In this document: positions 1-49,127 of the stretch, one piece after another
How the letters are laid out: each line of letters opens with the position of its first letter
Numbering within the stretch: the first letter of the stretch is position 1
Notes under the pieces: generated by a model
Told to the model about the DNA's origin: nothing
Database searches by the model: none
Seen by the model: the letters and a program-made list of their open reading frames with translations, nothing else
Assembly: GCA_048885925.1 (NCBI GenBank)
Contig: JBHLLG010000019.1
Coordinates: forward strand, 1-49,127
DNA length: 49,127 bases
Source: Candidatus Hermodarchaeota archaeon
GTDB taxonomy: Archaea; Asgardarchaeota; Lokiarchaeia; Sigyniarchaeales; SOKP01
Direction: 5' to 3'
Made by a program: the position numbers and the translations under genes

Positions 1-216
1 GATGAACCTAATCCTATACCGATGGGTGATAAAGCACAAACCACAAGAATGATTTGTAGGAGATATAGTAATGATACGTGCAATAATTTAAAAAGGAGCC
101 GTGAGATCGGTTATAATGCTTTAATCAAAGAGATAAAAGATAAAGTTGCTAATGGATGGAGAACTTGGCAAGTCGTCAGTGATGAGATGGTGTTTACAAC
201 TGCTATTAAAAAGTGA
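1..216 (+). CDS. 3' end of a gene truncated by the window edge; product not recognised
   Basis: Frame 1 is open from base 1 (DEPNPIPMGDKAQ...VFTTAIKK) to TGA at 214-216 and converges on the Lrp gene. The ATG at 22 is probably internal. Confidence 0.6.
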   Translation, partial: DEPNPIPMGDKAQTTRMICRRYSNDTCNNLKRSREIGYNALIKEIKDKVANGWRTWQVVSDEMVFTTAIKK

Positions 217-260
217 TTAAGAAATTCTATTTTAAGTTTGTATAAAATTCGTAAGAAAAA

Positions 261-728
261 TTATAATATTCGCCCTTCACGCCCTTCAGAAACCTTAATA
301 GGACGAAGAACAACGCATACTCTCTCCACACTTTTTACGTCTGCACGTGCACGAAATGATTCTATTAAAGCATCTAATTCAACAATTTCTGGAACATTTA
401 CTTTTACTAATACTCCACATTCCCCCGCAAGAAAATAAACTTCCTCACATTGTGGAAGAATTTGAGCCTCCCTTAACAATTCTTTTGTTTCAGCTTGTGT
501 TTTTGGTATTAATGTAAGGAATGCAATTATACATCTTTCGTCTTCACGACATACTTTTATAGTAAATTTCTCAATTACTCCTTCTTCTTGAAGTCTAATA
601 ACTCTTTTTCTTACAGTAGATTCAGATAGCTGTACCTTAGGATCTGCCCCTATTTCATGATATGGCCTTCTAGAATCTTCAAGAAGCATTTCAAGGATCC
701 TTTTATCCTTATCATCAAGATTTTTCAT
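261..728 (-). CDS. Lrp/AsnC family transcriptional regulator
   Basis: LDDKDKRILEMLLEDSRRPY...LSESTVRKRVIRLQEEGVI helix-turn-helix, followed by a RAM-type C-terminal domain. Last gene on the hdr-met strand. Confidence 0.93.
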   Translation of the reverse strand: MKNLDDKDKRILEMLLEDSRRPYHEIGADPKVQLSESTVRKRVIRLQEEGVIEKFTIKVCREDERCIIAFLTLIPKTQAETKELLREAQILPQCEEVYFLAGECGVLVKVNVPEIVELDALIESFRARADVKSVERVCVVLRPIKVSEGREGRIL

Positions 729-800
729 GTTTCTTCCTTATTTTTATTTATTATTAAAAAAATATAAAATTTGATAAAAAAAATTTTAAATATCTATTAC

Positions 801-1754
801 TTATTTGACGTATTCTGGATAATCTCCTAAGAGGGGTGCGAATAACCGTTCATATTCAACCGCCATACAATGAATCCCAGCAGCCTTAGTGGTTTTCTTA
901 ATTTCATCGATAAATGGTTTGAAGTATTCAATATTGATTTTATCTATGGCCTCATACTTTGCTGACTTATTTCCTTTAGTATCTTTCTCTGCTTTCTTTA
1001 GTGATTTGAGAAGATCCTTCGGAACACTCACGCCGGGAATAAAATTATCGAAATACCAAGCTATTCCGTGTGATTTAAGAGGAAAAATTCCCAACAGCAC
1101 AGGTACGTTGAATTGTTCCAAATCTTTTAGAAAATCTTTTGCTTGATCAATATCAAATGCAGTTTGTGTTTGGATAAAATCTACACCTAAATTCACCTTT
1201 CGACCAACTTTAAGGATCTCAGGTTCGCGCGGATCACTATTTGGATTAGCAACACAGCCAAAGTTCATCTCAATTTTACCACCTTCAAGTTCATTACCTT
1301 CATAATCGGTCCCCTCATCAATCATCATTGAAAGCATTTCAGCAAATTGAGTACTGTCAATATCATATACTGGACGACCTTTTTTATGATCTCCTAAAGC
1401 AGTATGGTCTCCTGTGAGTGTTAGGATATTTTTTAACCCAAGAACAGCACCTGCAATTACATCTCCAAAAAGGGCAACACGGTTTCTATCTCTAACAGTT
1501 ACTTGCCATACAGCTTCAATATTTGCTTTTTCTTGAACCAAATAGCTTGGAACCATTGAAGACATGTATGCATCGCCTTGCGGACCATCTGTCACGTTAG
1601 CAGCTACTATTCTGCCTGTCTTTTTCATTTCTTTAGCAGAATGGATAATTTCATCGAGATTTAAGATTTTTTTTGGTTCTAGTTCTCCAGTAAAAACAAA
1701 ATGGCCTGCTTCTATTGCTTTACATAAATTACTATATGCTGGTCTTTTTGCCAT
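801..1754 (-). CDS. metF: Methylenetetrahydrofolate reductase, FAD subunit
   Basis: FVFTGELEP, NVTDGP, RDRNRVAL, LTLTGDH and GVDFIQTQ motifs of the MetF TIM barrel. Abuts metV with a GGAGGAG Shine-Dalgarno (SD) motif. Confidence 0.93.
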   Translation of the reverse strand: MAKRPAYSNLCKAIEAGHFVFTGELEPKKILNLDEIIHSAKEMKKTGRIVAANVTDGPQGDAYMSSMVPSYLVQEKANIEAVWQVTVRDRNRVALFGDVIAGAVLGLKNILTLTGDHTALGDHKKGRPVYDIDSTQFAEMLSMMIDEGTDYEGNELEGGKIEMNFGCVANPNSDPREPEILKVGRKVNLGVDFIQTQTAFDIDQAKDFLKDLEQFNVPVLLGIFPLKSHGIAWYFDNFIPGVSVPKDLLKSLKKAEKDTKGNKSAKYEAIDKINIEYFKPFIDEIKKTTKAAGIHCMAVEYERLFAPLLGDYPEYVK

Positions 1755-2450
1755 TTATTTTTTCTCCTCCTTTTTTTCTTCAATATTCGTATAATCTTTA
1801 TAAATTTTGTTATACCCAGGGCTTGTAGAGGTCCTATAGTCTCTAGGGCCCCGATATTTCATGAAGAGATCGAGTCTATCAAATTCTTTTAGTCTTTGCC
1901 AGATACGAACCCATGCGCAAGGAATCGTATATCCACCGACTTCACACATTCCTTCAACCATTCCTCCACAAGGTCCATTACTTAGATGCTTAGCACATCC
2001 TGCACGTGGACATACTCCACCTGTTTCACCGATTATACAATCTCCACAAGTTTCGCATAATTCGATATAATTATTTTGGCTATTGTCTTGAGCTCCACCG
2101 AACATGCTATTTTGAGAAGGGTAAGTTAAAATTTTCGGGAGAACTCTATTCATCATTACAACACCGAGTCCACATGCGAGAGTAACAATTGCATCAAAAT
2201 CTTCTTCATAAGGACGGCATGTTGTTGCGGCAATTCTGTCATCACATTGTCTAAGAACAGTTATTGCTTTCCACTTAAGCTCTTTTCCCTCCGTACGGGC
2301 TTTTAGTTCTAAAAGCTGTCCAAGTACTTTTGCTTCATTAAGCGATCGAGGTGGTTGGCAACATCCATCACAACCAGTTATTAAGATTTTATTGTATGGC
2401 TTTATAAGTTCATATATTTCACTTATGTCCTTTTGTTGTGTAATTATCAT
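1755..2450 (-). CDS. metV: MetV, Zn/Fe-S small subunit of MTHFR (MTHFR C-terminal domain family)
   Basis: MIITQQK start, GCDGC, RQCD, ACGLGV, CETCGDC...GGVCP...CAKHLSNGPCGG...C...CAW Cys pattern. Directly upstream of metF. Confidence 0.9.
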   Translation of the reverse strand: MIITQQKDISEIYELIKPYNKILITGCDGCCQPPRSLNEAKVLGQLLELKARTEGKELKWKAITVLRQCDDRIAATTCRPYEEDFDAIVTLACGLGVVMMNRVLPKILTYPSQNSMFGGAQDNSQNNYIELCETCGDCIIGETGGVCPRAGCAKHLSNGPCGGMVEGMCEVGGYTIPCAWVRIWQRLKEFDRLDLFMKYRGPRDYRTSTSPGYNKIYKDYTNIEEKKEEKK

Positions 2451-2543
2451 ATTATTATACTCCTTTTTTCACATTTTTTTTGGTTATTACTTTTAATTTT
2501 CATTTTCTATTAGTTTTATTAGTGTTTAAAAAATTCACACATC

Positions 2544-3428
2544 TTAAATTGTTAATTTTTCAATTAACTTATTCGGTTTCACACTTCTGTTCGTTAGGCT
2601 GAGATCTTGTAGATCAACTCCTAAAGCAACTGCCATAATTTCAGCTAAGTATAAAACAGGTATATCAAGTTCCTTTCCAGTCTTTCGAGCAATAAGTTTT
2701 TCCTTTCTATCATATTGAGTTGTACAAGCTGGACAAACAGCGATTAAAGCGTCTACTTCTTCTTCAAGTTCACATAATTCTGTCATCTTATCTTCAACTA
2801 ATTTTTCTCCTATTTCTTCTTGTAATCGCGCACAAAAACCACAGCATTCTAATTTATTAGCAAACTCAATCGTCTTAGCACCAAGTGCTTGAAGAATTAA
2901 ATCTATTTTTTCTGGTTTCTCAGGGTGGTCAAATCGCATAATTTTACTAGGTCTTACAAGATGACAACCATAATGAACAGCGAGAGTCAAATCATCCAGG
3001 GGTTTTACAGTTAAACTTTTAATTTTTTCTAACCACTCTGGTTGACTAAATAATTCTACAAAATGATAAACTTTAGTCTTTCCTGTATAATGGTAATTAA
3101 TTTTTTTTAGTATTTTATCAATTTTCTCTAAGTATTTATCGTCTTCTTCTAATAACACACTCACAGTTTTTAATGTTTCATAGCAACCTGAACATACGGT
3201 GAGAATATCTAAGCCCATTTTCTCGGCTATTGCTAAGTTTCTTGCGCCTAAAGTAATCCATGTGTCTATATTTAGTGATTGTAAAGATACTGGTTCAGGA
3301 CAACAGCTTACACCTTCCATTTCTTTCAATTTTACATCCAATATACTTGCTACATCTCTAAATGCTTTCTCCAAATGAGGCATCTTTAAAGGTATTGTAC
3401 ATCCTAAATATAATGCGAGTTCCTTCAT
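2544..3428 (-). CDS. hdrB: Heterodisulfide reductase subunit B (two CCG domains)
   Basis: YLGC...SCCP...CSGCY and HYGCH...ECCG...CPAC motifs. ATGA overlap with hdrC. Confidence 0.95.
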   Translation of the reverse strand: MKELALYLGCTIPLKMPHLEKAFRDVASILDVKLKEMEGVSCCPEPVSLQSLNIDTWITLGARNLAIAEKMGLDILTVCSGCYETLKTVSVLLEEDDKYLEKIDKILKKINYHYTGKTKVYHFVELFSQPEWLEKIKSLTVKPLDDLTLAVHYGCHLVRPSKIMRFDHPEKPEKIDLILQALGAKTIEFANKLECCGFCARLQEEIGEKLVEDKMTELCELEEEVDALIAVCPACTTQYDRKEKLIARKTGKELDIPVLYLAEIMAVALGVDLQDLSLTNRSVKPNKLIEKLTI

Positions 3429-3958
3429 TTCTCATCCTCCTTTTTTTTTGCGAGATCTCCTAATCCCGTTTCTTCTATTATTAGTCTAATTTCATCTAGA
3501 TTGGGGGGTATAAGTTGGGGTAGTCCCATCCTATTCCTTCTCCTATCAATATTATCCTTTAGTCCACCTGTATATGGTACTACAAACCCGTTATCATATA
3601 ATGTTACAACAGTTCCAGAATATTCTTTTGGGATTCTCCCCTCCTTAACACACATATTTCTAAGAAGAGCAAGAATGAAAGAATAATCCACATTCTTAGG
3701 ACATCTTTCGGTACATCTATGACATAAAGAACATGTCCAAATTGCCTGACTTGAAAGTACTTCATCCTTTAAACCTAAAAGGCAAGATGCAACAACTCTA
3801 TGTGGTTGCATGTCAACGTATTCCGTTACAGTACAGCCAGAACTGCATACTCCACATTGAATGCAATTTAGAAGTGATTTAGCCCCTACCTTTTTACTAA
3901 TTTCATAACGAAAATTATGATCTAAATCTTTTGCTTGTTTTTTTATCATTTCTACCAT
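3425..3958 (-). CDS. hdrC: Heterodisulfide reductase subunit C (2x[4Fe-4S])
   Basis: CIQCGVCSSGC and IWTCSLCHRCTERCP; lies between hdrA and hdrB. Confidence 0.95.
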   Translation of the reverse strand: MVEMIKKQAKDLDHNFRYEISKKVGAKSLLNCIQCGVCSSGCTVTEYVDMQPHRVVASCLLGLKDEVLSSQAIWTCSLCHRCTERCPKNVDYSFILALLRNMCVKEGRIPKEYSGTVVTLYDNGFVVPYTGGLKDNIDRRRNRMGLPQLIPPNLDEIRLIIEETGLGDLAKKKEDEK

Positions 3959-3960
3959 TT

Positions 3961-6900
3961 TTATGCACCCTCCTTAGCTTTTTCTTTTTTTTCAATTTTA
4001 TCACCTGCCTTTGGAAGCGGTCCTAACTCTTTAATTTGATTAACAAATTCAGTTACCACTTGGGAAAATCGTTTTCCTTCTGATGCACTGACCCATTCGA
4101 GACGATATCTATCAGAATTGATTCCAACACTTTCAAGTATGTCTTTAAGCTCATTATAGCGTTGCAACATGTCGTAATTGCCTTCCAGATAATGACAATC
4201 ACCGATATGACAGCCTCCAACAAAAACTCCATCAGCTCCCTCTAAAAACGCTTGTAAAATAAAGCTTTTTGGTATTCTACCAGTACACATAACTCTTATT
4301 GGTCGAATGTTGGTTGGATACTGAAAACGACTTACGCCACAAGTATCCGCACCCGCATAACTACACCAATTACATAAGAAGGCAACAATCCTAGGCCTTT
4401 CATCTACATATTCACCTTTAACAGCTTCACGGATCATCGGATAAATTTGATGATCTGCAAAATGACTCATTATTATCGCTCCTGCTGGACACGCAGCTGA
4501 ACAATCTCCACAACCTTTACATAAGAGTGGATTAGACTCTGATACCAAGATATCATTATCAAAATTAACTCCTATTGCTCCAAAGTTACATACTTCTTCA
4601 CACTTTTGACAGGCAATGCATAAAGCAGGATCTACAACTGAAACTAGGGGTTCATTCTCAACTTCGCCAGATATTAAGGGAATTAATGCATGAGCTGCCG
4701 CACCACGACCTTGGGAGATCGAATCTGCTATTCCTTTAGGACCATGACAGGTGCCTGCTAAGAATATACCCTCTGTTGCAAAGTCTACAGGTCTTAACTT
4801 AACATGAGCTTCTAGAAAATAGCCTTTTTGATCTCGGGCACATTTGATCATTTCTCCTAATTTTTGTGTATCATGAGGTACTAAAGGTGTTGATAAAACC
4901 ACTTTATCAGCTGTAATTGTAAGGTCAGTTTGAGTTAAGATATCTTTAACATTTACATTTAATTTCTTATTTTTTATCTCAACAGTAGGATATTCATTAA
5001 ATCGAATGTAATTTACATTCTCACGTGCTTTCCAATAATAAAGTTCCTCATCAGTGCCTACTCGGATATCTCTATATAAGACATAAATAGTAGAGTTTGG
5101 ATATGTTTCTCTTACATATAAAGCATGTCTAATTGATTCTGAACAACAAATTAGTGAACAATATGTAACCCCATTTCCATCTTCTGGTTGTCTAGATCCC
5201 ACGCAATGGATAAAAACAAGAGTTTCCCCATCCTTCAATTCATTATTTCTTAATTTTTCAGATAATTCGAGCTGGGTCATTACATTTTCATTTTCACCGT
5301 AATGATACCATCCTTTTGGTTTATACTCATAAGCTCCAGTAGCAGTTACAATTGTACCAACATTTAGACTATGATCCTTCCCTTCAGTGTTATCTTTGAC
5401 TTTTACTTTAAAATCCCCAATTGAGCCTTTTACATCAATAACTTCGGAATTAAGATAAACGATAATATTTTTCTGTTTATTAAACTTTTTTAGTATTGCA
5501 TTTAAGAACTCTTTTGAATCAATTCTATCGAAATTTATTTTATAAATTAAGTTTAATTGACCTCCCAATTTATCCTCTTTTTCAATTAAATGTACTTTAA
5601 ACCCTTTGTTAGCGATTTCTAAAGCAGCACTCATTCCGGTTATTCCGCCCCCAATTACTAGAGCTTCAGGAACAACATTACCTTTGATTTTTAACTCTGT
5701 TTTTTGTGCTGCTACACGAGCGACGCCCATCCTAATGAGATCCTTTGCTTTATCGGTTGCTTTAGGTTTATCATTCATATGCACCCATGAATCTAATTCT
5801 CTGATACTTACAAAATTGAATAAATATTCATTTAGACCTGCTTCTCTAATGGTTTTTTGGAATAATGGTTCGTGAGTTCTTGGAGTGCATGCTGCAACTA
5901 CAACTCTATTTAACCTTAATTCTTCAATTTTTTCTTTAATAGTATCTTGAGTTAATTGTGAGCAGCTATACTTATTTTCCATAGCATACACTACATTTGG
6001 AAGTGTTTTTGCATAATCAACTAACGTTGGAACATCCATATATCCAGCAATATTAATACCACATCGGCAAATGAAGACACCAATTCGAGGTTTGTCCTTT
6101 GGATTCACTGGTTTAAGAGGAGGCAGCTCAACTTTAGTTTCTTCACCACTTAATGGAACAGCATGAGAAGCTGCTAAGGCTGCTGCTCCGCCTGCTTTTG
6201 CTACTGAATTTGCGATATCATCTGGAGATTGACATGAACCAGTTACATAAATTCCATCTCTAGTAGAACGTAGATCTTCTGTGGAGTTACTGGTTTTGAA
6301 AAAGCCTAATTCATTTTGTTCAATACCTAAAATCTTTGCTAATTGCTCAGCATCTTTTCGTGGGGTAACTGCATTTGCAAGAACAACTAAGTCAAACTCA
6401 CTAATTTCGACCTCACCAGTATCAAGATTAGCATGTTTAACATAAAGATTATGATTTTCTGGATTTTCTCGAACATCTCCGGGAATTCCCCTATAATAAA
6501 CAAGACCATATTCATTTTTCGCCCTTTCAATAAATTCCTCTTGATTTTTTCCTATAACTCGAGTATCGTTAAAAAAGATTGTTACATTCGTATCAGGAGC
6601 ATGCTCTCTTGTAACTACTCCTTCTTTAGTTTGATACATACAACAAAATTTAGAGCAATAAGAACATAAATCAATGTTTCTCGATCCGACACAACTGATA
6701 AAACCTATATTGTGTGCATGTTTGTTATCTGAGGGACGTAATAATTCACCTTCCGTAGGACCTGAAGCGCTCAATAATCGTTCATATTGCATAGCAGTAA
6801 TTACATTTGGGTATTCCCCATAATGATAACGATCAAGAACGCTTGGATTAAGTTGATCATATCCAGTAGCACATATAATAGAAGCAACATTATATTCAGC

Positions 6901-7446
6901 AATCTCATCTTTCAAATCCCAATTAATAGCTCCTGCTTCACATTCTTTTTCACAGATTTTACAAGCATTTTTTGTTAGAAATAAGCATTTTTCTGCATCA
7001 ATAACAGCTTTCCTTGGCACTGCTTGTGGAAATGGAATGTAAATCGCTGTGCGGTTACCCATGCCTTCCTCAAATTCTGAAGGAATTTTCTTCATAGGAC
7101 ATTTTTCCATACATAGTCCACAACCAGTACAAACATCCCAATCTACATATTTAGATTTCTTAAGGACTTTTACCTTAAAATTTCCTACTTCACCAGAAAC
7201 TTCTTGTATTTCAGAATATGCTAGCAGTTCTACATTAGGATGTCTTGATACTTCTACCATTTTCGGTGCAAGAATACATATACTGCAATCTAAAGTGGGA
7301 AAAGTTTTATCTAATTGCGCCATTCGGCCACCCACTGAAGGTTTTTTTTCAACAAGTATTACCTTATATCCTTGTTCTCCCAATGTTAAGGCTGCTTCAA
7401 TTCCAGAAATTCCGCCACCAATTACCATAATATTACTATTTGGCAT
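3961..7446 (-). CDS. hdrA: Large HdrA with two FAD modules, fused to a C-terminal MvhD [2Fe-2S] domain
   Basis: GGGISG and GGGITG Rossmann motifs, DKTFPTLDCSIC, two CVGSR...YCS..CC motifs, ferredoxin motifs, and C-terminal FLCNWCSYAGAD...VMCTGR...GGCHIGDCHY...WVSASEG of MvhD. Confidence 0.95.
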   Translation of the reverse strand: MPNSNIMVIGGGISGIEAALTLGEQGYKVILVEKKPSVGGRMAQLDKTFPTLDCSICILAPKMVEVSRHPNVELLAYSEIQEVSGEVGNFKVKVLKKSKYVDWDVCTGCGLCMEKCPMKKIPSEFEEGMGNRTAIYIPFPQAVPRKAVIDAEKCLFLTKNACKICEKECEAGAINWDLKDEIAEYNVASIICATGYDQLNPSVLDRYHYGEYPNVITAMQYERLLSASGPTEGELLRPSDNKHAHNIGFISCVGSRNIDLCSYCSKFCCMYQTKEGVVTREHAPDTNVTIFFNDTRVIGKNQEEFIERAKNEYGLVYYRGIPGDVRENPENHNLYVKHANLDTGEVEISEFDLVVLANAVTPRKDAEQLAKILGIEQNELGFFKTSNSTEDLRSTRDGIYVTGSCQSPDDIANSVAKAGGAAALAASHAVPLSGEETKVELPPLKPVNPKDKPRIGVFICRCGINIAGYMDVPTLVDYAKTLPNVVYAMENKYSCSQLTQDTIKEKIEELRLNRVVVAACTPRTHEPLFQKTIREAGLNEYLFNFVSIRELDSWVHMNDKPKATDKAKDLIRMGVARVAAQKTELKIKGNVVPEALVIGGGITGMSAALEIANKGFKVHLIEKEDKLGGQLNLIYKINFDRIDSKEFLNAILKKFNKQKNIIVYLNSEVIDVKGSIGDFKVKVKDNTEGKDHSLNVGTIVTATGAYEYKPKGWYHYGENENVMTQLELSEKLRNNELKDGETLVFIHCVGSRQPEDGNGVTYCSLICCSESIRHALYVRETYPNSTIYVLYRDIRVGTDEELYYWKARENVNYIRFNEYPTVEIKNKKLNVNVKDILTQTDLTITADKVVLSTPLVPHDTQKLGEMIKCARDQKGYFLEAHVKLRPVDFATEGIFLAGTCHGPKGIADSISQGRGAAAHALIPLISGEVENEPLVSVVDPALCIACQKCEEVCNFGAIGVNFDNDILVSESNPLLCKGCGDCSAACPAGAIIMSHFADHQIYPMIREAVKGEYVDERPRIVAFLCNWCSYAGADTCGVSRFQYPTNIRPIRVMCTGRIPKSFILQAFLEGADGVFVGGCHIGDCHYLEGNYDMLQRYNELKDILESVGINSDRYRLEWVSASEGKRFSQVVTEFVNQIKELGPLPKAGDKIEKKEKAKEGA

Positions 7447-7567
7447 AAGTTTTCCTTTTCTTTCAACTTTTCTTTATTATTTTATTATAGATTTTAACAT
7501 GTTATTGAAATATTTAATTAAATTTGAAAATTGTTTTTAATTCCAATAAGATAGAATTTTATAATGA

Positions 7568-7612
7568 TTATATTTGACAAAATCATTTATAAGTGTTTTT
7601 ATATTTGACTAA
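7568..7612. repeat. Direct repeat TTATATTTGAC(A/T)AA x2 with 31-bp period upstream of hdrA; candidate regulator boxes
   Basis: Copies start at 7568 and 7599 in the divergent hdrA/GTPase intergenic region. Confidence 0.4.
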
Positions 7613-7928
7613 TTTAGACAGAACAAATGGGATTTTTATCAGAAAAAGTTACTAAATAAACAATTTTTTTGAATAATTATTGATTTTGATAATTTTCTTT
7701 TCGACTAATTAATTCCAAAATCATTCTTATTTTTACTTAAATACATACGTTTATGTCATAAAAATTTTATAAAGAAATTGAAGAATTCACTAACGAGCTT
7801 TAAATTCACCAAATTTTTATTATTCCATGTTTTCTTTAGTCTCAGACAAAAACTTGAAATGAAAAATAAGATTTTAATATTTAAACTACGAATTAACTAT
7901 TAAAAATATTAAAAAGGTAATAATTAAA

Positions 7929-7964
7929 TATATTATCCAAGTATATTATCCTTTTAAATATATA
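7929..7964 (+). promoter_or_regulatory. Tandem TATATTATCC repeat followed by a TATA-like box (TTTAAATATATA) upstream of the GTPase gene
   Basis: Repeat copies at 7929-7938 and 7942-7951. TTTAAATA at 7953-7960 lies about 30 nt before the candidate ATT start at 7991. Confidence 0.4.
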
Positions 7965-7990
7965 AATAAAAAAGTAAAATTAAAGTTACA

Positions 7991-8701
7991 ATTGCATCAA
8001 TAAATTTTGGTGAAGCGACAATAAAAATACTGGTGTCTGGCCCGTTACAGTGTGGAAAATCAAGTTATATCAGAGCCTTAGATCCGAATGCATTAAACGT
8101 AGAAGCAAAAGGGAAAGATGAGAAATATTATACAGTAGCAATGGACCTTGGAAATGTAAGGTTAAATGGTTTTGATTGTTATTTATTTGGTACTCCAGGT
8201 TTATTACGCTTTTCAGTAATGAGAAATATTTGTACAAGTGGATCAGATGGTATAATTTTTATGTTTGATGCGGCTGCTCCAGAAAAAGATGATAGTGCTA
8301 TTGTAATATTAAATTCTATTAGAAAATTATTACCTTCAAATATCCCGATAGTATTTTTAGCAAATAAGCAAGATATTGAAGGTGCTCGCCCCCCAGAGGT
8401 AATTCGTTCTCAAAATTATTTACCTGAAGGAAGTAAAATCTTTCCAACGAGTACAATATCCGGTCTGAATATTACTGAATCTATTACTTATTTGGTTAAT
8501 CATATTTTTGAAGAATATTCCTCATTGCTTCAAACTCTTAAAGTTTATGAGAATGATATTAAAGGATTAGGATATGAATTAAACAAGGATGTCGATGAAA
8601 TGCGTAGTTTTTTAAATAATCTTGAAATAAAAAGATTTATTGAAATAGACAGAGTTAAAAAGACTTATAAGGTAAGATCTGGATTGAAGTATTTAGTTTA
8701 A
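7991..8701 (+). CDS. MglA-like (COG2229-type) small GTPase with C-terminal winged-helix-like domain; start probably upstream of the ORF-track GTG at 8033
   Basis: G1 GPLQCGKSS, TVAMDLG, G3 LFGTPGLLRF, G4 NKQD, G5 TST. The in-frame upstream codons IASINFGEATIKILV supply the beta-1 strand; the previous in-frame stop is at 7967. Confidence 0.85.
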   Translation: MASINFGEATIKILVSGPLQCGKSSYIRALDPNALNVEAKGKDEKYYTVAMDLGNVRLNGFDCYLFGTPGLLRFSVMRNICTSGSDGIIFMFDAAAPEKDDSAIVILNSIRKLLPSNIPIVFLANKQDIEGARPPEVIRSQNYLPEGSKIFPTSTISGLNITESITYLVNHIFEEYSSLLQTLKVYENDIKGLGYELNKDVDEMRSFLNNLEIKRFIEIDRVKKTYKVRSGLKYLV

Positions 8702-10596
8702 TTACTTGTTTTAATTTTATTATCTTTAAATAATAAAGGGGAGATCTCCTCACTCTTATATATACCTATTAAATTATTTAAAGCTGTTCTTTGATTATTA
8801 AGTATTTTCCAGAAAAATTCTGGAACATTCTGTTCTTTTTTATACATTACTTCTATGCGATCTAATTTTTCGAGGATTTTATTAGGTCTTATAGAGAATT
8901 GTTGAATATAGTCTTGCTCTGAATAATTTTTATCAAGATATTGTTTAAATAATAATTTCAAATCGAGGAATTCTGGTAAATACCCAATGGGCGTATTGAT
9001 CGCATCAAAATCATTATGAGCTCGTCCTTCTGCCCAAATAACCCACACAAGTTTATCTAAAATTCCATTTAGATATTTTCCATCTTTGTTTTTAAGAAAA
9101 TAATTCGTAGCAAATACTTTTGGGCAGTGCTTCAATTTATTACCAAATTTCTGGTGATTTTTAAGATATTTTCCCAAACTTACAACCATGAAATCTAAAT
9201 TAGCCATCGGTTGTTGTGTTCTTACTCCTTCTGCACCTAATGTGGCAGAAGTGGTTTCTGATTCTATTGAGGCACCTAAAAAAACTCCTTCTTCCCAATC
9301 ATGACTCTCAATTACAGGGGGCATTGTATCACTATCACGACCCCCATAAAAAATACCAAGTATAGGCACTCCATCTAAATTATGGAGATTAGGATCTGCG
9401 TTATTTAATTCTTCAATTCGAATAGTATAACGGGCATTTGGATGGGCATGAGGTATTTCTTTCCCATTAGCATCTTTCTTACCTTTATACCATTCACCTG
9501 AAAAATTGAAACCCCTACTTGGATTCTCTCTTCCATCTCCCAGCCAAAAGGGTGTTCCATCCTTAATCAAAACATTAGAAAAAATAGTTTCTCTAGGTGT
9601 AGTTAATGCTTCAAATATGACTGGATCGTCTTTAGCATTTACATCTTTAATTATTCCAAAGATACCTCGTTCTATGTTAACTGCATGAGCATAACCATCT
9701 TCCCAGATTCGAAGATACGCTATATCATCTCCAACTATTGTTTGTCCTGGCAACATTGCAGTACTAGTTTTGCCACATGCAGAAGGAAAAGCCCCGCAGA
9801 AGTATGATGTTCTGTCTTTTCCCCTCGGGTGAACTCCCATTATAAAGTAATGCTCCGTTAACCAATCTTCGTTATTAGCTTTATAAATACCCAAACGTAA
9901 GGCTAGTTTTTTTAATCCAAGAGAATTTCCGGCATACTGATTGAAACAAGAAATCACACGTCCTTCCTTTAAGTCAATATAAATTCTCCTATTATTCAGG
10001 TTTTTTGTTACCGGTGGTTCACCAGTTAATTCGCCAGAAGAATGAATAAAATAGAAAAAGTCATCAGATCCATCTAACTTTTTAAATTCTTCATATCCAG
10101 ATCTATAAAGCAGGTCTTCTGAATGAGCAACGTAAAATGAATCCGTTATTTGGAGTGCAAGTATGGAGAATTTTGAATTCTTAGGTCCTAAACAAAAAAA
10201 TCTTACTACACATTCATGACCTTCCATACACCCATCCATAATTCCCAAAATTTCATTTAGCCCTTTTTCTCTATCCATTGTGTTTATCCAAGGATACTGA
10301 TCTAATTCTTCTTTTGGCACCAAAACTTGAGTATTTTCTTTATCTCTTGCTTGATCATGATTTTTCATTGTAGAAAAGCCATCAAAATGTATTGTATGTC
10401 CTTTTAGATCTAGTTTTTTCTCCTCACCCAGCTCAATAGCTCGATTTCTAACATAATCAATATCTTCTTGAGAATCGGTTATAACTGTAACAGTGGAAGG
10501 TTTACACAAAGAAACAAATTTATTTATAATCTCTAAGACATTTTGATTATTTAATGCCTCTATTTTTGCCAGATTGGTTTTATCAATTAATTCCAT
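8698..10596 (-). CDS. pckG: Phosphoenolpyruvate carboxykinase (GTP-dependent)
   Basis: YAGNSLGLKK, WLTEH, GAFPSACGKTSTAM, VGDDIAY, AHPNARYT and YGGRD motifs. Confidence 0.96.
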   Translation of the reverse strand: MELIDKTNLAKIEALNNQNVLEIINKFVSLCKPSTVTVITDSQEDIDYVRNRAIELGEEKKLDLKGHTIHFDGFSTMKNHDQARDKENTQVLVPKEELDQYPWINTMDREKGLNEILGIMDGCMEGHECVVRFFCLGPKNSKFSILALQITDSFYVAHSEDLLYRSGYEEFKKLDGSDDFFYFIHSSGELTGEPPVTKNLNNRRIYIDLKEGRVISCFNQYAGNSLGLKKLALRLGIYKANNEDWLTEHYFIMGVHPRGKDRTSYFCGAFPSACGKTSTAMLPGQTIVGDDIAYLRIWEDGYAHAVNIERGIFGIIKDVNAKDDPVIFEALTTPRETIFSNVLIKDGTPFWLGDGRENPSRGFNFSGEWYKGKKDANGKEIPHAHPNARYTIRIEELNNADPNLHNLDGVPILGIFYGGRDSDTMPPVIESHDWEEGVFLGASIESETTSATLGAEGVRTQQPMANLDFMVVSLGKYLKNHQKFGNKLKHCPKVFATNYFLKNKDGKYLNGILDKLVWVIWAEGRAHNDFDAINTPIGYLPEFLDLKLLFKQYLDKNYSEQDYIQQFSIRPNKILEKLDRIEVMYKKEQNVPEFFWKILNNQRTALNNLIGIYKSEEISPLLFKDNKIKTSN

Positions 10597-10791
10597 TTTA
10601 CGATATTTAATATTTTCAAAATATAATTAAATACAATTGTCTCACGTGTGTTATAAGAAAAGTATGAGTATTTTTAATTTTTCCTTTTTAAGGTTTTTAA
10701 AGTTCTAAGGTATTTTACTATATTCGATTGAGAATTCTAATATGAAAATTAATTAAAAAGATAAAATAAAAGGAAAAAAAATTACAATTTA

Positions 10792-12384
10792 TTATTCTAA
10801 TCCTCTAGACTTTGTACCTTTTGCACTAATAATTCTGTCAACTCTTAATATAAGATTAGCAAGCTCGCTGCCACTCTTGATAATATGGTTAATTAATTCT
10901 GCAGGTTCTATGATTCCTTTTTTAAAATTATCTCCAATTGTATTTGTAATTGTATCTATTCCGATCCATTTGTCAGCTTCAGTTTTATGAGCTGCTCTTA
11001 GTTCGGTCATTTTCTCGATCTCTTCCAATCCAGCATTTTTGATTAAAGTCTTAGGGATCTCTTCAAGTGCTAAGGCAAAGGCATTTACTGCGAGCTGTTC
11101 TTTTCCGCTTACTTTATTAGCATAATCTCTTACTCTTTTAGCTAATTCCATATAGATTGCACCACCACCGGCTACAACAGTTTTAGTGTCTACTATTTTT
11201 GCAATAACTGATAAAACATCATGTAATGATTCCTCAGTAGTACTTAAGATTTTATCGAGTCCGCCTTTAAGTAAGATCGACACAGATTTAGGATTTTTAC
11301 ATCCAGTAAAAAAAGTATATTCATCATCTCCAATTTTTTGAAAATGAATTTTTTCAGCAAAACCTAAATCATCCTCGGAAAGTGAAGTTAAATCATCAAC
11401 TAATTTCGCCCCTACTGCTTTTAAAATTGATTTATAATCACTTTCACCTACATTTTTAATACCTGCAATACCTTCTCTGGCTAAATAAGCCCCGAATTTG
11501 TCAGAAATGTCGCTACTGTTTACAACCAAATTAACTCCTAAACCTTTAAATATTCTTAAATAATCTGTAAGAATTTTATCTTCTTGATCAAGAAATTCCT
11601 GAACTTGAGAGGGACTAGATATTCGAATTTGAGCATCGAATTCAGTCTTCTTTATATCTAATTTTCTTCTTATAACCGCAATCTTTGCGTTTTTTATTGT
11701 ATCAGGCATCATAGTATTAACCTTTTCCTTTTGAATATATACCCCATTTATTAGTTCCGTTTCTTTAAGGGATTTTCCAGGAGCTTTGACAATTTTAACA
11801 TTACTTACTTTTGCAAAAGTATTTCCCTCATCATCTGCTATATGTTTAATGGCTTTAAGCGCTAAATCTGCGAAAAAATCTTTCAAAGGAGCAATATCCT
11901 TAGCATTCATGGCTGTTTTTGCAGAATTTTTAAGAATTTCATCATCATCTTTCGAAATCTTTGTTGCAATTTCTTTTATAATCGAAAGTGATTTATCAGC
12001 TGCTAGTTTATATCCATGCGTAATTGGTTTTGGATGAATATCCTGTTCTATTAACTCTAAGGCATTACTTAACAATGCAGCAGAAAAAATTACTGCTGAT
12101 GTAGTTCCATCACCAATATCATCATCTATTGATTTAGCAACGTTAACCATCATATTTGCTGCTATATTTTCGATATCTAGATTCTTCAAGATTTCGGCGC
12201 CATCATTAGTAATAGTAACATCACCCAAAGAGTCAACTAACATCTTTGCCATTCCTTTTGGTCCAAGAGTGGAGCGGACAGTCTCTGCTATGGCAACCAT
12301 CGCGTTAATATTCTGCTGTCTAGCTTCTTTCTCACGAACTTCTTCTGTTCCTTCTTTAAGAATTATTATTGGTACTTGTGACAT
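10792..12384 (-). CDS. Thermosome (group II chaperonin) subunit
   Basis: STLGPKGM, ITNDGA, GDGTTSA, VAGGGA and LILRVDRII motifs. Confidence 0.96.
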   Translation of the reverse strand: MSQVPIIILKEGTEEVREKEARQQNINAMVAIAETVRSTLGPKGMAKMLVDSLGDVTITNDGAEILKNLDIENIAANMMVNVAKSIDDDIGDGTTSAVIFSAALLSNALELIEQDIHPKPITHGYKLAADKSLSIIKEIATKISKDDDEILKNSAKTAMNAKDIAPLKDFFADLALKAIKHIADDEGNTFAKVSNVKIVKAPGKSLKETELINGVYIQKEKVNTMMPDTIKNAKIAVIRRKLDIKKTEFDAQIRISSPSQVQEFLDQEDKILTDYLRIFKGLGVNLVVNSSDISDKFGAYLAREGIAGIKNVGESDYKSILKAVGAKLVDDLTSLSEDDLGFAEKIHFQKIGDDEYTFFTGCKNPKSVSILLKGGLDKILSTTEESLHDVLSVIAKIVDTKTVVAGGGAIYMELAKRVRDYANKVSGKEQLAVNAFALALEEIPKTLIKNAGLEEIEKMTELRAAHKTEADKWIGIDTITNTIGDNFKKGIIEPAELINHIIKSGSELANLILRVDRIISAKGTKSRGLE

Positions 12385-12594
12385 TTTTTCTTCAATCTCT
12401 TCTATTTTTTTAAAATTTTTTATTTATAATCAGAATATAACCTTTTGATTAGAAATTTCTTTTAAATTTCTTTTTAAAGATCTCTAAATCATAAAAATTA
12501 AAAAACTTTCTTATTTTATTAAAAATCATTGGTTAATTACGTTTCAACAATTTCTAAAAGAATGTATACTAGATTATTAGAAAAAGTAACTTGT

Positions 12595-13074
12595 TCACTT
12601 TTTGGATTTCTGAGGGGCTATTTCTACAAAGGATGTATTTTTGTATTCCTTAAGAATCATATTAGAATTGGTTCTTGTAACGTATTCTTCCTGGTTTAAT
12701 TCCCTTATAAAATTATGAACATCTTCGCTCTCCTTAAAACGACAAATTAGCGCGGCAGACTGTTCTCCTGTTGTATGGAAAATTGAACAAACTTCAGGTT
12801 TTTTCGTGAGATTTTTTAAGATCTCTTCAGTGAATTTACCATCGCAGTTGATTCTTATTAGAAATGGTAACTTATACCCTAATTTTTCATTATTGAGCTT
12901 TAGTGTATATCCTTCGATGACATTATTCTTCTTTAGTTTGGAGATTCGATTATGTATTGTCCCAATTGAGATTCCTAATGTATTTTGGATTTCTCGATAG
13001 CTTGTACGTGCATCTTCTTGAAGAATCCTCAGAATATTTCGATCAATTTCATCAAGAACTTTTTCTTTCTTCAT
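12595..13074 (-). CDS. Lrp/AsnC family transcriptional regulator
   Basis: LDEIDRNILRILQEDARTSYREI...GISIGTIHNRISKL...VIEGY helix-turn-helix; RAM domain with TTGE. Confidence 0.95.
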   Translation of the reverse strand: MKKEKVLDEIDRNILRILQEDARTSYREIQNTLGISIGTIHNRISKLKKNNVIEGYTLKLNNEKLGYKLPFLIRINCDGKFTEEILKNLTKKPEVCSIFHTTGEQSAALICRFKESEDVHNFIRELNQEEYVTRTNSNMILKEYKNTSFVEIAPQKSKK

Positions 13075-13342
13075 AAACGACCAATTCTAAAAGAAATATA
13101 ATGCTAATTAAGATCAATATATTTTATTTTGTGAAATATATAAAATTTTATAAAAACTTTAAATAAAAATTAAGTTTTAATTGAAAATTGTTTAGATGAA
13201 ATTATTAAAACTTAGTTCTATCTATATTTTTATCTTATAATTTGATATTTTTTAACTTTAGAAATTCTGAGGAAAAAAGATTTTTTACATTTCAAGGAGC
13301 TCAAAATTTATTATTCCGTATATATTTTTAATATCAAAAGAT

Positions 13343-14464
13343 ATGAAAAGAATGAAGAAAATCATGGATGATGATTTCAAAATAGACCCATGGGGGGGTT
13401 CAGCTCTCGAAGATGAAGATTATATTAAACTTATCCAGGAGTTTGGGATCGAGGAGGTTACAGATTCTCTACGCCTTAAGATGGAAAAGAATCGTTTTAT
13501 CCGTAGGAAAATTATCTTCGGTCACCGTGATTTAGGTCTTATTTTTAAAGCTATAGAAAAGGGTCAACCATGGGCTGTGATGTCTGGAATCAAGCCCAGT
13601 GGACCATTTCACTTAGGAACATCAACTACCGCCTTGGAGATCGTGGAATTCCAGAAAATGGGTGGAAAAGCTTATTATGGAATCGCTGATATTGAATCAT
13701 GGGAGGATAATGGGATTCCATGGGAGGAAGCAGAAGAAAATGCGGTTGATAATCTTGCAGATATATTAGCACTTGGTTTAGATGCTTCTCCAGAAAAAGC
13801 GTATATTTGGAGGCAATCAAAAGAATCTCATGTCAAGGATATTTGTTTTAGGGTTAGTAGGTTAGTTACCCAAAATATGTTAAATGCGATTTATGGGGAG
13901 CGGACGTTTGGGCTTTATATTGCATCATTAGTTCAAGTTGGTGATATAATATTACCTCAGGTAGTGGAAGGTCCACAACCAACTCTTGTTCCTGTAGGAA
14001 TTGATCAAGATCCTCACATTCGTCTTACTCGAGATTTAACTAGGCGAAATTATAAGAATTTCTTCTTACCTGGAGCAACCTATCATTATTTATTAGCTGG
14101 AATAGATGGTTCAGAAAAAATGGCAAAAAGGAATCCAAATAGTTATTTTACTTTTAATGAATCATTAGAATCAATTGAAAGAAAGGTTAAAGGAGCGCTT
14201 ACCGGTGGCAGGAGGAATTTGAAAGAACAGAAAGAGTTAGGTGGTGAACCTCAGAAGTGTATGGTTTATAAAATGCTCATGTATCATTTTGAAGAAGATG
14301 ACCAAAAATTAGCTAATGATTTTGAGATGTGTATTAAAGGAGAATTGATGTGCGGAGAACATAAACAGGAATGTGTTGATAAAGTATTAAAGTTTATTAA
14401 GGAGCATCAACAGAAAAAAAAGAAAATGATAGATAAGGCTCGAAGTATTCTTAAAATTGATTAA
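13343..14464 (+). CDS. trpS: Tryptophanyl-tRNA synthetase, archaeal type, with variant HIGH/KMSKS motifs
   Basis: IDPWG, RRKIIFGHRD, SGIKPSG, QVGDI, VPVGIDQDPHIRLTRD, ALTGGR and GGEP motifs. The true start may be the later ATG (MDDDFK). Confidence 0.92.
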   Translation: MKRMKKIMDDDFKIDPWGGSALEDEDYIKLIQEFGIEEVTDSLRLKMEKNRFIRRKIIFGHRDLGLIFKAIEKGQPWAVMSGIKPSGPFHLGTSTTALEIVEFQKMGGKAYYGIADIESWEDNGIPWEEAEENAVDNLADILALGLDASPEKAYIWRQSKESHVKDICFRVSRLVTQNMLNAIYGERTFGLYIASLVQVGDIILPQVVEGPQPTLVPVGIDQDPHIRLTRDLTRRNYKNFFLPGATYHYLLAGIDGSEKMAKRNPNSYFTFNESLESIERKVKGALTGGRRNLKEQKELGGEPQKCMVYKMLMYHFEEDDQKLANDFEMCIKGELMCGEHKQECVDKVLKFIKEHQQKKKKMIDKARSILKID

Positions 14465-14494
14465 AAATATTGTTTTTCTTACTGATGTTTAGTT

Positions 14495-15418
14495 TTATAT
14501 TAATTGCTTTAAAATCTTAACTAATTCATCAAGAAATTCAGGGAATTTTTCAAAGAAATTATCTTTATATTTATCCTTAAGTACTGCAGAAACAAAAAAC
14601 AGATCATTCTTTATTTTCATTCTGAGCAAATATGAGAATAATATACCTTCTGTTGAAGCAAAATCAAAATTTCCTTCAATTTTTTCTTCATCCATCCGTT
14701 TAAGCAAAAATAAATGTTCTTTCATTGATTCTAGTAACGAAACATACACATCTGGCTCTATTTCACTGTAATATTCAGAAATAATGATCCCATTACGATC
14801 AAAAACGATTAGAGCTTGACTATTAAAAATTTCTATATAATGTTCCAAAAGTTCGGAGAGTTCAAAAAATTTCTTATCAAAAACAGAAAGCCCGTATGAG
14901 ACTAATTGGACAATAGATATTATGTCATATATCGAAGATTGCTGGAATAAGATGTTAAAATCAGGATATTCATCTAATATCTTTTCTCTTAATTCATCAA
15001 TATTAGCTAATATCTTTTCATCATCTCTTAATTCAGGGTCATATTTATGAAAAGTAATAATTAAGGGAACATCCATTTCACTTTCGGAGAAAAAGGTTAA
15101 AATTGCATTTAAATATTCAAGAGAATCATTAAATCGATCTGGATCTTGAATATCTATGACATAGATAAGTAAATCAGTAGCATCGAAATAAACATCTTGA
15201 TAATTAATGTAAATCTCGCGATATTGATCTTGGCCTCCCATGTCCCAGAAAACAGTGTTATTTCTTAGAAAATTCATTTTATGATACTCTACCCTAATGG
15301 TGGGTTTAAGTTGAACAATATCCTTTTCAAAATCATACTTTTTGTCTAAAGCTGTTAAGATTGAAGTTTTTCCAGCATTATCCAATCCACTCACAATAAT
15401 TTTTAAAAAAGTTTCCAT
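14495..15418 (-). CDS. Rag/Arf-like small GTPase with C-terminal roadblock/longin-like domain
   Basis: GLDNAGKTS, PTI, WDMGGQ, YVID, FHKYD (HKxD as in Rag GTPases), SSI; C-terminal ALIVFDRNGIIISEY. Confidence 0.85.
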   Translation of the reverse strand: METFLKIIVSGLDNAGKTSILTALDKKYDFEKDIVQLKPTIRVEYHKMNFLRNNTVFWDMGGQDQYREIYINYQDVYFDATDLLIYVIDIQDPDRFNDSLEYLNAILTFFSESEMDVPLIITFHKYDPELRDDEKILANIDELREKILDEYPDFNILFQQSSIYDIISIVQLVSYGLSVFDKKFFELSELLEHYIEIFNSQALIVFDRNGIIISEYYSEIEPDVYVSLLESMKEHLFLLKRMDEEKIEGNFDFASTEGILFSYLLRMKIKNDLFFVSAVLKDKYKDNFFEKFPEFLDELVKILKQLI

Positions 15419-15744
15419 TTAAGGGTCACATAATCTATTTAGCTAGTTATTGATTTTAATAATATAATAGACTCATATAAATTTAAACTTCTGTGAAAGC
15501 AAATATATTAGAATTTTAAATTTTAGAATGTAAAGCTATGAGATATAATGATCTTTATAGTATTGAGATCTTATCTAGATATTACTACTATATCTTTATT
15601 TTCATTTTTTCAAGAGAAATTACTGAAATAATACTGATTTTAGAGGAATTTCGATGACATATAAATGATATTTATATTTTTTAAAGGCGTTCATCTCATT
15701 TTACTCAATGATATAATTCATAAAAAAGGTTGAGGTAATTAATA

Positions 15745-15969
15745 ATGCAAGAAAATAAATTTTTAGAAAATTTGGAGTATCAAATTAGTTTAAAGGAGAA
15801 TTCTTATAAAACATTAAAAAAAATTCCCGTTTTTACTGAACAAGTAAAGCAATTTGATAAATCAGTAATGGATCTTACAGAAAAATTTGAAAAAATTAGG
15901 CTTCGAGATAAATATCATATTATTATAACTGAATTAGATAATTTGATAAAACAATCCAAATCAAAATAA
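15745..15969 (+). CDS. Small hypothetical helical protein (74 aa)
   Basis: ATG preceded by a GAGGT SD-like motif; fills an otherwise empty gap and is followed by a T-tract. Confidence 0.6.
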   Translation: MQENKFLENLEYQISLKENSYKTLKKIPVFTEQVKQFDKSVMDLTEKFEKIRLRDKYHIIITELDNLIKQSKSK

Positions 15970-16002
15970 AACATTCTATTTTTTTTTAATAAATTTCACT
16001 TC

Positions 16003-16425
16003 TCAATCACCGATAATCGTGCAAAAAATTTTTCTCGATCTTGCTCTTTCATCGCACTCAATGAAAACAATTTGTTGCCAAGTTCCTAAAATGAGTTTTT
16101 GATTTTTAAATGGAAAAACTTGAGATGTTTTAATTAGAAAGCTTCGTAAATGTCCAGCTCCATTATAATCATGCCAGGTTTCGTGATGTTTATAATTATC
16201 CTCATATGGTATTAATTTTTCTAAAAGATTTTTAATATCATGCTTTACTAATCCAGGTTCATATTCTAAAGTAGAAATAGCTCCTGTAGATCCTGCGATA
16301 TGGACATTAACAATTCCATTATTTATATTACTATTGTTTAAACATTTTTGAACATCTTCTGTAATATTTATTATATCGAAATATGCTTTTGTCTTTAAAT
16401 CAAAAGTCTTTAATACAGTAGTCAT
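16003..16425 (-). CDS. YjbQ/UPF0047 family protein
   Basis: GSTGAISTLEYEPGL, YKHH, NGAGHLRS and LGTWQQIVFIECD signatures. Confidence 0.92.
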   Translation of the reverse strand: MTTVLKTFDLKTKAYFDIINITEDVQKCLNNSNINNGIVNVHIAGSTGAISTLEYEPGLVKHDIKNLLEKLIPYEDNYKHHETWHDYNGAGHLRSFLIKTSQVFPFKNQKLILGTWQQIVFIECDERARSRKIFCTIIGD

Positions 16426-16428
16426 TAT

Positions 16429-17472
16429 TTATTTCCTTATTATTTCACATGTGTTTAGATTTTTAATTTGTCTAAGTATTGATTTAGGTAAATTTATCTC
16501 ATTTCCATCCTTTAATGCTAGTATTTTAGTTAAGATAAGGAGTTCATTTTGATTAAATCCATTAATATTAGTCCATCCATTTGATTCTCCCGATTCAATA
16601 CATATAAAAAAAGGTGCTCTCTTACGTCTCACGCATTTACTTTCTTTGCATTTTTCACATACTTTAGGATAATAATATACATTACCATTTTTAAGAAAAA
16701 TTGAAAAAGTCCCAAGGTTTTCATTTTTAACTTTTATCCAATTTGATGATTCAAAATAAACATCTAATTTTAAATTTAAAATGTAACTTACTAGTTGTTC
16801 TGTATTTATAGTTTGATTAATATTAGTATCACGTGTTTGTGGTTCATAGTAATCATTGCATTCATCTAATATTTCAGAATGAACAAAAAGTCGGTCTAAT
16901 TGGATAAGATCGATTATATGAAAGTTATCTAATTCTTTATTTTTATGTCGTTTTATAAAAATAGATGAAATTTGATTTAAAATGTCAGATGGTTGTTCAA
17001 TTTCATTAATTTGTATATGATTTGATCTAATTAATGATTTAAAATCACGATTACTGAAACATTTATTAAAGATTTCTTCTTTGTTCAATTTTTCGAGAAT
17101 GATACAAAAAATTAGCGTAAGAGAGGAAAAATTAGCTTGTATTTCATTAAAATAATGTAATATTTGTTCTATTTTTGATTCTGATATAAGTATTATTACA
17201 GCTTCAGCTCCATTATAGAAAATAGTTCGTAAATAAGCTCTTTCTCGTCTACAATCAATATTCCATAGAAGAAATTCGAATTTTTCACGCTTCTTAAATG
17301 AAAAATCAATTTTGCTTATATTTACACCAATATTTTGTTTATTTTCTATAGGCAAAGAATTTGAGCTCAAAATTTTTTGAAATTCATTCTTATATTTTTC
17401 AAGTCCTCCGAGTAAACATACTTTTTTTTTGAAGAAATATTTTTCCTGAAGAGGAACTTCTAAAGAGCTCAT
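16429..17472 (-). CDS. Degenerate Rab-like GTPase-fold protein with Cys-rich C-terminal domain
   Basis: KKVCLLG, IGVNISK, FLLWNID and LRTIFYNGAEAVII follow the Rab motif order, but G1, G3 and G4 are eroded. C-terminal CEKCKESKC...FIC. Confidence 0.65.
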   Translation of the reverse strand: MSSLEVPLQEKYFFKKKVCLLGGLEKYKNEFQKILSSNSLPIENKQNIGVNISKIDFSFKKREKFEFLLWNIDCRRERAYLRTIFYNGAEAVIILISESKIEQILHYFNEIQANFSSLTLIFCIILEKLNKEEIFNKCFSNRDFKSLIRSNHIQINEIEQPSDILNQISSIFIKRHKNKELDNFHIIDLIQLDRLFVHSEILDECNDYYEPQTRDTNINQTINTEQLVSYILNLKLDVYFESSNWIKVKNENLGTFSIFLKNGNVYYYPKVCEKCKESKCVRRKRAPFFICIESGESNGWTNINGFNQNELLILTKILALKDGNEINLPKSILRQIKNLNTCEIIRK

Positions 17473-17580
17473 TTTGCCATACTTTAATTAATAAAGAATT
17501 TAGGCTGAATCTATTAAATAATAAATTTATTTATGAATTTTAATTTATTCTTTTAAGAATTAAAATTTTTTAAATCAAAT

Positions 17581-18003
17581 ATGAGTGCTAAAAGACTCGA
17601 AGAATTTTTTAAAAAAATTCATAACCCAAAAAATAAAATTCCTGAGTATGTAAGTGTGATAGTGAGACCAGGTAAAAAACTACTCGACTTTAAGATAAAA
17701 AAAGAAGAAGAAAATATCTTAAAGGTCATAGCTCATGATCAAAAATCAGCTGGATGGTTTTTACATTCAGTTCATATTCCTTTAAAAAATTTAGGTTTAT
17801 CATATGAATCTAAAGATAAGGAAATTTTAGAATATTTATCTGATCCTAATAAAATTAAAAATAAATCAACAAAAGAATATATTGAAGATATTTTACGAAA
17901 ATATTTAGAGATTTTACCAGAAAAGAAAAAACATTTTTTTAGAACTGAACGATTTAAGAAGAAGAAAGAGTTTAAAACTGGGGCTCAACTGAAAGGATTT
18001 TAA
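17581..18003 (+). CDS. Hypothetical basic protein (140 aa)
   Basis: ATG-started ORF with an AT-rich upstream promoter region, Lys-rich; no family recognised. Confidence 0.75.
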   Translation: MSAKRLEEFFKKIHNPKNKIPEYVSVIVRPGKKLLDFKIKKEEENILKVIAHDQKSAGWFLHSVHIPLKNLGLSYESKDKEILEYLSDPNKIKNKSTKEYIEDILRKYLEILPEKKKHFFRTERFKKKKEFKTGAQLKGF

Positions 18004-18336
18004 CTATTTTATTTTAGTTCCAGGAGGAATTTGTTTTCTTTCATCAATTTTTAATAAGAAAGGTTCATTATTAAGATCCGCAGCGAGTAGCATTCCTTGA
18101 CTTTCAATACCCATAATAGTTCGTGGCTTTAAATTTGTTAAAACAATGATCTTTTTATTAACTAATTCTTCTTTATGGTAAAATTGAGCAATTCCAGTAA
18201 CAATTTGCCTTAGATCTTTTTCTCCACAGTCTACCATTAACTTATAGAGATTTTTTGATTCATGTATTTTTTCACAACTTCTAACTAATCCTACTCTAAT
18301 ATCTAATTTCAAAAATTCTTGATAATCAATCTCCGT
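18004..18336 (-). CDS. Stand-alone tRNA-binding OB-fold protein (Trbp111/CsaA/MetRS C-terminal domain family)
   Basis: (EIDYQEF)LKLDIRVG, RQIVTGI, NLKPR, GIESQGMLLAA and PPGTKIK motifs. The conserved N-terminal helix extends upstream of the TTG at 18312. Confidence 0.9.
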   Translation of the reverse strand, partial: TEIDYQEFLKLDIRVGLVRSCEKIHESKNLYKLMVDCGEKDLRQIVTGIAQFYHKEELVNKKIIVLTNLKPRTIMGIESQGMLLAADLNNEPFLLKIDERKQIPPGTKIK

Positions 18337-18339
18337 TGA

Positions 18340-19209
18340 TTAATCACCTCTAAGTGGCATTCCATTTAAGTTAATAAAAATATCTGATTTTGATTTTCTT
18401 TCGCGATATGGGTTTTTGACATTTTTTATTTTTCTACCAAATGTTAAATAACCAGTGTGTCCTATCATTCTCACTTCTGGACGCGTAGCATTTTCTTTTA
18501 CTTGGATTCTTCTCTTCATTAATTCATAGGTATTTACTTCAATAAAGTCATTACTTTGCATGGATGAAACGGTTTTTTTAACTTGCTCAATTGTAGGAGA
18601 AAAAGATATAAGAGTGCCACTTAATTTTAAATATTCCTTTACCTTTTCTATGGCGTTCCAAGGGGTAGCAAGATCTAAAACAATGGCATCAACATTCTTA
18701 TGTTTTAAATTATCATTTATAATATCGCCATATTGAATTGTAATGACATCCTCTAATTTAGCCTTTCTCACATTTAATTCTGCTCGTTTAATTGATACTT
18801 CTCTGATGTCATATGAGAAAACATGGCCATTTGGACGGACATTGTTTCCTAAAATGCATGTTAAAGCACCAGAACCGCATCCTGCCTCAATTATGGTATT
18901 TCCTGGTCCAATACCTGAATAGATTAAAATTAATCCGGCATCTTCTGGATAAATAATCTGGGTTTTCCTTGACATATGAAGGATATAGTCAGAGGGTAAT
19001 GGTTTTAATATATAAAATTTGTACCCTTGAGTTTCGAGGGGTTTTGAAAATATTACAGAACCATACTCTTTTCCAATTATATCATTGAACTCAATAATTC
19101 CTTTATGTGTATGAAAATTACCACTAGATTTTACTTGTACTAGCCATCTTCTCTTTTCATCGAGAATTAAAAAGATTAAATCATTTTCTTTAACAATTTC
19201 AGAGCTCAT
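18340..19209 (-). CDS. trmI: tRNA (adenine-N1)-methyltransferase TrmI/Trm61 (m1A57/58)
   Basis: FHTHKG, RKTQIIYPED, EAGCGSGAL, LDLATPW, FSPTIEQV and GHTGYL motifs. Confidence 0.95.
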   Translation of the reverse strand: MSSEIVKENDLIFLILDEKRRWLVQVKSSGNFHTHKGIIEFNDIIGKEYGSVIFSKPLETQGYKFYILKPLPSDYILHMSRKTQIIYPEDAGLILIYSGIGPGNTIIEAGCGSGALTCILGNNVRPNGHVFSYDIREVSIKRAELNVRKAKLEDVITIQYGDIINDNLKHKNVDAIVLDLATPWNAIEKVKEYLKLSGTLISFSPTIEQVKKTVSSMQSNDFIEVNTYELMKRRIQVKENATRPEVRMIGHTGYLTFGRKIKNVKNPYRERKSKSDIFINLNGMPLRGD

Positions 19210-19380
19210 TTTGAAAGTTATCTCAAATTATTACTAAAGTATTAAAACCTCTAATTCTTTAAAAGAAGATTTACTTTTATTATTAATTTATTTACAAAAA
19301 ATATATAAAAAATCTATAACTCTCAAATATATAATCTTATAAAAAACGTTTTCTATATATACTCGTTAATGAAGTAATTT

Positions 19381-20283
19381 ATGAGTAAAGAGAGACCCCC
19401 TCACACATCTCGAATGTCTTTTAGAGAACTTCAGATTCAAATAGAGGATTTGAAACAAAAAAGAGATGAATTAAATAAAAAAACAAAAGATTACATAAAT
19501 GATCTACAAAATATAGAATTAGAAATTGATAATTCTCTAAAAATTGCGAAAGAAAAATTCAAAAAAAAAAGAGATTACTGGAATAATAAGGTTAAATTAT
19601 TAAAAGATAAGAAAATTGAATATAAGACTTTATTAGATAATTTATTAGAAGAAAAAAAGAAATATCAAAATGAAAATAATGATAACAAACAAATTTTCTC
19701 AATAAAACAAATTGAACGCAAAATTGATAATTTAGAGAGAATAATTGAGACTGAGAAATTAGCTATTACTGAAGAAAATACAATAGTAGATAAAATTAGA
19801 GAATTAACTGAAATGAAACAAGAATTTTTATCAGAACAGCAAAATAGTGAAGTTCTAAGAATTGAGAGAAAAATTGAGATTGTAAAAATAAATTTAAATA
19901 AGATTTATGAACAATTAAATAAATGGTCTAACAAGTCTCAAAAAAATCATGAAGGGATGATGGAAATCTATCAGAAAATAGACAAATTAAAAGAAGATAA
20001 GAAAAATATCGAAGAGGAACTAATTGAAAATAAAAAAACTGCTGATGGATATCATGAGCAGTATTTAAAGTTAATGAATCAAAGAAAACATACGTATAGA
20101 GGGAAAAAACCCTATCGATCAAGTAGAAAACCCACTCCTAAAATTGATCAAATTACTAAAAAAAATGAAATGATTGAAAAAATTAAACAGGATAAACTAG
20201 CCACAGCTTTAGAAAAACAGAAAGCTGGAAAAAAATTGAACTTATTTGAAGCTCGATTAATTTTAGAGAAATCTAAAGAATAA
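19381..20283 (+). CDS. Archaeal long coiled-coil protein (COG1340-like)
   Basis: Heptad K/E-rich sequence, KRDELN, LERIIETEKL..TEE, and C-terminal GKKLNLFE motif. Confidence 0.75.
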   Translation: MSKERPPHTSRMSFRELQIQIEDLKQKRDELNKKTKDYINDLQNIELEIDNSLKIAKEKFKKKRDYWNNKVKLLKDKKIEYKTLLDNLLEEKKKYQNENNDNKQIFSIKQIERKIDNLERIIETEKLAITEENTIVDKIRELTEMKQEFLSEQQNSEVLRIERKIEIVKINLNKIYEQLNKWSNKSQKNHEGMMEIYQKIDKLKEDKKNIEEELIENKKTADGYHEQYLKLMNQRKHTYRGKKPYRSSRKPTPKIDQITKKNEMIEKIKQDKLATALEKQKAGKKLNLFEARLILEKSKE

Positions 20284-20452
20284 AAAACTTAAGCGTCTTA
20301 TTTTATTCAATATTATTAAACTATTTATGTATTTGTTTCTACTCATTTTATCAAAATTTTTAAAAATTGAATTGATCCTGAAAAAGGTTTAAAAAAATTG
20401 TAGAGTTATTATTTTAATAAAGTTTATTATTAAAGAAAAAGATTGATAGAAA

Positions 20453-21781
20453 TTGAAGAGTAAAATCATAGAAATCCGAAATCTGTTATTAGAACACCAT
20501 GAATGGTTTCAGAAATCTATCCCATTAATAGCTTCAGAAAACATAACTAGTCCTGCAGTAGAGGAAGCTTGTGCAAGTGATTTCTCACATCGATACGCGG
20601 AAGGATGGAGTGGCGAGAGGGTTTATGCTGGATGTGCATATATCGATCAAGTTGAAGATATTTGTATGGAACTTACTAAAGAGTATTATAAATGTATTCA
20701 CGCAGATGTAAGACCTGTATCGGGAGTTGTAGCAAATTTAGTTATGTATAATGCATTTACATCAGACAACAATGGGAAAATGTGTTGTATGTCTATTGTT
20801 CGTGGAGGTCACATCTCACATGGTCCCAGATTTGCTAAAAGTGGTAGAGAAATCTTTGGTACTGCTGGAACTACTCGAGGTATAAATGTTGAATATTTAG
20901 AATTCGATAATGATGAGATGAACTTGGATATTGATAAATCAGCGAAAATTATTAGAGATTTCGAACCAGAATTGGTTTTATTTGGTGGTTCAGTGTTTTT
21001 ATTTCCACATCCAGTCAAAGAACTCGGTGCTGTTGCTAAAGAGGTTGGAGCTTATGTTGGTTATGACGCTGCACATGTAGCGGGGTTGATAGGTTCTGGA
21101 TACTTTCAAGATCCTCTAAGAGAAGGGGCAGATGCCATGACAATGAGTACCCATAAAACACTTCCAGGTCCTCAACATGGGGCTTTAGTATCCAATAGGG
21201 AAGATTTAATCCCAACATTGAGATCGTGTGCATTCCCTGCTTTATTATCGAATCACCATCTGCATAATGTTGCTGGATTAGCCATAGCATTAGCAGAAAT
21301 GTTGGAATTTGGTAATGAATACCATGGTAATGTCATTAAAAATGCAAAAGCTCTTGGACAAGCGTTATCTGAACAGGGATTGAAAGTATTAATGGAACAT
21401 AAAGGATTTACTGAATCTCATCAAATTGTGGTTGATATTACAGAATTCGAAAAAAGTATAGGATTGGGTGGAGATGTTGAAGAGCTCTTAGAAGAAGCAA
21501 ATATAATTCTTAATCGTAACCTTTTACCATATGATATTGCAGAAGGTAGACATTATCAAAACCCAGGTGGTCTAAGAATAGGAACCTCTGAAGTTACCAG
21601 ACTAGGTATGGGTAAAAATGAAATGACTGATATTGCAGAATTTTTTAAAAAGTTGATAATTGATAAGAAAGACCCTAAAGTAATCAAAAATGAAGTAGCT
21701 GAATTTCGAAAAGATTTTCAAGAAATTAAATATTGTTTTCAATCTAATAGTAAAGCTTACGAATACTTGAAGTTTTATTAA
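20453..21781 (+). CDS. glyA: Serine hydroxymethyltransferase, archaeal type
   Basis: LIASEN, RYAEG, GGHISH, YDAAHVAGLI, STHKTLPGP (PLP-binding Lys) and GLRIGT motifs; TTG start. Confidence 0.97.
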   Translation: MKSKIIEIRNLLLEHHEWFQKSIPLIASENITSPAVEEACASDFSHRYAEGWSGERVYAGCAYIDQVEDICMELTKEYYKCIHADVRPVSGVVANLVMYNAFTSDNNGKMCCMSIVRGGHISHGPRFAKSGREIFGTAGTTRGINVEYLEFDNDEMNLDIDKSAKIIRDFEPELVLFGGSVFLFPHPVKELGAVAKEVGAYVGYDAAHVAGLIGSGYFQDPLREGADAMTMSTHKTLPGPQHGALVSNREDLIPTLRSCAFPALLSNHHLHNVAGLAIALAEMLEFGNEYHGNVIKNAKALGQALSEQGLKVLMEHKGFTESHQIVVDITEFEKSIGLGGDVEELLEEANIILNRNLLPYDIAEGRHYQNPGGLRIGTSEVTRLGMGKNEMTDIAEFFKKLIIDKKDPKVIKNEVAEFRKDFQEIKYCFQSNSKAYEYLKFY

Positions 21782-21872
21782 TTACAATTATTCTTATTTT
21801 TTGTTTAGAATAATAAAACTTATCTTAAAATGTTCATTTAAGAATTATTATAATTTTAGAATATTAAAAGTC

Positions 21873-22706
21873 ATGAGTATTGAAGTTCTAGAAAAATCCG
21901 ACAGAAATCTTACATTCGTTGTAGAAGGAATATCTGTTGATATGGCTAATGCTATTCGAAGAATTATTCTTTCTGAAATACCTGTTATGGCTATTGATGA
22001 AGTAATAATTTTGAAGAACGATAGTCCGTTATATGATGAGATAATTAGTCATCGCCTTGGAATGATTCCTTTAACTACTGATTTAGAAACATATAAACTT
22101 CCACGTGATTGCTCTTGTGGGGGATACGGGTGTCCAATTTGCCAAGTTTCTTTAACATGTGAAGTTACTAATACATCAAATGCCCCTATAGAAATCTATT
22201 CAAAAGATTTGAATTCAAATGATCCTAAAATAATCCCTGTTGATTCAAATATTCCTATAGTAAAAATTGATAAAAATGATAAAGTAATTATAGAAGCTTA
22301 TGCTGTATTAGGAATTGCTAAAGAGCACGTTAAATGGCAGGCAATTTCAAACATTTTCTATAGATTTTATCCCCAAATTGATTTTGATGATTCTAAGTGC
22401 ACAAAATGCCCGGATAAATGCCTTGTTTCAAGAATGTGTCCTGAACGATTATATGATTTTTCAAATAAAAAAATCCCTATTCTTTTAGAAGATTATTGGA
22501 AGACTTGCACACTATGTAATTCTTGTGAGAAGGACTGTCTAGAAGCTGCTATAAAAGTGGGATGGAAAGAAAACACATATATTTTTTCAATTGAGAGTGA
22601 TGGAGTCCTTCCATTTGATACAATTATTAAAAAAACCTTTGAAATATTTTTAGAAAAAATTGATGAATTTGTAGAAAGACTTGGAGAAATAGAGATAGAA
22701 TCGTGA
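21873..22706 (+). CDS. rpoD: DNA-directed RNA polymerase subunit D (Rpo3)
   Basis: ANAIRRIILSEIP, NDSPLYDEIISHRLGMIPL, EHVKWQ and FSIESDG motifs. ATG at 21873 (MSIEV) is preferred over the TTG at 21801. Confidence 0.96.
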   Translation: MSIEVLEKSDRNLTFVVEGISVDMANAIRRIILSEIPVMAIDEVIILKNDSPLYDEIISHRLGMIPLTTDLETYKLPRDCSCGGYGCPICQVSLTCEVTNTSNAPIEIYSKDLNSNDPKIIPVDSNIPIVKIDKNDKVIIEAYAVLGIAKEHVKWQAISNIFYRFYPQIDFDDSKCTKCPDKCLVSRMCPERLYDFSNKKIPILLEDYWKTCTLCNSCEKDCLEAAIKVGWKENTYIFSIESDGVLPFDTIIKKTFEIFLEKIDEFVERLGEIEIES

Positions 22707-22776
22707 ATTATCAAAAAATTATTAAAATATTAAAAATTTAAGATATCAGAAATAATAACTAAGAACGTTGTTTTAT

Positions 22777-23133
22777 ATGTCTCATAAAATTTCAGGTCCT
22801 TCAAACTATTACGTGAGAAAACTAATAAGAGATTTATGGAAAACAAAGATAAATATCTGGAAAAATGTAAGTCGTAAATTAAGCGGTCCAAGAAGAAATT
22901 CAGTTAAAGCAAATTTGTATCGTATTAATAAGAAGACGAAAAAGAATGATATAATTGTTATTCCAGGAAAAGTTTTAGGGATTGGAGATTTAGATCATCC
23001 TATCACAATTGCATGCCTAAATTCTTCAAAATCAGCGAAAAAGAAGATCGAATCATCCGGAAGTAAATTAATAACAATTGAACAATTATTAGAACAAAAC
23101 CCTAAAGGTAGTGGAGTGCAAATCTTTTATTGA
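22777..23133 (+). CDS. rpl18e: 50S ribosomal protein L18e (eL18)
   Basis: IWK..SRKL..PRRN, VIPGKVLG and NPKGS motifs; follows rpoD. ATG at 22777 preferred. Confidence 0.95.
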   Translation: MSHKISGPSNYYVRKLIRDLWKTKINIWKNVSRKLSGPRRNSVKANLYRINKKTKKNDIIVIPGKVLGIGDLDHPITIACLNSSKSAKKKIESSGSKLITIEQLLEQNPKGSGVQIFY

Positions 23134-23166
23134 AATTTAAAATAATTAACTAAATGTGAACTTCTT

Positions 23167-23640
23167 ATGGTAATTGAATATCAATTAATAGATGCTACAG
23201 ATAAAATATTAGGACGTTTGTGTAGTCAGATTGCTAAAAAGGCTCTTTTAGGCGATTATATAGTAGTTATTAACGCTAAAGATGCAATTATTAGTGGGAC
23301 TAAAAAAAACATCCATGATCATTATTTAGCAAAATTAAGTATATCAACTGCAACTAATCCCCGGAGAGGACCGTTTCATGAGAGAAGACCTGATACTTTT
23401 ATGAGAAGAGTTATCAAACAAATGCTACCGAGAAAGAAGATTAGAGGAAAGGAAGCACTTAAAAGAGTTCATGTATATATATCAGATATTCCCGAGCGTT
23501 TTAAAAATAAATATCAAAAATTAGTACCCAAAGAAATTTACAAAGCAAATAAAACGCGACTTTCATATTATAATAAGTATATTACTCTAGAGAATTTGTG
23601 TGAACGAATTGGATGGAAAAAGAGCGAGATTGAGGCTTAA
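23167..23640 (+). CDS. rpl13: 50S ribosomal protein L13 (uL13)
   Basis: IDATDKILGRL, NPRRGPFH, MLPRK and GKEALKR motifs. Confidence 0.96.
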   Translation: MVIEYQLIDATDKILGRLCSQIAKKALLGDYIVVINAKDAIISGTKKNIHDHYLAKLSISTATNPRRGPFHERRPDTFMRRVIKQMLPRKKIRGKEALKRVHVYISDIPERFKNKYQKLVPKEIYKANKTRLSYYNKYITLENLCERIGWKKSEIEA

Positions 23641-23643
23641 AAC

Positions 23644-24054
23644 ATGTCAATGAAAATAGTTCAAGCATCAGGAAAAAGAAAATCGGCAATAGCAAGAGCA
23701 GTATTGAAACATCCAGCTAAAGGACAAGTAAAAATAAATAATGTTCCTCTGCATTTATATGAACCAGAAATAGCTCGGTTAAGAATTCAAGAAGTTTTTG
23801 AAATTATAAGTCATCCAAAACTTGAAAAATGTGATATTGATGTTCGAGTTATTGGTGGCGGTCAGATGGGTCAATGTGATGCTGTTAGGATGGCAATAGC
23901 TAAATCTATCAATAAATTTATTGGAACGAAAACAATTGAGAGATCCTTTAGGGAGTATGATGATTCACTCTTAAGTGGAGACTCACGTAGAACAGAACCT
24001 AAAAAGTTTGGAGGAAAGAAGGCTCGCTCTCGAAGGCAAAAAAGTTTTAGATAA
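23644..24054 (+). CDS. rps9: 30S ribosomal protein S9 (uS9)
   Basis: GKRKSAIARA, GGGQMGQ and DSRRTEPKKFGG..AR..RQKSFR motifs. Confidence 0.97.
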   Translation: MSMKIVQASGKRKSAIARAVLKHPAKGQVKINNVPLHLYEPEIARLRIQEVFEIISHPKLEKCDIDVRVIGGGQMGQCDAVRMAIAKSINKFIGTKTIERSFREYDDSLLSGDSRRTEPKKFGGKKARSRRQKSFR

Positions 24055-24068
24055 CTATTTAGAAAAAA

Positions 24069-25385
24069 TTAATTTTGCTCTATTTGAATACCTAACATTT
24101 TTAAATCATCTAAAAAAGAAGGATAAGAATCTTTTACAATATCAATATTCTGAATCTGCGAACTGGAGTTAGCGTGCAAAGCCGCTATACTACAAGCCAT
24201 AGCAATCCTATGGTCATTATCATGATTGATAGTTGTTCCTGAAATTTTCTCACTTTGAAATATTGTCAATTTATCATCTTCTTCAATAACCTTTACTCCC
24301 ATTTTATTTAATTCCCGAGCCATAGCCCTTATTCGATCAGTTTCTTTATGTCGAAGATGAGAGGCGTTATAAAGAACTGTTTCTCCCTTCGCAAAAGCAC
24401 CAATTACAGATAAAATTGGAAAAAGATCAGGAATATCTTTACAATCAATTTTCATACCTTTTAAGGGATTACTTTCAAGACTTCCATTTACTATTACTTG
24501 ATCCTTATTTTCATCAATTTTTATATCTGCACCCATAGATTTTAGGATCTCAATAATTTTTTTATCTCCTTGAGAATTATTAATATTTAGATTATTAATA
24601 ATTACAGATGATGGATCTTTAGATAATACAGCTGCTCCTAAAATCATTGCAGCAGAAGAAAAATCTCCAGGAATCTTAAATGACTGAGATCTATAATTTT
24701 GCTCACTTGTTATATAAAATCGCCCAATTTCTAAATATGCTTGAATATTAATCCCAAATCTTTCTAGTACATCTAAAGTGATCTCAACAAAAGGTTTAGA
24801 GAGTATTGGAGTTGGAATCTCTATTTCAATATAATCTTTAATTTTACATTTTAATAAAGGACATGTTATTAACAATGCACTTATGAACTGGGAACTTAAA
24901 TTCTCAGAAATCTTAATTTTATTACATAGAATTTTCTTACGTTTAATTTTGAGTTTTTCATCAGATAAATTATATTTTCCGCCCACTTGTTCTAAGGCTC
25001 TGAGAAGTGGAAGAATAGGTCTTTTAAGCTTTAAAAATTCTCCTGTAAGAGTAAGACCACCCTTAATTAGTAGACTTAAAGAGCTAAAGATTCTTAAAGT
25101 AGTTCCAGAGTTCCCACAATCAAGTGGTTTTTTAATAGAACTAAAGGAATTTTTTTCACGTTTCACAATAAATGTATTATCGCTTCGTTCTAATATTTTA
25201 ATACCTAAGGATTTTAATAGATTCATAGTAATTTTCACATCACCGTCTGTCAAAGGATTTTTAATTATTGAAATACCGTCAGCTAAACTTGCAGCAATAA
25301 ATGCTCTATGAGAATAACTTTTCGATCCAGGGGCTGTTATTTCTCCATGTAAACCGTTTGAAATAGGATTAATTTTAAGATCCAT
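24069..25385 (-). CDS. aroA: 3-phosphoshikimate 1-carboxyvinyltransferase (EPSP synthase)
   Basis: PGSKSYSHRA, CGNSGTTLR, SSQFISALL, PGDFSSA, LRHKETDRI and DHRIAMA motifs. Confidence 0.96.
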   Translation of the reverse strand: MDLKINPISNGLHGEITAPGSKSYSHRAFIAASLADGISIIKNPLTDGDVKITMNLLKSLGIKILERSDNTFIVKREKNSFSSIKKPLDCGNSGTTLRIFSSLSLLIKGGLTLTGEFLKLKRPILPLLRALEQVGGKYNLSDEKLKIKRKKILCNKIKISENLSSQFISALLITCPLLKCKIKDYIEIEIPTPILSKPFVEITLDVLERFGINIQAYLEIGRFYITSEQNYRSQSFKIPGDFSSAAMILGAAVLSKDPSSVIINNLNINNSQGDKKIIEILKSMGADIKIDENKDQVIVNGSLESNPLKGMKIDCKDIPDLFPILSVIGAFAKGETVLYNASHLRHKETDRIRAMARELNKMGVKVIEEDDKLTIFQSEKISGTTINHDNDHRIAMACSIAALHANSSSQIQNIDIVKDSYPSFLDDLKMLGIQIEQN

Positions 25386-25466
25386 TAAATGATAAATAGA
25401 AACTTATAGATATAATATTAATTAAATAATCATAGAATATTATTTTTCTATTTTCTTTAAAAAAAG

Positions 25467-26582
25467 GTGAAAATTTTGGATAATTCATTTGGCACTATCT
25501 TTAGGATTACTTCATTTGGAGAAAGCCATGGAAATTTGATAGGAATTATTTTAGATGGTGTCCCAGTGGGATTAGAATTCGATTTAGAGTGTATCCAAAA
25601 TGAATTGGATAAAAGAAAACCAGGTCAATCATATCTAACAACTACTCGTATTGAGGAGGATCGTGTTAAAGTATTATCTGGTATCTTTAATAATAAAACG
25701 ACAGGAGCACCAATCTGTTTAGTAATTGAAAATAAAAATGTTGATTTGGCAATATATGAAAAATTTAAAGATTTCTTACGTCCATCGCATATAGATTACC
25801 CTGCTTTAAAAAAGTATGGCGGATTTTCTGATTATAGAGGTTCAGGACGATTTTCTGGGAGAATCACTGCTGGATTTGTAATGGCTGGTGCTTTAGCAAA
25901 ACAAATATTAAAAAGATATAAGATTACATTATTTGCTTATACAAAGAGTATTGGAAATGTCATTGATGATGAGATTCTGCCTAAAGAAGACTTTGAGAAA
26001 TTGATTGAATTAAGAGAAAAATCTCCTGTTAGATCAATTAGTTCAAGCAAATCAAGTTTAATGGAACATTTAATTAAGGAAATCAAACATCAAAAAGATT
26101 CTATTGGAGGAACAATAAAATGTATTGTTTCAAATTTTCCTGAGGGTAAAGGAGGACCAATTTTTAATAGTATTGAGTCAAATATAAGTAGGGCAATTTT
26201 TGCAATTCCCGCAATTAAAGGTATTGAATTTGGAGCTGGTTTTAAATCATCTGAAATGAAAGGTTCTGAACATAATGATCCTTGGATTTTGAAGAATTCA
26301 TTAATTCAGACAATTAAAAATGATGCAGGAGGAATAATTGGGGGAATTTCTACAGGAATGCCGATTGAATTTACAGTTGCGGTAAAACCTACTTCCACTA
26401 TAGGAGTTCTCCAAAAAACAGTCAATATTAGGACAATGGAAAATGTAGAAATTGAGTTTTCTGGTCGCCATGATCCTTGTATAGTACCAAGAATAGTACC
26501 GGTTGTAGAAGCGATGACAGCCAATGTTTTATTAGATTGTTTATTAGTTGAGGGTTATATCCCTAGGATTCTTAAAGAATAA
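25467..26582 (+). CDS. aroC: Chorismate synthase
   Basis: SFGESHG, TTGAPI, RPSH.D, GRFSGR, GGIIGGISTG, VKPTSTI and GRHDPC motifs. Confidence 0.97.
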   Translation: MKILDNSFGTIFRITSFGESHGNLIGIILDGVPVGLEFDLECIQNELDKRKPGQSYLTTTRIEEDRVKVLSGIFNNKTTGAPICLVIENKNVDLAIYEKFKDFLRPSHIDYPALKKYGGFSDYRGSGRFSGRITAGFVMAGALAKQILKRYKITLFAYTKSIGNVIDDEILPKEDFEKLIELREKSPVRSISSSKSSLMEHLIKEIKHQKDSIGGTIKCIVSNFPEGKGGPIFNSIESNISRAIFAIPAIKGIEFGAGFKSSEMKGSEHNDPWILKNSLIQTIKNDAGGIIGGISTGMPIEFTVAVKPTSTIGVLQKTVNIRTMENVEIEFSGRHDPCIVPRIVPVVEAMTANVLLDCLLVEGYIPRILKE

Positions 26583-26680
26583 TTTAAAATTAAAGTTGTA
26601 GTAATAAATATTATTTCATGATTAACTTCAAAATTTAAAAATATAATCGTTAATAATTAGATTATAATAATTTAAATATC

Positions 26681-26926
26681 ATGACGCTAATAAATCAAGA
26701 AAAATTTATCCAAGAGATCATGAAAATAGTAGATAGATGGTCTTTTGAACAGTGTGCTTATTGTGATGATGGAATTCTAGTTTCAATCGACGGGATGCTT
26801 GATTTCAAATGTAGTAAGTGCGGAAAAACTATGGCTCCTATTGAGTATCTGGGTCAAATTGCTAAAGTTGTTTTTAATTATAGAGAGAATAATATGAATT
26901 TTAAAAATAAATATAAAATTAGATAA
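26681..26926 (+). CDS. Small zinc-ribbon protein (81 aa)
   Basis: CAYC-x15-CSKC pair; ATG start in a gap between co-oriented genes. Confidence 0.75.
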   Translation: MTLINQEKFIQEIMKIVDRWSFEQCAYCDDGILVSIDGMLDFKCSKCGKTMAPIEYLGQIAKVVFNYRENNMNFKNKYKIR

Positions 26927-26990
26927 TAATTCATAATAATTTCCTTCTGAGTTCAAATTTTCTAATAAATGAGTCAGCCTTAAGGTTTTT

Positions 26991-28418
26991 ATGATGAAAA
27001 TGCCAATCACAGCAATATTATTAGGGGCTGGAAGTAGGGGATTTCATACTTATGGGAAATATGCCATAAATAATGAAAATAAGTTAAAATTTGTAGCTAT
27101 TGCAGAACCAATCAAATCAAGACGTGACAAATTTGCTAATTTACACAAAATTCCCCCTAATAGGTGTTTTAAAAGTTGGGAAAATTTACTCTCAGAAAAT
27201 AAAATAGCAGATATTGCATTAATTTGTACTCAAGATCAGATGCATACAGAACCTACATTGTTAGCTTTAGATAAAGGATATCATGTATTATTAGAAAAAC
27301 CAATGGCGCATCGACTTAAAAACTGTATTGAAATAGTGAAAAAGGCAGAAGAAACAGGTAAAATCTTAGGGGTAAGTCATGTATTAAGATATACCGAATT
27401 CTTCTCAACTATTATCAATATTATTAAAAAAGGATTATTAGGAGATATTATCAATATCTCACACAGGGAAAATATTTCATGGTATCACATGGCACACAGT
27501 TATGTACGAGGACCATGGGCATGTGTAGAAAAATCATCGCCAATGATTCTATCAAAAGCGTGCCATGATTTAGATTTACTATATTGGATGGTGGATTCTC
27601 AACCAAAAAAGATAAGTTCTTTTGGTAACCTTTTGCATTTTAAATCTAAGAATGCACCTCCAGGAGCACCAGAATTTTGCTTAGATGGATGCCCAATAAA
27701 AGACAATTGTAAATACTATGCTCCAAGGACATATATTGATATAATACCTATAATTCAGATTATGCTTAAAGGAAAACGTAGATTTTTTAGATGGTTAGGA
27801 AACTTGAGGAAAAACCATATAAGATTATTAACAATTCTGGCTAAAATTATTCCTATATTTAAAAAACTAAGGTATTGGAGTGAATGGCCTGTTAATTATT
27901 TATATACAGAACAAGAAGAAGATTACTCAGATGGAGCAAAACTGAAAATTCTTAAGACAAGTCAATATGGCAAATGTGTTTACTATTCTAATAATGATGT
28001 TGTGGACCATCAAGTAGTAAATATTGAGTTTGAAAATGGTGTTACAGCAAATTTCACCATGCATGGATTTAGTGAAAAAGAGGGCAGAACTCTCAGAATT
28101 GATGGAACAGAAGCAACATTGATAGGTGAATTCCATGATGCTTATAAGAAATTAATTCTTTATAATCATTTTTCAGGAGAGAAAAAAGTCATTTTAAATC
28201 AAAAATTATCCATTGGCGCAGCTGAACATGGTGGAGGTGACTCAAAATTAATTGATGCATTCCTTGAATCCTTAATAAATCCTAACTTTGAACAACCTTT
28301 AACAAATGCAAGGAATTGTCTTGAAAGCCATTTAATGGCTTTTGCTGCTGATGAATCTCGTATTAAAGGAATTGTTATAGATATGGATGACTTTCGCAAG
28401 AAAACAGAACTTCTTTAA
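26991..28418 (+). CDS. Gfo/Idh/MocA family NAD(P)-dependent oxidoreductase
   Basis: GAGSRG, LLEKPMA, HVLRY, HSYVRG.W, K.CHDLD, NDVVDHQ, HGGGD and ESHLMAFAA motifs. Confidence 0.92.
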   Translation: MMKMPITAILLGAGSRGFHTYGKYAINNENKLKFVAIAEPIKSRRDKFANLHKIPPNRCFKSWENLLSENKIADIALICTQDQMHTEPTLLALDKGYHVLLEKPMAHRLKNCIEIVKKAEETGKILGVSHVLRYTEFFSTIINIIKKGLLGDIINISHRENISWYHMAHSYVRGPWACVEKSSPMILSKACHDLDLLYWMVDSQPKKISSFGNLLHFKSKNAPPGAPEFCLDGCPIKDNCKYYAPRTYIDIIPIIQIMLKGKRRFFRWLGNLRKNHIRLLTILAKIIPIFKKLRYWSEWPVNYLYTEQEEDYSDGAKLKILKTSQYGKCVYYSNNDVVDHQVVNIEFENGVTANFTMHGFSEKEGRTLRIDGTEATLIGEFHDAYKKLILYNHFSGEKKVILNQKLSIGAAEHGGGDSKLIDAFLESLINPNFEQPLTNARNCLESHLMAFAADESRIKGIVIDMDDFRKKTELL

Positions 28419-28507
28419 GTATTTATAAAAAAATATAGATAAGTTATTATTGATAATATCATAAAAGATCTTATAGTTAAAACCAAAATTTGGATAGTTT
28501 TATTAGA

Positions 28508-28735
28508 ATGGATAAAAAGATTGATACTTCTGACCAATTTATTGAATTTTATAAGAAAAAAGGAGACTATTTAGTGTCTCTTTCAGAAAATCATTTTAAA
28601 AATATAGAATATCGTAAATGCCTTGAATTGTTAAATCAAGCTTATACTATGTATATGAAAGGGAATTATACTGACCTTGCTGAAAAAACTAAGCAAAGAT
28701 TCTTAGAAATTAAAGAAAAATATTTTCAAAAGTGA
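28508..28735 (+). CDS. Small TPR-like helical hypothetical protein
   Basis: YRKCLELLNQAYTMYMKGNYTDLAEK helix-turn-helix pattern. ATG at 28508 is preferred over the TTG at 28490. Confidence 0.65.
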   Translation: MDKKIDTSDQFIEFYKKKGDYLVSLSENHFKNIEYRKCLELLNQAYTMYMKGNYTDLAEKTKQRFLEIKEKYFQK

Positions 28736-28740
28736 ATTTT

Positions 28741-29235
28741 TTATCCAAATTCTAAGTTTTTATCTAATTTCTCTTCTATATCTTCAATATGGGAGCCTTG
28801 CCAATAGACTTTTTTACAATTAAGATTTGTGCATTGATAAAATTCATCATAATTATTATAGGTGTCTTCTAAAACAAAATCCTTTATAGAAGATTTTGAT
28901 AAGACTCTATTTAAATTTGAATTACAAATTGAACAACGAGCTTTTTTAATATTGAATTTGAAAATTAATCCAAAGTTATTATTAAGTTGATTAAGGTAAT
29001 TGTATATCCCTTCCCCTTTTAGGAAAATTGTATCATCCTTATATTTATTATATAAGGGATAATCTTTTGTGATAATAATCCTTTTATTTTTTTTAGCATA
29101 ATCCACCAATTTTTCATCCGGAACAGGATCCATCTTATAATATGATATTAAATCATTTGCGTATATTGTATCAAATCCGAAAATTCTTAAGAAGCGCGCT
29201 AAATTACCTAACATTGAATCAACTAAAAATCTCAT
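28741..29235 (-). CDS. Mut7-C RNase (PIN-like) domain protein with zinc ribbon
   Basis: RFLVDSMLGNLARFLRIFGFDT, IITKD, RCSICN and C..CKKVYWQGSH motifs. Confidence 0.92.
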   Translation of the reverse strand: MRFLVDSMLGNLARFLRIFGFDTIYANDLISYYKMDPVPDEKLVDYAKKNKRIIITKDYPLYNKYKDDTIFLKGEGIYNYLNQLNNNFGLIFKFNIKKARCSICNSNLNRVLSKSSIKDFVLEDTYNNYDEFYQCTNLNCKKVYWQGSHIEDIEEKLDKNLEFG

Positions 29236-29407
29236 AATGTTTAACTTAAGCTCTTTTCAATATTTTTAGATTAAATGTAATTAAAGTTAAATTTCAATTA
29301 AGAAAAAAGATTTAGGATGAATAATATTATATTTAACAATAGAATGATTATAATAATAAATTATTTTAATAATTGAAATTATTCAAAATAAAAAAAATTT
29401 TTTTCAA

Positions 29408-29938
29408 ATGGAAGCTAAAGAATTAATGGAGAAATCGGTAAGATTCCATGGACATATTTGTCCTGGGTTAGCAATAGGAGTAATAGCAGCAAAATATGTA
29501 CTAGACCAAGGATATAATTTTTCTCCAAATGAAGAGCTAGTTGCGGTAGTTGAGAATGATAATTGTAGTGTTGATGCTATCCAAGTTTTATTAGGTACAA
29601 CTTTCGGTAAAGGTAATCTTGTCCATAATGATTTTGGCAAATTTAATTATTATTTTTACGATAGAAGAACTACTAAAGCAGTACGATTGGTACTAAAAAA
29701 AATTGATTTTGGTGATAAGAAATTAACAAGAGATGAAAGAATCCAATTAATTTTAAGTTCTAAGCCTGAAGATATATTTAATTTATATGAAATTGATTTC
29801 AATCCTCCTGGATTAGCTCGAATTGAAGAATCAGTACCGTGTGAAATATGTGGAGAGCTTGTTATGAATAGTAGAGTCTTAACGTATAACAATTCCGAAA
29901 TGTGTATTTCTTGTTACAGAAAGATGAGAGAGAAATAA
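29408..29938 (+). CDS. FmdE/FwdE-family zinc-binding protein
   Basis: FHGHICPGLAIG, ENDNCSVDAIQ, TFGKGN; C-terminal CEICGE...CISC. Confidence 0.92.
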   Translation: MEAKELMEKSVRFHGHICPGLAIGVIAAKYVLDQGYNFSPNEELVAVVENDNCSVDAIQVLLGTTFGKGNLVHNDFGKFNYYFYDRRTTKAVRLVLKKIDFGDKKLTRDERIQLILSSKPEDIFNLYEIDFNPPGLARIEESVPCEICGELVMNSRVLTYNNSEMCISCYRKMREK

Positions 29939-30060
29939 AAAATTGGAGTTTATTTACATTTAATAATATAATTTTCACTGATTTTAGAAAGCAATCTGTA
30001 TTACCACACTTACCATTTTAAATTATGAAAATTAAAAAATCGTAATAGATGTGAAATAGA

Positions 30061-30825
30061 ATGGAGCTGAATAATCAAAAATTCATACCTGGGGCAGGTC
30101 CTTTTTATTTAAGTGGTAATGATGTTGGCATTGTTATGGTACATGGGGGAGGTGGAGGAACATCTGCCGATTTAAAAGTAATAGCAGAAGATTTACATAA
30201 AATGGGAGGTTATACTATTAATGTTCCTCTACTTCCTGGATTTGGGACTTCACCTGAAGATTTAAGAAAAATATCTATCAAACAATGGTTTTTTGCTTTG
30301 AATAAAGAGATATCCTTATTGAGAGAGAAATGTAATAAAATAATTGTAGGAGGTCATTCTATGGGAGGTGTTTTGACTTTAATTTTAGCTTCAAAGAATC
30401 ATTTTGATGGTATTTTTACGATTAATGCTCCATATGGAATTCAACATTTCTTAATTCATTTAGTACCCTTCTTTAAAATTTTTGTCAAATATTATAATAT
30501 AGAATCAGAGAAATTTAAAAAAGATACAAATGGAAAATGGGTAGGTTATGATAAGATTCCTTTGAATATTGGAACAAAAATGAAACACTTATTGAAACAA
30601 ATGAAGAGATCATTATGGAAAATTAATTCTCCAGCATTATTATTTCAAGGTCTTTTAGACTCTGATATTAAAAAAAATAGTATGGATAATATTTTTTATA
30701 AAATCAATTCAAAGAAAAAGAAAAAAGTTTGGTTAGAAAATAATGGACATCCAATATTGCTTTGTCCTGATCATGATCAGATTGTTATAGAACTTATAAA
30801 TTTCATAACTGAACTTTGTCCTTAA
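30061..30825 (+). CDS. Alpha/beta hydrolase (carboxylesterase, Est30/YvaK-like)
   Basis: GHSMGG nucleophile elbow, LPGFGT, QGLLDSDI (Asp) and NGH (His). Confidence 0.9.
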   Translation: MELNNQKFIPGAGPFYLSGNDVGIVMVHGGGGGTSADLKVIAEDLHKMGGYTINVPLLPGFGTSPEDLRKISIKQWFFALNKEISLLREKCNKIIVGGHSMGGVLTLILASKNHFDGIFTINAPYGIQHFLIHLVPFFKIFVKYYNIESEKFKKDTNGKWVGYDKIPLNIGTKMKHLLKQMKRSLWKINSPALLFQGLLDSDIKKNSMDNIFYKINSKKKKKVWLENNGHPILLCPDHDQIVIELINFITELCP

Positions 30826-31000
30826 ATTATTTATTTATAATTAAATTAAATAAAATATTAAAGAATAGACTTTTAGATTTTTTAAAAAACTAAATTATGA
30901 TTAATAAATATTTACTATACATTGAAAAATATTCCTTAAGTTTTTTGAAGGAAACCTTAAAGGAAAATTGTAAAAAATTATTTTAGTAGATGAATATTCT

Positions 31001-32227
31001 ATGATAAAAAACATAAATAGTGGGCAAACTTTATTAATAAAAGGTCCAGCAAGAGTAACAGTTTTAGAAGGAAAGATTGAGGTATTAGGGAAAATATTTC
31101 GTCCAGAAAAAGAATCATTTAATAATCCACTAACAAATAATACAAATGTATTAATAATCCCTAGTGCTCAAAGTTATCCCCTATATGGTGTAGAAAAATC
31201 AAAATTAGAGATATATACTAATATTGAAGAATTTGTTAAACTGATAGAAGAAAATTCGATTTCTAATGAATGGATTGAAATTAAAGATTTAATTATTAAA
31301 GCCTTAAAAGAAAATACGAACACTCCTTTGAAGATTATGGTTTTAGGGATTAGCAGTGGTAAAACTACATTTATTAAATACTTAGCAAACAATTTTCTTA
31401 AAGAAGGATTAAAGGGAGGATATCTTGACTCCGATCTAGGCCAACAAATTATATATATACCTACTACAATTAATATTGGTTCTATTTATGATTATATTGT
31501 TTCAAGCGAGAATATTAATTCTGAAAATACTGTTTTTATTGGTGCTACTTTTCCGAAAGGGGATTATAAATTTATAGTTTCAGTTGCAAGTAGGCAATTA
31601 ATAGAAGACTATACCACCAAAAATAAAAATGTTGATTTTGTTTTAATTGATACAGATGGTTGGATTAAAACTGAGGCAGGAATTCTATATAAAAATTTTT
31701 TCATTAAAAAAGTTGATCCCGATATTTTAGTTGTTTTTCACGATGAATCTATTGAAGAATTAAAAATTATTGAAAAGAACTCATCAAGTTTGAGAAAAGA
31801 AAGGAAATTATTCTTAATTAAGGAGATAAACAAATATTTTTATGAAAAAAGTAAAGATGAGAGAAGATTTTTACGCCAAAGTCAATTTTCTAAAAAATTT
31901 GAGTTGTTTAGAAAAATTTCAATTCCTTTAAGCAATATAAAATTTGTTAAAAACGAATATGATAAAGAAAAGGATGAAATCATCGAAAAAGAAATAAAGG
32001 TAAATGATCTTGTTAATCTTCCTTATCATTATGTAATAATAGGTTTAATGACTGAAAAGTCGAAATTGATAGAGATAGCTCTTCTTTTTACTATAAATAT
32101 TGAAAAAAATTATATGTTATTATATTCCAACTTGACGTACAAACAACAAATTAAGGTAAAGAAAATCTTACTTGGTAGTCTTAGATTATCAACAAAAGGA
32201 AATCATCAGGGATATTTATATCTATAA
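31001..32227 (+). CDS. Clp1/Grc3/Nol9-family polynucleotide 5'-kinase
   Basis: N-terminal TLLIKGPARV...G.IEV.G, P-loop GISSGKTT, DSDLGQ, IDTDGW and ERRFLR clasp. Confidence 0.88.
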   Translation: MIKNINSGQTLLIKGPARVTVLEGKIEVLGKIFRPEKESFNNPLTNNTNVLIIPSAQSYPLYGVEKSKLEIYTNIEEFVKLIEENSISNEWIEIKDLIIKALKENTNTPLKIMVLGISSGKTTFIKYLANNFLKEGLKGGYLDSDLGQQIIYIPTTINIGSIYDYIVSSENINSENTVFIGATFPKGDYKFIVSVASRQLIEDYTTKNKNVDFVLIDTDGWIKTEAGILYKNFFIKKVDPDILVVFHDESIEELKIIEKNSSSLRKERKLFLIKEINKYFYEKSKDERRFLRQSQFSKKFELFRKISIPLSNIKFVKNEYDKEKDEIIEKEIKVNDLVNLPYHYVIIGLMTEKSKLIEIALLFTINIEKNYMLLYSNLTYKQQIKVKKILLGSLRLSTKGNHQGYLYL

Positions 32228-32320
32228 TTTATGTTATGTAATATTTGAGTAGTTTTCTCAATATTTTATATCTCATATTAAGACTAATTTTTTTAAATTG
32301 TGTTATAATAATAATAATTT

Positions 32321-33760
32321 ATGAATGAGAATCTTCTCACTAAGTTTCTAAATTTGATGAGCTCAAAAATTACAAATTCAGATTTGAAATTGATTAACCT
32401 AGGTAAATCATTAGGGTTAGATTTGGTATCTTTTGCTGATTTGAGAGCTTCTCAAGAAGATGGTTTTGCCGATGAAATAAGGAATAAAGCTTTAGAGAAG
32501 ATGGAAAAAGAGAGAGATAACTTTTTAACAAACCTTAATTCGTTTTATACAGGAAGCATTGATTTTATGGTCTCTGATGAACCAGAAGGAAAAAAATTTT
32601 TTCTTTTAGAAACAAATGGAGGATCTCACAGGGGTCTTTCGATTATTACTAAAAAACAGCAATCCCTTTTATTTGATGGATATTATGAAGCAATTAATCA
32701 AGCTGTAAAGAAAAGTCCAAGAAGAAGTAAAAAAGTTTTGATTTTAGTTGGAGTACCAGTTAACGATGCATTAATTCATGAGAAAGTGTTAATGATAGAA
32801 TATTTGAGAAAAAAACTTAACACCAACGGCTATACAGTAAAGATTTTTAATACTGATAATTATGATAAACATTTTCAGGCTGAAATTGTGTTCTTGATAG
32901 CAGATTATAAACAACTATCTACTACTCTCTCGTTTTCTAATAATTGGATTAAATATAAAGGAGAAGAAATTAATGTTATTATAGGAGATGGCATTACAAG
33001 GCGTCTAAAGGATAAAAGATTCATACAAATTATTGAAGAAGATTTTCATAAAATAAAATCAATTATTGTTAATCCCATCTTTAAAGTAACTGATGATAAA
33101 TCTTTAACATATTTAGCAAGCTTTTTTAGTAAAAGTTTGCTTATGAAATACAATCTTAGATATCTCTTATTTACTAAAGCATTTACAGAAAAGGAATTAA
33201 TAGAAAAATTAGAATACCTTATAAATGCATACCAAAGATCTTTTATCATCAAACCTAGTGGAGGCTCTGGTGGTGCAGGAGTTATGCCAATTTCCAAAGA
33301 TGAAGATTATTCTAGCATTAAAAATATTGTGAATGAAAGTAAAAAGGAGTTTTTTGCGAAATTCACGAAAGATCGTGATCCATATCCATACACTATTCAA
33401 GAAATGGCAAATTTTTCCTTAATTAATTGGCGAGAAGGAAAACATACATTTGATTTGCGAATATATTTAACCCAAAGAAATGGGATAATTGTACCCGTAG
33501 GAGGTTTAGCAAGAATTGCTCGAGGAAGATACAGTGGAAGTTTAAATAAACAAGAATTTGTAGTTAACTTATCAGGTTATGATGGTCAAATTGAAGTTGA
33601 AAGAGGAATCGGGTTTTCTGAAGATAATTGCATGTTGTTAAATTTAAAAAAAGAAGATTTTGTGAATATGTTTTGTATAGGCTGTGTATTATTTACAAAT
33701 ATTATTAAAAATTATAATAGAATTATTAATTTCTCTAATTGGAGTGAAGTTCTCGATTGA
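32321..33760 (+). CDS. Circularly permuted ATP-grasp peptide/amide ligase (COG2308/CP_ATPgrasp-like)
   Basis: N-terminal GSIDF...LLETN, then DDK, IIKPSGGSGGAGV, IQE, FDLRIY, VGGLARIA and VVNLS. The ExN motif precedes the KP loop, which is the permuted order. Confidence 0.8.
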   Translation: MNENLLTKFLNLMSSKITNSDLKLINLGKSLGLDLVSFADLRASQEDGFADEIRNKALEKMEKERDNFLTNLNSFYTGSIDFMVSDEPEGKKFFLLETNGGSHRGLSIITKKQQSLLFDGYYEAINQAVKKSPRRSKKVLILVGVPVNDALIHEKVLMIEYLRKKLNTNGYTVKIFNTDNYDKHFQAEIVFLIADYKQLSTTLSFSNNWIKYKGEEINVIIGDGITRRLKDKRFIQIIEEDFHKIKSIIVNPIFKVTDDKSLTYLASFFSKSLLMKYNLRYLLFTKAFTEKELIEKLEYLINAYQRSFIIKPSGGSGGAGVMPISKDEDYSSIKNIVNESKKEFFAKFTKDRDPYPYTIQEMANFSLINWREGKHTFDLRIYLTQRNGIIVPVGGLARIARGRYSGSLNKQEFVVNLSGYDGQIEVERGIGFSEDNCMLLNLKKEDFVNMFCIGCVLFTNIIKNYNRIINFSNWSEVLD

Positions 33761-33761
33761 A

Positions 33762-34922
33762 ATGGACCTTGAAACATTAAAATCGTTATTGGATATTTCT
33801 AATCGACATATATTATACAAAAAAATTCTAATTGAACTAGAACAAGTTAAAAGTTTAGATCTAATTACTTATCAAACTTATAGGACTGCTGAAGGAATTA
33901 TCCCCGTTATAAAAGTTTCAAATAATTCTAAATTTGATAATATTCACCATGTTAAAATCTTTATAGGTGCACAGCATAATGAGTATAACGGTTTATTTAG
34001 TATTTTCAAGTTTTTTAAATTACTGCGAGCAGGAAAAATTAATATTAAAAAGATCATTCGAACTAGTCAGGTTCTCTATTTTCTACCATTGATGAATCCT
34101 TATGGATTTCTAAATCCTAATAAAAATAATAAATCAGGGTATTTCTTAAAAAATGGTTCAAATCTTAATAAATTTTGGCGTAGAACATTTGTTCCTGAAT
34201 ATAAAAATGGAATGAAGGATTTGGATAAATTACCATTACCTGAACATGTTTTAATTGTGAAAAAAATACTTAATAAATACTGGGATAATAAAGAAATTAA
34301 AATGTATATACTTGATTTTCATGAAACCTCTTTATTGAAAAGATTTCTCATAGAATTAAGTATGAATCTAAACTTATTTTATAAGTTTGATCATTGGCTT
34401 AAAGAAGGGATTATATTAAATATTATAAAGCTATACGAAATATCTTACCATCAAAAACCTCTATTTTTCAAGTGCAATCCATCCATAGATCATACCCATC
34501 TAAATCTATCTCAAAAAGAATTTCAAACCATTTTAGAAAAACTTCAAGATTATGTTTTAAAAAATCTTAGAAATAATAGATTACCTTTTTATTTTTGCTA
34601 CAGCACCAAAAGTAAAAATTATTGTCAAAGGTTGGCTAATAATGTCTATAATAAATTAAAAGAAAAATTATGGGAAACTTATTTTCCAGCTTTCAGCCAT
34701 AGCTTTCAGAATCATGGTTGTTTTGTAAATATGAGTGATGCAACCACTCGCCCTTGTGTATATGCAATGTCATTAGAATCTGAGAAACATTTCTTAGACT
34801 TATTTGAAGAAATTCAAAAATTAAAATCAGATCCCAATTATTTAAATAATAAACTTAATCTCATTGATGTTAGTATAGAATTAGCCCTTGAAGCTATAAA
34901 ACAAATGATCAATCTATTCTAA
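33762..34922 (+). CDS. Divergent M14-clan zinc carboxypeptidase / succinylglutamate desuccinylase-like protein
   Basis: IFIGAQHNEYNG, PLMNPYGF, NGSNLNKFW, ILDFHE and late SLESE motifs. ATG at 33762 lies 1 nt after the ligase stop. Confidence 0.72.
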   Translation: MDLETLKSLLDISNRHILYKKILIELEQVKSLDLITYQTYRTAEGIIPVIKVSNNSKFDNIHHVKIFIGAQHNEYNGLFSIFKFFKLLRAGKINIKKIIRTSQVLYFLPLMNPYGFLNPNKNNKSGYFLKNGSNLNKFWRRTFVPEYKNGMKDLDKLPLPEHVLIVKKILNKYWDNKEIKMYILDFHETSLLKRFLIELSMNLNLFYKFDHWLKEGIILNIIKLYEISYHQKPLFFKCNPSIDHTHLNLSQKEFQTILEKLQDYVLKNLRNNRLPFYFCYSTKSKNYCQRLANNVYNKLKEKLWETYFPAFSHSFQNHGCFVNMSDATTRPCVYAMSLESEKHFLDLFEEIQKLKSDPNYLNNKLNLIDVSIELALEAIKQMINLF

Positions 34923-34959
34923 TCCTTTTAAAGAAGCAAGATAAAAGATATTTACTAAT

Positions 34960-35958
34960 TTATGAATTAAAATGCCTTAGGGTTGCTCCCATTATAACAC
35001 ATTCGTTTTTCTTTTGAGAATGTCCTCCTTTGTTTAAGATAAGCAGATTTTCCTTTACTGATTCCAAAATTGTTTTATTTTGTTGAAAATTTTTGAATTT
35101 TATTATTCTGTCATTTTTACAATGGATTAACATAACTTTCTTAGAATAAATCTTCCAATCTTCTAAGGTTGATTCGTTTTTTGCTTTTTGTATAAATAAA
35201 TAAGGTGATAGCATTTTATTTTCCACATCATTAGGGAACATTTTTACTCTTTTCATTAAGTAACTTAACATTACAATAGGATTGTATTTAGGTATATTTT
35301 GTTTGTAATTAGATATTGAAGAAATTGCGACAATTTTTTCAATATTTCTATCTAGAAAACCTCCAGATAAAACAGTTATAGCACCTATGCTGAAACCAAT
35401 ACAATAGATTTTAATTTTTGAAAATTCTTCTTGAGCTTTTACCCATTTAATAATTTTTTTAAAATCCTCAATTCTTTCTAAAAAATCACCTCTCTTTCCA
35501 GCTTTTTTAGATTTTCCCGTACCTCTTGCATCATAGGCTAGAATCATGTAACCCTGATATGCAAGTGGATAATATAAATACTGAAGTTTTTCCTTTGTGT
35601 CTGAAAAACCATGACAGACTATAACTAAAGCATTTTTTAATTTAATTTTTGCTAGATTTTGATTCTTTACCAGATTTGCTGATAAAAGTCCATTGGAAAC
35701 ATTTATTTTTATAGTTGTTACTTCTAAATCTTTATGATAAAGTTTTGGCCAACGATCGAACCAAAGCTCACGAAAACTGAAGTAGATTTCAAAAGGTACA
35801 TAAATTATTAAGAATGTTGTAACAGATAAAGTGAAACATCTTGAAAAAGCAGTTGTATAACATGGATTTCCTAATGATATATTTACTTCCCATATGTACC
35901 AACTAAATAAAACATCTACAATTATTAATATGATGCGTTTGTATGTATTTGAAAGCAA
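34960..35958 (-). CDS. Membrane-anchored alpha/beta hydrolase
   Basis: Two N-terminal hydrophobic segments, VCHGF, YDARGTGKS, GFSIG, ND.II and GGH. Confidence 0.88.
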   Translation of the reverse strand: MLSNTYKRIILIIVDVLFSWYIWEVNISLGNPCYTTAFSRCFTLSVTTFLIIYVPFEIYFSFRELWFDRWPKLYHKDLEVTTIKINVSNGLLSANLVKNQNLAKIKLKNALVIVCHGFSDTKEKLQYLYYPLAYQGYMILAYDARGTGKSKKAGKRGDFLERIEDFKKIIKWVKAQEEFSKIKIYCIGFSIGAITVLSGGFLDRNIEKIVAISSISNYKQNIPKYNPIVMLSYLMKRVKMFPNDVENKMLSPYLFIQKAKNESTLEDWKIYSKKVMLIHCKNDRIIKFKNFQQNKTILESVKENLLILNKGGHSQKKNECVIMGATLRHFNS

Positions 35959-36029
35959 ATTATTCCACTAAAAAATATAATCAAGAGTGAATTAAGCGTT
36001 TAAATAATAAAAAAATAAAATTTGTATTT

Positions 36030-36350
36030 TTATGGCTTTTTAGGTTTTGGACATCCATAATCATGAGCAATTTGACAACCAGGTTTGCTTTTTAAACCCG
36101 GACAAGGATTACATTTTACTTCACGCAAGATCTTAACAACATCATCGATTTCCATTCCAAATTCTTCATCTTCTGTCTCATCCTCTAGCATATCATCTTT
36201 TATTTTAGTGAGATCATACTCTATATCGTCATCTAAGTCATCTTTCCAATCAGAAAGATCTAAAACTTCTTCTCCCTCTTCATCTATTTTTCCATTTGGA
36301 ACTTCATAATCTTCTTCATCTTCAATTGGAGCTTTCTTTTTTTTAGCCAT
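36030..36350 (-). CDS. Small highly acidic protein with basic N-terminus and Cys4 C-terminus
   Basis: MAKKKK, D/E-rich core, CNPC...C...H...C; ATG start. Confidence 0.75.
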   Translation of the reverse strand: MAKKKKAPIEDEEDYEVPNGKIDEEGEEVLDLSDWKDDLDDDIEYDLTKIKDDMLEDETEDEEFGMEIDDVVKILREVKCNPCPGLKSKPGCQIAHDYGCPKPKKP

Positions 36351-36434
36351 AATATATATTCACATTTATAGTTGATTTTGACTTATTTATTTTTTTGAAT
36401 ATATAATCTTTGTTAAAATTTAATTTTAATTCGA

Positions 36435-38570
36435 TTATATTTCAAAGAATGAAGAGGTTAAAAATATTTTTTGTGGTAATATATTTTGTGTAATCTCCCT
36501 TATTTGCCTTGTTAAATTTGAATTATTATAAAATTTGGTATAAATCCCTTCTAAATGGATTAAAATGTCTTTTAATTCATTTAATTGAAAAACTTGATAA
36601 CTATTTATATGGAATCTTGGAAGTAAAAATTTCAATTGAATTTGGCTAGATTCAATGTCAGAATTTAAAAGTCCTCTTAAAATGTCATAATTAAGATTAG
36701 CTTTTAAGTAAAGCTCATCTAAATATAATAAGTTCACTAAAGCATTGCTTAACTTGTTAAAAAAGTAAAAATATGTTGTAATATCTCTATAAGATTTTTC
36801 TTTAAATGTTTCTAATTCAGGAAAATTCAATATTTTAGATTTATACGAGTTAAGGTCATATTTTAATTGTGAAAGCAGTTGCAAAATTTTTCCTAATTCT
36901 GATAAAAACACAGGAAATTTTCTTGGCATTGGTAATCTTTTAATGAAACTACCGTTGACTCGCAAATAGCCTCCAGACATATGAAGAGTACCAAATAAAG
37001 ATTTAAATATTAGATCCATTAATTCTGAATTCATTATTGTCAGAATACAAAATAAGGTATTGTTATCTATAGAAGTGATTTTAACAAAATATAATCCCGT
37101 TATGTTCGCGAATAAACCTGGATCATAAACCCAAGTTAATTGTTTTGCTATTTCTCTAAAAACTAGTTTTTCACTTTTTAATACTTCCCAAATTTTCCTA
37201 AAATCTTTATTAAATTGAAAGTAAGATACTTTGAGATTTTTTCCCGATATTTTAATATATTTATCGAATTTTATATGATACTTACCGATATTACCTGTCC
37301 CAATTAATAATAAATCTTTTTCAGAATTTTTGAAATTTCTTAAATTATCAAAGTGTTTTGCCCAATTTATAAACCCAAATGGTCTATAATATATTCTTAA
37401 ATCTCTAAATGTCTTTATAAACGGTAAAAAATGAGTATACAGATAATTTATTAAATTTATATTACCAAAAATAGGAAAAACAAGAGAAGGAACTTTCTTT
37501 ATTGATTTCTGAGATATATATGTCGAGTTTAGTCTATTATTTTCTAAAAGATTATTTAGATTATCATAATACTTGATGTTAATAAGAGTATCTTCTTTTG
37601 GTTCATTTTTTTTAAAAGAGAGGATTATTGGATAAGCTGCAGTTTTCCTAAAAATTGGAATTGAAGATATATTGATTATTTCTTTGAGCTCTGTATTATT
37701 TACTAACAAACTTCTGATTTTAACGCCGTAATCTGCGGATAAAAACTTATTTGTTGTTACCATTGAAAAACATCCAATAGTAGATTTTAATAATTCAAAT
37801 GATCTTTCTATAAAAACTATAGAAAGATCAAACAATCGATAAGCTGATTTGAACCTATTTTTCAATTTCTTTTTATATTCAATATTTTTGATCTTTTTGT
37901 TTTCTACATAAGGTGGATTTCCAATTATAATATCAAATTTGTCAGAATTAAATTCTAAAAGAAAGTCTGAATTAAAAATATTTAATTTAATTTCTGATTT
38001 TTCAATAATGTTGTTAAGATCTGTCAGTTTTATATTCTCTAAATTTAAGCTTTTAAATTTTACGTTTTTTATATTATTCGATAACAGCCACTTGAATAAT
38101 CTTAATTTTGAGAGGATATATGCTGAATTTTCTATTTCAATTCCATAGAGGTTATTTTGAAGTATTTCTTTTTTTATGTTAAAGTCTGATAATTCAGGGT
38201 CTATTATTTTATAAAATTTATATAATCGTTCAACTATAGAAATTAAAAATCTCCCAGTACCACATGAGGGATCCAAAATCCTCATATTTTTAATTATTTT
38301 ATTTAAAATTTCCTTAATTTTCTGATTTTCACATAATGAACGTAAGTTTTGTTCTAAATTATGGCTAAATTTGGACTGATTTTGAGAAGTAATAAAATTA
38401 TTAAAATAAATTCTGAAAATATTAGAAATAATATAATCCACAATTTGATTTGGGGTATAAACTATTCCAAGACTGCGATTTTTGTTTTTCTCTAGAAACT
38501 TTTCATTTTCAAAATCTTCAATAAAAGTATCTATAATAGTTAACAGTTTTCGAGCAAATGATTCTTCCAT
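36435..38570 (-). CDS. N6-adenine DNA methyltransferase, gamma class (TaqI/Eco57I-like) with target-recognition domain
   Basis: GIVYTP, motif I ILDPSCGTGRF, YGIEI, motif IV IIGNPPY, and TaqI_C-like KLVFREI...IMNS...GGYLR...IKRLP. Confidence 0.9.
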   Translation of the reverse strand: MEESFARKLLTIIDTFIEDFENEKFLEKNKNRSLGIVYTPNQIVDYIISNIFRIYFNNFITSQNQSKFSHNLEQNLRSLCENQKIKEILNKIIKNMRILDPSCGTGRFLISIVERLYKFYKIIDPELSDFNIKKEILQNNLYGIEIENSAYILSKLRLFKWLLSNNIKNVKFKSLNLENIKLTDLNNIIEKSEIKLNIFNSDFLLEFNSDKFDIIIGNPPYVENKKIKNIEYKKKLKNRFKSAYRLFDLSIVFIERSFELLKSTIGCFSMVTTNKFLSADYGVKIRSLLVNNTELKEIINISSIPIFRKTAAYPIILSFKKNEPKEDTLINIKYYDNLNNLLENNRLNSTYISQKSIKKVPSLVFPIFGNINLINYLYTHFLPFIKTFRDLRIYYRPFGFINWAKHFDNLRNFKNSEKDLLLIGTGNIGKYHIKFDKYIKISGKNLKVSYFQFNKDFRKIWEVLKSEKLVFREIAKQLTWVYDPGLFANITGLYFVKITSIDNNTLFCILTIMNSELMDLIFKSLFGTLHMSGGYLRVNGSFIKRLPMPRKFPVFLSELGKILQLLSQLKYDLNSYKSKILNFPELETFKEKSYRDITTYFYFFNKLSNALVNLLYLDELYLKANLNYDILRGLLNSDIESSQIQLKFLLPRFHINSYQVFQLNELKDILIHLEGIYTKFYNNSNLTRQIREITQNILPQKIFLTSSFFEI

Positions 38571-38686
38571 GGAAATTGAATTTTTTATTTTAAATTTCTT
38601 TTTTATTTATATAAAATTATTAGAAACTATTATAAAATAAATAGAACTAATATAAAAAAGTTAGAAAAATAACCTTTTGAATCAGT

Positions 38687-39586
38687 TTGAAATTGATTGA
38701 AAATTCATTTTTACAAGATCTAATAGACAAACCGCAAAAAATCTCTAACTTAAAGTTTGATACCATTGCAGAAGTATTAGAAATGGCTAAAATCATTTTA
38801 AAAAATGAAAATTTACTGCTAGAGTTTAACATTTATGAAGATGAAGCATATATAATTGGTGATATCCATGGAAATCTAGAAACGTTATTACAACTTATTA
38901 AAATTATTAATGACAATAATCCAAAACTAATCATTTTTTTAGGAGATATTGTTGATCGAGGTACTAAGCAATTAGAATGTCTTTTAGTCATCTTAGCTCT
39001 AAAAATTCTTTTCCCTCAAAAATTTTATATTTTAAGAGGAAATCATGAAACAATAGAAATGAATCAATATTATGGATTTTTCCAAGAATTTATATCAAGA
39101 TTTAAAAACCATAATAAATTCAATAAGGTTCTGACCATTTATAATGTACTTCCATTATGTGCACTAATTAATAAAAGCATTTTATGTTTACATGGAGGGA
39201 TTCCACAGGATAATGAAATACTTAATACTTTAAAAGGAGTTAAATGTAAAAATTTTAAAGAAATCTTTAACTTAATTTCACAAACTATATATCAAATTAT
39301 GTGGAATGACCCTAAATCAGAATTGCAAGGTTTTTCTGATAGTTTTAGAGGTCCAGGAATTAAATTTTTTGGAAATGAAGCTTTTGATAAATTTATGAAT
39401 TATTATAACCTTATATATCTTATAAGAGCGCATGAATGCTTTCCTGAAGGATATCGATGGTTTTTTAATAAAAGATTGCTTTCAATTTTTTCATCTGCAA
39501 ATTATCGAGGTCTTTTTTCACCAAATCCAGCATCTTATGCAATAATTAAAGATGATAAAATAATTCCAAAACTTATAGAATTATAA
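38687..39586 (+). CDS. PPP-family Ser/Thr protein phosphatase
   Basis: GDIHG, GDIVDRG, LRGNHE, HGG, WNDP, RGPG, IRAHE and SIFSSANY motifs. Confidence 0.95.
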   Translation: MKLIENSFLQDLIDKPQKISNLKFDTIAEVLEMAKIILKNENLLLEFNIYEDEAYIIGDIHGNLETLLQLIKIINDNNPKLIIFLGDIVDRGTKQLECLLVILALKILFPQKFYILRGNHETIEMNQYYGFFQEFISRFKNHNKFNKVLTIYNVLPLCALINKSILCLHGGIPQDNEILNTLKGVKCKNFKEIFNLISQTIYQIMWNDPKSELQGFSDSFRGPGIKFFGNEAFDKFMNYYNLIYLIRAHECFPEGYRWFFNKRLLSIFSSANYRGLFSPNPASYAIIKDDKIIPKLIEL

Positions 39587-39668
39587 GAATATTTAAGAGA
39601 ATTTTTTTTCTCCATAGGATGCTAAAAATAATATCTATAAAAAAGATCCCAATAATCTAATTCTAAAT

Positions 39669-39932
39669 TTATGTAATTTGTGAAGCATCTGGTTTAATAA
39701 ATAAGAGATTATTTCCTCGTATAAAAATCTCGTTATATTTAGCTATTGGAGATCCATCCATGATTTCAGTACAATCTTCAAGGATTAAATTCATATAAGC
39801 ATCAATTTCTTTGAGCATACCCCTATATTCAGTCCCATCTTTTAATCTAAGCAATATTATTGAGTTTTGGGCGTTCTGGAGTATGGTAAGTGGATTTTTT
39901 GATTTATAATGGTTATTATCTTTACTTGACAT
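39669..39932 (-). CDS. Sm/Lsm family RNA-binding protein
   Basis: Sm1 LKDGTEYRG.L...DAYMNLIL and Sm2 IFIRGNN. ATG at 39932 is preferred over the TTG at 39950. Confidence 0.93.
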   Translation of the reverse strand: MSSKDNNHYKSKNPLTILQNAQNSIILLRLKDGTEYRGMLKEIDAYMNLILEDCTEIMDGSPIAKYNEIFIRGNNLLFIKPDASQIT

Positions 39933-40124
39933 TTTTAATTCTTTTATCAAAAAAATTATTATATTAATTATTGAAAAGATAATTTAAAGTTAGAATTTTT
40001 TAAATTAAAACCTTACGACATAATAAAAGCTTGAGAAATCTTGTTTGATAATCACATTGGGCTCTAAAAATCATAAAAAGAAGAAAATTTCAATAAAAAA
40101 ATATAACTTTTATGGTAATGTTTT

Positions 40125-40727
40125 TTGAAAAAGTCAAATAAAAAAATCGATAAAAAAGAGAAGATTATTAGGGATTATAATGAAACAGCTACATTTTATG
40201 ATAAAAGATATAAAGAATTACAAGGAGAAAAGTATGAATTACTATTAAAAAATTTTAGAGCTAATGGTAAAACCATATTAGATTTGGGTTGTGGTACAGG
40301 ATTATATTTCGAATATATGATGAATTCAATCTTAGATAATCAGAATATAAAAACTAATTATATTGCCGTAGATTTTTCACGGAATATGCTTTTAGAGTTC
40401 AAGGCAAAATTGATTATTTCTAAAAGTCTGAAAAAGATTCCAAATTTACTATTATCTGATATAGAATATTTACCCTTCAGAGATAATACCTTTGATTCAA
40501 TTTTTTCGATTACATCTTTTCAGAATTTACCCAAATTGGAAAAAGGAATTAATGAATCCTTTAGAGTGAGTAAAAATAATGCTGATTTCGGATTTTCCAT
40601 ATTAAAAAAGAAATTAAATTTACACAAATTATTAAAGATATTAAAATCCAAAATTACTGATCTAAAACCTATAGAAAATGAAAATGTAGAAGATTTTGTT
40701 ATTAAAGGCAGATTCATTAAAGATTAA
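40125..40727 (+). CDS. Class I SAM-dependent methyltransferase
   Basis: YNETA.FYD.RY, ILDLGCGTG, VDFS..ML and LPFRDNTFD motifs. Confidence 0.9.
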   Translation: MKKSNKKIDKKEKIIRDYNETATFYDKRYKELQGEKYELLLKNFRANGKTILDLGCGTGLYFEYMMNSILDNQNIKTNYIAVDFSRNMLLEFKAKLIISKSLKKIPNLLLSDIEYLPFRDNTFDSIFSITSFQNLPKLEKGINESFRVSKNNADFGFSILKKKLNLHKLLKILKSKITDLKPIENENVEDFVIKGRFIKD

Positions 40728-40741
40728 CTAGTTAAAGCTTT

Positions 40742-41617
40742 TTAATTATAAAATGATTGAATTATATCCTCTATTTTGCTTTCAATATTAAATCTTTTTT
40801 GAAAATACGAGCATATATTAGTAATATCTCTTTCTAAAAGTAAATTGGCATTAGGATGATCAATTGGAACCCATTGCAACCAATCAATAATTAAAATATC
40901 TCCTTTTTCATCCAATACAACATTAAATTCACCTAAATCTCCATGTATCATACGCGCCTTTTTATAGATTGTTCTATATTGTTTTATAATTCTATTAAAT
41001 ATTTTTATAGGCTTTTTAATACTTTTAAAATAAACTAATTCTTTTCCCCTTAGATATGACATTATAATTATATGCCGATTATAATCAATTGGTTTAGGTG
41101 TGTTCAATTTGAGGATATATATCTTTTCAAGAGCTTCGTATTCTTTTTTAGCAGCAAGCCGATTTATATAAAGCCAAGAAAGATGAGTTCGATCCCCTAT
41201 AAGATCCCTATATTTTTTGATATTCTTGAAACTTGTTCGTCCCATTCGATAAAATTTGGCTACATAAATATTCTTATCGTCATCCATACAACTATACACA
41301 TCTGATTCTTTCCCTTGACCAATTAAAGGACCTAAATGACTTATAATTTTTTTTTCAACTAATGCATGCATTGCAAGGAGATCATATGCTTTAGAATTAA
41401 GCGTATAGGCAATTTCGTACTGAGATGCATCTCTAATTACTAAATCATATTTATGGACTTTTTTCAAACGAAAGAGAGTTTCTTCCATCTTATATCTTGA
41501 ATAAAATTTAATATTGTTTACAGTAACATATTCTGATCTTTTCATCCCAATTTCAATTGCCATAAGTATTCTAAGATCCTCTTTATCCAATTGAGTGAGA
41601 AGATTTGCTACTTCCAC
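40742..41617 (-). CDS. rio2: RIO2-type Ser/Thr kinase
   Basis: N-terminal winged helix (EDLRILMAIE.GMK..EYV), GKESDVY, KFYRMGRTSF, IHGDL.EFN and IDW.QW motifs. Confidence 0.95.
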   Translation of the reverse strand: MEVANLLTQLDKEDLRILMAIEIGMKRSEYVTVNNIKFYSRYKMEETLFRLKKVHKYDLVIRDASQYEIAYTLNSKAYDLLAMHALVEKKIISHLGPLIGQGKESDVYSCMDDDKNIYVAKFYRMGRTSFKNIKKYRDLIGDRTHLSWLYINRLAAKKEYEALEKIYILKLNTPKPIDYNRHIIIMSYLRGKELVYFKSIKKPIKIFNRIIKQYRTIYKKARMIHGDLGEFNVVLDEKGDILIIDWLQWVPIDHPNANLLLERDITNICSYFQKRFNIESKIEDIIQSFYN

Positions 41618-41627
41618 AACATTTCAA

Positions 41628-42410
41628 CTAAAATATAAATTTGTGGTATGTTTTGAAAAAAGATATTAATTTATATATATTCGGAATTTCCAAAATTAAA
41701 AATGCAATAAAATTTAATAACAAAAAGAAATAAATATCTCGATGGGAAATTAAAAATCTAGTTAAAGTAGAGCCCTCCTGAAAAATAAACAAATAAATTC
41801 CTTGATTTAGATAGATTAGCAGTCCAAAAGAAATTAATAATCCATTGAAAGAAAATATTATAACCTGACTTTCTTTTTCAATTATTCCAATTAAAATGTT
41901 GATAATGATAAAGATCAAGCAAATAATAATGTAAATTTTTGAGTTATTTATCCATTTATTATACATAGTATTGCTAACCTGATAATTTCCATTCAAACTT
42001 GACCAAAAGAAAGATGTGCTTAAATTCAAAATAAAGAAAATCGGTAAAAACACAGCGAACAGTATTGAAATAGAGTAAATTCGAATAGTAGTAAATCTAG
42101 TGAACTTTAAAACTTTCCTTTTTGTTAATTTTGTAGATTCTATCATTGAATTAACTATTTCCTTAACTTCTATTGGAATATTTTTTCTTGCAATGACATA
42201 TTGGATATTCAATTCAGGAAAATTAGAACCTAATTCTTTAATTTGCTTATAGCCTTTTCTAAAAGCTTCTTTACTACTCTTAGGACCGTTCCATAAGTAG
42301 ATAATCTCTCTTTCTTCGTCTAAGATAGCACATATCTCTTGTGGAAGCAAAATGTGTTCTTCTTCTACCCATTGAGATTTAATTTCATTAAATATGAAGG
42401 TTCTAAGCAT
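41628..42410 (-). CDS. Membrane protein with N-terminal gelsolin-like domain and four predicted TM helices
   Basis: ICAILDEEREIIYLWNGPKSS resembles the gelsolin-repeat core (ILD...IY.W.G..S); four long hydrophobic segments follow. Confidence 0.65.
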   Translation of the reverse strand: MLRTFIFNEIKSQWVEEEHILLPQEICAILDEEREIIYLWNGPKSSKEAFRKGYKQIKELGSNFPELNIQYVIARKNIPIEVKEIVNSMIESTKLTKRKVLKFTRFTTIRIYSISILFAVFLPIFFILNLSTSFFWSSLNGNYQVSNTMYNKWINNSKIYIIICLIFIIINILIGIIEKESQVIIFSFNGLLISFGLLIYLNQGIYLFIFQEGSTLTRFLISHRDIYFFLLLNFIAFLILEIPNIYKLISFFKTYHKFIF

Positions 42411-42511
42411 TTAATATCTACTTATTCTAACTAGAATTATTATTTATTTTTTTCTATGAACTAAAAAATGAAATATTTTTTGGATAATAAAAAAGATTTT
42501 AAAATTAAATT

Positions 42512-43408
42512 TTAGTCTTCAATTCTTCTTTTAATATCTGCCCAGTTAGATTTGATATAATTTTTATAATGTTCTATTTCTTCGGGTGTCATCTTACTGA
42601 ATCTTTTTTGAGCTTTTAGATAGTCTTCAATAGGTTTACGTTTTGATGGATCTATATATTTACTACTTGGCTTTGATAACTTTAAAATGCCATTTTCAAC
42701 TTCATATAAGATCCAAAACCCGGTTTGAACAGCTAATCTGCCAATCAGTATGGTATCCTTAGGTTCATATCCCCATCCAGGAGGGCAAGGTGACAAAATA
42801 TGGAAATATTTGGGTCCATACATGTTTTTTGCTTTTTTGAATTTTTCGTACAAATCTAAAGGATAAGAAGCAATTCCTGTTGCAACATAAGGAATGCCAT
42901 GAGCTTCCAATATTTTTGGCATATTTTTCTTATGTCCTAATTTGCCTTCAGGTGTAGTAGTTGTTTTTACTCCTAATGGAGTGGAACCACTTCTTTGAAC
43001 TCCAGTATTCATATATGCTTCATTATCATAACAAGCATAGATAAAGTTTGTTCCTCTTTCTGCAGCACCACTTAGAGCTTGTATACCAATATCAGTTGTT
43101 CCACCATCCCCTGCAAAAGCAAGAACAGTGATTTCATCTGCTAAACCTTTATCCTCAAGCGAAGCTAAAATACCTGAGGCAGACGCTCCAGTAGTTGCAA
43201 AAGGAGTGTGATACACTGACAATTTCGTTGAACAAAATCCTTGCATTCCATGTAACACCGTTAAACATGATGCGGGTACAGTTATTAGTGTTTTTGCTCC
43301 CAAAGCTTTTAGAGCAATTCTATAAATCAAAGCCATCCCACAACCAGCACATGCTCTAGTACCTGGGTAAATAAATTCTTCTTCAGGAAGATCCATAACA
43401 TTTACCAT
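42512..43408 (-). CDS. porB: Pyruvate/2-ketoisovalerate:ferredoxin oxidoreductase beta subunit (TPP-binding)
   Basis: ACAGCG, GDGGTTDIG.QALSG, YDNEAYMNTG.QRS and SPCP.GW motifs. Confidence 0.93.
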   Translation of the reverse strand: MVNVMDLPEEEFIYPGTRACAGCGMALIYRIALKALGAKTLITVPASCLTVLHGMQGFCSTKLSVYHTPFATTGASASGILASLEDKGLADEITVLAFAGDGGTTDIGIQALSGAAERGTNFIYACYDNEAYMNTGVQRSGSTPLGVKTTTTPEGKLGHKKNMPKILEAHGIPYVATGIASYPLDLYEKFKKAKNMYGPKYFHILSPCPPGWGYEPKDTILIGRLAVQTGFWILYEVENGILKLSKPSSKYIDPSKRKPIEDYLKAQKRFSKMTPEEIEHYKNYIKSNWADIKRRIED

Positions 43409-44706
43409 TATTTTTCACCTCTTTTGAAGTACGTTGATTCATCGTAATCACTCAATTCATCCAAATTTAAACCTAAAAAATCAGTTTTATTTGTAAATAC
43501 TCCTTGTTCAAACTCATCTAAAGCTTTATAAACACCATTAATAATGTGCTCGGTCTTTACATCTCTTCCACCTAAGCCAACAATAAAACCCTTAATATTT
43601 GGTCTATTATTTAAACCATAAAGGGCAGCCTTTAGTTCATAAGATAGAACTCCTTCGTATCCATATCCAATATCTCTATCAAATACAACAACATTTTTTT
43701 TATCTTTGAAAAATTCTCTTAAATCTTCAGATGGGTAAGGTCTGAATAATCTAAGACTTACTAAACCGACTTTTATTCCTTCATTTCGAAGTTTTTCAAG
43801 TGCAATTCTTGATTGTGAAGCAACTGATCCCATAGCAAAAATAATTGTATCAGCATCATCAGTTTCAATCGTTTTATATATCCCATTTCCATAGGATCTG
43901 CCAAATTTTTTAGCAAATTCATCGTGAACCTCTTTGATTATATAAATTGAATTTTCTAAGGATTTTTGGAGTGAATATCTATATTCATAATATCCTGGAG
44001 CTGTTCCTTCTTCTCGTTTAACAATATGAGGTGTTGTAACAGGATCAATTCCTTTTATGTGTGAAAGATCAGATAAATTAATATGATGTTTAAGTGGGGG
44101 TAAAAATTCATCAATATCTTTTTGTTTCTCTAATTTAACAGGCATTAATGTATGGCTTAATATGTATCCATCATACGCACAAATTACAGGTAAAAATACT
44201 CTTGGATCTTCAGCAATTTTAAAGGCTTGAATATTATTATCATATATTTCTTGATTATTCTCACACATGAATTGAATCCATCCAACATCTCTTATAGTTA
44301 TGAAATCTTGATGATCCGTCCAAACACTCCACGGAGCTCCTAATGATCTTGTTGCTAAGTTTATAACTATAGGTAATCTGTTTCCCGAGGCCCATGGTAA
44401 CATTTCATACATCAATTCTAATCCATGAGCTGACGTTGCTGTACCAACTCTCGATCCTGTTGCGGAAGCGGCACAACAAACCGCCAACGCGGAATGTTCA
44501 GATTCAACTTTTACAAAATTTGCTTTTAACTTTCCTTCATATATGAATTCTGCTATTTTTTCAACTACAGGACTCTGGGGAGTTATTGGATATGCTGAAA
44601 CGACACCAATTCTTACCTGTCTAAAGGCATGTGCAGCAGCATGGTTACCTGTCAAAATCATTACATCTTCTTCGGAACTAACTTTTTCTTCTTTAGATAT
44701 AGTCAT
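43408..44706 (-). CDS. porA: Pyruvate/2-ketoisovalerate:ferredoxin oxidoreductase alpha subunit
   Basis: AYPITPQS, VESEHSA, TATSAHGL, LFRPYP and GLGGRDV motifs; TAATG overlap with porB. Confidence 0.93.
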   Translation of the reverse strand: MTISKEEKVSSEEDVMILTGNHAAAHAFRQVRIGVVSAYPITPQSPVVEKIAEFIYEGKLKANFVKVESEHSALAVCCAASATGSRVGTATSAHGLELMYEMLPWASGNRLPIVINLATRSLGAPWSVWTDHQDFITIRDVGWIQFMCENNQEIYDNNIQAFKIAEDPRVFLPVICAYDGYILSHTLMPVKLEKQKDIDEFLPPLKHHINLSDLSHIKGIDPVTTPHIVKREEGTAPGYYEYRYSLQKSLENSIYIIKEVHDEFAKKFGRSYGNGIYKTIETDDADTIIFAMGSVASQSRIALEKLRNEGIKVGLVSLRLFRPYPSEDLREFFKDKKNVVVFDRDIGYGYEGVLSYELKAALYGLNNRPNIKGFIVGLGGRDVKTEHIINGVYKALDEFEQGVFTNKTDFLGLNLDELSDYDESTYFKRGEK

Positions 44707-45002
44707 TTAGATTTCTCCTCCTCCATTGAAATAGCTTTCACAGGACATTCTTCCATACAAATACCACATCCTTTACAATAATCATAATCAATTTTAGGGG
44801 GAATTGATCTTGAAACGACAGCCTCAGGACAATAAAGCCAACAATTGAAACAACTTGGTTTTCCAGATTTAGCAGGGATGCATTTACTTTTATCGATAAC
44901 TGGTATCCATTTTGCCCACGATCCTGTTTTACCAGCTTCACCTAAAACAGGTTTTTGAACTGATCCAAGGATTTTTTGATAGTCTTTTTTCGACTCATTC
45001 AT
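44703..45002 (-). CDS. porD: 2-oxoacid:ferredoxin oxidoreductase delta subunit (ferredoxin-like)
   Basis: KTGSW, CFNCWLYCPE and IDYDYCKGCGICMEECP motifs; ATGA overlap with porA. Confidence 0.92.
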   Translation of the reverse strand: MNESKKDYQKILGSVQKPVLGEAGKTGSWAKWIPVIDKSKCIPAKSGKPSCFNCWLYCPEAVVSRSIPPKIDYDYCKGCGICMEECPVKAISMEEEKSK

Positions 45003-45301
45003 AAAACATCAGATTTGAATAAATTTGAATTCTGTATAAATTCAAAAGCAGATAAGTTTTTAATTCTTATCATTTATAAAAATAAAAGTAGGAGGCAAAT
45101 TTCAAGTATTTCATTTTCAATTATGAAAATAATTATGGATTGTTAAGTATTAGATATTATTTGTTTTTAAATAAAAAATAAATAGTTTATATTTCATTAA
45201 ACACATAAGAAAAAATTACTTATTTTGGGAGTTTGAGCTGTACTCCTAAATTTAGGTATATTTTTAAGAATTATTAAAAAAATAGCAGGTTAAGGTATAA
45301 G

Positions 45302-47983
45302 GTGGAGTTTTCTAAAGATAAATTTCTGCAAATTATTGAGAATATTAAAGAATGTTATTTTGAAGTTGATTTAAAAGGCAACTTAACTTTTTTCAATAAA
45401 TCATTGTGTGAACTTACTGGATATTCAAGAGAAGAATTATTGGGGTTAAATTATAAATTTATTACTGATGAAAAAAACAAAAATGTAATATTCAAAGGTT
45501 TTAATACTGTTTACAGAACAGGAGAACCTCTGACTGATTTTGAATATCAATTCAAAAAGAAAAATGGAGAAAAATTAATTGGTGAAACCTCTGTATATTT
45601 AAAATATGATTCGCACAAGAATAAAGTTGGATTCTACGGACTATTTCGTGATATTACTAAGAAAAAGGAAGAAGAGGAAAAATTTAAAAAAGAATTGGAA
45701 CAACTAGTTGATTTAAGAACTCAAGAGTTAAAAGAATCAGAAGAAAAATACAGTAATCTCTTCCATCACTCGAATGATGCTATTTTTCTTCATGATCTGG
45801 AAGGTAATATTATAGATGTTAATCAAAGAGTATTAGAACAATTTGGGTATACAAGAGAAGAAATATTAAAACTAAAGATTCCTGAACTTCATCCAATAAG
45901 CGAATTGGAGTCATCTAAAAAAGCATTTGAAGAAATAGAAAAAAAGGGAGTTATAAGATTTGAAATAAGTTTCAAAAAGAAAAATGGTAAAATTTTCCTA
46001 GCAGAAGTGTCCTCAAGCTTATTTGAGGTGGGAGGGAAGCAAGTGATTCAAGGAATTGTTCGTGATATAACAGTTCGAGTTTTAACAGAAAAACTGTTAA
46101 AGGAATCAGAAGAAAAGTATCATCAATTATTTAATAAAGCTCCTTACCCTATTGCATTATTCAGTTTAGAAGGCAATATGTTAGATTGTAATAGTGCTAC
46201 AACTAGTTTACTTTCAACCCAAACACTGAAGGATTATGTTGGAAAAAATTATAAAGAATTTTGGACTTATCATGAGAAAAATGTACCTCTAATTGCTTTA
46301 TTTAACAACAAGTTTAATGAAATTATTAAAGCAGGTAAAACCTTAAATTTTGAATTCCCAATCCACCAAACAAAAGGGGGGATAATTTGGTGTTATACTA
46401 CAGCTTCAAAAATAAAGATTGGAAAGAATGAATTTATACAAATTATATTAATGGATATTTCTGCACAAAAAGAAGCGCAGCAGAGATTAAAAGAATCTGA
46501 AGAAAAATACAGGAACTTAGTTGAGAATGCTCACGAAGGGGTTTGGGCAGTAGATGAAAAAGATGTTACAATCTTCGTTAATCCAAAATTATGTGAAATG
46601 ATTGGATATACCAGAGATGAGATAATGGGTACTAGTTTAAATAACTTTTTAGATGACACAAATATAGAATTGATCAATAGTTATCGAAAACGTAGGGAAA
46701 AGGGTCTGAAAGATACTTATGAACTTGAATTTATAAAAAAAGATGGAACAATATTAAGCACAAGTATAAACGCCGCTCCAATTTTTAATATTAGTGGAGA
46801 GTTTAAGGGTTCTTTCGCATTCATTAATGATATTACAAATAGAAAAATGGCGGAGCAAAAATTGAAAGAATCTGAAGAAAGATATCGGAATTTAATTGAA
46901 TCGGTCCCATTTTCAATCGTTCTAATTGATCAAAAAGGGAAAATCGTTTATTGTAATCCTCCTACTGAAGTATTGATAGGGTACAGTCGAGATGAATTAA
47001 TTGATTATGAATTTAAAAATCTTCCTGCTATACATCCAAAATATTTACCAATATTGTTGGAAAGATTTCAAAAAGTTTTGAAAGGCGAAATTTTAGCTCC
47101 ACTAGATATAGAATTATATAAAAAAGATGGACGCACAATTTGGATAAGATACCAATCTACCTTAGTTAAATTAGGAGATGATATGTTATTACAAACAATT
47201 ATAAATGAAATAACTGAACAAAAGAAAGCAGATTTCCTTATAAAAAGAGAGCTCGAAATATTAAAAGAATTGGATCAAATTAGAAAAGATTTAGTTTCAA
47301 GAGTTTCACATGAGTTAAAAACTCCTTTATTTACTGTTTGCGCAGCTGCTGAACTTCTTTTAGATTTGTATATTGATCGATTTAAAGATGAAGAAAAAGA
47401 GCTAATTCAGATGATTGAAAAAGGAGGTAATCGGTTGAAATACTTGGTCGATAATCTCCTTGATGTTACAAGAATAGAATACAGGAAATTTGAATTAGAC
47501 AAAAATTCTAATGATATTGGTCAAATTATTAGAGAGTGTTCAAGAGAAATGAACCATCTACTTAAAAAGAGAAATTTGACTTTAGAACTTAATCTAAAAG
47601 ATGAAGTAATTTTAAATGTTGATAAGGTCAGAATAGAACAAGTACTATTAAATCTCATATCAAATGCTATAAAAAATACACCTCCTAAAGGAAAGATTAA
47701 TATAAAATTAATTGAAAACAAGAAATGGGCAGAAATCTCGATAAATGATACTGGAATTGGTTTAACTGAAGAGGAAATGGAAAAGCTATTTACAAGATTT
47801 GGTAAGATAGAAAGATATGGAGAAGGTTTAGAATATATTGATATTCAGGGGACTGGCCTTGGTTTGTATATTTCTAAAGAAATAATGGACTTACATGGTG
47901 GTCAAATTTGGGCTGAATCTGCTGGTAGAAATAGAGGTTGTACTTTTACGATTAAATTACCGATAATTAAACAAAATATTTAA
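45302..47983 (+). CDS. Cytoplasmic multi-PAS (five PAS) sensor histidine kinase
   Basis: PAS/PAC units ending in DIT/DIS/EIT and linked by LKESEE(K/R)Y; H-box VSHELKTPL, N-box NLISNAIK, G1 DTGIG, G2 GTGLGL; no TM segment. Confidence 0.95.
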   Translation: MEFSKDKFLQIIENIKECYFEVDLKGNLTFFNKSLCELTGYSREELLGLNYKFITDEKNKNVIFKGFNTVYRTGEPLTDFEYQFKKKNGEKLIGETSVYLKYDSHKNKVGFYGLFRDITKKKEEEEKFKKELEQLVDLRTQELKESEEKYSNLFHHSNDAIFLHDLEGNIIDVNQRVLEQFGYTREEILKLKIPELHPISELESSKKAFEEIEKKGVIRFEISFKKKNGKIFLAEVSSSLFEVGGKQVIQGIVRDITVRVLTEKLLKESEEKYHQLFNKAPYPIALFSLEGNMLDCNSATTSLLSTQTLKDYVGKNYKEFWTYHEKNVPLIALFNNKFNEIIKAGKTLNFEFPIHQTKGGIIWCYTTASKIKIGKNEFIQIILMDISAQKEAQQRLKESEEKYRNLVENAHEGVWAVDEKDVTIFVNPKLCEMIGYTRDEIMGTSLNNFLDDTNIELINSYRKRREKGLKDTYELEFIKKDGTILSTSINAAPIFNISGEFKGSFAFINDITNRKMAEQKLKESEERYRNLIESVPFSIVLIDQKGKIVYCNPPTEVLIGYSRDELIDYEFKNLPAIHPKYLPILLERFQKVLKGEILAPLDIELYKKDGRTIWIRYQSTLVKLGDDMLLQTIINEITEQKKADFLIKRELEILKELDQIRKDLVSRVSHELKTPLFTVCAAAELLLDLYIDRFKDEEKELIQMIEKGGNRLKYLVDNLLDVTRIEYRKFELDKNSNDIGQIIRECSREMNHLLKKRNLTLELNLKDEVILNVDKVRIEQVLLNLISNAIKNTPPKGKINIKLIENKKWAEISINDTGIGLTEEEMEKLFTRFGKIERYGEGLEYIDIQGTGLGLYISKEIMDLHGGQIWAESAGRNRGCTFTIKLPIIKQNI

Positions 47984-48009
47984 CAATTATAGTAAAATGA
48001 GAAATGTAA

Positions 48010-49127
48010 ATGATATATAATAGAGAAGAAATAAGAGAAAAATATAAGGATTTGTTTGATCATTCATTGGACTTGATCTATGTAAATGATCTGAAAGGTA
48101 ATTTTTTGGATGCTAACGAACTTACCTTAATTGCTTTGGGTTATGAAAGAGAAGAAATTCTGGATATCAAATTTATTGATATCCTTGAAGAGGACGAATT
48201 AAAAAAAGCTTATGGCGTTTTAAAGGAAATATTGAAAAATGGAAAGCAATCTAAACGTAGAGAATATAAAGTTAAAGCAAAAAATGGTAATTTTATATTT
48301 ATCGAAACATATGGAATTCCTTTAAAAAAAAATGGTGAAATCTATGGAATATTAGGGATTGGAAAAAATATTACAGATTGGAAGAAAGCAGAACAAAAAT
48401 TGAAAAATTCAGAAGAAATGTTTAGAGCACTTTACCAAGAAGGTCCAATAGCTACTTATATATGGAAAAAGTTTAATGATGACTTTGTTTTCATTGATTT
48501 TAATAATACTGCTGAAATTTTTACCTTTGGAGGGGTCGAAAATTATTTAGGTCACAAGGCTTCAGAAATGTATAACAATCGACCAGACATTATAGCAGAT
48601 TTAAATAAATGCTTTAATGGGAAAAAACGTATTACAAGAGAGATGAGATATAAATTTCATCAAACCGGAGAAGAAAAATATCTTCTAGTAAACTATGGTT
48701 ATGTTAAACCGGATTTGATAATTATTCAAACTGAGGATATCACCGAAAAAAGATCCGCAGAAGAAAAATTAAGAGAATCTGAAAATAAATATCGAGATAT
48801 GATTAACAATTTAGACATTGGTTTTTATCAAGTAAGTTTAGACGGAATTCTTCTAATTCATAATCAAGCTTATAATAAAATTTTAGGTTTTGATTTATCA
48901 GAAGATTTGAGAAATTCAATTGTTACTGAACAATGGCAACAGCCTGAACTTCGAAAAGAATATTTGAAGCAATTGCTTATAAATAATTTTGCACGAGGTT
49001 ATATTTGTCATGCATTAAAAAAGAATGGGGAAAAAATTGTACTGGAATTGAATTCACATGTGATTCGAGATAAACAAGGAAATCCCGTCAGAATAGATGG
49101 AACATTCATAGACATTACTGAAAAATT
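48010..49127 (+). CDS. Multi-PAS sensor protein (probably a histidine kinase), truncated by the window end; not in the ORF track
   Basis: ATG at 48010 (MIYNREEIREKYKDLFDHSLDLIYVNDLKGNFLDANE...) with three PAS/PAC units (KNITD, EDITE, IDITE); the frame is open to the end of the window. Confidence 0.9.
   Translation, partial: MIYNREEIREKYKDLFDHSLDLIYVNDLKGNFLDANELTLIALGYEREEILDIKFIDILEEDELKKAYGVLKEILKNGKQSKRREYKVKAKNGNFIFIETYGIPLKKNGEIYGILGIGKNITDWKKAEQKLKNSEEMFRALYQEGPIATYIWKKFNDDFVFIDFNNTAEIFTFGGVENYLGHKASEMYNNRPDIIADLNKCFNGKKRITREMRYKFHQTGEEKYLLVNYGYVKPDLIIIQTEDITEKRSAEEKLRESENKYRDMINNLDIGFYQVSLDGILLIHNQAYNKILGFDLSEDLRNSIVTEQWQQPELRKEYLKQLLINNFARGYICHALKKNGEKIVLELNSHVIRDKQGNPVRIDGTFIDITEK

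Follow-up and report, generated by a model that had tools for sequence, protein, structure and literature searches.

The synthetase of GspSA works together with a hydrolase which reverses its product, and this hydrolase is a CHAP cysteine amidase domain fused to it. RimK, a canonical ATP-grasp ligase, has deacylase-type neighbours. The cytosolic carboxypeptidases (CCPs, M14D) of the tubulin code carry an N-terminal beta-sandwich domain ahead of the catalytic domain, and the characterised members of the AstE/AspA family act on small N-acyl amino acids. COG2308/CP_ATPgrasp systems were reportedly proposed by Iyer and co-workers in 2009 to be peptide-modification systems with peptidase partners. 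A further enzyme of interest is the fungal ligase Cp1B. As described in PMC12568646, this 'hypothetical protein' with an hGSH-synthetase-like fold joins a dicarboxylic acid and an L-amino acid, and its activity as a small-molecule (pseudodipeptide) ligase has been demonstrated biochemically.

Here we describe a pair of genes for an ATP-grasp ligase and an M14-fold protein in a DNA stretch of 49,127 nucleotides from a Candidatus Hermodarchaeota archaeon (contig JBHLLG010000019.1), which we call the window. We suggest that the pair probably makes and breaks one amide bond and that a small metabolite is more likely to be involved than a tubulin-style protein tag. The following features make up the locus, the last two being read from the sequence.

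32321..33760, + strand: ORF1, open reading frame of 479 aa, the ligase
33762..34922, + strand: ORF2, 386 aa, the M14-fold hydrolase-like protein (ATG at 33762, end of the frame at 34922)
33758..33764, + strand: stop/start junction TGA-a-ATG
32290..32299, + strand: TATA-like A/T-rich box, candidate promoter

The stop codon of the ligase (33758-33760) is separated by 1 nt from the ATG of the hydrolase gene at 33762 (...gat TGA a ATG gac...), just as the initial annotation had described. Such a junction suggests translational coupling of ORF1 and ORF2. The TATA-like box is located about 22-31 nt 5' of the ligase ATG within the 93-nt spacer behind the Clp1 gene and is a possible promoter of the pair. 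The ligase gene thus lies directly downstream of Clp1, and a convergent gene is found 3' of the pair. According to Pfam the neighbours in the window are Clp1 and alpha/beta hydrolases, and the scanned neighbours include no alpha-E, transglutaminase or proteasome-like/NTN-hydrolase gene. The usual partners of COG2308 genes are therefore not adjacent, as had also been noticed from the sequence. In the Asgard loci neither another biosynthetic gene nor a transporter is found with the pair, an observation which does not favour a small amide. The genome of the window contains one copy of the ligase gene. In our view it is supported that both genes form one bicistronic, co-transcribed and functionally linked unit.

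The motifs of the ligase are arranged in permuted order. GSIDF (with D81) and LLETN (with E97 and N99) are located about 210 residues N-terminal to IIKPSGGSGGAG (K311, P312), and FDLRIY (R380) and VVNLS likewise lie C-terminal to the GSIDF/LLETN segments. In a family alignment of 39 sequences, which reaches down to 16-20% identity, the motif residues show no variation or a conservation of at least 90%. D81, E97, N99, K311, P312, G318, G320 and R380 are conserved family-wide, and the motifs TDDK and GDG..RR characterise the family. D81, E97 and N99 are predicted to be Mg ligands which precede the Gly-rich loop 313-320 and K311 of the ATP-binding site. The AF2 model (pLDDT 91.7, pTM 0.92) is collinear with permuted ligases over about residues 18-469 (Foldseek, VIA-align). 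The alignment of canonical ATP-grasps (LysX/ArgX, Ddl, RimK, TTLL), in contrast, begins only at about residue 137. By K311-P312 and GGSGGAG, by the conserved D81/E97/N99 and by fold matches with Z of 8-15.6 the protein belongs to the ATP-grasp superfamily, and by motif order and collinearity with permuted structures to its circularly permuted (glutathione-synthetase-type) group. The permuted order proposed in the initial annotation is thus borne out by motif positions, model and collinear structures, and the objection considered there, that the first protein might be no ATP-grasp enzyme, falls away in view of the conserved motifs and the fold matches.

All matches which Foldseek listed for the ligase model are permuted ligases (best E 9.4e-14): human, yeast and plant (h)GSH synthetases, GSS-like effectors, 3k1t, YgiC/YjfC, GspS, trypanothione synthetase, 3n6x and Cp1B. 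VIA-align, as an independent search, places 3k1t first (Z 15.6, rmsd 4.5, 335 residues aligned). Judged from the model, the best fold matches are permuted ligases, mostly known small-molecule enzymes. An Atlas feature search with the ligase lists GshA clusters (score 0.92).

At the level of sequence the ATP-binding core is nearer to the YheC/D, sugar-transfer-associated and TTL families than to GSH-type ones, which sits less well with a small amide. Pfam gives only a weak match to ATPgrasp_YheCD, which at 26.0 bits stays below the cut-off of 26.8. Of the 39 family members, 16 match ATPgrasp_ST, 14 YheCD and 9 GSH-S_ATP, and one each matches TTL (PF03133, 2.7e-5) and CP_ATPgrasp_2 (PF14403, E 0.0018). 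When PDB sequences were searched with the family profile, TTLL7 was the best and sole useful match (E 0.0019); PDB searches with the single sequences of ligase and hydrolase and with the hydrolase profile returned nothing useful. No NCBIfam model comes near its cut-off, and the glutathione synthase models reach E of 0.01-0.04 with 13-15 bits against cut-offs of 272-408. In Pfam at E<=1 the ligase matches neither PF08886 (GshA-like) nor the eukaryotic GSH-synthetase family, and GSP_synth, PF04174, PF14403 and PF03133 are likewise unmatched. The ligase thus falls outside the GshA-like, eukaryotic GSH-synthetase and COG2308 families, and outside TTL/TTLL also by its permuted order. With no GSH-synthetase, GshA or COG2308 model above its cut-off in Pfam or NCBIfam, it is not simply a known glutathione-type synthetase, a possibility which the initial annotation had left standing. 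Going by sequence, ligase and hydrolase belong to no named family, and full-text searches found no literature on this pair or family.

The M14 fold of ORF2 is well borne out. Its AF2 model (pLDDT 88.7) aligns to the carboxypeptidase CPA4 (4a94) with Z 21.0 and rmsd 3.4 over 259 residues (VIA-align), CPA, CPB, CPD, CPM, CPT and CCP-type structures give Z of 19.6-21.0 with 240-268 residues aligned, and Foldseek finds 86 PDB matches at E<=0.001. The structure searches which had been proposed for both proteins thus lead to permuted ATP-grasps for the first and to M14 carboxypeptidases for the second. We note that M14 enzymes act mostly on peptides and proteins, which would not by itself point to a small amide. 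In an alignment of 44 sequences the segments QHNE (71-74), NLN-R/K (134-137) and DFHE (185-188) as well as E339 are invariant, the individual invariant residues being Q71, H72, N73, E74, D185, H187, E188 and E339. PF00246 (Peptidase M14) is unmatched at E<=1, and the canonical HxxE is replaced by the invariant QHNE. The position of the ligand His corresponds to H72 by hhalign (with a one-residue gap) and to Q71 by MAFFT; conservation also extends to a second His (H187) and a Glu (E339). Since the zinc motif is atypical (QHNE, not HxxE), the hydrolase activity of this protein is putative. The match to PF24827 (AstE/AspA) has E 0.2 and scores 11.6 bits where the cut-off is 25, which places the protein outside that family.

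The ligase family is rare, with 75 clusters among 1.84 billion representative proteins. Full-length matches with 50-79% identity are present in 62 of the 67 genomes of one Lokiarchaeial family, and 65 of the 300 genomes of the phylum contain the ligase. This degree of conservation is more typical of housekeeping than of secondary metabolism and as such does not speak for a small amide. Close homologues with a named source are all from Promethearchaeota, Loki-, Hod-, Thor- or Hermodarchaeota MAGs, in line with the Asgard-type origin assumed before, and a homologue (WP_086636686.1) also occurs in the cultured archaeon Methanonatronarchaeum thermophilum. In each of the 42 phylum genomes holding both genes, these are adjacent on the same contig and strand with the ligase upstream. 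The aligned ends are 4 nt apart in 9 genomes of the genus, as here, and at most 24 nt apart in 40 of the 42. The linkage is therefore conserved across relatives, and the fear that the genes might be unlinked there did not come true. In a genome of another family (G281) the pair is kept although the other neighbours differ, and a single genome (G077) has an M14-like match but no ligase match. The linkage of ligase and hydrolase is not due to chance. The hydrolase, in turn, is dispensable or accessory to the ligase, because 22 genomes whose ligase is intact lack it, and some of these retain decayed remnants (G192, G132 and G275, the last with 31 codons). A search of five near-complete ligase-only genomes with PF24827 and the M14-like profile revealed no replacement hydrolase apart from the remnant in G275.

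Bacterial homologues of the ligase are found in Actinomycetota, Bipolaricaulia and Anaerolineae. With a purpose-built profile, an AstE_AspA_cat protein was found to adjoin the ligase homologue in 8 of 10 loci; the other two contigs stop right behind the ligase. Five of these partners were scanned with Pfam and match AstE_AspA_cat (PF24827), the family named for succinylglutamate desuccinylase and aspartoacylase, with E of 1e-18 to 1e-30. The bacterial partner is a hydrolase of the same clan as the Asgard M14-like protein, and this recurrence argues for a functional linkage of ligase and hydrolase. Profile-profile similarity between both kinds of partner is weak (E 7.5e-4 over 75 columns). A divergent RtcB-like gene immediately precedes the ligase gene in 7 of the 10 loci and is located three genes upstream in G281; the similarity to RtcB is weak (hhalign E 0.0058, probability 6%). 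A small-amide product would leave this recurrent neighbour unexplained. One bacterial locus (L017) also encodes a CLP1_P protein, a CCA-adding-type nucleotidyltransferase and an RNase_H_2 protein. In some Anaerolineae (L021, L022, L026) two ligase paralogues stand side by side, as would be expected for stepwise peptide assembly. In 6 of 6 long metagenome loci of a distant branch (about 20% identity) the gene directly downstream codes for a protein with 7-8 TM-like segments. These proteins are homologous to one another, one of them has a weak MFS_1 match, and an MFS_3 transporter is encoded nearby in L099. These neighbours fit a small product which is exported or imported. M14-like, AstE-like or RtcB-like neighbours were not found in 38 metagenome loci of this branch, many of which are short.

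We suggest, at about an even chance, that the two proteins act as synthetase and hydrolase on a small amide or a compound resembling a dipeptide. For the substrate class and for the direction and role of the hydrolysis we infer the following steps. The cytosolic ligase would most likely activate the carboxylate of a small metabolite as acyl-phosphate and couple it with another amine or with an amino acid, through the amino group of the latter. A dipeptide-like or N-acyl-amino-acid compound whose C-terminal carboxylate stays free would result. The M14-fold metallohydrolase would most likely cut the very same amide and so set the C-terminal residue free, in the service of turnover, recycling or editing. 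The pair would thus be a two-gene counterpart of the single-polypeptide glutathionylspermidine synthetase/amidase.

The most serious alternative, unlikely as we consider it, is a reversible tagging of proteins or peptides in which the ligase adds one or several amino acids to a protein C-terminus or an acidic side chain, as RimK and TTL/TTLL do, and the M14-like protein trims them as CCPs do. The YheC/D- and TTL-like ATP-binding core, the carboxypeptidase fold of the partner, the strong conservation of the ligase and the tight coupling of both genes would all suit such a system. So would an acidic protein of 106 aa which is encoded two genes away and is conserved throughout the Lokiarchaeial family. 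This protein is, however, part of a long syntenic block, since a region of 15 genes around the pair is syntenic across the family, and neither in G281 nor in bacteria is it a neighbour of the pair. As an acceptor it has nothing beyond synteny in its favour, and neither another acceptor protein nor a tubulin-like one is indicated. Moreover, the best fold matches of the ligase are permuted enzymes mostly of small molecules, whereas TTL/TTLL match partially and with lower Z, and the bacterial partners fall into the AstE/AspA family. The loss of the putative eraser from 22 genomes with an intact ligase also means that there is no obligate writer/eraser couple. Of the earlier proposal the two-gene module therefore stands, with its permuted ligase, M14 partner and linkage, but the TTLL/CCP-like tag draws no support from the ranking of the folds and the loss of the eraser. 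Somewhat less credible again is the more specific proposal of an Asgard tagging system, in which the permuted ATP-grasp adds amino acids to the tail of a conserved protein and the variant M14 protein trims them. Such a system would functionally parallel the tubulin-code enzymes in a prokaryote, with a ligase from another ATP-grasp lineage, and the bacterial RtcB-like module would be ancestral. A loading of the C-terminus of a carrier or scaffold peptide (LysW/LysX, pearlin-like), from which the carboxypeptidase releases the product, is very improbable. Of the canonical ATP-grasps, LysX/ArgX gives one of the better fold matches (3vpb, Z 13.2 over 220 residues) and a C-terminal release step would suit an M14 enzyme, but between the 93-nt spacer and the convergent gene no conserved small ORF or modifying enzyme stands beside the pair, and the release enzyme, which would be essential in such a pathway, is often lost.

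The genomic surroundings allow two more explanations. Ligase and hydrolase could serve an RNA-end or RtcB-like pathway, perhaps with a Clp1-type kinase, for example through the formation or removal of a cofactor, protecting group or aminoacyl-type adduct. The bacterial RtcB-like genes, the gene in G281, the RNA-related proteins of L017 and the position of the ligase behind Clp1 in the window all point in this direction, as do three near-complete genomes of the Lokiarchaeial family (G104, G248, G263) which lack both the ligase and the RtcB-like gene. These three belong to one genus and may reflect a single event. In the genome of the window the RtcB-like gene is unlinked (contig 87), it is far commoner than the ligase (137 versus 65 of 300 genomes), its similarity to RtcB is weak as stated above, and a CLP1_P gene is present in only one of the 10 bacterial loci. 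The adjacent Clp1 gene is the only CLP1_P gene of its genome and lies in the long syntenic block; it is thus probably the housekeeping copy and unlikely to be a functional partner in the Asgard loci. We therefore regard this explanation as improbable. Finally, both genes might be unrelated and held together only by the gene order of the family. Because of the family-wide synteny, adjacency within the family is not independent evidence, and the hydrolase can be deleted. Yet the M14-like gene is never apart from the ligase match in the 42 genomes holding both, the pair persists in G281 amid different neighbours, a same-clan hydrolase adjoins the bacterial homologues and the spacing is 1 nt, so that mere neighbourhood is extremely improbable.

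Neither protein has a name, although both have confident fold models and are strongly conserved. If the product is a small amide, a major Asgard lineage would have a characteristic new metabolite, perhaps a thiol, an osmolyte or a polyamine conjugate, which scattered anaerobic bacteria might make as well. If the target is a protein, an add-and-trim modification of tails would have been invented independently among the prokaryotes most closely related to eukaryotes. Experiments on the family are feasible, as M. thermophilum is in culture and both proteins look soluble and suited to expression.

Compared with known systems, the best structural match of the ligase is 3k1t from Methylobacillus flagellatus, a 'putative gamma-glutamylcysteine synthetase' which we take to be of the GshA-like PF08886 or Thiobacillus ferrooxidans-type family. 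It covers model residues 56-469 (Foldseek E 5.8e-11) and has the same permuted order, but its structure-based identity is 12-13% and its gene partners differ. The eukaryotic (homo)glutathione synthetases (2hgs, 8fbz, 1m0w, 3kal) are permuted ATP-grasps of similar size and give the best Foldseek matches (E 9.4e-14 to 1e-10), collinear from model residue 19 or so at about 12% identity. COG2308 with CP_ATPgrasp_1 and _2 (3n6x, Z 12.2) shares the permuted order. Cp1B of the E-64 pathway (9cjn; Foldseek E 2.5e-8, Z 10.4, about 10% identity) comes from a biosynthetic gene cluster of a fungus and lacks a partner hydrolase. The enzymes of the tubulin code, TTL/TTLL and the M14D CCPs, combine an ATP-grasp writer with an M14-clan eraser as this pair does, and TTLL7 resembles the ligase in its ATP-binding core. 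TTL/TTLL are, however, not permuted and align only to model residues of about 137-467 (TTLL11 Z 10.7, TTL 9.3, TTLL6 9.2). On the hydrolase side the model starts with helices 3-31, and the CCP-type 4a37 aligns only at its chain residues 80-371, that is, the match is confined to its catalytic domain, and the hydrolase lacks the HxxE. GspSA, YgiC/YjfC and trypanothione synthetase are again permuted like the ligase (2io7 Z 12.8, 7uka Z 13.2). Where GspSA has a fused amidase domain, a separate M14-fold protein is found here, and by analogy GspSA may be the closest functional counterpart of the ligase/hydrolase pair.

The genome (95% complete) holds one copy each of the ligase (ORF1) and the M14-like hydrolase (ORF2), and the two look like a bicistronic unit of their own with a putative promoter. 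The features of the window are as follows.

31001-32227, plus strand: Clp1-type P-loop polynucleotide kinase, directly 5′ of the ligase
32290-32299: TATA-like box read from the sequence, in the spacer 5′ of the ligase
32321-33760, plus strand: ORF1, ligase, 479 aa, TGA at 33758-33760
33762-34922, plus strand: ORF2, M14-like hydrolase, 386 aa, ATG at 33762
36030-36350, minus strand: protein of 106 aa, very acidic with a Cys-rich basic C-terminus, no Pfam family
36435-38570, minus strand: Eco57I/MmeI-type N6-adenine methyltransferase-like protein, 711 aa, syntenic across the ligase-rich Lokiarchaeial family f1

Only one base separates the ligase stop codon from the hydrolase ATG, as claimed in the initial annotation. 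An A/T-rich spacer of 93 nt lies between the ligase and the Clp1-type gene, the sole CLP1_P gene of this genome, and on the 3′ side of ORF2 a convergent alpha/beta-hydrolase gene lies 37 nt away. Several database homologues of the ligase are annotated with a start 12 residues further on (467 aa; window 32321-32356). As homologues share the conserved longer N-terminus, the 479-aa start looks right.

Pfam returns only sub-threshold ATP-grasp matches to the ligase (YheC/D with 26.0 bits, just below its cut-off of 26.8, further ATPgrasp_ST, GSH-S_ATP and others) and no match to its families of permuted ATP-grasps; NCBIfam and PDB sequence searches gave nothing. Searched exhaustively, 1.84 billion cluster representatives yielded only 75 clusters of relatives (E<=1e-3). 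In the family alignment of 39 sequences, which reaches down to 16-20% identity, D81, E97 and N99, expected to bind Mg, are found about 210 residues N-terminal to the ATP-binding Lys strand and Gly-rich loop (K311, P312, G318, G320), which are followed by R380. All these residues are invariant or at least 90% conserved, and equally conserved are the family-specific positions Q45, E154, D223, N251, K260 (TDDK), S340 and P356-Y357-T358. By sequence the ATP-binding core is nearest to YheC/D, ATPgrasp_ST and TTL-type profiles.

From this alignment a confident AF2 model was built (pLDDT 91.7, pTM 0.92). The Foldseek matches listed for it are all permuted ligases (best E 9.4e-14), among them human, yeast and plant (homo)glutathione synthetases, nematode GSS-like effectors, 3k1t, YgiC/YjfC, Gsp synthetase, trypanothione synthetase, 3n6x and Cp1B. 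In a fold search independent of Foldseek 3k1t came out on top (Z 15.6, 335 residues aligned, model residues 56-469). Alignments with permuted enzymes begin at about residue 19, those with canonical ATP-grasps, Ddl among them, only at about residue 137 (LysX/ArgX Z 13.2, TTLL11 10.7, RimK 9.7, TTL 9.3, TTLL6 9.2); the TTL enzymes at Z 9.2-10.7 are canonical, unlike the ligase. Motif order and the collinear alignment with permuted structures confirm the permuted order that had been read from the DNA at the outset, and by its predicted fold the ligase belongs among the glutathione-synthetase-type ligases.

For ORF2 no Pfam family is assigned (AstE_AspA_cat reaches only E 0.2), and PDB sequence searches, including one with a profile of 44 sequences, found no match. 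Its AF2 model (pLDDT 88.7) adopts the M14 carboxypeptidase fold. VIA-align superimposes about 240-268 residues on CPA, CPB, CPD, CPM, CPT and the bacterial CCP-type enzymes with Z 19.6-21.0, and Foldseek lists 86 matches at E<=0.001; the M14 assignment of the downstream protein is therefore upheld by the model. Invariant in the 44 sequences are Q71-H72-N73-E74, N134-L135-N136, D185-x-H187-E188 and E339. By analogy with M14 enzymes, QHNE would be the first zinc motif, NLNR the NR motif that binds a carboxylate, H187 the second His at the zinc and E339 the catalytic Glu. Residue 137 is Arg in at least 90% of the 44 homologues and Lys in the protein of the window (34170-34172); it falls in the NLNR motif, which would bind the substrate carboxylate. 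The first zinc motif is atypical, with QHNE in place of HxxE; every Asgard copy has it, even the most divergent, that of genome G281. In comparison with the AstE/AspA-family partners of bacterial ligases, hhalign places H72 on their ligand His via a one-residue gap, whereas MAFFT places Q71 there, so that the zinc motif aligns ambiguously.

We searched 300 genomes spread across the phylum for both genes. The ligase occurs in 65 of them (62/67 in f1, 1/7 in family f2 and one weak partial match in family f12) and the hydrolase in 43 (41/67 in f1, 1/7 in f2), one of which, G077, has no ligase match. Where both are present (42 genomes), the hydrolase follows just after the ligase on the same contig and strand in 42/42, with aligned ends 4-24 nt apart in 40; the outliers are an overlapping remnant in G132 and a 91-nt gap in G281. 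Within f1 alone this adjacency is weak evidence of linkage, since some 15 genes keep a common order in all of the family: AroC, oxidoreductase, Mut7-C-like, FmdE-like, hydrolase, Clp1, ligase, (M14-like), hydrolase, acidic protein, Eco57I-type methylase, phosphatase, Sm, methylase, RIO. The pair is also intact in G281, the only genome from a different family to carry it, with 40% ligase identity and different other neighbours. Wherever both genes occur among the sampled genomes the linkage is thus kept, and chance adjacency of ligase and hydrolase appears hardly credible to us.

Several observations concern the neighbouring genes. The acidic protein keeps its position throughout the f1 block, and synteny like that of the methyltransferase-like gene is uncommon among restriction-modification genes. 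Some Asgard genomes carry a further gene of 350 aa without Pfam family between Clp1 and ligase (L004:4982-6034, L025:2275-3327, L059:4656-5708); several paralogues of strongly biased composition are found elsewhere in the window's genome (contigs C2, C9, C3, C94). The gene order in G281 (contig C101, locus L008:1013-6703) is RtcB-like, pyruvoyl arginine decarboxylase, deoxyhypusine synthase, ligase, M14-like. Such polyamine/hypusine surroundings could point to an amine as substrate or be coincidental.

The hydrolase is dispensable beside the ligase. A strong ligase match without hydrolase match is seen in 22 genomes, and hydrolase fragments with an internal stop each remain in G192 (78 residues) and G132 (65 residues). 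Five near-complete ligase-only genomes (97-100% complete) have no AstE-type gene and no hydrolase-profile match except in G275, where a 31-codon remnant stands right after the ligase. Among 44 archaeal loci from species-representative genomes, which overlap the 300-genome sample so that the count is no independent evidence, 18 have the hydrolase, 23 lack it although their sequence continues for at least 1200 nt downstream, and 3 are too short for a decision.

Outside Asgard archaea, a pattern scan of species genomes gave 10 bacterial ligase loci (1 Actinomycetota, 1 Bipolaricaulia, 8 Anaerolineae). An AstE/AspA-family protein adjoins the ligase in eight (Pfam E-values 1e-18 to 1e-30, five scanned); the other two contigs stop right after the ligase. 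Directly upstream of the ligase, 7/10 carry a conserved gene of about 400 aa, whose protein has no Pfam family and one faint RtcB match (E 0.0035). Against the genome's canonical RtcB, hhalign gives E 0.0058 at a probability of only 6%, with the NHF, H..S, HQ and PHGGG motifs as well as the C-terminal strand aligned in register, and an Atlas lead also points to RtcB. With reserve, we regard the protein as RtcB-like. Its family motifs are KPN.CG, SNHFI, H..ELR, N..HQGL, PHGGGY and YRG, and its genes include the following.

G000 (window's genome) contig 87:3900-5144 (= L071:3900-5144), minus strand: RtcB-like gene, on a contig other than the window's
L017:4737-5933, L019:3156-4394, L008:1013-2230: other RtcB-like genes

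The gene is distinct from the canonical RtcB of the window's genome (C12:26362-27669) and, with 137/300 genomes of the phylum, much commoner than the ligase. In the Actinomycetota locus L017 a CLP1_P gene (3623-4501), two genes upstream of the ligase, adjoins a CCA-adding-type nucleotidyltransferase and an RNase_H_2 protein. In Anaerolineae (L020:1368-4501, L066:1357-4494) three tandem Peptidase_U32 paralogues precede the RtcB-like and ligase genes, and a class-I methyltransferase lies beyond the AstE-like gene. Some Anaerolineae have two adjacent ligase paralogues, which form separate clades in the tree. In this quick IQ-TREE of 57 rows, rooted by assumption on a distant branch of 14 rows, the Asgard ligases form one clade (SH-aLRT 99), nested among sequences including a Methanonatronarchaeum thermophilum protein. 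The distant branch has about 20% identity, and one cluster member is annotated from a Cyanobacteria MAG. In 38 metagenome loci of this branch, many of them short, none of the three partners (M14-like, AstE-like, RtcB-like) is seen. A homologous protein with 7-8 TM-like segments lies directly downstream of the ligase in 6/6 long loci, one of which shows a weak MFS_1 match for it; an MFS_3 transporter is present at a further locus.

At about even chances, we suggest that the pair is a synthetase and a hydrolase whose common target would be a small amide bearing a free carboxylate. This is suggested by the fold of the ligase, for which most of the best matches are enzymes known to act on small molecules, by the bacterial partners from the AstE/AspA Pfam family, by the tandem ligase paralogues in Anaerolineae, by the membrane-protein neighbour in the distant branch and by the dispensable hydrolase. 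Characterised AstE/AspA members hydrolyse small N-acyl amino acids. Several points count against a small amide. The core sequence resembles the TTL and YheC/D families, a real discordance with the fold; the ligase is highly conserved; and there is no other pathway gene in the Asgard loci.

The association with the RtcB-like gene, which small-amide turnover does not explain, is a further point against it. A role tied to the RtcB-like protein or RNA ends would accommodate the bacterial gene order, the Actinomycetota locus rich in RNA-end enzymes and three genomes of one genus which lack both ligase and RtcB-like gene, but we consider it improbable. Somewhat better placed, though still unlikely, is the initial proposal of reversible protein tagging analogous to TTLL/CCP: the enzyme classes fit, but beyond them we found no positive evidence. 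The biosynthesis of a carrier peptide is very improbable.

A full-text literature search found no paper on the pair or the family. The general idea is already known, as ATP-grasp ligases with peptidase or deacylase neighbours were reportedly described by Iyer et al. in 2009. The case of Cp1B (PMC12568646) shows that "hypothetical" enzymes with such a fold are able to couple amino acids to carboxylates that are not amino acids themselves. For the small-amide synthetase and hydrolase that we favour, the best functional analogy is glutathionylspermidine synthetase/amidase.
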